This document shows, piece after piece, positions 1 through 41,908 of a DNA stretch of 41,908 nt; position 1 is the stretch's first letter, and each line of letters begins with the position of its first letter. The stretch lies in IMG/VR virus record IMGVR_UViG_3300048852_000023, positions 1 through 41,908 of that record; one strand, given 5' to 3'. A program made the translations under genes and the position numbers. Source of the stretch: a virus (lineage: Duplodnaviria; Caudoviricetes). Under the pieces are notes generated by a model. The model did no database searches. It was not told the origin of the DNA and worked only from the letters and a program-made list of their open reading frames with translations.

Positions 1-34
1 GCGTCGAATGCATGGAACCTCTCAAAAAGGGGGG

Positions 35-63
35 TTGCACTGCGGCTCCCGGGATTCTAGATG
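35..63 (+). promoter_or_regulatory. Host sigma70-type promoter of the original tRNA-Val gene (TTGCAC-N17-TAGATG)
   Basis: TTGCAC 35-40, 17-nt spacer, TAGATG 58-63, just upstream of the tRNA 5' fragment at 86. Confidence 0.65.
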
Positions 64-84
64 ATCGGCCCGCTTCGGCGGTCC

Positions 85-127
85 CGGGCGCGTAGCTCAG
101 CGGGAGAGCATCGCCTTGACATGGCGG
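85..127 (+). repeat. Left attachment site: 43-bp direct repeat containing the 5' part of tRNA-Val (to the end of the anticodon stem)
   Basis: CGGGCGCGTAGCTCAGCGGGAGAGCATCGCCTTGACATGGCGG is identical to 40350-40392; the sequence diverges after 127; lies next to the integrase. Confidence 0.95.
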
Positions 128-188
128 ACATCTCCCAAGTCAACCCGCTGATATTCCTCCACAATTCGGCCCGTGCATGGGCGGCTTG

Positions 189-1289
189 TCAGCCGCTTGC
201 CCGTTTTGCCTCGGCCACTCCGCCCGCCAGCCATGCCTTCGCCTCCTCGACATAGGCTTCCGGCATGAGGTGCGCGTACCGCGCTGTCATCGCAAGCCCC
301 GACCACCCACCGTCCCGCATCAGCAGCAGCGGGTCCTTGTGCATGGCGTAGTGCCATGAGGCCCAGGTGTGCCGCAGGTCGTGCAGGCGGATCTCCGGCT
401 GCCAGTACCGGTGTGCCTTGTTCGTGGTCTCGACCCAGCGACCTGGCAGCCCGGCCCGGCGGCAAGCAGTCCCGAACGCCGTCGCCACCTGCCCGCCGCC
501 CTCCCGGCCCATGTCCGCGTACCGCTCATGTTGCACCACCTCGCCGCGCCACATGCGGGCCGGCGGCCGGAACACGAAGCCCTCCCGGTGCGGGAGACTG
601 GCCAGCGCCGCCACCACGACCGGCGGAAGGTTCACCAGCCGCCAGTTGCCTTGCTTCTGCCAGACGGTCGCACGGGCGCCGCGCAGGTCCACCTTCTCCC
701 ACGGCAGATCGAAGGCCTCGCTGGCCCGTGTGCCGCAGCCGATCAGGAAGGTGAACAGCACCCGGTGCTCCAAGGCGGTCGCGGCCCGCACCAGCGCGGT
801 CGCCTGATCGGGCAGCAGGAACGCGGTGGCCGGCTTCCCGCCTTGGTCCGGCACCTCGAAGGCAGGGCGCTCACACCACTCGCGCCGCGCCGCGTGCTCC
901 AGGATCGCACAGAGCGGCGTCAGCACCGCGCGCTTGCGGGTTGCGCCGGTGGCGCCGGGGGTGAGGATCGCGATGTATGCGGCGTCAACCGCCACCTGAT
1001 TAATCTCGCGAAGCGGCGTCGTGCCAAAGTGCCTTAGGAGCCGGGCGACGTGACCACCCGTAGTGGCTGAGCGGGGGCCGGCGCGGAGGTAGCTCTTGGC
1101 CGCTTCGGCAAAGGTGACCTGGCCCTTTTCCCCATAGAGCTTGCGGCGGTGGAGATCGTGCTCGAGCTTGGCCCGCGCTTCTTCCGCGATATCGCGGTCG
1201 CCAGTGCCAAGGCTTCGCCTAACGCGCCGACCGGCAACGGTCCCGGTGACGTGCCAGATTTCGCCGACACGGACGAGCTTGAGGGGCAT
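189..1289 (-). CDS. int: Tyrosine recombinase / phage integrase
   Basis: GTRASE (catalytic R), RLHDLRHTWASW (HxxR), GGW...MTARYAH (catalytic Y); start MPLKL at 1289 with GGAG upstream. Confidence 0.95.
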   Translation of the reverse strand: MPLKLVRVGEIWHVTGTVAGRRVRRSLGTGDRDIAEEARAKLEHDLHRRKLYGEKGQVTFAEAAKSYLRAGPRSATTGGHVARLLRHFGTTPLREINQVAVDAAYIAILTPGATGATRKRAVLTPLCAILEHAARREWCERPAFEVPDQGGKPATAFLLPDQATALVRAATALEHRVLFTFLIGCGTRASEAFDLPWEKVDLRGARATVWQKQGNWRLVNLPPVVVAALASLPHREGFVFRPPARMWRGEVVQHERYADMGREGGGQVATAFGTACRRAGLPGRWVETTNKAHRYWQPEIRLHDLRHTWASWHYAMHKDPLLLMRDGGWSGLAMTARYAHLMPEAYVEEAKAWLAGGVAEAKRASG

Positions 1290-1477
1290 GGGGCCATCGT
1301 CTCCAGGAGGCGGCCGAAATCGGCCTCTGTGAACATGATGCGCCGGGCAATGCGCCGATGGGTAGGCTGCCCGGCGTGCTGGGGGTGATCCTGCAAATGG
1401 GTCAGCAGCCATGTCCGACCGCAGCCGAGGCGGCGCATGGCGTCGAGCAGGGTCAGTAGGCGCGCGTCACCGCTCAT
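1034..1477 (-). CDS. Excisionase-like winged-HTH protein with long tail overlapping int
   Basis: LLTLLDAMRRLGCGRTWL...RRIMFTEADF is a Xis/MerR-type pattern; immediately upstream of int. Confidence 0.7.
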   Translation of the reverse strand: MSGDARLLTLLDAMRRLGCGRTWLLTHLQDHPQHAGQPTHRRIARRIMFTEADFGRLLETMAPCPSSSSVSAKSGTSPGPLPVGALGEALALATAISRKKRGPSSSTISTAASSMGKRARSPLPKRPRATSAPAPAQPLRVVTSPGS

Positions 1478-1679
1478 CCGGCGCCTCCTTCTGCCTGCGC
1501 TCCTTCAGCAGCCGCCCGCGGAGGTCGAACCCGCGGTAGGTGTAGCGCCCCCGCAAGTCGGTCAGGCCGAGCCACCAGAGGCGCAGCAGGTCGCGAAGGC
1601 GCCGCACCGGCGCGCCGTCCACCAGCATGGCCCGCAGGTGTGGCGGCAGCCCCGGGGCGTCTCGACGGTCACCGCTCAT
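1467..1679 (-). CDS. Hypothetical protein (70 aa)
   Basis: Start MSGDRR with GGAGG RBS; overlaps both neighbours; flanked by 23-bp direct repeats. Confidence 0.6.
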   Translation of the reverse strand: MSGDRRDAPGLPPHLRAMLVDGAPVRRLRDLLRLWWLGLTDLRGRYTYRGFDLRGRLLKERRQKEAPDER

Positions 1680-1869
1680 CCGGCGCCTCCGGCGGGGCGG
1701 GGAGGGGCATCCAGTGGGTGGGCTGGAAGATGGACGGCGGCGCGGCTTGCCATTGGTCGCTCTCATATGCCCACGCCGTCCTGGCGTGCTTCCACTCGTC
1801 GCACCAGGCCAGCACAGTGGTCCCGTCCCTCGGCGCCGTCTCGATGGGCTGCCAGGTCATCTCGCTCAC
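1669..1869 (-). CDS. DUF551-like phage protein
   Basis: WQPIETAPRDGT...PTHWMPLPAPP signature. Confidence 0.85.
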   Translation of the reverse strand: MSEMTWQPIETAPRDGTTVLAWCDEWKHARTAWAYESDQWQAAPPSIFQPTHWMPLPAPPEAPDER

Positions 1870-2168
1870 CCCTCGCCCTCCCCGGCCAGCGCGCAGAGGA
1901 GGGCGGAGACGCGCTCAAGATCGACGCGCTCGAGCATATCGGCGGCGTCGTCCAGCTCGTTTGCCGATGTGCGCACATCCTCCGCCGTCACCCCCGCCGC
2001 CTGGAGCAGCGCGGCGAGCGCGGCGCGGGCACGACAGCGCCAAGCTTCCCGCTCGGCCTCAGCCCCTTGGAAGGTGGCGTCGTCGAAGGCGCCGTGGCCG
2101 AGGTCAGCATCCATCATGCCCCGCGCCATCGCCTCCACGAGCGCGGTGTGGGAAAGGTCAGCGGGCAT
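1866..2168 (-). CDS. Hypothetical phage protein
   Basis: VEAMARG...WRCRARAAL pattern typical of early phage ORFs; GGAGG RBS; coupled overlap. Confidence 0.65.
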   Translation of the reverse strand: MPADLSHTALVEAMARGMMDADLGHGAFDDATFQGAEAEREAWRCRARAALAALLQAAGVTAEDVRTSANELDDAADMLERVDLERVSALLCALAGEGEG

Positions 2169-2379
2169 CGCCAGTCCTCCACAGCTTGCCCGGATGGGTG
2201 CGGAACCAGTTGTCGTCATAGAGGCCGCGGCCGTGCCGCCCGCCGCCCCGATAGGTCCGGTCGTAGCGGACGGCCACGCCGTCCACTGTCACCGCCTCGA
2301 CCACACCCGGCCCCATGCCGTCGTGCTCGACCCGATCGCCGGGCCGAAAGCACGCAACCGTCGTTTCCTGCTCGCTCAT
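2158..2379 (-). CDS. Small SH3/Tudor-like protein
   Basis: FRPGDRVEHDGMGPGVV resembles CarD/UvrD C-terminal Tudor motif; ATGA-coupled. Confidence 0.55.
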   Translation of the reverse strand: MSEQETTVACFRPGDRVEHDGMGPGVVEAVTVDGVAVRYDRTYRGGGRHGRGLYDDNWFRTHPGKLWRTGDAR

Positions 2380-3113
2380 TCGCCCCGCGCCTCCCCGGCC
2401 TGGGCGGCGGCGATCATGGCGCGCCAAGCGGCCGCGTCATTGGCGCGCTGCTCCGGATCGCGCACCTTTGCCTCGGCCAGCTCCGCGAGGTCTGCCGCCG
2501 AACGGCCATGCCCCTTCACTTGGTTGACGTGCTCATACTGCGCGAGCCAGACCGCCCGCCGGATGGTGTCGTTGTTCTCCACCGGCACCACCGCGCACCC
2601 CATCGCCTCGGCCAGCCGGCGCAGCGCTGCGTCGGTGAGGGTGGGGCCGATGGCGCGGATGGCGTCGGTGATATGGCGCTGCGGGTAGGCGCTCCGCAGC
2701 CAAATTCGGCACGCCTCTGCCGCCTCCTCCAGCGCCACCGCGCGCGCGTCGGCCGCGGCTTGTTCGGCCGCCGCCAGCAGCCCGCGTGCTTCGGTGACGC
2801 GGACATTGGCGTTGGCTTCAGCCGCGTCGGTTCTCTCCTTCGCCTCCTCCAGCGCCACCGCGCGCGCGTCGCGGGCGGCAGTCTCGGCCTTCATGGCGCG
2901 CTGCGCCCACTGCTGCGCCGTCAGCGGCTCGCGCTCAGGACAGCACGACAGGTAGGGCGGCGGCGGCGGCGGGCCAACGCGGCCGCAGCCGGCACAGACC
3001 ACGTTCGCCTCCTTCGCCTCCGCCAGCTCGGCGCGCAGGCGGGCGTTCTCGGCCTCGGCCGCTTGCAGCAGATCCCAGTTATGCGGGTTGTGTGGCCCAG
3101 CTACGAAGGTCAT
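2376..3113 (-). CDS. Coiled-coil protein with Cys cluster (CAGC...SCCP)
   Basis: Ala/Glu/Arg heptads, internal DARAVALEEA duplication; ATGA-coupled at both ends. Confidence 0.65.
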   Translation of the reverse strand: MTFVAGPHNPHNWDLLQAAEAENARLRAELAEAKEANVVCAGCGRVGPPPPPPYLSCCPEREPLTAQQWAQRAMKAETAARDARAVALEEAKERTDAAEANANVRVTEARGLLAAAEQAAADARAVALEEAAEACRIWLRSAYPQRHITDAIRAIGPTLTDAALRRLAEAMGCAVVPVENNDTIRRAVWLAQYEHVNQVKGHGRSAADLAELAEAKVRDPEQRANDAAAWRAMIAAAQAGEARGE

Positions 3114-3487
3114 CCCTCGCTCCCCTGCTGCGCCGCGCGCCAGGCGGCGAGGGCCTTGGTCAAGCCCCTCGATTCCTCTCGGTCGTGCACGCAGATATCG
3201 TCGTCCTCCGGGCCATGCCCTGGGATGGCGCCGAAGGTTGCCTTCAGCAGCCCGGCGGCCTCCACCACCTCCTCCGCCAGCCGCAGCCGCTCGCGGAGGG
3301 TGTCGCGCTCGCGCAGGAGGGCGCACATGGTGGCGGCAGACCGCGACAGGATCAGGTCCATGTCGTGGTCGGGCTGCGCAGGTACATGCATGACGAAGCG
3401 CTCTCCGTCCCGCAGCCGCATCCAGACGCCGTTCGCCAGCCCGGCCAGCGCCAGGACGGCGGGTGTGCTCGTGTCGATCTCGCTCAC
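3110..3487 (-). CDS. Hypothetical phage protein
   Basis: GTG start (MSEIDT) with AGGAG RBS, GTGA-coupled. Confidence 0.65.
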   Translation of the reverse strand: MSEIDTSTPAVLALAGLANGVWMRLRDGERFVMHVPAQPDHDMDLILSRSAATMCALLRERDTLRERLRLAEEVVEAAGLLKATFGAIPGHGPEDDDICVHDREESRGLTKALAAWRAAQQGSEG

Positions 3488-3792
3488 GCCGAGTGCTCCT
3501 TTACGGCAGGGCGCTCGTGCAGCGTTGCCGCGCGCCATTCGTTCCGCCAGTGCGACGCGTCCAGTTTGCCGAACGTGCCGTCCTTCTTCTGGAGCGCGGC
3601 TGCCCAGCGCGGCCCGGCGGATGACACGTAGATTGCGTACACACGCGCTAGCCTGCCGTCCGTGCTCCGGATGATGTCGCCGACCCGGAAAGGAAACGCC
3701 GCCACCAGCGCGGCATCGTAAGCCGCCTTGGCTGCGAGCCACGCCGCATGCGCGGCCTCTACGTCAGCCTTCATCTGCGCGATCTCGCTCAC
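3484..3792 (-). CDS. Hypothetical phage protein (SH3-like, PFRVGD...KKDGT)
   Basis: GTG start (MSEIAQ) with GGAGG RBS; coupled. Confidence 0.65.
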   Translation of the reverse strand: MSEIAQMKADVEAAHAAWLAAKAAYDAALVAAFPFRVGDIIRSTDGRLARVYAIYVSSAGPRWAAALQKKDGTFGKLDASHWRNEWRAATLHERPAVKEHSA

Positions 3793-4172
3793 GCCGCGCC
3801 CTCCACAGAGACGCTGAAGGCGCGCCCGGCGATTGTCACCGTGCCGGAGCCGCTGACGAGCGCCGGCTGCATCAGCTCGACCCACATCAACGCATTGCCG
3901 CCTGTCGCCGCGTCGAACAGGCCAGCGTGCGTCAGCGTGCCGGCGGCGGCGTTGAAGATGAACTGGAGCGGCCCTTCGCTGCGCAGCTCGCCGGATCCGG
4001 TGAACACCACCAGCTGACGGGCGTAGCCGGGGCACGACACGGGCTCGCCGATCAGCCCGTCCACGGGGTTGCCGCCGGTTCCGAGCGCCGCATAGACCGT
4101 AGTGGGCAAGAGCGGCGCTCGCGCGCACAGGGCACGCCCCAGCATGTCGCTGGCGTAGTGCGTGAGGCTCAC
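3789..4172 (-). CDS. Protein resembling a small virion/tail beta-sandwich protein
   Basis: VYAALGT...GYARQLV.F...THAGLFDAATGGNAL matches a widespread siphophage minor tail protein pattern. Confidence 0.65.
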   Translation of the reverse strand: MSLTHYASDMLGRALCARAPLLPTTVYAALGTGGNPVDGLIGEPVSCPGYARQLVVFTGSGELRSEGPLQFIFNAAAGTLTHAGLFDAATGGNALMWVELMQPALVSGSGTVTIAGRAFSVSVEGAA

Positions 4173-4468
4173 GCCGCGCCCTCCGTCTTGGCAGGCACCT
4201 CGGCCGGCTCATAGGTCGCGGCGAAGATGTCGGGCTTGCAGGGATACAGCTCGCCCTTCACGCCCCGGATGATCCAGTCGCCCCGCTCGGCGCGCATCAC
4301 GCCTTCCAGCGTGGAGATCAGCGCAAAGTCCGGGCCGCCCCGGTGACGGCCATCAACGTTGTGCGTCGTCACCTCGTTTGTGGCGTGCTTCTCGGCCCAC
4401 CAATCGGGCCACTCATCGCCCAGGCGGAATGCCTCGATCACCACCGGCTTCTTGCGGAACTTAGCCAT
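4169..4468 (-). CDS. Conserved phage protein of unknown function
   Basis: KFRKKPVVIEA...TLEG...GDWIIRGVKGELYPCKPDIFAATYE family signature. Confidence 0.85.
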   Translation of the reverse strand: MAKFRKKPVVIEAFRLGDEWPDWWAEKHATNEVTTHNVDGRHRGGPDFALISTLEGVMRAERGDWIIRGVKGELYPCKPDIFAATYEPAEVPAKTEGAA

Positions 4469-5375
4469 TGGCCGCGCCCTCCGTCTCGCCGAGCGCGGCG
4501 CGGAACAGGTCCGCCACGCTCTCCACGATGTCCCCGAACCCGCGCTCCCGCAGCGCCTCCATCGCGCCGCGGTTGGCGTCGAGCATCTGCCCGATGGCCT
4601 TCCGCTTGGCGTCCTCGCCCAGCAGCTCGCGCTGCTGCACCGTGGCGATGCGCTTCTGCAGCTCGGCCTCCCAGGCGTCGGGGTCGTGGAAGTCCTCGCA
4701 GCGCCCGTCGCGGGTGCAGATCGGCCACGCCATGCCCTTCCAGGCTGGCGCGGACAGGGGGACATCGAACGGATCGAACGTCTGCAGCCGGGGAGGGGTG
4801 ACATCGATGGTGGCGCCGCGGGCGGGGGGGATGGGATCGGCCGGCGTGTCCTGCGCTTCCTCGGCGGTGATCACGCCGCGCAGCGCGTCGGGGAACACGT
4901 CGCGGATGGCGAAGCCCCGGGCGCGGAGCTGCAGCATCCGATCGGGGTACTGCTGCCACGGGCCGGCCTTGCCCCAGAGCCCGGCCTTCTTCGCGTCGGC
5001 CACAGAGAAGGTCCTGCGCTGCTCGGGCTCGCCGCGGCGCTTCACGATGCAGAAGCCGGCGCGGGTGTCGCCTTCGCCTTCCACGCCCTCGGTGACGCGC
5101 TCGCAGGCAGGGTGGCCGCGCACCAGCGCCAGAGCGGCATCGCCCCAGATGGACGGCCGGCCGTTGATCACGGCGACGTTCTGGATGGCCTGCAGCGGCC
5201 CGAGGCCGACCTCGCGGCCCCACTGCATCGCCACCAGCACGTTGGCTGGCTTCCCCTGATAGTCGCGCGGGACCATGGTGGAGTTGGCGAGCACCTCGGC
5301 GAAGCGCATGGCTTCGGAGAGGGTGGCCGGCTCCAGCGATGCGCGGGCCGGGCCGGTGGTGGTCAGTGCGTTCAT
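4461..5375 (-). CDS. RecT-like ssDNA-annealing recombinase
   Basis: MVPRDYQGKPANVLVAMQWGREVGLGPLQAIQNVAVINGRPSIWG...WQQYPDRML..RA...RDVFPDAL.G. Confidence 0.85.
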   Translation of the reverse strand: MNALTTTGPARASLEPATLSEAMRFAEVLANSTMVPRDYQGKPANVLVAMQWGREVGLGPLQAIQNVAVINGRPSIWGDAALALVRGHPACERVTEGVEGEGDTRAGFCIVKRRGEPEQRRTFSVADAKKAGLWGKAGPWQQYPDRMLQLRARGFAIRDVFPDALRGVITAEEAQDTPADPIPPARGATIDVTPPRLQTFDPFDVPLSAPAWKGMAWPICTRDGRCEDFHDPDAWEAELQKRIATVQQRELLGEDAKRKAIGQMLDANRGAMEALRERGFGDIVESVADLFRAALGETEGAANG

Positions 5376-5857
5376 CACGCGGACTCCTTCATCTTGAGGT
5401 TCGCGAACCGGAGGTGGCTTCCTCCGTTGCTCAGGCGGCATCCCGGCACCTCGCCGCCGGCCTTGAGCGCGGCGGCGATGGCCTTGCGGTCGGGCTCCGG
5501 ATCGCGCTCTCGCATCAGCGTCGGCGGGATCAGCGCCGGGTCGTCGATCACCAGCGCCGGGCCCCGCTCCACCAGCGACATGCTGTGACCTGGCAGGCGG
5601 ATCGCCGCGGCGCCGCTCTCGGACATGACCTCGCAGAGCACGGTGCGGACGTTCGCCGCACGGATCTTGGCCGTCTCCTCCAGCGCCTCCAGTTCCAGGG
5701 CGACGCTGCCCACGGCGGCCAGCGCCTGCACGAGATCCGGCTCGCGCACCGCCCTGTCGGCGGCAGCGCGTAGGCTGGCAGGCAGGGCCATGGTGCCGGC
5801 GATGTCGGCCGCCACAGCGGCGAGGCGCTGGCGGAGTGCGTCGGCGTGCTTGCTCAT
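5375..5857 (-). CDS. Siphovirus Gp157 family protein
   Basis: C-terminal DDPALIP...PDRKAIAAALKAGGEVPGCRLSNG; adjacent to the recombinase. Confidence 0.85.
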   Translation of the reverse strand: MSKHADALRQRLAAVAADIAGTMALPASLRAAADRAVREPDLVQALAAVGSVALELEALEETAKIRAANVRTVLCEVMSESGAAAIRLPGHSMSLVERGPALVIDDPALIPPTLMRERDPEPDRKAIAAALKAGGEVPGCRLSNGGSHLRFANLKMKESA

Positions 5858-6198
5858 TGCCCCACCCCCCGTGCCAGGACGACGGGGGCGCCCTTCGCTG
5901 CGCGCCAAGCGGCGAGGGCGGTTCGGTAGTGACCAGGAGACGCCCCGCCCTGCGCATCCATCTCCGTGTCGTAGGCTGCGACGCCCTCCGCCACCGCCTC
6001 GGCCGCGCGCAGGCGGGCGATCAGGGCGAGGATAGTCGGCGGGTTCGCGGCAGCGATGTAGGCGGCGTCGTTTGGGAGCGCGTCCCACACGACGAGGAGC
6101 TTGTCGGACCAGACCTCGCCTTCGCAGGTGCCCGCATCCCACGGCCCCGGCGTCGCGGCCTTCGCCAGCCGCTCCAGGTCGTCCAGGTCGATGCTCAC
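5854..6198 (-). CDS. Ead/Ea22-like protein
   Basis: LERLAKAATPGPW...NDAAYIAAANPPTILALIARL. Confidence 0.8.
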   Translation of the reverse strand: MSIDLDDLERLAKAATPGPWDAGTCEGEVWSDKLLVVWDALPNDAAYIAAANPPTILALIARLRAAEAVAEGVAAYDTEMDAQGGASPGHYRTALAAWRAAKGAPVVLARGVGQ

Positions 6199-6389
6199 CC
6201 CTCCGCCTCCTTCCTCTCGTCCTGAGCGATCCGCTCGTACTGCGCGGCCATGCGCCGCTCGTCCTCTGCCGCCTCGCGGTCTCCGCCGGCGGCGTGGTGC
6301 TCGGCGCGCTCCCGGCAGTGCCGGGCCATGGCGCGCGCGTTGTGGGCGCTGCTCTGCGCGTCGAGACGCGTCCGGGTGGCGAGGGTCAT
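6195..6389 (-). CDS. Hypothetical helical protein
   Basis: Coupled ORF with GGAGG RBS. Confidence 0.6.
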   Translation of the reverse strand: MTLATRTRLDAQSSAHNARAMARHCRERAEHHAAGGDREAAEDERRMAAQYERIAQDERKEAEG

Positions 6390-6577
6390 CTACGGACCTC
6401 CTCCACGGTAAGCCCATACCGCGACAGGATTCTCGCCTGCTTCTCGGCTTCCTCACGCGTGAAGCGCAGAGCATCCCGCTTCTTGCCGATGACGATCCCG
6501 TCGTGTTCGCTGTCCTGGTAATAGGCGCCGCTTTTATCTCGCAGCACGTAAGTCGCCGCACTTTCTGGCTCGCTCAC
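6386..6577 (-). CDS. Hypothetical protein
   Basis: GTG start MSEPES with GGAGG RBS; coupled. Confidence 0.6.
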   Translation of the reverse strand: MSEPESAATYVLRDKSGAYYQDSEHDGIVIGKKRDALRFTREEAEKQARILSRYGLTVEEVRR

Positions 6578-6801
6578 CGCGCCCCTCCAAACCTGAACAA
6601 CCCATGCTCCTGCGCGGGCCAGCTCGGCGCCCACGGCTGCGGCTCGTCGTCGCCCTCGCACCAGCCGCAGTCGTCGCAGAGCCAGTACGGCTCCACGTCG
6701 CGCACGCGGATGCACTCCAGCCGCGCGCCGCAGTCGTGGGGGCAGGCCGGGCCGGGACGACCTGGCGCGTGGAGGCGCGCGGAGGGGAGGGGGACGCGCA
6801 T
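6574..6801 (-). CDS. Small zinc-ribbon protein
   Basis: CPHDCG...CDDCGW pair; GGAG RBS. Confidence 0.6.
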   Translation of the reverse strand: MRVPLPSARLHAPGRPGPACPHDCGARLECIRVRDVEPYWLCDDCGWCEGDDEPQPWAPSWPAQEHGLFRFGGAR

Positions 6802-6802
6802 G

Positions 6803-7258
6803 TCAAACTCCCTCCACCCGGAACGGCGCGTTGCCGCTCATCTCGCTCGCGCGCTGGCAGGCGGCCTCGACCATCTCCGGCGTGACGGCGTGGCCCGCCC
6901 GGCGCAGCGCGTCTGCCGTGCAGCTCCCGTGCTGGTCGGTGAGGTCGATGATCGCGAGCGCCATGCGGCGGAGCGCGCGGTCATGCGCGATGACGCAGTA
7001 GGACACCGCCCACTGGCGGGCCTGCTCGAACAGGGCGCCCCAGTCCATGCCGCGGAAGCGCTTGGCGGTGGTCCCGTGGCAGATGCCGTCTGGATAAACG
7101 GCGACGGTCGCGTGGCCGTCCGCGTGCGGACCGGCGCTCACATCGGCATAGACTTGCGCAGGCGGTCCAATCATCTCCCGCAGCGCCGCGCAGGCGGCGT
7201 GCATGTCGGCCGGGCTCATGGCAGCCGCCAGCGGCGGCATGGTGGTGGTCTGGCTCAC
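6803..7258 (-). CDS. Hypothetical phage protein
   Basis: 151-aa ORF in the coupled left operon. Confidence 0.7.
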   Translation of the reverse strand: MSQTTTMPPLAAAMSPADMHAACAALREMIGPPAQVYADVSAGPHADGHATVAVYPDGICHGTTAKRFRGMDWGALFEQARQWAVSYCVIAHDRALRRMALAIIDLTDQHGSCTADALRRAGHAVTPEMVEAACQRASEMSGNAPFRVEGV

Positions 7259-7566
7259 AGCGCTGCTCCCATCAGCATGTCGTTGGTCTGCCGCTCATAG
7301 CCAGCATCCGCCGCAGCCCCGTAGCGCCGCTCCGGCGCGCCGTCCTGCCAGCGGTGGCACTCGTCCTGCGCCGCCTCGATCAGCCGCGCCCTAAGCGCCT
7401 GCACGGCGCCGCACTTCCCGTGCGCGTCGGCGGCCAGCGCCTCGATCTCAAGCAGCGTGTCCGCGTCAGGGTGGCCGGACTCGATGGCGATGCGGATGTC
7501 GATGAGCGCCGACCACAGCGACGTGGACGGGCCGGCGGCGGTGAAGTGGCCAAGGCGGAGGGTCAT
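7255..7566 (-). CDS. Hypothetical protein
   Basis: Start MTLRLG with GGAGG RBS; ATGA-coupled. Confidence 0.6.
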   Translation of the reverse strand: MTLRLGHFTAAGPSTSLWSALIDIRIAIESGHPDADTLLEIEALAADAHGKCGAVQALRARLIEAAQDECHRWQDGAPERRYGAAADAGYERQTNDMLMGAAL

Positions 7567-7949
7567 GGCGCGCCTCCGGTCGCCTTGGCGATGGCGGCGC
7601 GGGCGACGTGGCCGACGCCAGCAAACCAACCGATCCCGTTCCTCTCTGCGTTGGCGGCGACCTGCGCGATCCCACGCAGCGCCTCCAGCATCTCGGGCGC
7701 GGCACCCTGCGCCGCGCGCAGCCGCTCCAGCTCGTCCAGCAGCCAGAGCATGTCGGCTTTCGGCAGGCTCATGCCCGGCAGCTTGTCGGGGCCGATCCAG
7801 GCGCCGTGGCCGGGCGCGAAGACCGCCTCGGCGCTCAGGCGAAGGCGGCGGAGATCCTCGGCCGACATTGGCTCTGCACGAGGCTCCGCACGGTCGGGGT
7901 ACATCGGACCTGGCGTGTGCTTCGGGGCGTCGGGAGCGGGCTGGGTCAC
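7563..7949 (-). CDS. Hypothetical phage protein (HTPGP...AAPEMLEAL type)
   Basis: KHTPGP and AAPEMLEAL...ARAAIAKATG motifs common in early phage genes. Confidence 0.7.
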   Translation of the reverse strand: MTQPAPDAPKHTPGPMYPDRAEPRAEPMSAEDLRRLRLSAEAVFAPGHGAWIGPDKLPGMSLPKADMLWLLDELERLRAAQGAAPEMLEALRGIAQVAANAERNGIGWFAGVGHVARAAIAKATGGAP

Positions 7950-8722
7950 GACCGGCCCTCCCCATCAGCCGCGATCATCCGCTCGACGAGCGCGAGCGCG
8001 GACTGCTGCAGGGCCTCCTGCGTGGGATTGAGCTTGGCCCTCGCGGCATCCCCCGCGGCATCCCCCGCGGCATCCCTCGCGGCCTCCCTCGCGGCAGCCC
8101 ACGCGGCAGCCCACGCGGCATCCCTCGCGGCAGCCCACGCGGCATCCCTCGCGGCAGCCCTCGCGGCATCCCACGCGGCCTCCAACGCGGCAGCCCCCGC
8201 GGCCTCCCACGCGGCATCCCCCGCGGCATCCCCCGCGGCAGCCCCCGCGGCAGCCCTCGCGGCAGCCGCGTCGCGCCGGGCCGCGTCGATCGCCGGACCG
8301 ATGTTCCGCACCTGCGCCAGGCTGGTGATCTCGGGGAGGCCCGCGAGCGCATCGGCGTGCTCGGTCAGGCCAGCGAGGCGCAACCATGCCGGCGTGTGCT
8401 CGCGCACCAGCCAGTCAGCCGCCATCAGCGAGCGACGCTCCGCCAGCGCGGCGCTCCCCCGCGTGCCGATCAGGCGGGGCACGAGCGGGCGCAGCAGCCG
8501 GTCGCGCTCGGCGTCCGGCAGGCTGTCGTTCCACAGGCGGCCGAAGGCGCCGAGCACCGGGCAGACGCACGCCGGGTGGTCGGAGTGCGGCTCGCCGGCG
8601 ATCCACGCCGCGGCTTCGAGCGCGCACATGCCATCCGAGGGGCTGCGGTGCGCGCCCTTCTTGAGCGGCAGCGCGGCGAACTCGGCCAGGCGATCGGGGA
8701 GGATGGGAGCGGGCTGGGACAT
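7946..8722 (-). CDS. Protein with His/Cys-rich N-terminal domain and 19 x [ADE]AA[RGWL] repeats
   Basis: GAH...MCALE...DHPACVCP domain followed by an in-frame 12-bp tandem array. Confidence 0.8.
8039..8266 (-). repeat. 12-bp tandem array, 19 units (coding strand GMK-GCC-GCG-NKG)
   Basis: Perfect 12-nt phase; the GCCGCG core is invariant in all units. Confidence 0.95.
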
Positions 8723-8725
8723 GGC

Positions 8726-8962
8726 TCAGCCCTCCGCCGGCAGGGCCGCGATCGCGGCGCGGAACGCGGCGGCCTGGAAGCGGTCGAGCTCCACCGCCTT
8801 GCGGCCCTCGATGGCGAGCGAGATGCCGCCGCCGGCCCCGATGGGGTTGAGCCGGATCACCCGGCCGTCCGCTGCAATCAGCGTGGCGAAGGCGGGGGCC
8901 GAGCCTGCAGGTTCCGGCAGCAGGTCATAGGGGTGGGCGGCGGGGGCGGCGGGGTCGGACAT
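8726..8962 (-). CDS. Hypothetical protein, first gene of the left operon
   Basis: ATG with GAGGT RBS, just downstream of the operators. Confidence 0.7.
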   Translation of the reverse strand: MSDPAAPAAHPYDLLPEPAGSAPAFATLIAADGRVIRLNPIGAGGGISLAIEGRKAVELDRFQAAAFRAAIAALPAEG

Positions 8963-8993
8963 GGCGGCACCTCTGTGGTGGTGCCGCTACTCA

Positions 8994-9041
8994 TTGCAGA
9001 TGCCGCAATGCATGGCAAGCGATATGTTGCCACATTTGCAA
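8994..9041. promoter_or_regulatory. Left operators: two TTGC-N7-GCAA sites (8994-9008, 9027-9041)
   Basis: Palindromic arms; 8994-9008 is 14/15 identical to 9719-9733 between cI and cro. Confidence 0.75.
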
Positions 9042-9079
9042 TCACGCATTCGTGATATAGCCGCCGGGGAGGCGAGACT

Positions 9080-9098
9080 GTTCGTACTAGGTTTGTTC
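9080..9098. promoter_or_regulatory. Alphaproteobacterial LexA (SOS) box
   Basis: GTAC-N7-GTTC at 9084-9098 overlapping GTTC-N7-GTTT at 9080-9094, in AT-rich intergenic DNA. Confidence 0.55.
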
Positions 9099-9245
9099 TC
9101 CTATCCGGAATAAATAGGAAGTAATCAACCGTCAGTAATAAACACGTGTGGGTGTGGAGATGGAACCGAATGGGTTACATTTATAGCGGCGGAACCGCGA
9201 CCCAGAGCCATAAGCGGCCCGGGGGCGATGACGCCGCGAGCGCGC

Positions 9246-9659
9246 TCAGTGATCCTGATGTGCCGCTAGCTTGCGTCTCATGCGCCTTGCGCCTGGTGGG
9301 CTGCTCGCAAGCGAGAGGCCCGCTGGCGCCACGATGTCCCCTTGCCCGGCTAGCAGCTCGGGTTCATCTCGCGCCGCCCGGAGCAACCTGATCGCTACCT
9401 CGGACCGCATTCCCTCGGTCCGGCCGCGCAGCACCCAGTCGGTTGTAACGTTGAAGGTGTCGCAGAAGCGCACCAGGGCGAATAAGTCAATGCGCCCCTT
9501 GTTGTTCTCGTAGCGGTTCCACGTAGAGGCGCTCTCCCCAGCCGCCTCTGCACCCTCGACTTGCGACGGGGTGAGGATTTCGCGCAATAGGCGAAGTCGG
9601 CGCGCCATTCGGCGCATCCGCTCCGTATCCCCAGGGTTCAAATCAGGCCGCTTCGGCAT
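9246..9659 (-). CDS. CI-like XRE/HTH repressor without an S24 peptidase domain
   Basis: RRLRLLRE...SQVEGAEAAGESASTWNRYEN...FNVTTDWVLRG; divergent from cro; start uncertain. Confidence 0.85.
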   Translation of the reverse strand: MPKRPDLNPGDTERMRRMARRLRLLREILTPSQVEGAEAAGESASTWNRYENNKGRIDLFALVRFCDTFNVTTDWVLRGRTEGMRSEVAIRLLRAARDEPELLAGQGDIVAPAGLSLASSPPGARRMRRKLAAHQDH

Positions 9660-9704
9660 GGCCGATAATCTGCCCTTCCATTGCCACTCGCGGTATTCCT
9701 CAGA

Positions 9705-9748
9705 TTGCAGCATTGGCATTGCAGATGCGGCAATTGCTGTGGTACCGT
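9705..9748 (+). promoter_or_regulatory. Right operators and PR-like promoter
   Basis: TTGC-N7-GCAT 9705-9719 and TTGC-N7-GCAA 9719-9733; -35 TTGCAG 9719-9724; extended -10 TGG-TACCGT 9740-9748. Confidence 0.65.
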
Positions 9749-9754
9749 TCCGGC

Positions 9755-9973
9755 GTGACGCACCCGGAGATCATCGCCGCCCTAGGCGGCTATCGGACCC
9801 TGGCCGCCGCGCTGCGGCGCGACCCCTCCGTCATCTGGCGGTGGCAGCGCAACGGCATCCCGCCGAAGCGCTGGCGCGAGGTCGAGGAGGCCGCGCGGCG
9901 CTGCGGCATTGCTGGCATCGACAAGGCCGCGCTTGCCGCTGGGTACGACGCCGAGCCGGTGGAGGCCGCCTGA
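9755..9973 (+). CDS. Cro-like HTH protein
   Basis: IIAALGGYRTLAAALRRDPSVIWRWQRNGIPPKRW; divergent from the repressor. Confidence 0.85.
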   Translation: MTHPEIIAALGGYRTLAAALRRDPSVIWRWQRNGIPPKRWREVEEAARRCGIAGIDKAALAAGYDAEPVEAA

Positions 9974-9980
9974 GATGCGG

Positions 9981-10130
9981 TCACCACGCCTGCCACACCA
10001 CCCAGGCCAGGGTCGCGGCCCAGCTCGCCACGATCAGCACAGCAGGCAGCAGCAGGCCGGAGGGCTCCACCCCTCCGGCGCTGCTCTGCGTCGTCTCGCT
10101 GTCCTCGATCGGGTCCTCCAGCCCCTCCAC
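9981..10130 (-). CDS. Small single-pass membrane protein (49 aa)
   Basis: GGAGGGGG RBS 7 nt before GTG; acidic N-terminus and hydrophobic C-terminal helix. Confidence 0.45.
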   Translation of the reverse strand: MEGLEDPIEDSETTQSSAGGVEPSGLLLPAVLIVASWAATLAWVVWQAW

Positions 10131-10182
10131 TGCGCAACCCCCTCCGTCGCTGGTTGGGATCATGCGCAGGGGAGGACCCGAC

Positions 10183-10608
10183 ATGTTGGGCATGTCACCC
10201 GAAATACCGGGGCCGGCGATGAGCGGCGCTGATGCCCTCTCGCCCTACGACGCGCTGCGCCATGGCGTGCAGCGCGCTCGCGCCCGGCACGGCTCGGTCA
10301 AGGCCGCCGTGGCCGAGGTCGCCCGCCGCTTCGCCATCTCCGTCCGCAAGGTCGAGAGCGTGTGGTGGGGCGAAAGGCTCACCATCGAGTGGGAGGAGGG
10401 CGAGCGGATCCGCCGCATCGCCCTCGCCATGCGTCAGGCACAGGAACAGGCAGACCGCGAGTACGCGGCAACGCGGGCGAACATCGAAGCAGTGCGCGCC
10501 CGGATGAGGACCCGACATGCTGAAGATCGCTCGGCTCAAGATGCAGGCGAAGGCCCTGTACGTCTCGGGGCGTCGTATCCGATGGCTGGCCAACCGGATG
10601 TCGGCTAG
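10183..10608 (+). CDS. CII-position HTH regulator
   Basis: GGAGG RBS; KAAVAEVARRFAISVRKVESVWWGE HTH-like segment; follows cro. Confidence 0.65.
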   Translation: MLGMSPEIPGPAMSGADALSPYDALRHGVQRARARHGSVKAAVAEVARRFAISVRKVESVWWGERLTIEWEEGERIRRIALAMRQAQEQADREYAATRANIEAVRARMRTRHAEDRSAQDAGEGPVRLGASYPMAGQPDVG

Positions 10609-10756
10609 CGGAGCCCGCCTGAACGACGGCGCCGAGGCGCTGAACGATCTGGCGCACCGCGTCCAGCGGGTCGGCGGGCGCTTCTGGAACGAGGCGTACT
10701 TCCTGCAGAAGCAGATCCTGCAGGCGGCCAACGACGCCGGGCCGGTGCGCCCATGA
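10517..10756 (+). CDS. Hypothetical helical protein
   Basis: GAGGA RBS; ATGA-coupled to the next ORF. Confidence 0.55.
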   Translation: MLKIARLKMQAKALYVSGRRIRWLANRMSASGARLNDGAEALNDLAHRVQRVGGRFWNEAYFLQKQILQAANDAGPVRP

Positions 10757-10848
10757 CCGCGCTTCTCGCCCTGGGCTGCGTCCTGCTCGGCGCCGGCTAC
10801 CTCGCCGCAGCCGTGCGCTGGTGCGAGATGAGGCACGACGCCGAATGA
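10753..10848 (+). CDS. Tiny hydrophobic peptide (MTALLALGCVLLGAGYLAAAVRWCEMRHDAE)
   Basis: Fills the gap exactly with ATGA overlaps on both sides. Confidence 0.5.
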   Translation: MTALLALGCVLLGAGYLAAAVRWCEMRHDAE

Positions 10849-11174
10849 GCGCCGTCCGCACCCTCGCCGCCATCGGCGCGCTGCTCGCTCTCCCGGCCGC
10901 GGCCCACCAGGCGCCGGCAGGGTGGGAGTATGACCGCGAGTGCTGCGACATGCGCGACTGCGCGCCGGCGCCCGATGGCGCGGTGCGTGAGGTGCAGGGC
11001 GGCTACCGCGTCGTGCTGCCGGTCGGGGCACACAAGCTGGCCCGGGTGTCGGTGGACGCGTTCATCCCGCACGGCGACCCGCGCATCCGCGTCTCCGGTG
11101 ACAGCGACCGCCACGCCTGCGTGTCGAGCACCGGGTACGTCTACTGCGTATACATTCCCCCGGGAGGCGTCTGA
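10845..11174 (+). CDS. Secreted Cys-rich protein
   Basis: Signal peptide ending PAAA-H; WEY..ECCDMRDC...HAC...YCVY.P. Confidence 0.7.
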   Translation: MSAVRTLAAIGALLALPAAAHQAPAGWEYDRECCDMRDCAPAPDGAVREVQGGYRVVLPVGAHKLARVSVDAFIPHGDPRIRVSGDSDRHACVSSTGYVYCVYIPPGGV

Positions 11175-11659
11175 TGAGCGCCTCCTCCCACATTCCGGCG
11201 GGCCTTCCTCCCTGCGGTCCTGCTGCTGCGTGCCCGCCGGTGCGCATGGCGCAGCAGCACAACTCGGCCTCGGTGGCTCGCGCTGCCGAGGCCGTTTCTT
11301 TGGGAGGCTGCGGGACCAAGTGGTCCCAGCGCGAGGACAACATCCTGCGCCAGATGCGGGAGGACAACCGGACGAACAAGGAGATCGGCGCGCGCCTCGG
11401 GCGCACGTCTGACGCCGTCGGGCTGCGCTGGGCGCTGCTGAAGCGCAAGGCCGAGGACGCCGAGATCGCGCGGGCGATGGCGACCGGCGAGAGCGGCCGG
11501 CGTCGCTGCCTCTGCGGCTGCGGGCAGATGTTCCTGTCCCGGCACCGCGGCGAGCGCATTGCGCCCGAGTGCCGAGAGCTGTGGCAGAGCGCGGCCAAGG
11601 GCGTCGGCGACGCCATGCCGATCGTCATGGCAGGCAAGCGGCGGCCGGGGGCGAAGTGA
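11174..11659 (+). CDS. GcrA-N-like/Myb-type HTH protein with C-terminal Cys cluster
   Basis: WSQREDNILRQM...TNKEIGARLGRTSDAV; RRCLCGCGQMF. Confidence 0.65.
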   Translation: MSASSHIPAGLPPCGPAAACPPVRMAQQHNSASVARAAEAVSLGGCGTKWSQREDNILRQMREDNRTNKEIGARLGRTSDAVGLRWALLKRKAEDAEIARAMATGESGRRRCLCGCGQMFLSRHRGERIAPECRELWQSAAKGVGDAMPIVMAGKRRPGAK

Positions 11660-12054
11660 TGCTGGTTGACCACCGCCTCTCCGTCCGCGCCGAGATCGAC
11701 CTGCTCGGGCGCGCGGCCAAGCGCCCGACCGAGGCGCAGGTCCAGCGCGCCATCATCGACCGCCTGCGCCTCATGGGCGCGCTGGCCGTGCACGTCCCCA
11801 ATGCCGGGCTGCGCAGCGAGCGCGCCGGGCAGCGCCTGAAGGGGGAGGGGATGCGCCCCGGCTTCCCGGACCTGGTCGTGATCGGGCAGGGGCGCGTGTG
11901 CTTCCTCGAGGTCAAGGCGCCTGGCACCGGCCGGCTCTCGGTCCGGCAGATCGAGTGCCATGAGGAGATCCGGCGCCGCGGCGCGCAGGTCTTCACCGTC
12001 ACCAGCCAGGACGAGGCCGTGGCGGCGTGCCGCGCGGCGGAGGTGGTGGCGTAG
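11659..12054 (+). CDS. VRR-NUC domain nuclease
   Basis: TEAQVQRAI...HVPN...GMRPGFPDL...FLEVKAP..GRLS..Q. Confidence 0.9.
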   Translation: MLVDHRLSVRAEIDLLGRAAKRPTEAQVQRAIIDRLRLMGALAVHVPNAGLRSERAGQRLKGEGMRPGFPDLVVIGQGRVCFLEVKAPGTGRLSVRQIECHEEIRRRGAQVFTVTSQDEAVAACRAAEVVA

Positions 12055-12056
12055 CC

Positions 12057-12473
12057 ATGGCCTTCGCGCATCCCCTCGACCCTCCGATCCAGACAGCCGC
12101 GGCCGCGCGCTTCGGCAAGCTGCTCGCGCAGGGCGTGGTTGCGCACGAGGACGCCGTGCGGGCGCTGCTCGATGCCGCTCTCAAGGCCGGCTACGCGGGC
12201 GACCAGAGCGGACTGCAGGCCCGCCTCTCCTGGCACGTCATGGACGCGGCTCTCCACTGGGAGAGCACGCGCGACAGAGCGGCTGCCGAGATCAAGCGCG
12301 GCATTGCCGGGCTGCTGTCCGAATGGGCCGAGCCGCAGGCGATCCTCGCCGCGGCCGAGCAGATCAACCGGGAGAGGGGTGAGCCCTTCCTGTGGCGAGA
12401 GATCAAGGAGCTGGTCGCGGGCGAGATGGCCTGGCGGCTCCGAACCCGGGGGAAGCGGCGCCGTGTCGGATAG
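12057..12473 (+). CDS. Helical replication-module protein (possible primase C-terminal-like domain)
   Basis: Precedes the helicase; FGKLLAQG...ALLDAALKAG resembles helical tails of prim-pol proteins. Confidence 0.6.
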   Translation: MAFAHPLDPPIQTAAAARFGKLLAQGVVAHEDAVRALLDAALKAGYAGDQSGLQARLSWHVMDAALHWESTRDRAAAEIKRGIAGLLSEWAEPQAILAAAEQINRERGEPFLWREIKELVAGEMAWRLRTRGKRRRVG

Positions 12474-13695
12474 TGTCTTCGACGCCTGGACTCGCCTCCG
12501 CCCTCCGGCCCCTGGCCTGACGGTGGTGGCGAACAACAACAACCCGCTGACCGTGCGGCCAGCCAGCTTGCGCCTGGGCGCCGCCATCCCGCCGCGCGAA
12601 TGGCTCTACGGGACTGCGCTGGTACGCCGCTACGTCACCACGCTGGTGGCCCCCGGCGGCGTCGGCAAAACCGCGTGGGCCGTTGCCGTGGGCTGCGCCC
12701 TGGCCAGCGGCAAGAGCCTGATCGGCGACCACGTCCACCACCGGGCCAACGTGCTGTTCTGCAGCCTCGAGGACCCCGAGGACGAGTTCGATCGCCGCGC
12801 GGCCGCCTGCATGATGCGGCACCGGCTGAGCGAGCAGGACCTGGCCGGGCGCATCTTCACCATCAACGGCCGCGACCGGCGCCTGGTGGTGGCCGCCCTC
12901 GACACCGACGGCATGACGGTCACCTACCCGGACAAGGACGCGCTGGTGAAGGCAGTCCGGGAGAACAAGATCGGCCTGGTGACGGTTGACCCCTTCGTCA
13001 ACAGCCACGAGCTCGAAGAGAACAGCAACCCCCACATCAACGCCGCGGCCCGCGCCTGGGCGGAGATCGCCGAGCAGGCCGGATGCGCGGTCCTGCTGGT
13101 GCACCACACCCGCAAGGGCGCCACCGCCGGCGACATGGACAGCAGCCGCGGCGCATCGTCCCTGATCGGCGCCAGCCGCGCCGGCTTCACCCTGACGGCC
13201 ATGAGCGCCGAGGAGGCCAAGGAGTTCGGCATCTCGGAGCAGGATCGCCGCCGCCATGTCCGCCTGGACGACGGCAAGGCCAACCTCGCTCCCGCCGCCG
13301 ACAAGGCCCGGTGGTTCCGCCTGGCCAGCATCGCCCTCGGCAACGGCTCCCCCGACTACCCGAACGGCGACAACGTGCAGGCCATCGAGGCCTGGGAGCC
13401 CCCCAGCATCTGGAAGCAGCTCTCCGACGAGGACTGCAACCGCGCCCTCGACGCCATCCAGGACGGCCCCGGCGCCGGCCAGCGCTACACCCGCAGCCGC
13501 ACCGGCAAGTCCGCCAACCGCTGGGCCGGCCGGGTGCTGACGGACATGTTCGACCTGAACGACGAGCAAGCCGCCAAGGTGATCGACACCTGGGCACGCA
13601 ATGGCCTGGTCGAAGAGGCTCCCTACTTCGACCCGGTGCAGCGCAAGGAGCGCTCCGGGCTGGTCGTGAACCCCTCCAAGAGGCCCGGCCGATGA
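12463..13695 (+). CDS. RepA-type (AAA_25) replicative helicase
   Basis: PPREWLYG, Walker A APGGVGKT, SLED, Walker B LVTVDP, LVHHTRK, RGASS. Confidence 0.9.
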   Translation: MSDSVFDAWTRLRPPAPGLTVVANNNNPLTVRPASLRLGAAIPPREWLYGTALVRRYVTTLVAPGGVGKTAWAVAVGCALASGKSLIGDHVHHRANVLFCSLEDPEDEFDRRAAACMMRHRLSEQDLAGRIFTINGRDRRLVVAALDTDGMTVTYPDKDALVKAVRENKIGLVTVDPFVNSHELEENSNPHINAAARAWAEIAEQAGCAVLLVHHTRKGATAGDMDSSRGASSLIGASRAGFTLTAMSAEEAKEFGISEQDRRRHVRLDDGKANLAPAADKARWFRLASIALGNGSPDYPNGDNVQAIEAWEPPSIWKQLSDEDCNRALDAIQDGPGAGQRYTRSRTGKSANRWAGRVLTDMFDLNDEQAAKVIDTWARNGLVEEAPYFDPVQRKERSGLVVNPSKRPGR

Positions 13696-13994
13696 CCCGT
13701 GAATGGCGCAACAATGGCGCGGAAATGGCGCAGATCGGGGCCGCCGAGGGGCGGCTTGCGCCATTGCGCCATTCCCCCAGCCAAAGGCTGGGGGGAATGG
13801 CGACTGAGCATGGCGCAGCCTGCCGCCCCGAGGGGGTGAATGGCGCGGTGAATGGCGCAGAAATGGCGCAGCCGGACCTGCTCCCGAGTGACGCCACCCC
13901 CGGCCCCCTGGACCTCCCGCCCGGCGAGCTGTCGCGGCGGCTCGACCGCGTCGCCAAGGGGAAGCGGCGCAAGCGGTGGAGGGGGAACCGGTGA
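13692..13994 (+). CDS. Hypothetical ORF spanning the iteron cluster
   Basis: ATGA-coupled to the helicase stop and GTGA-coupled to the MTase start. Confidence 0.45.
   Translation: MTREWRNNGAEMAQIGAAEGRLAPLRHSPSQRLGGMATEHGAACRPEGVNGAVNGAEMAQPDLLPSDATPGPLDLPPGELSRRLDRVAKGKRRKRWRGNR
13702..13869. repeat. Putative replication origin: AATGGCGC iterons around an inverted repeat
   Basis: Direct copies at 13702, 13713, 13724, 13839, 13851, 13862; inverted copies at 13758 and 13766; hairpin 13767-13802. Confidence 0.7.
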
Positions 13995-14629
13995 GGGTGG
14001 AGCGCATCGGCCTCGCCACGCTGTACCTGGGCGACTGCCGGGAGATCGCGCCGACGCTCGATCGGCCGGCGGCGGTGATCAGCGATCCGCCGTATGGGAT
14101 CAAGGCGGCCAAAGCCGGCGCCCATAGCCGCATCCGCGATCGAGAGGTCTGGCCAGAGGCAGCGTGGGACGACGAGGCGGCCGATCCAACGTGGGTTCTG
14201 CAATGGCAGATCCCCGCTGTGCTGTGGGGAGGTAACTACTTCAATCTTCCGCCGGCCCGGGGCTGGCTTGTGTGGGACAAGCTGAACCCGCCCGGCTTCT
14301 CCCTGGCCGACTGTGAACTGGCATGGAGCAACCGGGATGGCGCGGTGCGGCGCTGGAGTGGGCGCGCGCCGCTTCAGAGCGTCGAGAAGCACCACCCGAC
14401 AGAGAAGCCAGTGCCGCTGATGAAGTGGAGCATCGAGCAAGCCAGGGTGCCGGCCTGGGGTGCCGTGCTCGACCCCTACATGGGCAGCGGCACGACGGGG
14501 GTGGCCGCCGTCACCATGGGCCATGCCTTCGTCGGCATCGAGATCGAGCCCCGCTACTTCGACACGGCCTGTCGCCGCATCGAGCAAGCCCAGCGCCAGG
14601 CGGATCTGTTCGTGGGAGCGGTGGCATGA
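13991..14629 (+). CDS. DNA adenine (N6)/cytosine (N4) methyltransferase, beta class
   Basis: GDC, DPPYG, HPTEKP, VLDPYMGSGTTGVAA in beta-class order. Confidence 0.92.
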   Translation: MRVERIGLATLYLGDCREIAPTLDRPAAVISDPPYGIKAAKAGAHSRIRDREVWPEAAWDDEAADPTWVLQWQIPAVLWGGNYFNLPPARGWLVWDKLNPPGFSLADCELAWSNRDGAVRRWSGRAPLQSVEKHHPTEKPVPLMKWSIEQARVPAWGAVLDPYMGSGTTGVAAVTMGHAFVGIEIEPRYFDTACRRIEQAQRQADLFVGAVA

Positions 14630-14660
14630 CCCCGCGGCGCAAGCGGTGGAGGGCAGGGCG

Positions 14661-14834
14661 GTGATCGCGGCCCTCGCCCCCGCCGCCAGCGCAGAGGCCC
14701 GCGCGCAGCAGTACCTCGACCGCGGCGCCTACGTGGAGCTCGGGCCGGACGGGTGGCGCACGCTCACCCTGCGCACGCACGTCCTGCACGTCAGCGCAGA
14801 GGTGTGGGCACGGGTGGAGGGGAGGGGAGCGTGA
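14661..14834 (+). CDS. Hypothetical protein
   Basis: GTG start with GGAGG RBS; coupled. Confidence 0.5.
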   Translation: MIAALAPAASAEARAQQYLDRGAYVELGPDGWRTLTLRTHVLHVSAEVWARVEGRGA

Positions 14835-15049
14835 GCGAGATCATTGAGGCGACGTGGACTACGGTGGAGCCGGAGTGGCGGATCGTCAGCCGGGCGACCT
14901 GCGCTCTCGCGAAGTACCGCGCCAATACGGACGAGGTGACGTTCGACTGGCCCGCAATCGAGCGGGAGGCCCAAGACGAGGGCTCGTCCGTCCGCGGGTT
15001 GGCCAAGATCCTGCTGGCAGCGCGAGCGGCAGGTGGAGGCTCAGCATGA
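14831..15049 (+). CDS. Hypothetical protein
   Basis: GTG start MSEIIE with GGAGG RBS; coupled. Confidence 0.55.
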   Translation: MSEIIEATWTTVEPEWRIVSRATCALAKYRANTDEVTFDWPAIEREAQDEGSSVRGLAKILLAARAAGGGSA

Positions 15050-15231
15050 CGCTGGATGATCGGATGGCGCGGGCACGGGCGGAAGCGCCGACCTTTGTTG
15101 TCTCCAGCGTCCCGCGCTTCGTGGCGGTGACGGTCGAGAAGGCGTGTCAGGAGTTTGTGCTTGTCGAGCGCGGCGTAAGCGACACCCGCCCCGCGCCGGC
15201 CGGATGGGACACGCTGGAGAACCACAGGTGA
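15046..15231 (+). CDS. Hypothetical protein
   Basis: ATGA-coupled, GGAGG RBS. Confidence 0.5.
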   Translation: MTLDDRMARARAEAPTFVVSSVPRFVAVTVEKACQEFVLVERGVSDTRPAPAGWDTLENHR

Positions 15232-15443
15232 CCGCAGTCCCCCTCTGGCACGGCTCGCGCAGGTTCCGAGACGGGACCGGGAGCATGACCCTGACCGCCT
15301 ACGCCATCACGGACGGCCTGATCATCACGATGCAGGACCACCGTGGTACCGCGATGCAGACGACGCTGCCGCCGGCCGATGCGCAGCGGCTCGCCGAGCT
15401 GATCCAGGCCGCCTGGCCGCAGGAGACGCCCAATGTCCGCTAA
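15228..15443 (+). CDS. Hypothetical protein
   Basis: GTGA-coupled, GGAG RBS. Confidence 0.5.
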   Translation: MTAVPLWHGSRRFRDGTGSMTLTAYAITDGLIITMQDHRGTAMQTTLPPADAQRLAELIQAAWPQETPNVR

Positions 15444-15894
15444 GCCGCGCGCCCACTCCGACCACGGCGCCGCCGGGCCTGCCATGCTCGCCCGCCCGTC
15501 CCGCACCGTCGAGACCATCGCCGCCGGCGTCACCCGCCGCGAGATGGGCGACAGCTCGCCGCTCGATCACTACCGAACCCACGCCCTGCTCACAGAGCGC
15601 CAATGCGAGGCGCTGGAGGCCCTGGAGCGGCGCTACCGCACCTGGCGCCCACCCGAGCGCGTGACGGGCTCCTACGGCCAACGGCGGGGCTCTGGCGACG
15701 TGTCCGACGATGAGGCGGAGCTGCAGGCCCGGGCGAAGCGGGAATACCACCACCTGCTGATCCAGGCGCCGGCCGGCACGCGGCATGCCATCGCGCTCGT
15801 GGCGAGCTCCGAGTGGCCGACGATGTGCGGGGCCTTGCTCCTGCTACGGCGGGGGTTGGATAAGATCGCGGACCATCTGAAGCTGGCGGAGTGA
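15433..15894 (+). CDS. Putative late-gene activator/antiterminator (DUF6456-like, Q position)
   Basis: SPLD.Y....LLTERQ..A...LLRRGLDKIADH pattern; last early gene before the late promoter. Confidence 0.6.
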   Translation: MSAKPRAHSDHGAAGPAMLARPSRTVETIAAGVTRREMGDSSPLDHYRTHALLTERQCEALEALERRYRTWRPPERVTGSYGQRRGSGDVSDDEAELQARAKREYHHLLIQAPAGTRHAIALVASSEWPTMCGALLLLRRGLDKIADHLKLAE

Positions 15895-16106
15895 TGGGAA
15901 TGAGCACCCGGCAGGAGGCGCGGGCGCTGCCCTACGCCATCAACCCAGTCCTGACATGCCTGCAGAGCACCGCGGGTCTTGTCACGGTCTTCGGTGGGGT
16001 GTGGTCAGCAGCCGACATTTGGTGGGCGTGCGCCGCCGTTGGAGCGTTGATGGTGCTGGACACCAGCCTATCGCGCATCGCGTCAGCAATCCTGGACCAG
16101 AAATGA
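15891..16106 (+). CDS. Small membrane protein
   Basis: Two hydrophobic segments; coupled to the upstream stop. Confidence 0.5.
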   Translation: MMGMSTRQEARALPYAINPVLTCLQSTAGLVTVFGGVWSAADIWWACAAVGALMVLDTSLSRIASAILDQK

Positions 16107-16108
16107 CC

Positions 16109-16178
16109 TTGACACCGGCGGTTGAAATCCCCAAAGTCACCATGCGCCCCCACTGCGTCCAGCGGTTGGGGGCGTTTT
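16109..16178 (+). terminator. Putative late promoter (-35 TTGACA) followed by an intrinsic terminator
   Basis: TTGACA 16109-16114; stem CGCCCCCA 16145-16152 / TGGGGGCG 16167-16174 then TTTT. Confidence 0.55.
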
Positions 16179-16197
16179 GCGTTCTGAGGGCCTGGCG

Positions 16198-16587
16198 GTG
16201 CTGATCGAGGCGGACGACGGGCCGAAGGGCTTCGCTCGTAGCCCTCGGCAGTACGACGGCGGGCTTGGCAATGGCAGCGCGGCCCGGCTGAGGGATGGAT
16301 ACCAGCGGATGAGCCGGCGGGATCTGGCGCGTAAGGGGCAGGTGCTGGCGGTCGAGACCGGCAAGTCGCCGCTGGAGATGGTGCTGGGGCACGCGCGGGG
16401 CGAGGCAGCGCTGCCGAGCTCGCAGCTCCAGGCGGCGATTGCGGCGCTGCCCTACTGCCATCCGAGGCTGGCGCAGGTGCAGCACTCGGGCGGCATCGCC
16501 ATCAACCCCGACAAGGCGACGGATGCGGAACTTGCAGCTATCGCCCTCGCAGGCAGCGGCGCTGCTGCTGAAGCGGAGGGCGATTAG
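16198..16587 (+). CDS. terS: Terminase small subunit
   Basis: SPLEMVL...AAIAALPYCHPRLAQVQHSG...TDAELAAI; directly upstream of terL; start uncertain. Confidence 0.75.
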   Translation: MLIEADDGPKGFARSPRQYDGGLGNGSAARLRDGYQRMSRRDLARKGQVLAVETGKSPLEMVLGHARGEAALPSSQLQAAIAALPYCHPRLAQVQHSGGIAINPDKATDAELAAIALAGSGAAAEAEGD

Positions 16588-17992
16588 GCGCTCTCTGGCG
16601 GAGTGGTGCCGGTACGCGCTGGCTGGGCAGGGCCTGGAGCCGGCGCCGCACCATCTGCTGCTGATCGAACACCTCGAGGCGTTGGCCCGCGGCGAGATTG
16701 ACCGCCTGATGGTGGCCATGCCGCCGGGCAGCGCCAAGAGCACGTACACGAGCGTCCTGTTTCCGGCCTGGTTCTTCGCCCAGAACCCGGGCAAGACGAT
16801 GATCGCGGCGAGTCACACCGCCGAGCTGGCGGAGCGCTTCGGCCGCAAGGTGCGCAACCTTGTCTCCGAGCACAGCGCGGCGCTGGGCTATGGCCTCTCG
16901 GCCGACAGCGCCGCCGCAGGGCGGTGGGAGACGAGCGCCGGGGGCGAGTACTTCGCGGCGGGCGTGGGCGGCTCCATCACGGGCCGGCGCGCCGATCTGG
17001 CGGTGATCGACGACCCGGTGAAGTCCCGCGAGGACGCGGACAGCGCCACGATGCGCGACCGGGCATGGGACTGGTGGCGGGCCGACTTCCTGACCCGCCT
17101 GAAGCCCGGCGGCCGTGTGGCGCTGGTGATGACACGCTGGCACGAGGACGACCTCGGCGGGCGCATCCTGGACGACGCGGCCACTGGTGGGCACCCCTGG
17201 ACGGTGTTGAGCCTGCCGATGGAGGCAGAGCCTGGCGATCCGCTCGGGCGGGCCGCGGGCGAGCCGCTGTGGCCTGAGTGGTTCACGGACACGATGCGGG
17301 CCGAGGCGCGGCGGGACAGCCGTACCTGGGCCGCGCTCTACCAGCAGCGCCCCGCGCCGGACACGGGCAACTATTTCCAGCGTGAATGGCTCCGTCCGGT
17401 GGCAACCGTGCCGCCGAAGGAGAGCCTGCGCATCTACGGCGCCAGCGACTACGCGGTGACGGACGCGGGTGGCGACTACACGGTGCACGTCGTGGTCGGC
17501 ATGGACAGCGACGGGCGGCTCTGGCTGCTGGACCTCTGGCGCGGCCAGACGGACAGCAGCGTGTGGGTCGAGGCCTTCTGCGATCTGGTGCGGGCCTGGC
17601 GACCGATCGGATGGGCCGAGGAGACCGGCCAGATCCGGGCCGGCGTCGGGCCGTTCCTTGAAAGGCGGATGCGTGAGCGACAGGCCTACATCGCACGGCG
17701 TCAGTTCCCCACACGGGGAGACAAGAGCGTCCGCGCTCAATCCATCCGGGGACGCATGGCACTGGACGGTCTGCACATTCCCGCATCCGCCGCCTGGCGA
17801 GCCGATCTTGAAGCCGAGTTGCTATCATTCCCCGCGGGCAAGCATGACGACCAGGTCGATGCGCTCGGCCTCGTGGGTCAGCTGCTGGACGTGATGGTGC
17901 CGGCGGCGCCCCAGCGCCCGCAGGTGCCGCAGCAGCGTGACCGCTGGGCGCGGCGTGACCGCGACGACGCGGACAATTGGAGGGTGGCCTGA
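16523..17992 (+). CDS. terL: Terminase large subunit
   Basis: Walker A MPPGSAKST, VIDDPVK, MTRWHEDDL, nuclease SDYA...GDYT...HDDQVDAL. Confidence 0.95.
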   Translation: MRNLQLSPSQAAALLLKRRAIRRSLAEWCRYALAGQGLEPAPHHLLLIEHLEALARGEIDRLMVAMPPGSAKSTYTSVLFPAWFFAQNPGKTMIAASHTAELAERFGRKVRNLVSEHSAALGYGLSADSAAAGRWETSAGGEYFAAGVGGSITGRRADLAVIDDPVKSREDADSATMRDRAWDWWRADFLTRLKPGGRVALVMTRWHEDDLGGRILDDAATGGHPWTVLSLPMEAEPGDPLGRAAGEPLWPEWFTDTMRAEARRDSRTWAALYQQRPAPDTGNYFQREWLRPVATVPPKESLRIYGASDYAVTDAGGDYTVHVVVGMDSDGRLWLLDLWRGQTDSSVWVEAFCDLVRAWRPIGWAEETGQIRAGVGPFLERRMRERQAYIARRQFPTRGDKSVRAQSIRGRMALDGLHIPASAAWRADLEAELLSFPAGKHDDQVDALGLVGQLLDVMVPAAPQRPQVPQQRDRWARRDRDDADNWRVA

Positions 17993-18234
17993 TGACCGAA
18001 GCAGAGTTCTCAGCCCACGCCAATGCTGTTGCCAAGTCGCTGGGCGCCGACCGCGCGCTGGTAGAGGTGTTCAACTTCGGCCGGTGGCTCGGCATCCGAT
18101 TGGAGCGCGGTCAAGCCGCGTTCGCGCTCGCCGTGGGCGCTGACAGCATGGCCAGATTGTCCAAGCCCGGCGCCCTGGTTGACTTCTTCCGGGCGCACTA
18201 CGGCGCCGTGCTCGGCGCACAAGAGGCCCCATGA
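17992..18234 (+). CDS. Hypothetical protein between terL and portal
   Basis: TGATG and ATGA coupling; GGAGG RBS. Confidence 0.55.
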   Translation: MTEAEFSAHANAVAKSLGADRALVEVFNFGRWLGIRLERGQAAFALAVGADSMARLSKPGALVDFFRAHYGAVLGAQEAP

Positions 18235-20078
18235 CCCCCGCCGCGGACAGCCAGAGCGACTGGCTGGCCACCCTCTGCAGCTACTTCGAGGATGCAGAGG
18301 AAGCGACGGCGGACGCGCGCGCCAAGTCCGAGCTCTGCCGCGACTACTACGACAACAAGCAACTCTCGGCCGCCGAGAAGGCCGCGCTGGAGGCCCGCAA
18401 GCAGCCGGCCGTGACCTTCAACATGATCCGGCCCAAAGTTGACTACATGCAGGGGCTGGAGAAGCAGGCCCGGCAGGACCCGAAGGCCTATCCGCGCACG
18501 CCGAACGAGGAGGGCGGGGCCGAGGCCGCGACCGACGCGATCCGCTACGTGTGCGACGATCAGGAGTTCCCGGCCGTCGCTTCCAGCGTCTGGGAGAACC
18601 TGCTGATCGAGGGCGCCGGCGGCGTGGACGTGTGTGCCGAGCCTGGGCCTGATGGCGAGGTGCGCGTCGTGCTGAAGCGCATGGCCTGGGACCGGATGTT
18701 CTGGGACCCGCACTCGGCGCGGCCGGACTTCTCGGACGCCAAGTACCTTGGCGGCGTGACCTGGCTGGATGAGGACGACATCCTTGCCCGGTGGCCGGAC
18801 GCGGACGAGGCCATCCAGGTCAGCTACGCCACGGGCGCCGGCCAGGGCGACACCTACGACGACCGGCCGAAGTACACCGTCTGGGGCGACGGTAAGCGCA
18901 AGCGCGTGCGGGTGGCGCAGATCTACGTCCGGACCCGCGACGGCTGGATGTTCGCCACCTACACCAAGGGCGGGTTCCTGGACGAGTTCCAGCCGAGCCC
19001 GTACCTGGACGACGATGACCAGCCCGAGTGCTCGCTGATCTTCCAGAGCGCCTACGTCGACCGGGACAACAACCGGTACGGCATGGTCAAGGACCTGATC
19101 GACCCGCAGGACGAGATCAACAAGCGGCACCAGAAGGCGCTGCACCTGCTGAGCGTGCGGCAGGTCATCGCCGAGCAGGGCGCGGTGCGGGACGTGGACG
19201 CGGCGCGGCGCGAGATCGCCAAGCCTGACGGCTACCTCGAGGTGGCGCCCGGCATGCGCTTCGACATCCAGCCGACCGCGGACCTCGCCACCGGCCAGGC
19301 GCAGTTGCTCCAGGAAGCCAAGGCGTTCATGGCCACCATGGGCCCGAACGCCACCATGCAGGGCAAGCAGCAGGGCACGGCGAGCGGCCGGGCCATCGCG
19401 CTGAGCCAGCAGGGCGGCGTGATCGAGGCCGGCACGCTGCTCGACGCCCACCGGTCCTGGAAGAAGCGCGTCTATCGGGCGATCTGGAACCGCATCCGGC
19501 AGTTCTGGACCGCCGAGAAGTGGATCCGCGTCACCGACGACGAGCGCAACCTGCGCTTCGTGGGGCTGAACCAGCCGATCACGCTGGGCATGGAGCTTGA
19601 CAACATGCCGCCCGAGCAGGCGGAGCAGATCGCGGCGCAGATGGGCATCATGCCCGGCGATCCGCGGCTGCAGACGGTGCTGCGCGTCGAGAATGACGTG
19701 AAGGAGCTGACCGTCGACATCGTGGTCGACGAGATGCCAGACGTGGTGACGCTCCAGCAGGAGCAGTTCCAGACGCTGGCGGACCTGGCTAAGGCCGGCG
19801 TGCCGCTGCCGCCGCAGGAGATCATCCGGGCGTCGAGCCTGCGGAACAAGGACCAGATCCTTGAGCGCATGGAGGCCGCGCAGAAGGCGCAGGCCCAGGC
19901 GCAGAGCGGCGGGCCCGACCCGCGCATGGCCGAGGTGGAGCGCAAGGCGCAGCGGGACCAGGCCGAGATCGGGCTTGAGGCGGAGCGCGTGGGGATCGAG
20001 CGCAACCGCGCGACCGCGGACATTCTGAGCCAGGCCGTGCGGGCTTCGCAGCCGATGCAGGTACCCGTTCCCGCATAG
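18231..20078 (+). CDS. Portal protein (P22-like)
   Basis: YYDNKQ...P.VTFNMIRPKVD...FWDPHS..PDFSDAKY...YGMVKDLIDPQDEINKR; C-terminal helical barrel. Confidence 0.92.
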   Translation: MTPAADSQSDWLATLCSYFEDAEEATADARAKSELCRDYYDNKQLSAAEKAALEARKQPAVTFNMIRPKVDYMQGLEKQARQDPKAYPRTPNEEGGAEAATDAIRYVCDDQEFPAVASSVWENLLIEGAGGVDVCAEPGPDGEVRVVLKRMAWDRMFWDPHSARPDFSDAKYLGGVTWLDEDDILARWPDADEAIQVSYATGAGQGDTYDDRPKYTVWGDGKRKRVRVAQIYVRTRDGWMFATYTKGGFLDEFQPSPYLDDDDQPECSLIFQSAYVDRDNNRYGMVKDLIDPQDEINKRHQKALHLLSVRQVIAEQGAVRDVDAARREIAKPDGYLEVAPGMRFDIQPTADLATGQAQLLQEAKAFMATMGPNATMQGKQQGTASGRAIALSQQGGVIEAGTLLDAHRSWKKRVYRAIWNRIRQFWTAEKWIRVTDDERNLRFVGLNQPITLGMELDNMPPEQAEQIAAQMGIMPGDPRLQTVLRVENDVKELTVDIVVDEMPDVVTLQQEQFQTLADLAKAGVPLPPQEIIRASSLRNKDQILERMEAAQKAQAQAQSGGPDPRMAEVERKAQRDQAEIGLEAERVGIERNRATADILSQAVRASQPMQVPVPA

Positions 20079-20116
20079 GGCGGGCGCGGCAGGGAGCCCC
20101 TGCGGGGGCAGCAGAC

Positions 20117-20320
20117 ATGGCAGAGGTTGTAGAATACCGGGTGCGCCCGGTGGTTCGGTACGTCGTGACGCGGTGGCATGAGGTCGGCCCGTACCAAGCT
20201 GGCGTTGAGACCATCGGCGAGTTCGACAACGAGCACACAGCCGAGCGCGTGCGCAAGGCGCTGGAAGGCGAAGACAGCCGCGCAGTCGCAGCGAAGATGA
20301 CGAAGCAGATGCCGGCCTAA
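20117..20320 (+). CDS. Small hypothetical protein (moron-like) between portal and scaffold
   Basis: 67-aa ORF followed by a strong hairpin. Confidence 0.6.
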   Translation: MAEVVEYRVRPVVRYVVTRWHEVGPYQAGVETIGEFDNEHTAERVRKALEGEDSRAVAAKMTKQMPA

Positions 20321-20354
20321 GGGCCGCACTCCCGCTCTGCGGGATCGGTGTTCG

Positions 20355-20390
20355 CGGCAAGGGGCGCCTCCGGGCGCCCTTTGTCGTTTC
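20355..20390 (+). terminator. 14-bp stem with cUCCGg tetraloop and U-rich tail
   Basis: CGGCAAGGGGCGCC-TCCG-GGCGCCCTTTGTCG-TTTC. Confidence 0.7.
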
Positions 20391-20392
20391 AG

Positions 20393-20469
20393 GCCGACGA
20401 CGGGCTAACGGTCGATCCGCTGCCGACTGGCGAACCAGGTCGGGGCCGCCGCCAGGCTTTAACTGGGCG
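20393..20469 (+). ncRNA. Candidate cis-regulatory RNA: three tandem structured repeats in the scaffold leader
   Basis: Units 20393-20414, 20419-20442, 20445-20469 share GCYGMCGMCNGGC...N'GGKCG with compensatory base changes. Confidence 0.6.
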
Positions 20470-20483
20470 AGACAGCGTGGAAC

Positions 20484-21398
20484 ATGAGCGAGCAGGACAA
20501 CGGCGGTGGCTTCGCGCCCCCGACGATCGAGGACGTGTTTGGCCGTCGCGAGACGGCGCCGGAGCCGAAAGCCACGGGTGGGCAGCCCGAGCCGCAGGCA
20601 CCGCCGCCAGCTCCGCCGGAAACGGGCGATAAGCCGCCCGCCGAGCAGAAGCAGGACCGCCCGCGCGACGACGCAGGCCGGTTCGCGCCGAAGCAAGGCG
20701 AGCAGCAGGCCGGGCCGCCGCCGGAGAAGCACGAGCCCCAGAATGCTCCCATCGCCGCGCTGAAGGACGAGCGTGCGAAGAGGCAGCGAGCCGAGGCGGA
20801 GACGACCTACCTCCGCCAGCAGCTCGAAGCGCTGACGCGCCAGCCGCGCCCGGCGCCACAAGCGCCGCCGCAGCAGCCGCAGCAGCAGGCACCGCAGGAC
20901 TTCTGGGCTGACCCCGAGGCCTTCGTGAAGGGCGTGCGCGAGCAGGCCGTGAACGAGGCCGAGGAGCGCATGTTCCAGACGCGCCTGGCGCTGTCCGAGG
21001 CGGTGGCCCGCAAGGAGCCGGATTACGAGGAAGCGGAGCGGGCCCTTGAGGCCTTCGCCGCGACCTCGCCGGACGCCCGTGCGGAAGTCGCGAAGATGCT
21101 CCGCACCCATCCTGCGCCGGCCATGTGGGCCTTGCAGGCGGGGCGGCAGCTCCTCGCGGCGAACCGCTGGACGCCTGTCATGCAGCAGCACAGCGACCCC
21201 GAGGCGTACATCAACGCCGAGGTGGAGCGCAGGCTGCAGGAACGCATGTCGGCCGCTGCCGCACCACAGCCCGCTCCGTCCGCGCCCCCGAACCTGCCCG
21301 TGAGCCTGGCGGGAGCCCGCAACACCGCGCCGCGCAGCGGCCCGGGTTGGGCGGGGCCTCCGTCAACCCAGCAACTCTTTGGGCGCCGACCTCGCTGA
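20484..21398 (+). CDS. Capsid scaffolding protein
   Basis: Pro/Gln-rich N-terminus, PRDDAGRFA, PIAALKDERAKRQ coiled coil, P.SLA tail; immediately before the MCP. Confidence 0.85.
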   Translation: MSEQDNGGGFAPPTIEDVFGRRETAPEPKATGGQPEPQAPPPAPPETGDKPPAEQKQDRPRDDAGRFAPKQGEQQAGPPPEKHEPQNAPIAALKDERAKRQRAEAETTYLRQQLEALTRQPRPAPQAPPQQPQQQAPQDFWADPEAFVKGVREQAVNEAEERMFQTRLALSEAVARKEPDYEEAERALEAFAATSPDARAEVAKMLRTHPAPAMWALQAGRQLLAANRWTPVMQQHSDPEAYINAEVERRLQERMSAAAAPQPAPSAPPNLPVSLAGARNTAPRSGPGWAGPPSTQQLFGRRPR

Positions 21399-21424
21399 GG
21401 CGCGCCCCATAGGGGCATACGGCC

Positions 21425-22510
21425 ATGGCCGACACCTACGCAGCCTCGGGGCTTACCCCGCAGGTCTGGGACAGCAAGTTCTTCGAGGAGTACACCCAGG
21501 AGAGCCTGTTCCGCCCGTACATGGGCACCGGCGAGACCGACATCATCCAGGTCAAGGAAGACCTGACGAAGAAGTCGGGCGACAGCGTCACCTACGCGCT
21601 GGTCAACCGCCTCCGCAACGAGGGCGTCACCGGCAGCAACTCGCTGGAAGGCAACGAGGAGGACCTGTCGTCCCGCTCGTTCCGCCTGTACGTCGACAAG
21701 CTCCGCCACGGCGTGCGTGTGGCCGAGATGGAGGAGCAGCGCTCCGCCATCCCGCTGCGCAACGCGGCCCGCGCGGTGCTGAAGACCTGGGCGATGGAGA
21801 AGCTGCGCAACAACATCATCGATGCGCTGGGCTCCTTCACCACGGATGGCAAGACCTATGCCACGTCGAGCGCCTCCGAGCGCAACACCTGGCTGACCAA
21901 CAACAGCGACCGCGTGCTGTTCGGCGCCGCCATCGCCAACGCCTCGTCCAACGTCTTCGCGACGGCGCTGGCGACGCTGGACACCACCAACGACCGCTTC
22001 ACCGCCGCCGCCGCGCGGCAGATGAAGCGGATCGCGCTGGCCGCCAACCCGAAGGTCGCGCCGATCGAGGTGGGCGAGGCCGGCAAGCGGGCCTATGTGG
22101 TCTTCGTCGGCCCCCGCTGCTTCCGCGACCTGCAGACATCGCTGGAGACGATCAACAAGGACGCCATGCAGCGCGGCATGGACAACCCGCTGATCACCGG
22201 CGCCGACCTGCACTATGACGGCCTCGTCTTCAAGCTGGTGGACGACATCGCCGTCCTGTCCGGCGTCGGCGCCTCCAGCGCGGACGTGGAGCCGGTCTAC
22301 CTCTGCGGCACGCAGGCGGTGGGCCTGGCCTGGGCCAAGCGCACCACCTCGCGGACCGAGGAGTTCGACTACGGCGACAAGTTCGGCGTGGCGATCGAGG
22401 AGATCCGCGGCGTCCGCAAGCTGATGTTCGGCTCGGGCTCCAGCGACACCACCACCCCGAAGGACAACGGCCTCGTGACCGGGTTCTTCGCCGCTCCGGC
22501 CGATGCGTGA
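21425..22510 (+). CDS. Major capsid protein (N4-gp56/DUF4043-like)
   Basis: VW.SKFF.EY...IIQVKEDLTKKSGDSVT..L...GVTG...LEGNEE.L...DYG...G. Confidence 0.92.
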   Translation: MADTYAASGLTPQVWDSKFFEEYTQESLFRPYMGTGETDIIQVKEDLTKKSGDSVTYALVNRLRNEGVTGSNSLEGNEEDLSSRSFRLYVDKLRHGVRVAEMEEQRSAIPLRNAARAVLKTWAMEKLRNNIIDALGSFTTDGKTYATSSASERNTWLTNNSDRVLFGAAIANASSNVFATALATLDTTNDRFTAAAARQMKRIALAANPKVAPIEVGEAGKRAYVVFVGPRCFRDLQTSLETINKDAMQRGMDNPLITGADLHYDGLVFKLVDDIAVLSGVGASSADVEPVYLCGTQAVGLAWAKRTTSRTEEFDYGDKFGVAIEEIRGVRKLMFGSGSSDTTTPKDNGLVTGFFAAPADA

Positions 22511-22526
22511 TCGGAGGACATGACCG

Positions 22527-22970
22527 ATGCCGACCTACAGCCTCACCACCGGCTCGACCGCCAACGCGTTCCGGCCGCTGGCCCAGTACGTGGCCCAGAA
22601 GACCAACGTCATCACCATGGCGACGACGGATCTGGACCTCAACGACACCTTCGACATCTGCCGCCTGCCCAAGGGCGCGCGGGTGCTCGACATCATCCTG
22701 TCCGCGACGGACATGGACACCAACGGCACCCCGACCCTGGTCATCGACGTTGGCGACAGCGGCGACACCGACCGCTTCATCGACGGGGCGACGGTCGGCC
22801 AGGGCGCCGGCACCATCCGTGCGGGCAATGTGGCGGGCTCCGCGGCGACGCTGGCCGCGCATACGGCCTACACGGCCGAGACGCTGATCTACGGCACCAT
22901 CGCCACCGCTGCGGCGACGGCGGCTGCCGGCACGATCACCGTCACGGTCCTCTACGCGGTCGAGTTCTGA
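22527..22970 (+). CDS. Capsid decoration/cement protein
   Basis: Beta-rich, LPKGARVLD...IDVGD; follows the MCP; GGAGG RBS. Confidence 0.75.
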   Translation: MPTYSLTTGSTANAFRPLAQYVAQKTNVITMATTDLDLNDTFDICRLPKGARVLDIILSATDMDTNGTPTLVIDVGDSGDTDRFIDGATVGQGAGTIRAGNVAGSAATLAAHTAYTAETLIYGTIATAAATAAAGTITVTVLYAVEF

Positions 22971-22974
22971 CCCT

Positions 22975-23211
22975 GTGGCCGCGTTCGTGTTCCTCGGCGG
23001 CCCGGAGTGCGGCGTGGACGAGCTGACCTGGCTCGGCGTCCGCTTCCGGGTGGGCGTGCCGGCGGAGGTGGCAGACGCCGCCTTTGCCGAGGCGCTCCGG
23101 CGCAACCGCTTCTTCTCCGAGGTGCACGACGAACCGGCGGGGGCTGTCACGGCCCCCGTCTCCTCCCCCGATGTGGAGCCGAAGCGCCGTGGCCGCACCC
23201 GCCGGGTTTGA
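22975..23211 (+). CDS. Hypothetical head-region protein
   Basis: WLGVRF..G.P.EV.D...RNRFF...PKRRGR tail typical of this position. Confidence 0.65.
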   Translation: MAAFVFLGGPECGVDELTWLGVRFRVGVPAEVADAAFAEALRRNRFFSEVHDEPAGAVTAPVSSPDVEPKRRGRTRRV

Positions 23212-23977
23212 CATCCGCACGGCGAGCGCGTCGGTTTCCGCCGCGCCGACCGTCGGCGCCACCTACTGCTCCATCACCATGCCGGCGCGGTCCGTGATCG
23301 GCGTGGTGGAGGTGCTGTCCGACCAGCTCGACAGCGCCACCGCCGGGACCATCACCTTCGACGCAGGCGATGCGGCCGATGCGGACCGATACGCCGCCGA
23401 CGTGGTGGTGGCCCGCGAGGCCGGGACCGAGACGGTCGAGATCGAGCCCGAGGACTTTCACCGCTACAGCACCGCGACTGCGGTCAGGCTGACCTGCACG
23501 GCCGCGGCCACGACCTTCGCGGCCGGCGCGATCACGCTGACGCTCTACGGCTACCAGGCGGCGGACTGGGCCACCCTGCGCGCCATGGTGCTGCGGGAGC
23601 TCGGCGTGCTGGCCGAGGGCGAGACGGCGCGCGCCGCCGATGACGTGCTGGTGCGGGATGCGCTGGCCGAGGTGCACGAGACGCTGCGGGGCAAGGGCCT
23701 CGCGAATCGGCAGGACCTGGAGTGGCCGGTGGAGCTGGTGCCGCTGTTCGCGGCGCGGCCCTACGCGGTGATGGGCGCGCGGCTGCTGGCGCCGACCTTC
23801 GGCCTGCCGGCGGCGCGGATCCCGCTGATCGAGGCTCGGGCGAACGAGGCAGAGCGCGAGATGCGCCGCCAGACGCGCACGCCGACCGCGGGCGGGCCGG
23901 TGAGCCTGGAGCCGTACCTGGAAGACGAGACGCTGACGCTCGACGAGGGCGACACGGACGAGGAGGCGCTGGCGTGA
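23189..23977 (+). CDS. Decoration-like domain fused to a P22 gp4-type head-tail adaptor
   Basis: N-half parallels 22527-22970; C-half VLRELGVLAEGE.A.A.D...LAPTFG is adaptor-like; GTG start with GGAG. Confidence 0.65.
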   Translation: MAAPAGFDIRTASASVSAAPTVGATYCSITMPARSVIGVVEVLSDQLDSATAGTITFDAGDAADADRYAADVVVAREAGTETVEIEPEDFHRYSTATAVRLTCTAAATTFAAGAITLTLYGYQAADWATLRAMVLRELGVLAEGETARAADDVLVRDALAEVHETLRGKGLANRQDLEWPVELVPLFAARPYAVMGARLLAPTFGLPAARIPLIEARANEAEREMRRQTRTPTAGGPVSLEPYLEDETLTLDEGDTDEEALA

Positions 23978-25353
23978 CCGAGTTGCAGTTCCGCGCGCGC
24001 CGGCTGCTGAAGGCGTCGCAGCTCAACCAGGCATTTGCGCGCGAGCGGGCGCTGAGCGAGCATGACGCGTCAACCGCCGCCCCAGTGCAGAGCGTGGCGG
24101 GGCGCACCGGCGACGTCACGCTGACCGCTGCGGACAGCAGCTTCACGCAGTCCGGCACTGGCGCGGCGGCGCGCACCGTGGAGAATAGGCTCCGCGAGGT
24201 CGTCAGCCTCAAGGACTTCGGCGCCGTCGGCGACAACACGACCGACGACACCGCTGCGATCCAGGCGTGGCTGGACTACCTGGCGGGCCTCATGGGTGCG
24301 TCGGGTCTCGGCGCCACGGGCTATGTGCCGCCTGGGCAGTACCTGGCGACGCGCCTCTATATCCGCCGGCCGATGTACCTTCTTGGCGCCGGTTCGAACA
24401 TCTGCGAGTTCGTGCAGCCGATCACGGAGACGCAACCGTTCTTCAACGTCCGGGTGGCGCACAACGGCTACAATTGGGTGAACGACGGGTGGCCGTCCGG
24501 CGTGCTCCAGATCGACGGCATCCGGTTGCGCGGGCGCTCGCGCGCGTCGGGCGGCACGAGCCGGTCTGCCATGGACATCGCGGAGGCCGACACCAACCCG
24601 GTGCGGCACTACGTGCTGCTGCGGGATGTGCAGATTTACAACTTCAGCGGTGACGGTATCTACTCCAGCGAAGTTCCGGTGAGCGGCGATCGGCTGCACA
24701 TCACGTATTGCGGCCAGGACTGCCTATCGCTGTCCAACGTCGCCGACTGCCACTTCACCGCAAGCAACTTCGGATTGGCGCTGCGCGACAACATCCGTCT
24801 GCGCGACGTTGGGCAGACATCTTTCAGCAGCGGCTGCAACTCATACACCGGGGGTGAGAGCTGTCTGGACCTCTACGGCCAGAACTCGACCGGGACGGTC
24901 ATGTTCTACGACATGATGTTTGACCGCAGCAGCAAGCTCGGGGCGAAACTCAACCTGACGAACGGGTACCGGGTTCTATTCGACAACTGTACCTTCTATC
25001 TGAACGGGCAGGCCGCCGCGAACACGTACCCGGACGTGCAACTCGTGGTCGGGTCCAGCAACGCGGCGACGTTCCGCTCCTGCGTGTGGGGCGCTACCTA
25101 CAGCCAGTCGCCGTCGAACCGGTTCACGTCGGAGCACATCAATATCGCGGACGCGACCGACACCGTCTCCTTCGATGGGCTGAACCACTTCCACGGCGGC
25201 GCTCTCGTGACGAACGCCCCGGCGCAGGTAGTTCATCCGGTGTGGCTGCCGCCTGGTCCCTACGCGGACGACGCCGCCGCCGCTACGGCGGGCGTCGCAG
25301 TCGGCTACCTCTACCGCGTGACCGGCGGCAGCGTGGCCTGGAGGGTGTCGTAA
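23974..25353 (+). CDS. Tailspike / beta-helix depolymerase 1
   Basis: FTQSGTGAAARTVENRLREVVSLKDFGAVGDNTTDDTAAIQAW...YVPPGQY followed by beta-helix repeats. Confidence 0.85.
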   Translation: MTELQFRARRLLKASQLNQAFARERALSEHDASTAAPVQSVAGRTGDVTLTAADSSFTQSGTGAAARTVENRLREVVSLKDFGAVGDNTTDDTAAIQAWLDYLAGLMGASGLGATGYVPPGQYLATRLYIRRPMYLLGAGSNICEFVQPITETQPFFNVRVAHNGYNWVNDGWPSGVLQIDGIRLRGRSRASGGTSRSAMDIAEADTNPVRHYVLLRDVQIYNFSGDGIYSSEVPVSGDRLHITYCGQDCLSLSNVADCHFTASNFGLALRDNIRLRDVGQTSFSSGCNSYTGGESCLDLYGQNSTGTVMFYDMMFDRSSKLGAKLNLTNGYRVLFDNCTFYLNGQAAANTYPDVQLVVGSSNAATFRSCVWGATYSQSPSNRFTSEHINIADATDTVSFDGLNHFHGGALVTNAPAQVVHPVWLPPGPYADDAAAATAGVAVGYLYRVTGGSVAWRVS

Positions 25354-25356
25354 CCC

Positions 25357-26370
25357 ATGTCCTACTCCACCCGCTTCTCCAACGCGCTCGGCGCCTACAG
25401 CCCGCGGCTGATGGCGCTTGCCTATCCTGGGCAGCAGTCGGCCGGTCCGAGCGGGCCGACGCTGCAGCCGCTTCCGGTCAACAGCGGCGCCGGCAACGTG
25501 GCGGTCCCGAGCGTGCAGCAGGCGGCGCAGCAGGCCGCGCAGGCGGCGGACAACTCGGTCGGCGTGGGCTCGGTGGACGCGACGGATGCGACCGGCGCGG
25601 CGCCCTCGACGCCATCCCCCAACCAGAGTTTCAGCGGCGTGATGGGGGCGGTGAACAACGCCTTCAGCGTGGCGACGAACCCCATGGGGGCGCTGGCCAG
25701 CCTGGCGGTGTCGACCTATCGCGGCCAGGAGCCGACGCTCTCCATGATGGAGGCGCTGGGCGTGTTCGGCGAGCCGGCGACGGCCACGATGGACCCGAAC
25801 TCGGTGACGGGCAGCAACCCCGGCGCCACCGACAGCCTGGGCGTGGGCGATGCGATGGAGCAGGGCTCGCCTGGCGCGCCCGGCGTGGGCACGCCTGGCG
25901 GCATGGCGGGCGGCCTGGCGGGCGGCCAGGAGATGGGCGGTGGCGTTGGTGCGGCCGGGCCCGGTGATGACCCAGGTGGCTTGGACGGGTCTTCTGGCGC
26001 GGACACTGATCCCGGCTCAGACGACGGTTCCGACACGAGCGCCGGCACCGGCGACAGCATGGATGGCGGGTCGGGTAGTGACGGCCCCGGTGATGCCGGA
26101 TCGGACGCCGGAGACGGCGGCCCCGGCGATGGCGGCTCCGGCAGCGATGGCCCTGGGGACGCTGGCGATGCCGGCAGCGATGGCTGGCGCATGGGCGGGC
26201 CGACCGGCGACGACGGCGACGGCGTGCTGGAGCCGATCCGCGGCACGGTCCACGAGGGCGAGTTCGTGCTCCGCCCCGAGGCCGTCTCCTACTACGGGCC
26301 GGCGCTGCTGGCCGCGATGAACGCGGGGCAGGTGCCGCGCAGCCGTCTCATGGCCCTGCTGGGCGACTGA
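25357..26370 (+). CDS. Gly/Asp/Ser-rich low-complexity virion-associated protein
   Basis: Long acidic GS/D tract; C-terminal GG...G.VHEGEFVLRPEAV motif. Confidence 0.7.
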   Translation: MSYSTRFSNALGAYSPRLMALAYPGQQSAGPSGPTLQPLPVNSGAGNVAVPSVQQAAQQAAQAADNSVGVGSVDATDATGAAPSTPSPNQSFSGVMGAVNNAFSVATNPMGALASLAVSTYRGQEPTLSMMEALGVFGEPATATMDPNSVTGSNPGATDSLGVGDAMEQGSPGAPGVGTPGGMAGGLAGGQEMGGGVGAAGPGDDPGGLDGSSGADTDPGSDDGSDTSAGTGDSMDGGSGSDGPGDAGSDAGDGGPGDGGSGSDGPGDAGDAGSDGWRMGGPTGDDGDGVLEPIRGTVHEGEFVLRPEAVSYYGPALLAAMNAGQVPRSRLMALLGD

Positions 26371-26380
26371 GGGATCCGAC

Positions 26381-26707
26381 ATGGCAAAGAACGACAGTGG
26401 CGGCGTGGAGCTCGGCCTCATCCCGCCCGTCACCGGCAGCTTCACCGCGACCGGCAACGGCGCGGAGTTCAAGCCCCGGCCGGGCAAGTTCAACCTGGCC
26501 ATCTACGGCACCTTCACCGCCACGGTGAAGCTGCAGCGGTCGTTTGACGGCGGCGACAACTGGATCGACTGCACGAACCTCGGCTCGGCAGTCTCCTTTT
26601 CCACCGCCGCGACCGAGGTGATCGACGAGCCGGAGCGCGAGGTCCGCTATCGCCTCAACTGCTCCGCCTATACCTCCGGCACGGTGAACTGGCGCCTCTC
26701 GCAGTGA
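26381..26707 (+). CDS. Small beta-sandwich virion protein
   Basis: GTFTATVKLQRSFDGG.NW...YRLNCSAYTSGTV. Confidence 0.75.
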   Translation: MAKNDSGGVELGLIPPVTGSFTATGNGAEFKPRPGKFNLAIYGTFTATVKLQRSFDGGDNWIDCTNLGSAVSFSTAATEVIDEPEREVRYRLNCSAYTSGTVNWRLSQ

Positions 26708-27996
26708 GCGTGTTCGTCCGGCAGGGTCGCGGCTTCGCGCCCCTCATCAGCGGCGTCTACGCCCGCCGCGGCGGAGGCTTGGCCTACACCTCCCTGATCG
26801 AGCCGGGCGAGTTCTCGGCGACGCTGACGCGCGCGCAGACCTCGACCGTTGCGACCGGCACCGACACGTCCAGCGCGATCGTCGAGTACGCCTCGGCCGA
26901 CACGCCGCGGTGGACCGGCGCGGCGCAGCGGCTGCTGATCGAGACGCAGCGGACGAACAGCATCCGCAACCCGCGCTTCGAGGGCGCCAGCGTCGGTACG
27001 CCGGGCGATCCAGGCACGAACCTGATCCTGAGCCAGCCTGGGTCCGGCGTCAGTGCGGCCATCGTCGCCACCGGGACAGAGGCCGGGATGGCCTACATCG
27101 ACGTGCAGGTGAGCGGCACGGCGAGCGCGGCGATCAGCACCGACAACTTCCTGCTCCAGCTCGAAGGCACGCAGCAGATCGTCGCGGCCATGAGCCAAAC
27201 CTGGTCGGGCAGCTTCTACGCCCGGATCGTGGCGGGTGCCTTGGCCGGCACGCTCTCGCTCGACCTGGCCGAGCGCACCTCAACCGGCGCCAGCGCCACG
27301 ATCAACAAGGCGACGGTCACGCCGACCGGCACCCTCTCGCGCCTGACGCGCACCGTGGCGTTGAGCAACGCCTCCACAGCCTATGTCATGCCGGTACTGC
27401 GCTGGGGTTGCAACAGCGGGACCGTGGTGGATTTCACGCTGCGTCTGATGGGCCCGCAGTGCGAGCAGGGCACCACCGTCTCCAGCCTCATCCTGCCGCC
27501 CGTGGGCTCTCCCGCAGCGTCCACGCGCGGCCAAGATTTCGTGACCGCCAACTTCGCGAGCCTGTTCCCGTCCGGTGCCGGCACGCTCCTGATGGCCTGC
27601 AGCCTCGTGGACGCGAGCGTGAGCGCCAACCAGACGCTTGCCCAGGTCGAGCAGGACGCGAACAACCGCTTCCTGATCCGCAGCAACTCCTCCGGCGCGT
27701 TCCAGGCGCTCCGCGTCACGGGCGGGGCGTCATCGAGTGCCACCGGCGCCTCGATCTCCGACGCCACCCTGTTCCGCTGCGGCATGGCCTTCGATGGCGC
27801 GGGCCGCGTCGCGGCGAGCCTCAACGGCGCGGCCGCCATCGCGGTGACGGGCGGCCCGACGAGCGGCCTGACGACCCTGCGCCTTGGCTACTCGGACAGC
27901 GGCGCGCTGGTGCAGAGCGGGGAGTTCGGGTCGGCGCGGGCCTACTCCTATGCGATGTCCGACGCCGACCTGGCCGCCGCGGTGGCGGCGCTGTGA
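26704..27996 (+). CDS. Tail/head fibre protein with carbohydrate-binding-like domains
   Basis: TRA...PRW....LLIE.QRTN.I.N and Q.EQG...SS.I....TRG motifs; LamG-like C-terminus. Confidence 0.75.
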   Translation: MSVFVRQGRGFAPLISGVYARRGGGLAYTSLIEPGEFSATLTRAQTSTVATGTDTSSAIVEYASADTPRWTGAAQRLLIETQRTNSIRNPRFEGASVGTPGDPGTNLILSQPGSGVSAAIVATGTEAGMAYIDVQVSGTASAAISTDNFLLQLEGTQQIVAAMSQTWSGSFYARIVAGALAGTLSLDLAERTSTGASATINKATVTPTGTLSRLTRTVALSNASTAYVMPVLRWGCNSGTVVDFTLRLMGPQCEQGTTVSSLILPPVGSPAASTRGQDFVTANFASLFPSGAGTLLMACSLVDASVSANQTLAQVEQDANNRFLIRSNSSGAFQALRVTGGASSSATGASISDATLFRCGMAFDGAGRVAASLNGAAAIAVTGGPTSGLTTLRLGYSDSGALVQSGEFGSARAYSYAMSDADLAAAVAAL

Positions 27997-28010
27997 CCAT
28001 GGAGGGTGAT

Positions 28011-28274
28011 GTGACCTGGATCCGTCACGACTGGCGCGGCCCCGCGGCCGACGTGGAGGCCGCGCTGCGCGCCCTGGGCTGGACCGGCCCGGACGAAGAG
28101 CCCGGCACGCTGGATGCGCGCGTGGGCGCCCTGCTGCCGGCGACCGGCGCGGCGCTGCGGGTGCTGGACGGGTGGGCCTACGCGGCCTTCCTGGCGAGCG
28201 AGGCCATCGCCCCGCCGGTCGGCGTGCTGGACGGGCGGCCGGAGCTTTCCGTCGCGCTGCTGGGGACGCTGTAG
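28011..28274 (+). CDS. Hypothetical protein (possible fibre accessory)
   Basis: GGAGG RBS before GTG; follows the fibre gene. Confidence 0.55.
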   Translation: MTWIRHDWRGPAADVEAALRALGWTGPDEEPGTLDARVGALLPATGAALRVLDGWAYAAFLASEAIAPPVGVLDGRPELSVALLGTL

Positions 28275-28282
28275 CCCGGGCC

Positions 28283-29677
28283 ATGCGCGTTCCATTCTCG
28301 GTGCAGTCGTACCGCCACCGGTCCCTGCCGGTGTCGGCGCAGCGGCTCATCAACCTGATGACCGAGGCGCAGCCGCCAGACGCGAAGGCGCGCGCCCCGA
28401 TCGTGCCGACCCCTGGCATGTCGCTGTTCGGCACCCTCGGCGGCGGCCCGGTGCGGGGCCTGCGGGTGATGGGGTCCTATCTCTACGTCGTGTCTGCCGG
28501 CAGCGTGTGGCGTGTCGACACCAACGGCGTCGGCGTCGAGATCGGCCAGGTGCCGTCCACCGCGACGCCGGTCAGCATGGCCGACAATGGCACGCAGCTC
28601 GTGATCGTGGTCCCGGAGGCGGAGCGCGGCTTCATCGCCACCACGTCCGAGGTGGTCGAGATCGAGAGCGAGGGCTTCGAGGGCTCGGTCGGCTGCGCCT
28701 TCGTGGACGGCTACATCGCCCATGTGAAGCCGGCCAGCAAGGAGTTCTTCCTCTCCTCGGCCGACGACGCCGCGACCTACGACGCGCTGGACTTCGCCTC
28801 CGCCGAGCGCAGCCCTGACAACATCGTGGCCATCGAGCGCGTGGGCGCCGAGCTCTGGCTGTTCGGCGAGACCACGACCGAGATATTCCAGAACGTCGGC
28901 GGCGACGGCTTCCCGTTCCAGCGCGTCAGCGGCGCCTTCATCGAGCGCGGGTGTTCCGCCCCGGCCTCCGTGGCGCAGCGCATGGGCGCGGTCTGCTGGC
29001 TGGGCGACGACCGGGTGGTGTACCGGGCCGATGGCTTCGCGCCGGTGCGGATCTCCACCCACGCCATCGAGCAGGCCTTCGGCGGCTACACGGACGTGTC
29101 CGACGCGGTGGCCTGGATCTACGAGCTCGAGGGGCACGTCCATTACGTGCTGACCTTCCCCTCCGCGCAGTCGACCTGGGTCTACGACCTGACGACGCAG
29201 CTCTGGCATGAGCGCGAGAGCGAGGGGTTCCGCCACTGGCGCGGCTGGCTCGGCGCGGCCTACGCCGGCGGCGTCATCTGCGGCGACCCGGTGAGCGGCA
29301 ACCTGTACCGGCTGAACCCGACGCTGGCGACCGAGGCCGGCGCGCAGATCATCCGCCAGGCGACCGGCATGGCCTACCACGCCGAGGGGCGCCGGGCATT
29401 CTTCAGCCGGCTGAACGCCGAGTTCGAGACCGGCGTGGGGCTGGCGACGGGGCAGGGGAGCGACCCGCAGGTGTGGCTCCAGCATTCCGACGACGGCGGC
29501 CGGACATGGAGCAACGAGAAATGGGCCTCGCTTGGCGCCCTCGGCCAGTTCCGCACCCGCGCGGAGTGGCGCCGGCTGGGCGCGGCGCGGGACCGCGTGT
29601 TCCGCCTGGGCTGGGCTGATCCGGTCTACACGACGCTGATCTCCGCGGACCTTGAGATCGAGGCGGGCCAGGACTGA
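28283..29677 (+). CDS. Packaged-DNA stabilization / tail hub protein (P22 gp10-like)
   Basis: VSMADNG...DALDFASAE.SPDNIV...LWLFGE.TTE...ISTHAIE...YVLTFP...SDDGG.TWS. Confidence 0.92.
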   Translation: MRVPFSVQSYRHRSLPVSAQRLINLMTEAQPPDAKARAPIVPTPGMSLFGTLGGGPVRGLRVMGSYLYVVSAGSVWRVDTNGVGVEIGQVPSTATPVSMADNGTQLVIVVPEAERGFIATTSEVVEIESEGFEGSVGCAFVDGYIAHVKPASKEFFLSSADDAATYDALDFASAERSPDNIVAIERVGAELWLFGETTTEIFQNVGGDGFPFQRVSGAFIERGCSAPASVAQRMGAVCWLGDDRVVYRADGFAPVRISTHAIEQAFGGYTDVSDAVAWIYELEGHVHYVLTFPSAQSTWVYDLTTQLWHERESEGFRHWRGWLGAAYAGGVICGDPVSGNLYRLNPTLATEAGAQIIRQATGMAYHAEGRRAFFSRLNAEFETGVGLATGQGSDPQVWLQHSDDGGRTWSNEKWASLGALGQFRTRAEWRRLGAARDRVFRLGWADPVYTTLISADLEIEAGQD

Positions 29678-30051
29678 TGGCGATCCGCACGAAGACCGTC
29701 CCGGGGCCCTCCTACGACGCGCCGGTGGTGGGCACCGACCGCCGGGCGTCGCGGACGTGGTTCTCCTGGGCCGATGCCGTCTCCCGCGCGCTGACCGGGG
29801 CGCTGCTGATCGACAGCGAGCTTGACCCGCCGAGCATCCCCGCCGTCGGGTCGGCCGGCGTGACGGTGACGGCGGCCGGGGTGGCGGTGGGAGACTTCGC
29901 GATCGCGTCCTTCTCGGCCCTGACGGCCGATGTGTCGCTGACCGCGGCCGTGACCGCGGCGGATACGGTGGTGGTTCGGTTCATCAATCACAGCGCGGCG
30001 CCGGTGGACCTGGCGACCGGCACGCTGCGGGTGAAGGTGGAGAAAAGCTGA
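29677..30051 (+). CDS. Tail accessory protein
   Basis: P......SRTWFSW N-terminus typical of the gene after gp10; beta-rich C-terminus. Confidence 0.65.
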   Translation: MAIRTKTVPGPSYDAPVVGTDRRASRTWFSWADAVSRALTGALLIDSELDPPSIPAVGSAGVTVTAAGVAVGDFAIASFSALTADVSLTAAVTAADTVVVRFINHSAAPVDLATGTLRVKVEKS

Positions 30052-30677
30052 TGTCCTGGGCACTCCCCGCGGCGATCATCGGGTCGTCCATCATCGGCGG
30101 ACTGGCCAGCAGCAGCGGCGCCAAGGCGCAGGCGAATGCGGCCAACGCCGCGTCCGACGTGCAGCGCTATATGTACGACCAGACGCGCACGGACTACGCG
30201 CCGTACCGCGAGGTCGGCACCTCGGCGCTGCGGCGGCTGGCCAGCGAGGCGAACCAGCCCTTCGATCAGACGCCGGGCTACCAGTTCCGGTTCAACGAGG
30301 GCCTGCGCGCGGTCAACCAGAACGCCAGCGCGGCCGGGATGCTGAACAGCGGCCAGCGGCTGCGCGCCCTGACGCAGTACGGCCAGGGCATGGCCGAGCA
30401 GGGCTATGGCGAATACGCCAACCGGCTTGCCTCGCTGGCGGGCGTCGGCCAGACGGCGACCGGCCAGACCGCGGCAGCCGGGCAGGCCGCGGCGCAGGGC
30501 ATGGGCAACGCGGCGATGGCGGCAGGGCAGGCTAAGGCAAGCGGCTCGGCCGGCTGGGCCAACGCGGTGAACAGCGGCCTGAACAACGCCTTCCTGATGT
30601 ACGCGCTGTCGCCGAACCAGGGCGGCGCGAAGGCAAGTGCGCCATTCTGGTCCGCCGGCCTGACGGGAGCGCCCTGA
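30051..30677 (+). CDS. DNA ejection/transfer protein (P22 gp7-like)
   Basis: QRYMYDQTR.D.APYREVG...TPGYQFRFNEG...AAGML.SG...L..YGQG.A. Confidence 0.85.
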   Translation: MSWALPAAIIGSSIIGGLASSSGAKAQANAANAASDVQRYMYDQTRTDYAPYREVGTSALRRLASEANQPFDQTPGYQFRFNEGLRAVNQNASAAGMLNSGQRLRALTQYGQGMAEQGYGEYANRLASLAGVGQTATGQTAAAGQAAAQGMGNAAMAAGQAKASGSAGWANAVNSGLNNAFLMYALSPNQGGAKASAPFWSAGLTGAP

Positions 30678-32101
30678 TGTCCGGCACCCAGATCCAGTAC
30701 CCCGACTTCGGGCGCTCGCTGCTGCTGGCGAACCAGCTTCAGAGCAGCCGGCTGCAGCAGATGGCGATGCAGCAAGAGGCCGACGAGCGCGCGAAGATGG
30801 CCGCCGTGCTGCCGACGCTGGCGCCGGCGCTGAGCGGGACGGACCCGGCGGCACGCGCCTCGGCGCTGGCGCAGCTTGCCGGGATCGGCACGCGCGGCTT
30901 TGCCATGGCCTCTCCGATGCTGGCTGAGGAGCGGCAGGTGGAGCGGCAGCGCGTGCAGCCGATGACCCCGGAGCAGCGGGCACAGTTCGGCGTGCGCGGC
31001 GCCTTCGCGGTGGACGCCCTGGGCCGCCCGGTGCAGCTCGAGGCCGCGGATACGCTGTCGCCGGAAGCCGTGAACCAGCGCATCCAGATGGCGCGGGCCA
31101 CCCGCGAGCCGCCCGTGACCTGGCAGGACGTGCGCGACGAGAGCGGGCAGATCACCGGCCAGCGCAGCAGCCGCGGCCAGTTCCAGCCCCTGCCGGCGAG
31201 CGCGACCAACATGTTCGGCGGCGGGGCGCAGGGCCTGGCGCTGCAATTCCTGACGCGCAACGCCGATGGCTACGCGGCCGGCACGCTGACGCCGGACCAG
31301 CAGCGCCAGTTCGAGACGGCGCTGACGATCGCGCAGCAGCCGCGGCAGATCTACCAGGACGGGCAACTCATCACGATCCCCGGGGCCATCCCACCCTTCG
31401 TGGCCGAGGCGCGGCAGAGGCGGCAGGGCACCGTGCCCACGCAGGCCCCCGCGCAGGGCGCTCCTGCCGCCGCGCCGCCCGCGCCTGCCGCCCCCACGGG
31501 GCAAGCGCCTGTTGGGCAGACGGGCATGGTGGCGGATCCGCCGCCGGCGGCGCCTGCGCGCGCCCCGGGTGGCGTGACGGTCCAGCAGGTTGCGCCGAGC
31601 AAGCAGGACGGCCCTTCCATTGCTGACCGCTCGAAGCTGCGCTCCATCGAGGTGGAGGCGCAGGGCATCCGCGACGCGCTGCAAACCTTCCGCGAGGCGC
31701 GCGCCGAAGCCTCTCCGGGAGAGAGGCTGCAGGCGGCAGCGGGCATGCCCACGCGCCTGTCCACCACCTGGAGCAACGCTGCGCTGCTGGCCAAGGGTGA
31801 GGCGCTTTACAACCTCGGTGTCCTGAACGGCCCCGACCTGGACATCATCCGCCGGACCCTGACCGACCCTGCCACCGTCCGAGGCCTTTTCACCGGCCAG
31901 GAGACCGTCGAGGCGCAGATCAAGGAGATCGAGACGCTGCTGGACCAGCGCTTGCGATCGGCGCGGGCCCAGTATGGCGGGCAGGCGCAGCAGTCGTCGG
32001 AGGCCGGCGGCCAGACGAGCGGTGGCGCGACACTGCGCTGGAATCCGGACAAGAACCGCGTCGAGGATGCCAACGGCAACCCGATCGGGGGAGGCGGCTG
32101 A
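30677..32101 (+). CDS. DNA ejection protein (gp20 position)
   Basis: Gln/Ala-rich; LYNLGVLNGPDL motif; second of three ejection genes. Confidence 0.7.
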   Translation: MSGTQIQYPDFGRSLLLANQLQSSRLQQMAMQQEADERAKMAAVLPTLAPALSGTDPAARASALAQLAGIGTRGFAMASPMLAEERQVERQRVQPMTPEQRAQFGVRGAFAVDALGRPVQLEAADTLSPEAVNQRIQMARATREPPVTWQDVRDESGQITGQRSSRGQFQPLPASATNMFGGGAQGLALQFLTRNADGYAAGTLTPDQQRQFETALTIAQQPRQIYQDGQLITIPGAIPPFVAEARQRRQGTVPTQAPAQGAPAAAPPAPAAPTGQAPVGQTGMVADPPPAAPARAPGGVTVQQVAPSKQDGPSIADRSKLRSIEVEAQGIRDALQTFREARAEASPGERLQAAAGMPTRLSTTWSNAALLAKGEALYNLGVLNGPDLDIIRRTLTDPATVRGLFTGQETVEAQIKEIETLLDQRLRSARAQYGGQAQQSSEAGGQTSGGATLRWNPDKNRVEDANGNPIGGGG

Positions 32102-32102
32102 C

Positions 32103-34133
32103 GTGCCTGTCGTGGACATCGCGGGCCAGCAGGTCACCTTCCCCGACAGCTTGTCGCCGGATCAACTGACCGCGGCCGTGCGCGCCGCCGCGCAGCAGAT
32201 GGCACCAGGCAACCTGGACCGCCGTACTGGCGCGCCTGCTGGCGTGCGGGCGGCGGCTGGCGCAGCGCCCACCGCGGCAGACCGTCTCGCCACGGTGCGC
32301 AACAGCTATCCGGATGCGCGGCCCTTCGGCGACGACAACATCGTCTTCACCGACCCGCGCACCGGGCGGCCGACGCTCTACAACCCGCCAGGGCTGGACT
32401 GGGGCGACGTGGCCAGCATTGGGCCGGAGATCGGCGAGCTGGCCGGCGGCGCGGTCGGCGCTGCCTTGGCCGCACCGCCGGCGATCGCGGGCATCCCTGC
32501 CACCGGCGGCGCGAGCCTGCTGGCAGTGCCGGCGGGCGCGGGCCTGGGCGCCGCGGCGGGCCGCGAGATGGTGACGCTGACGGCGCAGGCGGCCAACGAC
32601 ACGCAGGACAGCCGGGGCCCGGGGCAGCGCCTTCTGGACGCGGCCATGACGGCGGGCACGAATGCCGCCGCCGGGCCGCTGGGGGAGATGGCGGTGCGCG
32701 GCGTGCGGGCGGTAGCGGGGCCGGTGCGACGGCTCATGGGCCCGCCGACCGGCGCCGCGGCACGGAACGATTTCGTCAATGCGGGCGTGACACCTTCCGC
32801 CGGCGCTGTCACCGGCAATCGCGCCATGCAGCTCCTGGAGGGCATGCTGGAGGCGACGCCTGGCGGTGCTGGCCCGATGGCGGCGATGCGCGAGCGGCAG
32901 GCCGCGGAGCTTGGACAGTCGGTGGGGCGCGTGGCGCAGAGCTACGGCGCGCCCGGCGACCCGAGCCGTGTGGGCGGCGTGCTCCGCGAGGGGGCGGAGG
33001 CCGCGACGCAGCGGTTCGAGGAGCGGCAGCGGGACCTCTACGAGCGGGCCTTTGCGCTGATCCCCGGCCACACCCGCGTTCCACTGCCGAGCGTGGCTCA
33101 GGTGGGGCAGACGGCGCTGGCGGAACTGCGGCAGGCGCCGGAAAGCCGCGCGCCGGTGCTGCAGCCGGTCCTGAACCGCATTGAGGCCATGCTGGCCGAT
33201 GCCGGCCCCGATGGCTTGCGCTTCGAGGCGGTGCGGCGCGTGCGGACGGACCTCGGCCGGCTGCTGGGCGAGCCGCGCAACTCGGCGCAGGCGCCGCCCA
33301 GCGCGACGCGGGAGTACCTGGAGCGGCTGTACAGCGCGGTCAGCGACGATATGCATGCCGCGGTGAGCAACCCGGCCTATCCGTGGCGGGAGAATGCGCT
33401 GCGGCTGGCCGACCGCTACACCCGCTTCAACCGCACCCAGAACATGCCGGCGCTCGAGCGGGTCCTGGACGCCAAGACCGACGAGCGGGTCTTCAACATG
33501 GCATTCCCTCAGAATGGGAAGCCCGACGTGCAGGAACTGGCGCGCCTACGTCGGAACCTGCAGCCGGGAGAGTGGAATGCCCTGGCGTCCACCGTGCTGG
33601 ACCGCATGGGCATGCCGACCGCGGGCGCCAATGCGGGGGAGAGCTTCAGCGTCAACACCTTCCTCACCAACTGGAACAAGCTGCACCAGAACGGCGAGGG
33701 CGCGCGCAACGTCCTGTTCAGCGGCCCCGGCACGGGTGAGCTGGCCACGGAAATGGACCGCTTCGTCCGCGTGGCGCAGCGCCTCCGCGACGCGGAGCGC
33801 ATGCGCAACTACAGCGGCACGGCCAGGGTCGGCATGCTGGGCGCCGGCACGCTGGCAGCGGGGCAGGATGTCGCGCAGGGCGATTGGCAGGGGCTGGCGA
33901 CCACGGCGGCGCTGGGTATCGTTGCGCCCCGTTACGCCGCGCAGCTCATGACCGATCCGCGCTTCATCCGCTGGCTGACCAGCGCCACGCCGCAGATCGC
34001 ATCGCGCCCGCAGGTGGCGGATCGGGCGCTGGCGCGCCTGGTGGCGGTGGGTGAGGCGAACCCGGAACTGCGGGACGCGATCGAGGCCTACCGCACCACC
34101 TTCATTGGCCAGTCAACGCCGCCCCCACGCTGA
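32103..34133 (+). CDS. DNA ejection protein (gp16 position)
   Basis: Large Ala/Gly-rich helical protein; FS..TFLTNWN.L...NYSGTA. Confidence 0.75.
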   Translation: MPVVDIAGQQVTFPDSLSPDQLTAAVRAAAQQMAPGNLDRRTGAPAGVRAAAGAAPTAADRLATVRNSYPDARPFGDDNIVFTDPRTGRPTLYNPPGLDWGDVASIGPEIGELAGGAVGAALAAPPAIAGIPATGGASLLAVPAGAGLGAAAGREMVTLTAQAANDTQDSRGPGQRLLDAAMTAGTNAAAGPLGEMAVRGVRAVAGPVRRLMGPPTGAAARNDFVNAGVTPSAGAVTGNRAMQLLEGMLEATPGGAGPMAAMRERQAAELGQSVGRVAQSYGAPGDPSRVGGVLREGAEAATQRFEERQRDLYERAFALIPGHTRVPLPSVAQVGQTALAELRQAPESRAPVLQPVLNRIEAMLADAGPDGLRFEAVRRVRTDLGRLLGEPRNSAQAPPSATREYLERLYSAVSDDMHAAVSNPAYPWRENALRLADRYTRFNRTQNMPALERVLDAKTDERVFNMAFPQNGKPDVQELARLRRNLQPGEWNALASTVLDRMGMPTAGANAGESFSVNTFLTNWNKLHQNGEGARNVLFSGPGTGELATEMDRFVRVAQRLRDAERMRNYSGTARVGMLGAGTLAAGQDVAQGDWQGLATTAALGIVAPRYAAQLMTDPRFIRWLTSATPQIASRPQVADRALARLVAVGEANPELRDAIEAYRTTFIGQSTPPPR

Positions 34134-34308
34134 CCAGCATCCAGGCGCCGAGTAGCGCGCCAGCGACCACCACGACGATGAGACGCCCCCGGTCCCAGTA
34201 CGGGACGCCGGCGGCCCTCGCCTGGTCCGCCCGCCATTGGGCGATCGTGTGAAGCCCGGCGACGCAGAAAGCCAGGATCAGGGCTGACGTAAGGAAGCCC
34301 TCCATCAC
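34102..34308 (-). CDS. Small two-TM membrane protein (moron, opposite strand)
   Basis: Two hydrophobic segments; fills the gap between the ejection gene and the tailspike. Confidence 0.6.
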   Translation of the reverse strand: MMEGFLTSALILAFCVAGLHTIAQWRADQARAAGVPYWDRGRLIVVVVAGALLGAWMLVSVGAALTGQ

Positions 34309-34371
34309 GCCAACCCACCCGCCGACGCCCCGCGTCGCGCGGCTTTCCGTGCTTCCCGAAAGGTCATCGGC

Positions 34372-36282
34372 ATGGCGACGCGCATACTCCTCCCGCGTGA
34401 ACAGGTCTTCGATGCCAACGGCCAGGTCATGCCGGGCGCGAAACTGTACACATATGCGAGCGGAACCTCCACGCTCAAGACCACCTATTCCGACGCCGGG
34501 CTCACCGTTGCGAACACGAACCCGCTAGTCGCCGACAGCGCCGGCCGCTTCGGCGACATCTTCCCCGGCGTCGGCGCCTACAAGCTGGTGCTCCAGGACG
34601 CCGATGGCGTCACCATCTGGACCGCCGACCCGGTCGATGGCGGCGATGCGGAGGGCACCGGCGTCGCCAATGTCCGCGATTACGGCGCGGTCGGGGACGG
34701 CACCACCAACGACGCGGCGGCCTTCGTCGCGGCGGCGGCCACGGGCCTGACCGTCTACGCGCCGGCCGGCACCTACCGCCTGGAGAGCGGCTTCACGCTG
34801 AGCGAGGACGGCCAGCGGCTCATCGGCGACGGGCCCGGCATGACCGAGCTGTGGCCGATCGGCGACTTTGACGTGGTGACGATCACCGGCGGCGCCTCCG
34901 GCTGCGGCGTGGAGAACGTCTACTTCCGCTGCACCGGGCAGACCGGCGGCTGGTGCATCTCGATCAGCAACGCCCTCCGCGTTCACGTCCTGCGAGTGGG
35001 CTCCGTCAGCACCACCGGCTTCGCCATCGTCCAGGAGTGCAATGTCTGCACCTTCCGGGACTGCTGGGCCTCCACCGCAACGGGCGAGGCGGTCTGGCAC
35101 CTCTACGGCACACCTGCGCTGCGGTCGGACGGCATCATCTTCGACAACTGCTGGTGCTCGTCCGACACCTCGATCGACCCCGAGTTGCGGCCCATCGGCC
35201 TCCTGTGGGAGGGCCACGTCCACACCGTCACCATCCAGGGCATGAAGATCATCATGCCGAGCTATGGCGTGCTGATCCGCAACGCTGGTGGAGGCACCTT
35301 TCCGGCCGAGACGCCGTCCTACCTGATGGCGGTCGATATCGAGGTGGACTACCCGTATTACGAGGGCATGCGCATCGAGGCCGGGTCCGGCTTCTACGTG
35401 AGCGGCTCGTACCTCGCCAACTCCACGTCCAGCAGCGGCCTCTACATCGCCGATGGCGTGCGGCTCGGCGCCTTCGCCAACACCGTCATCCAGAACAACT
35501 ACCAGCACGGCGCGCACATCGACGGCGACGACTTCCTGTTCGCCGTGCTGATCGTCCTTGGCAACAGCCGCGAGCTGTTCGGCACCTATGACGGCGTGCA
35601 TGTGGACGCGAACGCGGAACGCATCACCTTCGCGGGCTGCCAGTCCGGCTCGGCCGAGGGCGTCGGCATCACGCAGCGCTACGGGCTCTATGTCGCAGCC
35701 GGCGCTGTCGGCGTGCAGTGGTCGGGCAGCCTGGAGGGCAACCGGCTGGAGGCATGGCGCGACGACAGCGGCGGCGGTAACGACAACTTCGGCGCCATCG
35801 CGACCGGCAGCGCCCGCTCGGTCATCGAGACCATGCTGATCGCCACGACGTCGGGCCACCGGGCCAAGGCCACGCCCACCATCGTTGGCGGCGTGATCAC
35901 CGCTGCGGTGGTGGACGACGGCGGGCAGCTCTACGACACGGCGCCGACTGTCACGGCCTACGACCCGACCGGCGCCGGCAGCGGTGCGACGCTGACCGCG
36001 GTGGTGAGCGGCGGCGCGGTCACGAGCGTCACGGTAGGCGCCGGCGGCACGAACTACAGCAGCAGCACCATCCTGTACTTCCGCTCGGCGTCCGTCCCGC
36101 TGACGCTGCGCCCGTATCCCACGACGACGAACGCGCATCTGCGCCTGGCCGGGCATGGCACGGACGGGCGGGTCAACTTCTACGAAGGCAAGATCCGGAT
36201 GGAAAACTTGCCGACAAGTTCCGCCGGCCTCAGCAGCGGGGATGTGTGGAGCGACGCCGGCACGCTGAAGGTGGCGCCATGA
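34372..36282 (+). CDS. Tailspike 2 with particle-binding N-domain and beta-helix
   Basis: FDANG...GAKLYTYASGTST..TTYSD......NTNP..ADSAGR; NVRDYGAVGDGTTND; PAGTYR. Confidence 0.9.
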   Translation: MATRILLPREQVFDANGQVMPGAKLYTYASGTSTLKTTYSDAGLTVANTNPLVADSAGRFGDIFPGVGAYKLVLQDADGVTIWTADPVDGGDAEGTGVANVRDYGAVGDGTTNDAAAFVAAAATGLTVYAPAGTYRLESGFTLSEDGQRLIGDGPGMTELWPIGDFDVVTITGGASGCGVENVYFRCTGQTGGWCISISNALRVHVLRVGSVSTTGFAIVQECNVCTFRDCWASTATGEAVWHLYGTPALRSDGIIFDNCWCSSDTSIDPELRPIGLLWEGHVHTVTIQGMKIIMPSYGVLIRNAGGGTFPAETPSYLMAVDIEVDYPYYEGMRIEAGSGFYVSGSYLANSTSSSGLYIADGVRLGAFANTVIQNNYQHGAHIDGDDFLFAVLIVLGNSRELFGTYDGVHVDANAERITFAGCQSGSAEGVGITQRYGLYVAAGAVGVQWSGSLEGNRLEAWRDDSGGGNDNFGAIATGSARSVIETMLIATTSGHRAKATPTIVGGVITAAVVDDGGQLYDTAPTVTAYDPTGAGSGATLTAVVSGGAVTSVTVGAGGTNYSSSTILYFRSASVPLTLRPYPTTTNAHLRLAGHGTDGRVNFYEGKIRMENLPTSSAGLSSGDVWSDAGTLKVAP

Positions 36283-36473
36283 GCGACGAGGACGAGCGCC
36301 TCCGCAAGCTGGAGCGCGACGTGGCCGTGCACGAGGCGGTCTGCGCCGAGCGGTACAAGGGCATCATGCTGCGGCTGAACGTGGTGATGGCCCTGCTGCT
36401 GACGCTGGTGGGCGCGGCGGCGATGGGCAATCCCGTGGTTGCCGCGGTGCGGCAGATCCTAGGGGGAGGGTGA
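36279..36473 (+). CDS. Small lysis-region membrane protein (coiled coil + TM)
   Basis: LERDVAVHEAVCAERY followed by a TM helix; coupled. Confidence 0.65.
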   Translation: MSDEDERLRKLERDVAVHEAVCAERYKGIMLRLNVVMALLLTLVGAAAMGNPVVAAVRQILGGG

Positions 36474-37471
36474 TGACCCGCCCCGGCGTCTCCGATGAGG
36501 ACCTCGTCCGCATCTGGGACGAGGAGGGCGGCAGCCCGGCGCGCGTGGCCGCCCGGATCGGCGTGAGCGTGCGCAATGTCCACTACCGTCGTGTCAGGCT
36601 GGAGAGGCAAGGCCACATGCTGGACGCCGCCGACCCCCAAATGGCGCGGCGGTTCCGCTGCGCCTATCCCCGCCGGGCCTTCCTTGAGATAGAGGATGGC
36701 GTGGCGCTGGCCTTCGGAGATGGTCACTGCCTGCCGGTGGAGTGGCGCGAGGACGGCGACACGCCGGCCATGGCCGCCGCGCTCCGGCTGGCCGAGGATC
36801 TGCAGCCGACGCACCTCCTGTGCATGGGCGACATGCTCGACGGCGCTTCCATCTCCCGGCATCCGCCGCTGGGGTGGGAGGTGAAGCCGAGGGTCGAGGA
36901 CGAGCTCGGCGCGGTGCAGCATGACCTCTCCAGGCTGCGGCGGGCGGCGCCGAATGCCAAGCCGGTCTGGATCGTGGGCAACCATGATGAGCGCTACGAC
37001 CGCACCCTGGCGCAGCGCGTGCCGGACTTCCGCGACGTGCTCGGCACCAGCCTGTCCGACAGCTTCCCCGATTGGGCCATGTCCTGGTCGCTGGAGATCA
37101 ACGGCGCCCTGGTGGCGGTGCACCGGTGGCACGCCGGCGTGCACGCGGCCTGGAACAACGTGATGAAATCCGGCGGCGCGCACCTCATCACCGGCGACAC
37201 GCATCGCCTGACGCTGCGGGCGTACACCGGGCAGATCGGGCAAATCTACGCGGTGGAGTGCGGCACGCTGGCCGATCCGCGCGGCCGGCAGTTCGAGTAC
37301 ACGCGGGGCCTCGATCCCAACTGGCAGGCCGGCTTCGCCGTGCTGACGTGGCGCGGCGGCGTGCTGATGCCCCCGGAGCTCTGCCAGGTGGACAACGCCG
37401 GGGTGGCGTGGTTCCGCGGCCGGGCGATCGCCGGCAAGCCGCGGGTCCGCGTGAAGGCGAGAGCGGCGTGA
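36470..37471 (+). CDS. HTH + calcineurin-like metallophosphoesterase
   Basis: GDGH, GDMLD, GNHD, H, GDTH motifs; N-terminal SPARVAARIGVSVRNVHYR. Confidence 0.85.
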   Translation: MMTRPGVSDEDLVRIWDEEGGSPARVAARIGVSVRNVHYRRVRLERQGHMLDAADPQMARRFRCAYPRRAFLEIEDGVALAFGDGHCLPVEWREDGDTPAMAAALRLAEDLQPTHLLCMGDMLDGASISRHPPLGWEVKPRVEDELGAVQHDLSRLRRAAPNAKPVWIVGNHDERYDRTLAQRVPDFRDVLGTSLSDSFPDWAMSWSLEINGALVAVHRWHAGVHAAWNNVMKSGGAHLITGDTHRLTLRAYTGQIGQIYAVECGTLADPRGRQFEYTRGLDPNWQAGFAVLTWRGGVLMPPELCQVDNAGVAWFRGRAIAGKPRVRVKARAA

Positions 37472-37668
37472 AGCCCCGCGGCGATGTCTGGGACCTGCTC
37501 GAAGGTCCCGAGCCGGCCGTGGGCAGCGCCAGCACGCTCAGCGGCCCAGGCGCGCGGGTGCCGGAGCGCGCATTCCCGCCGGGCTTTGCCGGCGCCAATC
37601 CCGGCCCGTCGCACGACGAGCCGGCCCGCAAGACACCCCGCCGCCGCAAGGAGACCAAGCGATGCTAG
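37468..37668 (+). CDS. Hypothetical protein with basic C-terminus
   Basis: GTGA-coupled; overlaps the holin start. Confidence 0.45.
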   Translation: MKPRGDVWDLLEGPEPAVGSASTLSGPGARVPERAFPPGFAGANPGPSHDEPARKTPRRRKETKRC

Positions 37669-38051
37669 CGGCCCTTCTGCCGACCCTGGTGCCGATCCTC
37701 GGCGACGCGATCCGGCGCGTGTTCCCCGACCCCGACGCGCAGGCCAAGGCGACGGCCGAGATCAACGCCGCGCTGCTCGCCAATGCGGGCGAGATAGCGC
37801 GGGCGGCGTCCGCCATCGTGGAGGCCGAGGCCAAGTCCGAGCACTGGCTGGCCGCGTGCTGGCGGCCCATCGTGATGCTGACCTTCACCGCCCTGATCGT
37901 GGCGCGCTGGGTCGGGTGGTCCGCGCCGGGCATCTCGGAGGCCGAGGTGCTCCACCTGTGGGACATCGTGGAGCTCGGCTTGGGCGGCTACGTGATCGGC
38001 CGCAGCGCCGAGAAGGTGCTTCCCCAGGTGGCGCAGGTCCTGCGCAAATGA
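37662..38051 (+). CDS. Holin (GTA 3TM-type)
   Basis: RVFPDP...IVEAEAKSEHWL...WRP...GLGGYVIGRSAEK. Confidence 0.88.
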   Translation: MLAALLPTLVPILGDAIRRVFPDPDAQAKATAEINAALLANAGEIARAASAIVEAEAKSEHWLAACWRPIVMLTFTALIVARWVGWSAPGISEAEVLHLWDIVELGLGGYVIGRSAEKVLPQVAQVLRK

Positions 38052-38671
38052 GCCTGCTCACCAGCCTCGCCGCGTGGCTGCGTCGGCCCCAGAGGGAATC
38101 ACCCGCAGATGGCGGTTTTCCGCCACTTTCCGGCGAAAATCCCCCCGGGAGGAAATCGCTCCCGCCCTCCCGCTTTGCCGCCTGCGTCGCCGAGGTGCTG
38201 GAGCACGAGGGCGGCTATGTGGACCATGCCAAGGACCCGGGCGGCGCTACGAACCTCGGCATTACCCACATCACCCTGGCGTCCTGGCGGGGCGCCGAGG
38301 TCACGCCTGCCGACGTGCGCGCCCTGACCCGCGCCGAGGCGGAGGCGATCTACGCGCAGCGCTACTGGACGCCGCTTCGCTGCGCCGACCTGCCGCCTGG
38401 CGTGGACCTGATGGTGTTCGACTTTGGGGTGAACGCGGGGCCAGCTCGCAGCGCCAAGACGCTCCAGCGCCTGCTGCGGGTGCCGGTGGATGGTGTCGTC
38501 GGGCCGCAGACCCTGCTCGCCGCCCGGGACGTGCCGCGCCGCGTGCTGATCTGCGATCTGGCGGACGCTCGGCGGGACTACTACCGCGGGCTGGAGGGCT
38601 GGAGCACGTTCGGGAAGGGCTGGATGGCGCGCGTGGATGCGGTGACGAAGGCGGCGCTGGCGGTGAGCTAG
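38048..38671 (+). CDS. Endolysin, glycoside hydrolase family 108 with PG-binding domain
   Basis: HEGGYVDH.KDPGGATNLGIT...FDFGVNAGP...LQR...DG.VGP.T...FGKGW..R. Confidence 0.95.
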   Translation: MSLLTSLAAWLRRPQRESPADGGFPPLSGENPPGRKSLPPSRFAACVAEVLEHEGGYVDHAKDPGGATNLGITHITLASWRGAEVTPADVRALTRAEAEAIYAQRYWTPLRCADLPPGVDLMVFDFGVNAGPARSAKTLQRLLRVPVDGVVGPQTLLAARDVPRRVLICDLADARRDYYRGLEGWSTFGKGWMARVDAVTKAALAVS

Positions 38672-38677
38672 CTCGCG

Positions 38678-39766
38678 CTACTGGCCTGCCTCTGCGTAGC
38701 ATAGCAGCGAGACCGCATCCCCCATGGCGCGGTGGGCGCGCGCCACGGCGTCGGTGGCCTCGGTCATCTCGTCCGGTGCGGCCGCCTGCAGGCGCTGCAT
38801 GGCGCGCTGCATCTCGTCCCATGCCTCGGACAGCTTCTCCAGTGCGGGGATCATCATGGCCTCTGGCCTCCTGGCTTTGCGTGGTGGTGGAACGGTGGCC
38901 GGCTGGCGCCTCGGAACGCCGGCTTCTCGGAAGCGCGCGTAGGCGTCGCTCACGATCTCGTCGAGCTCGACGGCGCGGTGCGTGTGCCCGGGCTTCCATT
39001 GCTCGGGCGGTAGGCGCCTCCGCCAGGTATAGGAGCCGGCGGAGGGCGCCAGATTGCTGCCGGCCGTAAGGTGCGGGAAAACCGGCAGGACGGTAGTGTC
39101 TAGGGCATAGCGGGCCAGGGGATCGCCTTGGATCTCGATAGGGTCGAGGCCCATCCTCTGAAGGATCCGCCCGAACAGGGCGTACATCACCGCATTGGTC
39201 GGGTGGTTGTAGGTGTGAAGGGCTGGGACGCCACCCTTGCCGTCCACGATCAGGTCAGAGACCGCCACATCCGTCTCGGCCTCCACCTCCTCCAGGTGCT
39301 TCCGCGACTGGCTGGCGGCCTCCGGGTATGCCTCGCGCATCTTGTCGGAGAGCACGGCATCGGCCGCCTCCCGCTCTGACAGGCCGTCCTTGTAGGCCTG
39401 ATAGATGGTGCGGCTGTGGTAGTCGCCCGCCAGGCCCCCAATGGCTTTGCCGCCCTGGCCGTAGGGAACGAAGAAGTCCGGGAAGTAGCCGTTGTAGTAG
39501 ATGTTGGGGAACACGATCAGGCGGTCCCCGAGACGCTCCCGCAGGTTGTTCGTGATGGCCGGCGCAAATCGAAGCCCTGGCCCCAGGTGGCGGCTGACAA
39601 CAAAGTCGCACTGGTCAACGGTGCTGTGAAATTCCTCGGTGTAGCTCTCGTTCTGGGTGTACAGCAGCCGCGTGCGGAGGACCTCGAAGCGGTCTTTGTA
39701 GCAGCCGAAGAGGCTCTGGTAGAACTGGCCCTGGCAATTGCCCAGCACCGCCACTTTCAAGGGCAT
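38678..39766 (-). CDS. WcbI-family polysaccharide biosynthesis (putative acetyltransferase) protein with C-terminal extension
   Basis: GNCQ, FPNIYYNGYFPD, DYH, E.E.D, LHTYNHPT motifs. Confidence 0.8.
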   Translation of the reverse strand: MPLKVAVLGNCQGQFYQSLFGCYKDRFEVLRTRLLYTQNESYTEEFHSTVDQCDFVVSRHLGPGLRFAPAITNNLRERLGDRLIVFPNIYYNGYFPDFFVPYGQGGKAIGGLAGDYHSRTIYQAYKDGLSEREAADAVLSDKMREAYPEAASQSRKHLEEVEAETDVAVSDLIVDGKGGVPALHTYNHPTNAVMYALFGRILQRMGLDPIEIQGDPLARYALDTTVLPVFPHLTAGSNLAPSAGSYTWRRRLPPEQWKPGHTHRAVELDEIVSDAYARFREAGVPRRQPATVPPPRKARRPEAMMIPALEKLSEAWDEMQRAMQRLQAAAPDEMTEATDAVARAHRAMGDAVSLLCYAEAGQ

Positions 39767-39882
39767 GTGCGTCTCCCGCCCGTGTCCATTCCACTAACGG
39801 TACAATGTAGAGCGGGCCGAAGGGAAGCGCTATGCGCTGTCCCGCCCGCGCCTGTTACGGCGCGAGCTGCTACGCTCCGCCC

Positions 39883-40224
39883 ATGCCCGATCCTGCCGCC
39901 CTCTTCCGCCTGGCTGACCGACTGGGCGCCGTGCGGACAGGCAGCCGCCTGGCGGACGAGGCGATCCACCGCGCGCTCGGTCTCACGGGCGACCCGCCGC
40001 CCTACACCACCGACGAGACCGCGGCGGAGGGCCTGCTGCCGGCTGGCTACGTGGTCGAGATCCGGACGGACATCCCGGGGCAGGTGCCCGGCGTGTGGCT
40101 GCACTACGCGGCGTGCCGCGATGCGCGGGATCCGGCCTACCCGCACCACGGGCAGTGGGGCAGCACGAAGCCGCTGGCGAAGTGCGGGGCGGTGCTGCGG
40201 TGCATCGGGGCGAGGGCGGGGTGA
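39883..40224 (+). CDS. Hypothetical phage protein (P.YTTD..AA..LLP type)
   Basis: DEAIHRALG...PPYTTDETAAEGLLP...T.PLA.C.A.L; likely leaderless start. Confidence 0.65.
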   Translation: MPDPAALFRLADRLGAVRTGSRLADEAIHRALGLTGDPPPYTTDETAAEGLLPAGYVVEIRTDIPGQVPGVWLHYAACRDARDPAYPHHGQWGSTKPLAKCGAVLRCIGARAG

Positions 40225-40309
40225 ACGCTCCGCGAACCTGGCTTGTCAGATTCTTGCCAATCCCGGGCGGATGTTCATGATTCGTGGCGGATTTTCCCGG
40301 ACAGCCCTG

Positions 40310-40338
40310 TTGACCCGACCGGCCCGAATAGCTAGTAA
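40310..40338 (+). promoter_or_regulatory. Phage-borne sigma70 promoter for the restored tRNA (TTGACC-N17-TAGTAA)
   Basis: TTGACC 40310-40315, 17-nt spacer, TAGTAA 40333-40338, 12 nt before the tRNA, inside the prophage. Confidence 0.7.
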
Positions 40339-40349
40339 AACCGCCACTT

Positions 40350-40392
40350 CGGGCGCGTAGCTCAGCGGGAGAGCATCGCCTTGACATGGCGG
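40350..40392 (+). repeat. Right attachment site (43-bp direct repeat)
   Basis: Identical to 85-127. Confidence 0.95.
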
Positions 40393-40422
40393 GGGTCACA
40401 GGTTCAATCCCTGTCGCGCCCA
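40351..40422 (+). tRNA. tRNA-Val (GAC), CCA not encoded
   Basis: Acceptor GGGCGCG/CGCGCCC-A, D arm, anticodon arm TCGCC-TTGACAT-GGCGG, T arm ACAGG-TTCAATC-CCTGT. Confidence 0.97.
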
Positions 40423-40459
40423 TTCCCCCCACTTCCTTGAAGCTGTCGAATTTATGCCG

Positions 40460-41311
40460 TCACGGTGCCTCGGCCAGCTCGAGGCGCGTGCGGCCCTGTG
40501 TCGTTGTACTGCCCAGTGTCGCACCACCCGTCGCGCCACCTGTCGCAGCACTGCGGGCCGAGAGCATGCGCATGCCGGTCCAGCCCTGCTTCGGCATGGC
40601 CAGGCGCGCGGTCGCCGTCGCCGCAGCCTGCGCCCGGCCGCCGGGTCGCGCATGGGACCAGGCCTCCGCCAGCATGCCGCGCGGATCGGCCGCCCGGCGC
40701 TGGGCGAGGGGCCAAGCGGAGGCGATGCGGGCGCGGTAGACCTCGGCACGGGCCGGCGTCTGGCTGTGGTAGTGCGAGGCCGCCAGCATCCAGTCGTTGC
40801 GCGTGGCCTGCAGCTCCTTCAGGAACCGTGCCGCGTAGCGGGCATTCGCCACCGGGTCGAAGGCCTCCTCCAGTCCGGCGAAGGCCGCGGGGTGGTGGAG
40901 CAGGTTCACCTGCATGCAGCCCACGTCGATCAGCTGCACGCCGCGCGCCTGCAGCTTCCGCACATGGGCCACCGCCTCCTCCTTCGTCTCGAAGTACCGG
41001 CCCTGGCCCTCGGCGCTCACCGTCCAGGGCCAGGGGCCGGAGCTGCCCCGCTGCGGATCCCGCCGGCCCGATTCGACCTGCGCGATGGCGGCCAGCAGTC
41101 CGGGTGCGATTCCCATCTCGCGCTCGGCCAGCCGCGCAGCGGCGCGGCACTGGTCACCTGGGCCGGCGGAGGGGCCGGACCAGTTCGCCATGGCAGGCCC
41201 GTCGGGGGGCAGCAGGGCGAGGAGCGCCAGCAAGGCGGTTGCGAGGGCGCCGGGCGCGCCCCGGGGAGAACAGGCCAGAGGAGAATAGCCGGGGGGACAA
41301 CGGCCCTGCAT
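40460..41311 (-). CDS. Host lytic transglycosylase (SLT domain)
   Basis: AIAQVESG, PWPWT, DVGCMQVN, AFDP..NA.YAA.FL, YHS; start uncertain. Confidence 0.88.
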   Translation of the reverse strand: MQGRCPPGYSPLACSPRGAPGALATALLALLALLPPDGPAMANWSGPSAGPGDQCRAAARLAEREMGIAPGLLAAIAQVESGRRDPQRGSSGPWPWTVSAEGQGRYFETKEEAVAHVRKLQARGVQLIDVGCMQVNLLHHPAAFAGLEEAFDPVANARYAARFLKELQATRNDWMLAASHYHSQTPARAEVYRARIASAWPLAQRRAADPRGMLAEAWSHARPGGRAQAAATATARLAMPKQGWTGMRMLSARSAATGGATGGATLGSTTTQGRTRLELAEAP

Positions 41312-41600
41312 CCGTCTGCTTCCTTCGCGGTGGCCAGGACGAGGGCCGGCGCGCGGAACGCAGATCTCCTCCTGGAAACCTGTTCCGCATGCATGCCTGT
41401 GTTGCAGTGCGAAAAACCGCTTGCGTGCGAGTGATTGCGCCCCTAAATTCCCTTTCGCAGCAGCACGGCACTGCCGTGTTGTCTGTCTTTCTTGGACGTT
41501 TCCTCCCTAAACTCGGCGGTGCCGCAAGGCACCGCCTTTTTTTTCGTTCAACGGGGAAATGATCGGTGGGCGCCGATCCGCGGCCAATCAGCCCAGGCTT

Positions 41601-41908
41601 TCAGCGCAGCGCGGACCAGTCGGCCGCCGCCAGCGTGGCGATCAGGCTGCCGAGGTCGCGCTGCAGTGCCAGCAGGCCCGGCCGCCGCTCGATCCGCTGC
41701 TCATCCATGTAGAGCGAGCGCGCCAGCTCGATCTGCAGCGCGTGCACGCCCTCCCGCGGGCAGCCGTAGTGGCGGGTCACATAGCCGCCGGCATAGGGGT
41801 CGTTGCGCCGCGTCCGGTAGCCCATGCGGCTCAGCGTCTCCTCCACCATCCGCGTGAAGCGCGGGGTGCAGGAGGTGCCGTGCGCATCGCCCAGCACCAT
41901 GTCGGGCG
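41601..41908 (-). CDS. Host N-formylglutamate amidohydrolase (3' part; truncated by the window)
   Basis: VLGDAHGTSC...RNDPYAGGYVTRHYG.P..GVHALQIELARSLYMDE. Confidence 0.9.
   Translation of the reverse strand, partial: PDMVLGDAHGTSCTPRFTRMVEETLSRMGYRTRRNDPYAGGYVTRHYGCPREGVHALQIELARSLYMDEQRIERRPGLLALQRDLGSLIATLAAADWSALR

Follow-up and report, generated by a model that had tools for sequence, protein, structure and literature searches.

The window, by which we mean the whole stretch of DNA analysed, is a complete 41.9-kb virus record, of a temperate phage, that encodes an integrase, a repressor, a terminase, a P22-like portal and a PF13252 major capsid protein (MCP). In and around its head module, in which three short tandem units stand ahead of a putative scaffold gene, lie the following features (S1 and S2 are the two stems of a unit, L3 is a loop, and SD is the Shine-Dalgarno sequence).

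16439-17992: terminase
18231-20078 (+): P22-like portal (PF16510, HMM match), the upstream boundary of the module
20117-20320 (+): 67-codon ORF (ORF67) without family match, missing from a close relative (run X2)
20330-20344 (+): small 6-bp hairpin just past the ORF67 stop
20355-20386 (+): terminator-like 14-bp hairpin directly 5' of the array, its U-run largely paired
20393-20414 (+): unit A, predicted pseudoknot; S1 20393-20395/20403-20405, S2 20398-20402/20409-20414 with a bulged G, L3 of 3 nt
20419-20442 (+): unit B; S1 with one U-G pair, S2 pair 10 U-A, L3 of 5 nt
20445-20469 (+): unit C; S2 pair 10 A-U (G-C in the close relative), L3 of 6 nt
20470-20483 (+): 14-nt spacer with a weak SD match
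20484-21398 (+): putative scaffolding protein of 304 aa, by pairwise identity to the Pam5 scaffold; no HMM match
21404-21416 (+): predicted 5-bp hairpin containing the capsid SD, just past the scaffold stop
21425-22510 (+): MCP (PF13252, phrog_334; PDB relatives 9vye and 7eel)

In pairwise comparison, the 304-aa product shares 31% identity (E 1e-20) with the Pam5 scaffolding protein, so annotated by its depositors, and matches Pam1 weakly (E 0.003); an HMM search with this ORF gives no hit. It has both the homology to an annotated scaffold and the place before the capsid by which a scaffold is recognized. The SD in the spacer measures only -4 to -4.8 kcal/mol, against a median of -6.85 in relatives. 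Because the predicted 5-bp hairpin covers the MCP SD behind the scaffold stop, its position suggests that the leader could govern both genes, possibly by translational coupling of scaffold and capsid. A consensus scan found no sigma-70 promoter between 14500 and 24000, and a scan of 15 ORFs, near the late promoter region and in other places, turned up no NusG- or Q-like antiterminator. At 16108-16185 (+), 5' of the terminase genes, TTGACA is followed about 35 nt on by a GC-rich hairpin with a U-rich tail, possibly a late promoter plus attenuator, although the consensus scan does not call this promoter-like element. A metallophosphoesterase gene (36470-37471, +) lies ahead of the endolysin gene, and the right end of the record holds a tRNA (40351-40422, +) and an mmgR/suhB small RNA match (41478-41551, +), the latter pointing to an alphaproteobacterial host. 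Positions 20000-21600 recur identically in a public contig of run X1, which is possibly from the same source DNA and hence not independent.

The three units had been picked out in a sequence-only reading, and their coordinates and letters are exactly as given there. Nucleotides 1-3 can pair with nucleotides 11-13 in every unit (with one U-G in unit B), position 8 runs A-U/A-U/C-G and position 10 runs G-C/U-A/A-U across A/B/C, and 14 nt with a weak SD separate the end of the array from the scaffold ATG at 20484; each of these points had been claimed and stands. A descriptor of the unit matches five times on the plus strand of the window and never on the minus strand; in order-3 Markov simulations this descriptor, which was tuned post hoc after the data were seen, matched 4.6 times per window, and none of 100 runs placed even a pair of matches within 60 nt. 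Inside the window, S1 shows no covariation (GCY/GGC in every unit), and the folding of single units is no stronger than that of shuffles (z from -0.58 to +0.07 in ViennaRNA, which cannot form pseudoknots), so that the proof of structure comes from relatives. The close relative of run X2 (one contig) has two matching changes, 20454 A>G and 20464 T>C, that turn pair 10 of unit C from A-U into G-C; about 26 nt, one unit length, are missing from it. An alternative pairing of unit B with unit C (CUGGCG/CGCCAG) was rejected; it lacks Rfam support and, by eye, is not kept in relatives.

Relatives were collected both by MCP search and by unit-pattern search. Of 214 loci with an MCP start, 33 were dropped (short flank or partial capsid), and the 181 kept were reduced to 78 representatives below 80% identity. 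Canonical units are present in one to four copies in 70 of these 78 and absent from eight, among which L024 carries two variant units whose position 6 forms a U-A pair, and L009 and L044 have a different leader. The consensus reads N1N2N3-G4-H5-C6R7M8C9-N10-N11N12N13-loop(2-8 nt, A/U-rich)-N-G-G-K-Y-G and is predicted to form an H-type pseudoknot with a 3-bp S1, a 5-bp S2 interrupted by a bulged G, and loops L1 of 2 nt, L2 of 0 nt and L3 of 2-8 nt; these lengths are compatible with both stems being formed together. When matches were selected on the S2 core alone, leaving S1 unselected, S1 was fully paired in 124/139 core matches upstream of MCP versus 5/107 elsewhere. At the third S1 pair, where the other two are Watson-Crick, G-U occurs 16 times and A-C once, a bias that indicates RNA of the sense strand. 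Across 42 aligned units, 96.4% of cells are paired (slid controls, at most 48.6%), and the covariation score of 0.557 was reached by 0/500 shuffles, which ignore kinship, and by no slid control (at most 0.125). Two-sided changes in this alignment affect all three S1 pairs and S2 pairs 8 and 10, and S2 pairs 7 and 6 also change in step across relatives, so that compensatory change, the test of an H-type pseudoknot, is found in both interleaved stems. The covariation of the S1 pairs favours the pseudoknot over a bare bulged hairpin, the other fold offered at the outset, as the selected structure. Units number 150 upstream of MCP, versus 8 elsewhere and 9 antisense (515 kb); G4, C9 and GG are near-invariant (137-139 of 148 relaxed matches, in windows chosen by canonical units), and 48 of 76 inter-unit spacers measure 2-5 nt. 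Selection on RNA structure, first proposed from the window, is thus upheld by strand specificity and by the compensatory changes in both stems. The three units represent a conserved RNA motif that is strand-specific and has a predicted pseudoknot fold.

A covariance model, the check that had been proposed for the family, was built, with S2 only, but it had no power and barely or not at all recovered the window units; unit A, a member of the training set, scored E 0.007 and unit C E 0.35, and unit B was absent among its 139 hits. The motif accordingly escapes covariance models that leave out the pseudoknot. Annotated phages Pam1, Pam5, Pan3 and CBW1004C-Prop1 have two units each and prophages of named isolates also carry the motif, while the more distant KLEP18-1 and RHph_Y1_10 have no canonical units. 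Two single-unit patterns match an estimated 600 and 700 or so stored IMG/VR stretches, with head-module context in 65/80 and 52/80 inspected matches, and 25 of 31 pattern matches in metagenome contigs lie in a head module. One loose single-unit pattern had 12/80 matches in head-gene context and 68/80 without, and its matches are mostly chance.

The uncatalogued status suggested for the motif was confirmed in Rfam 15, where no family matched the units, even at E ≤ 10, or 40 related loci. It is also not described in the literature searched, a search that excluded most subscription papers and covered the 2017 survey of 224 motifs only via Rfam, and blastn of the window leader against annotated phages returned only short chance or hairpin matches. 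The upstream pseudoknot domain of tobamoviruses comprises three consecutive small pseudoknots that aid stability and translation; unlike the array, it lies in a eukaryotic 3' UTR. STAXI (RF01728) resembles the array as a pseudoknot in two to three tandem copies, found by comparative genomics and of unknown function, but differs in lying near DNA-handling genes of Enterobacteriales and in having UUCG tetraloops (PMC2864571, partial text); the array has portal/scaffold/capsid context in place of ssb, topoisomerase or integrase genes, and variable A/U-rich loops in place of UUCG. GP20-a (RF02991), GP20-b (RF03003) and the RNAs of Fremin et al. are likewise candidate cis-regulators directly 5' of scaffold-type genes, but they are single motifs of 72-107 nt (PMC10690425, partial text), and Rfam scans gave no GP20-a/b match to the array units. 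In supplementary files 3-6 of Fremin et al., compared by strings, the motif strings do not occur; one of their candidates, DNAVirus_5306, precedes a "Phage-scaffold" gene (PMC10690425). We regard the motif as real, widespread and uncatalogued, and its function is what we infer below.

Other structures surround the array. The hairpin at 20355-20386 had been read as a terminator; the strong 14-bp stem is there (z -5.1), but the U-run lies mostly inside it and the terminator scan does not call it. Only a looser script flags it, and that script finds terminator-like hairpins in this operon in 21/70 loci. The run X2 relative carries three one-sided, pair-preserving changes in this stem. Directly 5' of the array in L030, L032, L034, L047, L054, L055, L058, L080, L106 and L202, a hairpin CGUC-GWGAN-GACG recurs with varying stems. 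In one clade (L009, L044, L046, L048, L050, L051 and L059) the array is replaced by another conserved scaffold leader, made up of a hairpin with a CGGUAA loop and a CGUC-GAGA-GACG hairpin, for which Rfam has no match. In L203, L014, L082, L109, L205, L214, L065, L115, L229 and others, an extra non-canonical knot with a CGT...ACG-type S1 lies between the last canonical unit and the scaffold start; its loop pairs with or beside the SD, with matched changes CCU/AGG, CUA/UAG, UCCU/AGGA and AUCC/GGAU. By eye, KLEP18-1 and RHph_Y1_10 also have such an SD-pairing knot. Among 22 hand-picked leaders it is individually significant (p ≤ 0.05) in five and missing from one, which is suggestive only, and it is not present in the window leader.

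Within the window's family the array always lies 5' of the MCP gene, and the adjoining gene may be scaffold, capsid or a small ORF. The order portal-array-scaffold-MCP is found in 61/78 representatives and the array directly before MCP in 9/78; units stand only before the scaffold in 61/78, only before MCP in 8/78 and in both places in 1/78. On the MCP tree (FastTree, midpoint root), placement at MCP implies no fewer than two changes. In a large clade (L148, L105, L222, L238 and near relatives) the scaffold often begins about 15 nt past the portal, with the array behind the scaffold stop. L218 (scaffold-portal-array-MCP) and L226 (scaffold-terminase-portal-array-MCP) have no unit at the scaffold and keep two to three units between portal and MCP. 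In three gene orders, then, the array is found past the portal and ahead of the capsid. Arrays stand at both places in L320 and L383, where a small inserted ORF occupies the slot behind the first. The last unit lies 2-123 nt from the start codon across leaders, at 42-123 nt in the nine capsid-type leaders and at 10-18 nt in 34/60 scaffold-type leaders. In 21/69 loci the first unit begins within 20 nt of the upstream stop, which leaves no room for an intergenic promoter and makes the array internal to a polycistronic message in at least these loci. Leaders with more units tend to have a weaker SD (rho 0.34, p 0.009; start choice is biased and kin are not independent). In L334 (2650-3230), an antisense HNH endonuclease-like gene, so identified by eye, is inserted at the array, which now lies 620 nt from MCP; the insertion is probably recent. 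In L390 (minus strand), an HNH-like gene lies between two arrays, with two units duplicated around the insert.

The motif also occurs outside this family. Three units stand ahead of a Mu-gpT-like capsid module in L393 and L394. A single unit is found 12-30 nt ahead of a gene that encodes a scaffold or occupies its position in L599 (a PF06810 scaffold), L574, L360, L603, L620 and L614, whose modules are of HK97 type, gpT type and SU10-portal type; in the single-unit leaders of unrelated phages the unit ends 12-25 nt before the start. The scaffolds that follow identical cores show faint kinship at most, with profile matches to 2/8 other-family proteins (E 1e-4 to 5e-4). Two exceptions to head-protein context are L604, with one unit before a small terminase with a good SD, and L695, where a gene for a TPP-binding enzyme follows two units. 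Phages related to L568 have units or their S1 hairpins within the scaffold gene itself, in most cases between +63 and +150 of its reading frame; full S1 is present in 20/27 core matches (15 lineages), with non-synonymous compensations. L716-L767 encode a unit or S1 hairpin in-frame in the Ala/Gly-rich N-terminal linker of LQxF-type scaffolds and have a second small conserved structure just 5' of the SD. The LQxF motif of L568-type scaffolds is characteristic of Firmicutes phages. Array hosts are mostly Alphaproteobacteria, and include Lysobacteraceae and Hydrogenophaga.

What the array does has to be read from its distribution, and several readings compete. That it is a DNA-level site or a chance GC-rich repeat is hardly credible. 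Single units do arise in simulation at 4.6 per window, and the loose pattern lies mostly (68/80) away from head genes, but the S1 pairing (124/139 vs 5/107), the G-U excess over A-C (16 vs 1), the concentration upstream of MCP (150 units vs 8 elsewhere and 9 antisense) and a covariation score beyond all 500 shuffles speak against it, and the covariation largely refutes it. A ligand- or ion-binding aptamer repeat, a put-like antitermination RNA or a procapsid-nucleating RNA is quite improbable. The conserved loop G and bulged G at the helix junction resemble the ligand pockets of small pseudoknot riboswitches, and terminator-like hairpins lie within the operon in 21/70 loci; these hairpins, however, are 5' of the array and out of reach of a nascent RNA element, the array has no conserved expression platform and a variable distance to the ribosome-binding site (RBS), and no Rfam riboswitch matched even at E ≤ 10. 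A likeness to ZTP or guanidine-II riboswitches also found no Rfam support. An operator, in which an oligomeric scaffold (as in P22) or the capsid protein would bind two to three knots and block the RBS, is unlikely. For P22, Casjens and Adams and Wyckoff and Casjens reportedly described, in 1985, autoregulation of gene 8, with post-transcriptional control at the scaffold gene; we know of no pseudoknot array in P22. That precedent, the strong preference for scaffold starts among unrelated head modules, the units that lie past the scaffold start, in coding sequence, in another phage group and the invariant bases would suit an operator, as would the pseudoknot operator of T4 gene 32 (PMC3014915, partial text). 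The scaffold-binding form of it, which the sequence-only reading had put forward, is nevertheless weakened, as the array stays with the capsid gene when the scaffold is upstream or elsewhere: units are missing at the scaffold and present at the capsid in at least two independent lineages, 8/78 representatives have units only before MCP, and the scaffolds of L218 and L226 have none, so that obligate linkage to the scaffold start fails. The same invariant bases, in identical cores, moreover precede unrelated or faintly related scaffolds. The one arginine motif tested, RDxxGRF, considered as an RNA-binding partner motif, is present in only 16/60 array-bearing scaffolds and does not track the array.

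A part in translation initiation, with the knots binding ribosomal protein S1/30S as a standby site beside the SD and raising head-gene translation, is a possibility that we find doubtful; in a variant, head-gene translation would be gated where the last knot holds the SD. It would suit the distance of 10-18 nt from last unit to ATG in 34/60 scaffold leaders, the weak SD of the window and the tendency of unit number to rise as the SD weakens, and many longer leaders can be drawn with the extra knot, its 3' strand overlapping the SD (5/22 at p ≤ 0.05). In tisB, a 5' pseudoknot is required for S1/30S to bind 100 nt away from the RBS; it resembles the array in being a pseudoknot in the leader of a processed mRNA, with possible action far from the RBS, but it is a single knot on a toxin-antitoxin mRNA with a sequestered RBS (PMC7708055, as far as the available text goes). 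Set against this are the start distances of 42-123 nt in capsid-type leaders (620 nt in L334), the ordinary SDs of most relatives, the scarcity of A/U-rich single strand in the window leader, and the copies within scaffold coding sequence, which cannot be upstream standby sites.

The best explanation, to which we give a probability of roughly 40%, is that the array may act as a stacked obstacle to 5'-initiated decay of the scaffold-capsid mRNA segment. The adjoining gene, the scaffold family and the start-codon distance all vary, and the one constant is a capsid cistron downstream, which speaks for a role with a host factor or with no partner at all, rather than for a scaffold operator; that the same core precedes unrelated scaffolds and capsids likewise argues against a phage-specific partner. 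Each unit would stack 8 bp coaxially, with G4 and the bulged G perhaps forming base triples at the junction, and units 2-5 nt apart, as 48/76 spacers allow, would together form one long discontinuity. Once an endonuclease had cut upstream, scanning by RNase E (or RNase J where present) would be slowed at the array, the scaffold-capsid part of the late mRNA would outlive the terminase-portal part, and head-protein output would rise without a promoter or a phage-encoded ligand. Engineered reporters provide a parallel: H-type pseudoknots of 8-15 coaxial bp in the 5' UTR impede RNase E scanning in proportion to their length and protect downstream RNA, the 8-bp knot being the weakest obstacle tested; those knots come from eukaryotic viruses, and the portion of the paper available reports no natural tandem phage array (PMC9943677). 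The gene 32 leader of T4, T2 and RB69 is also a coaxial H-type pseudoknot on a phage mRNA, the most stable in T4, with an RNase E cut at -71, just 5' of the knot; unlike the array it is single and larger, precedes a replication gene, lacks tandem units and a bulged-G core, and is bound through an AU-rich tract by its own ssDNA-binding product (PMC3014915, partial text). An operator of that type sits before the gene of its binder, and the gene adjoining the array varies (scaffold, capsid, small ORF, small terminase). In-frame copies in the other phage group could protect only the downstream capsid cistron. The roadblock had been proposed as specific to RNase J, and this narrower form loses ground: a full-length RNase J match is present in 4/4 alphaproteobacterial hosts and absent from 4/5 gamma/beta-proteobacterial host genomes with arrays (genome completeness not given). 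Several observations weigh against a decay barrier of any kind. The 10-18 nt between last unit and start in 34/60 leaders fit a translation role at least as well, the 25 nt 5' of the array have an AU content little above that of coding DNA (0.46 vs 0.41) and thus offer no clear RNase E site, the near-invariant G4, C9 and GG could equally mark a binding surface, and the small terminase of L604 and the TPP enzyme of L695 are not high-copy head proteins. The decay-barrier, translation-element and head-protein-operator readings are not mutually exclusive.

Phages produce portal, scaffold and capsid at widely differing levels, in many cases from a single late transcript; to our knowledge, the cis elements that set head-protein ratios are little understood except in a handful of model phages. 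Tentatively, and as something less than probable, we suggest that the 21-25-nt, 8-bp pseudoknot with its conserved G/bulged-G core could be a portable, stackable "stoichiometry module" of unrelated tailed phages that blocks host mRNA decay; with the same reserve, it may be placed at the front of, and even inside, head-protein genes of phages with Proteobacteria and Clostridia-like hosts. The motif is tiny, tandem, strongly covarying and common to unrelated head modules. Whether as a decay barrier or as a landing site for S1, it would provide a compact part with which to tune expression inside operons. If the stoichiometry reading is true, it would rank among the smallest natural nuclease barriers and would explain in general, at the level of RNA, how hundreds of capsid subunits but only a dozen portals arise from a single late transcript.
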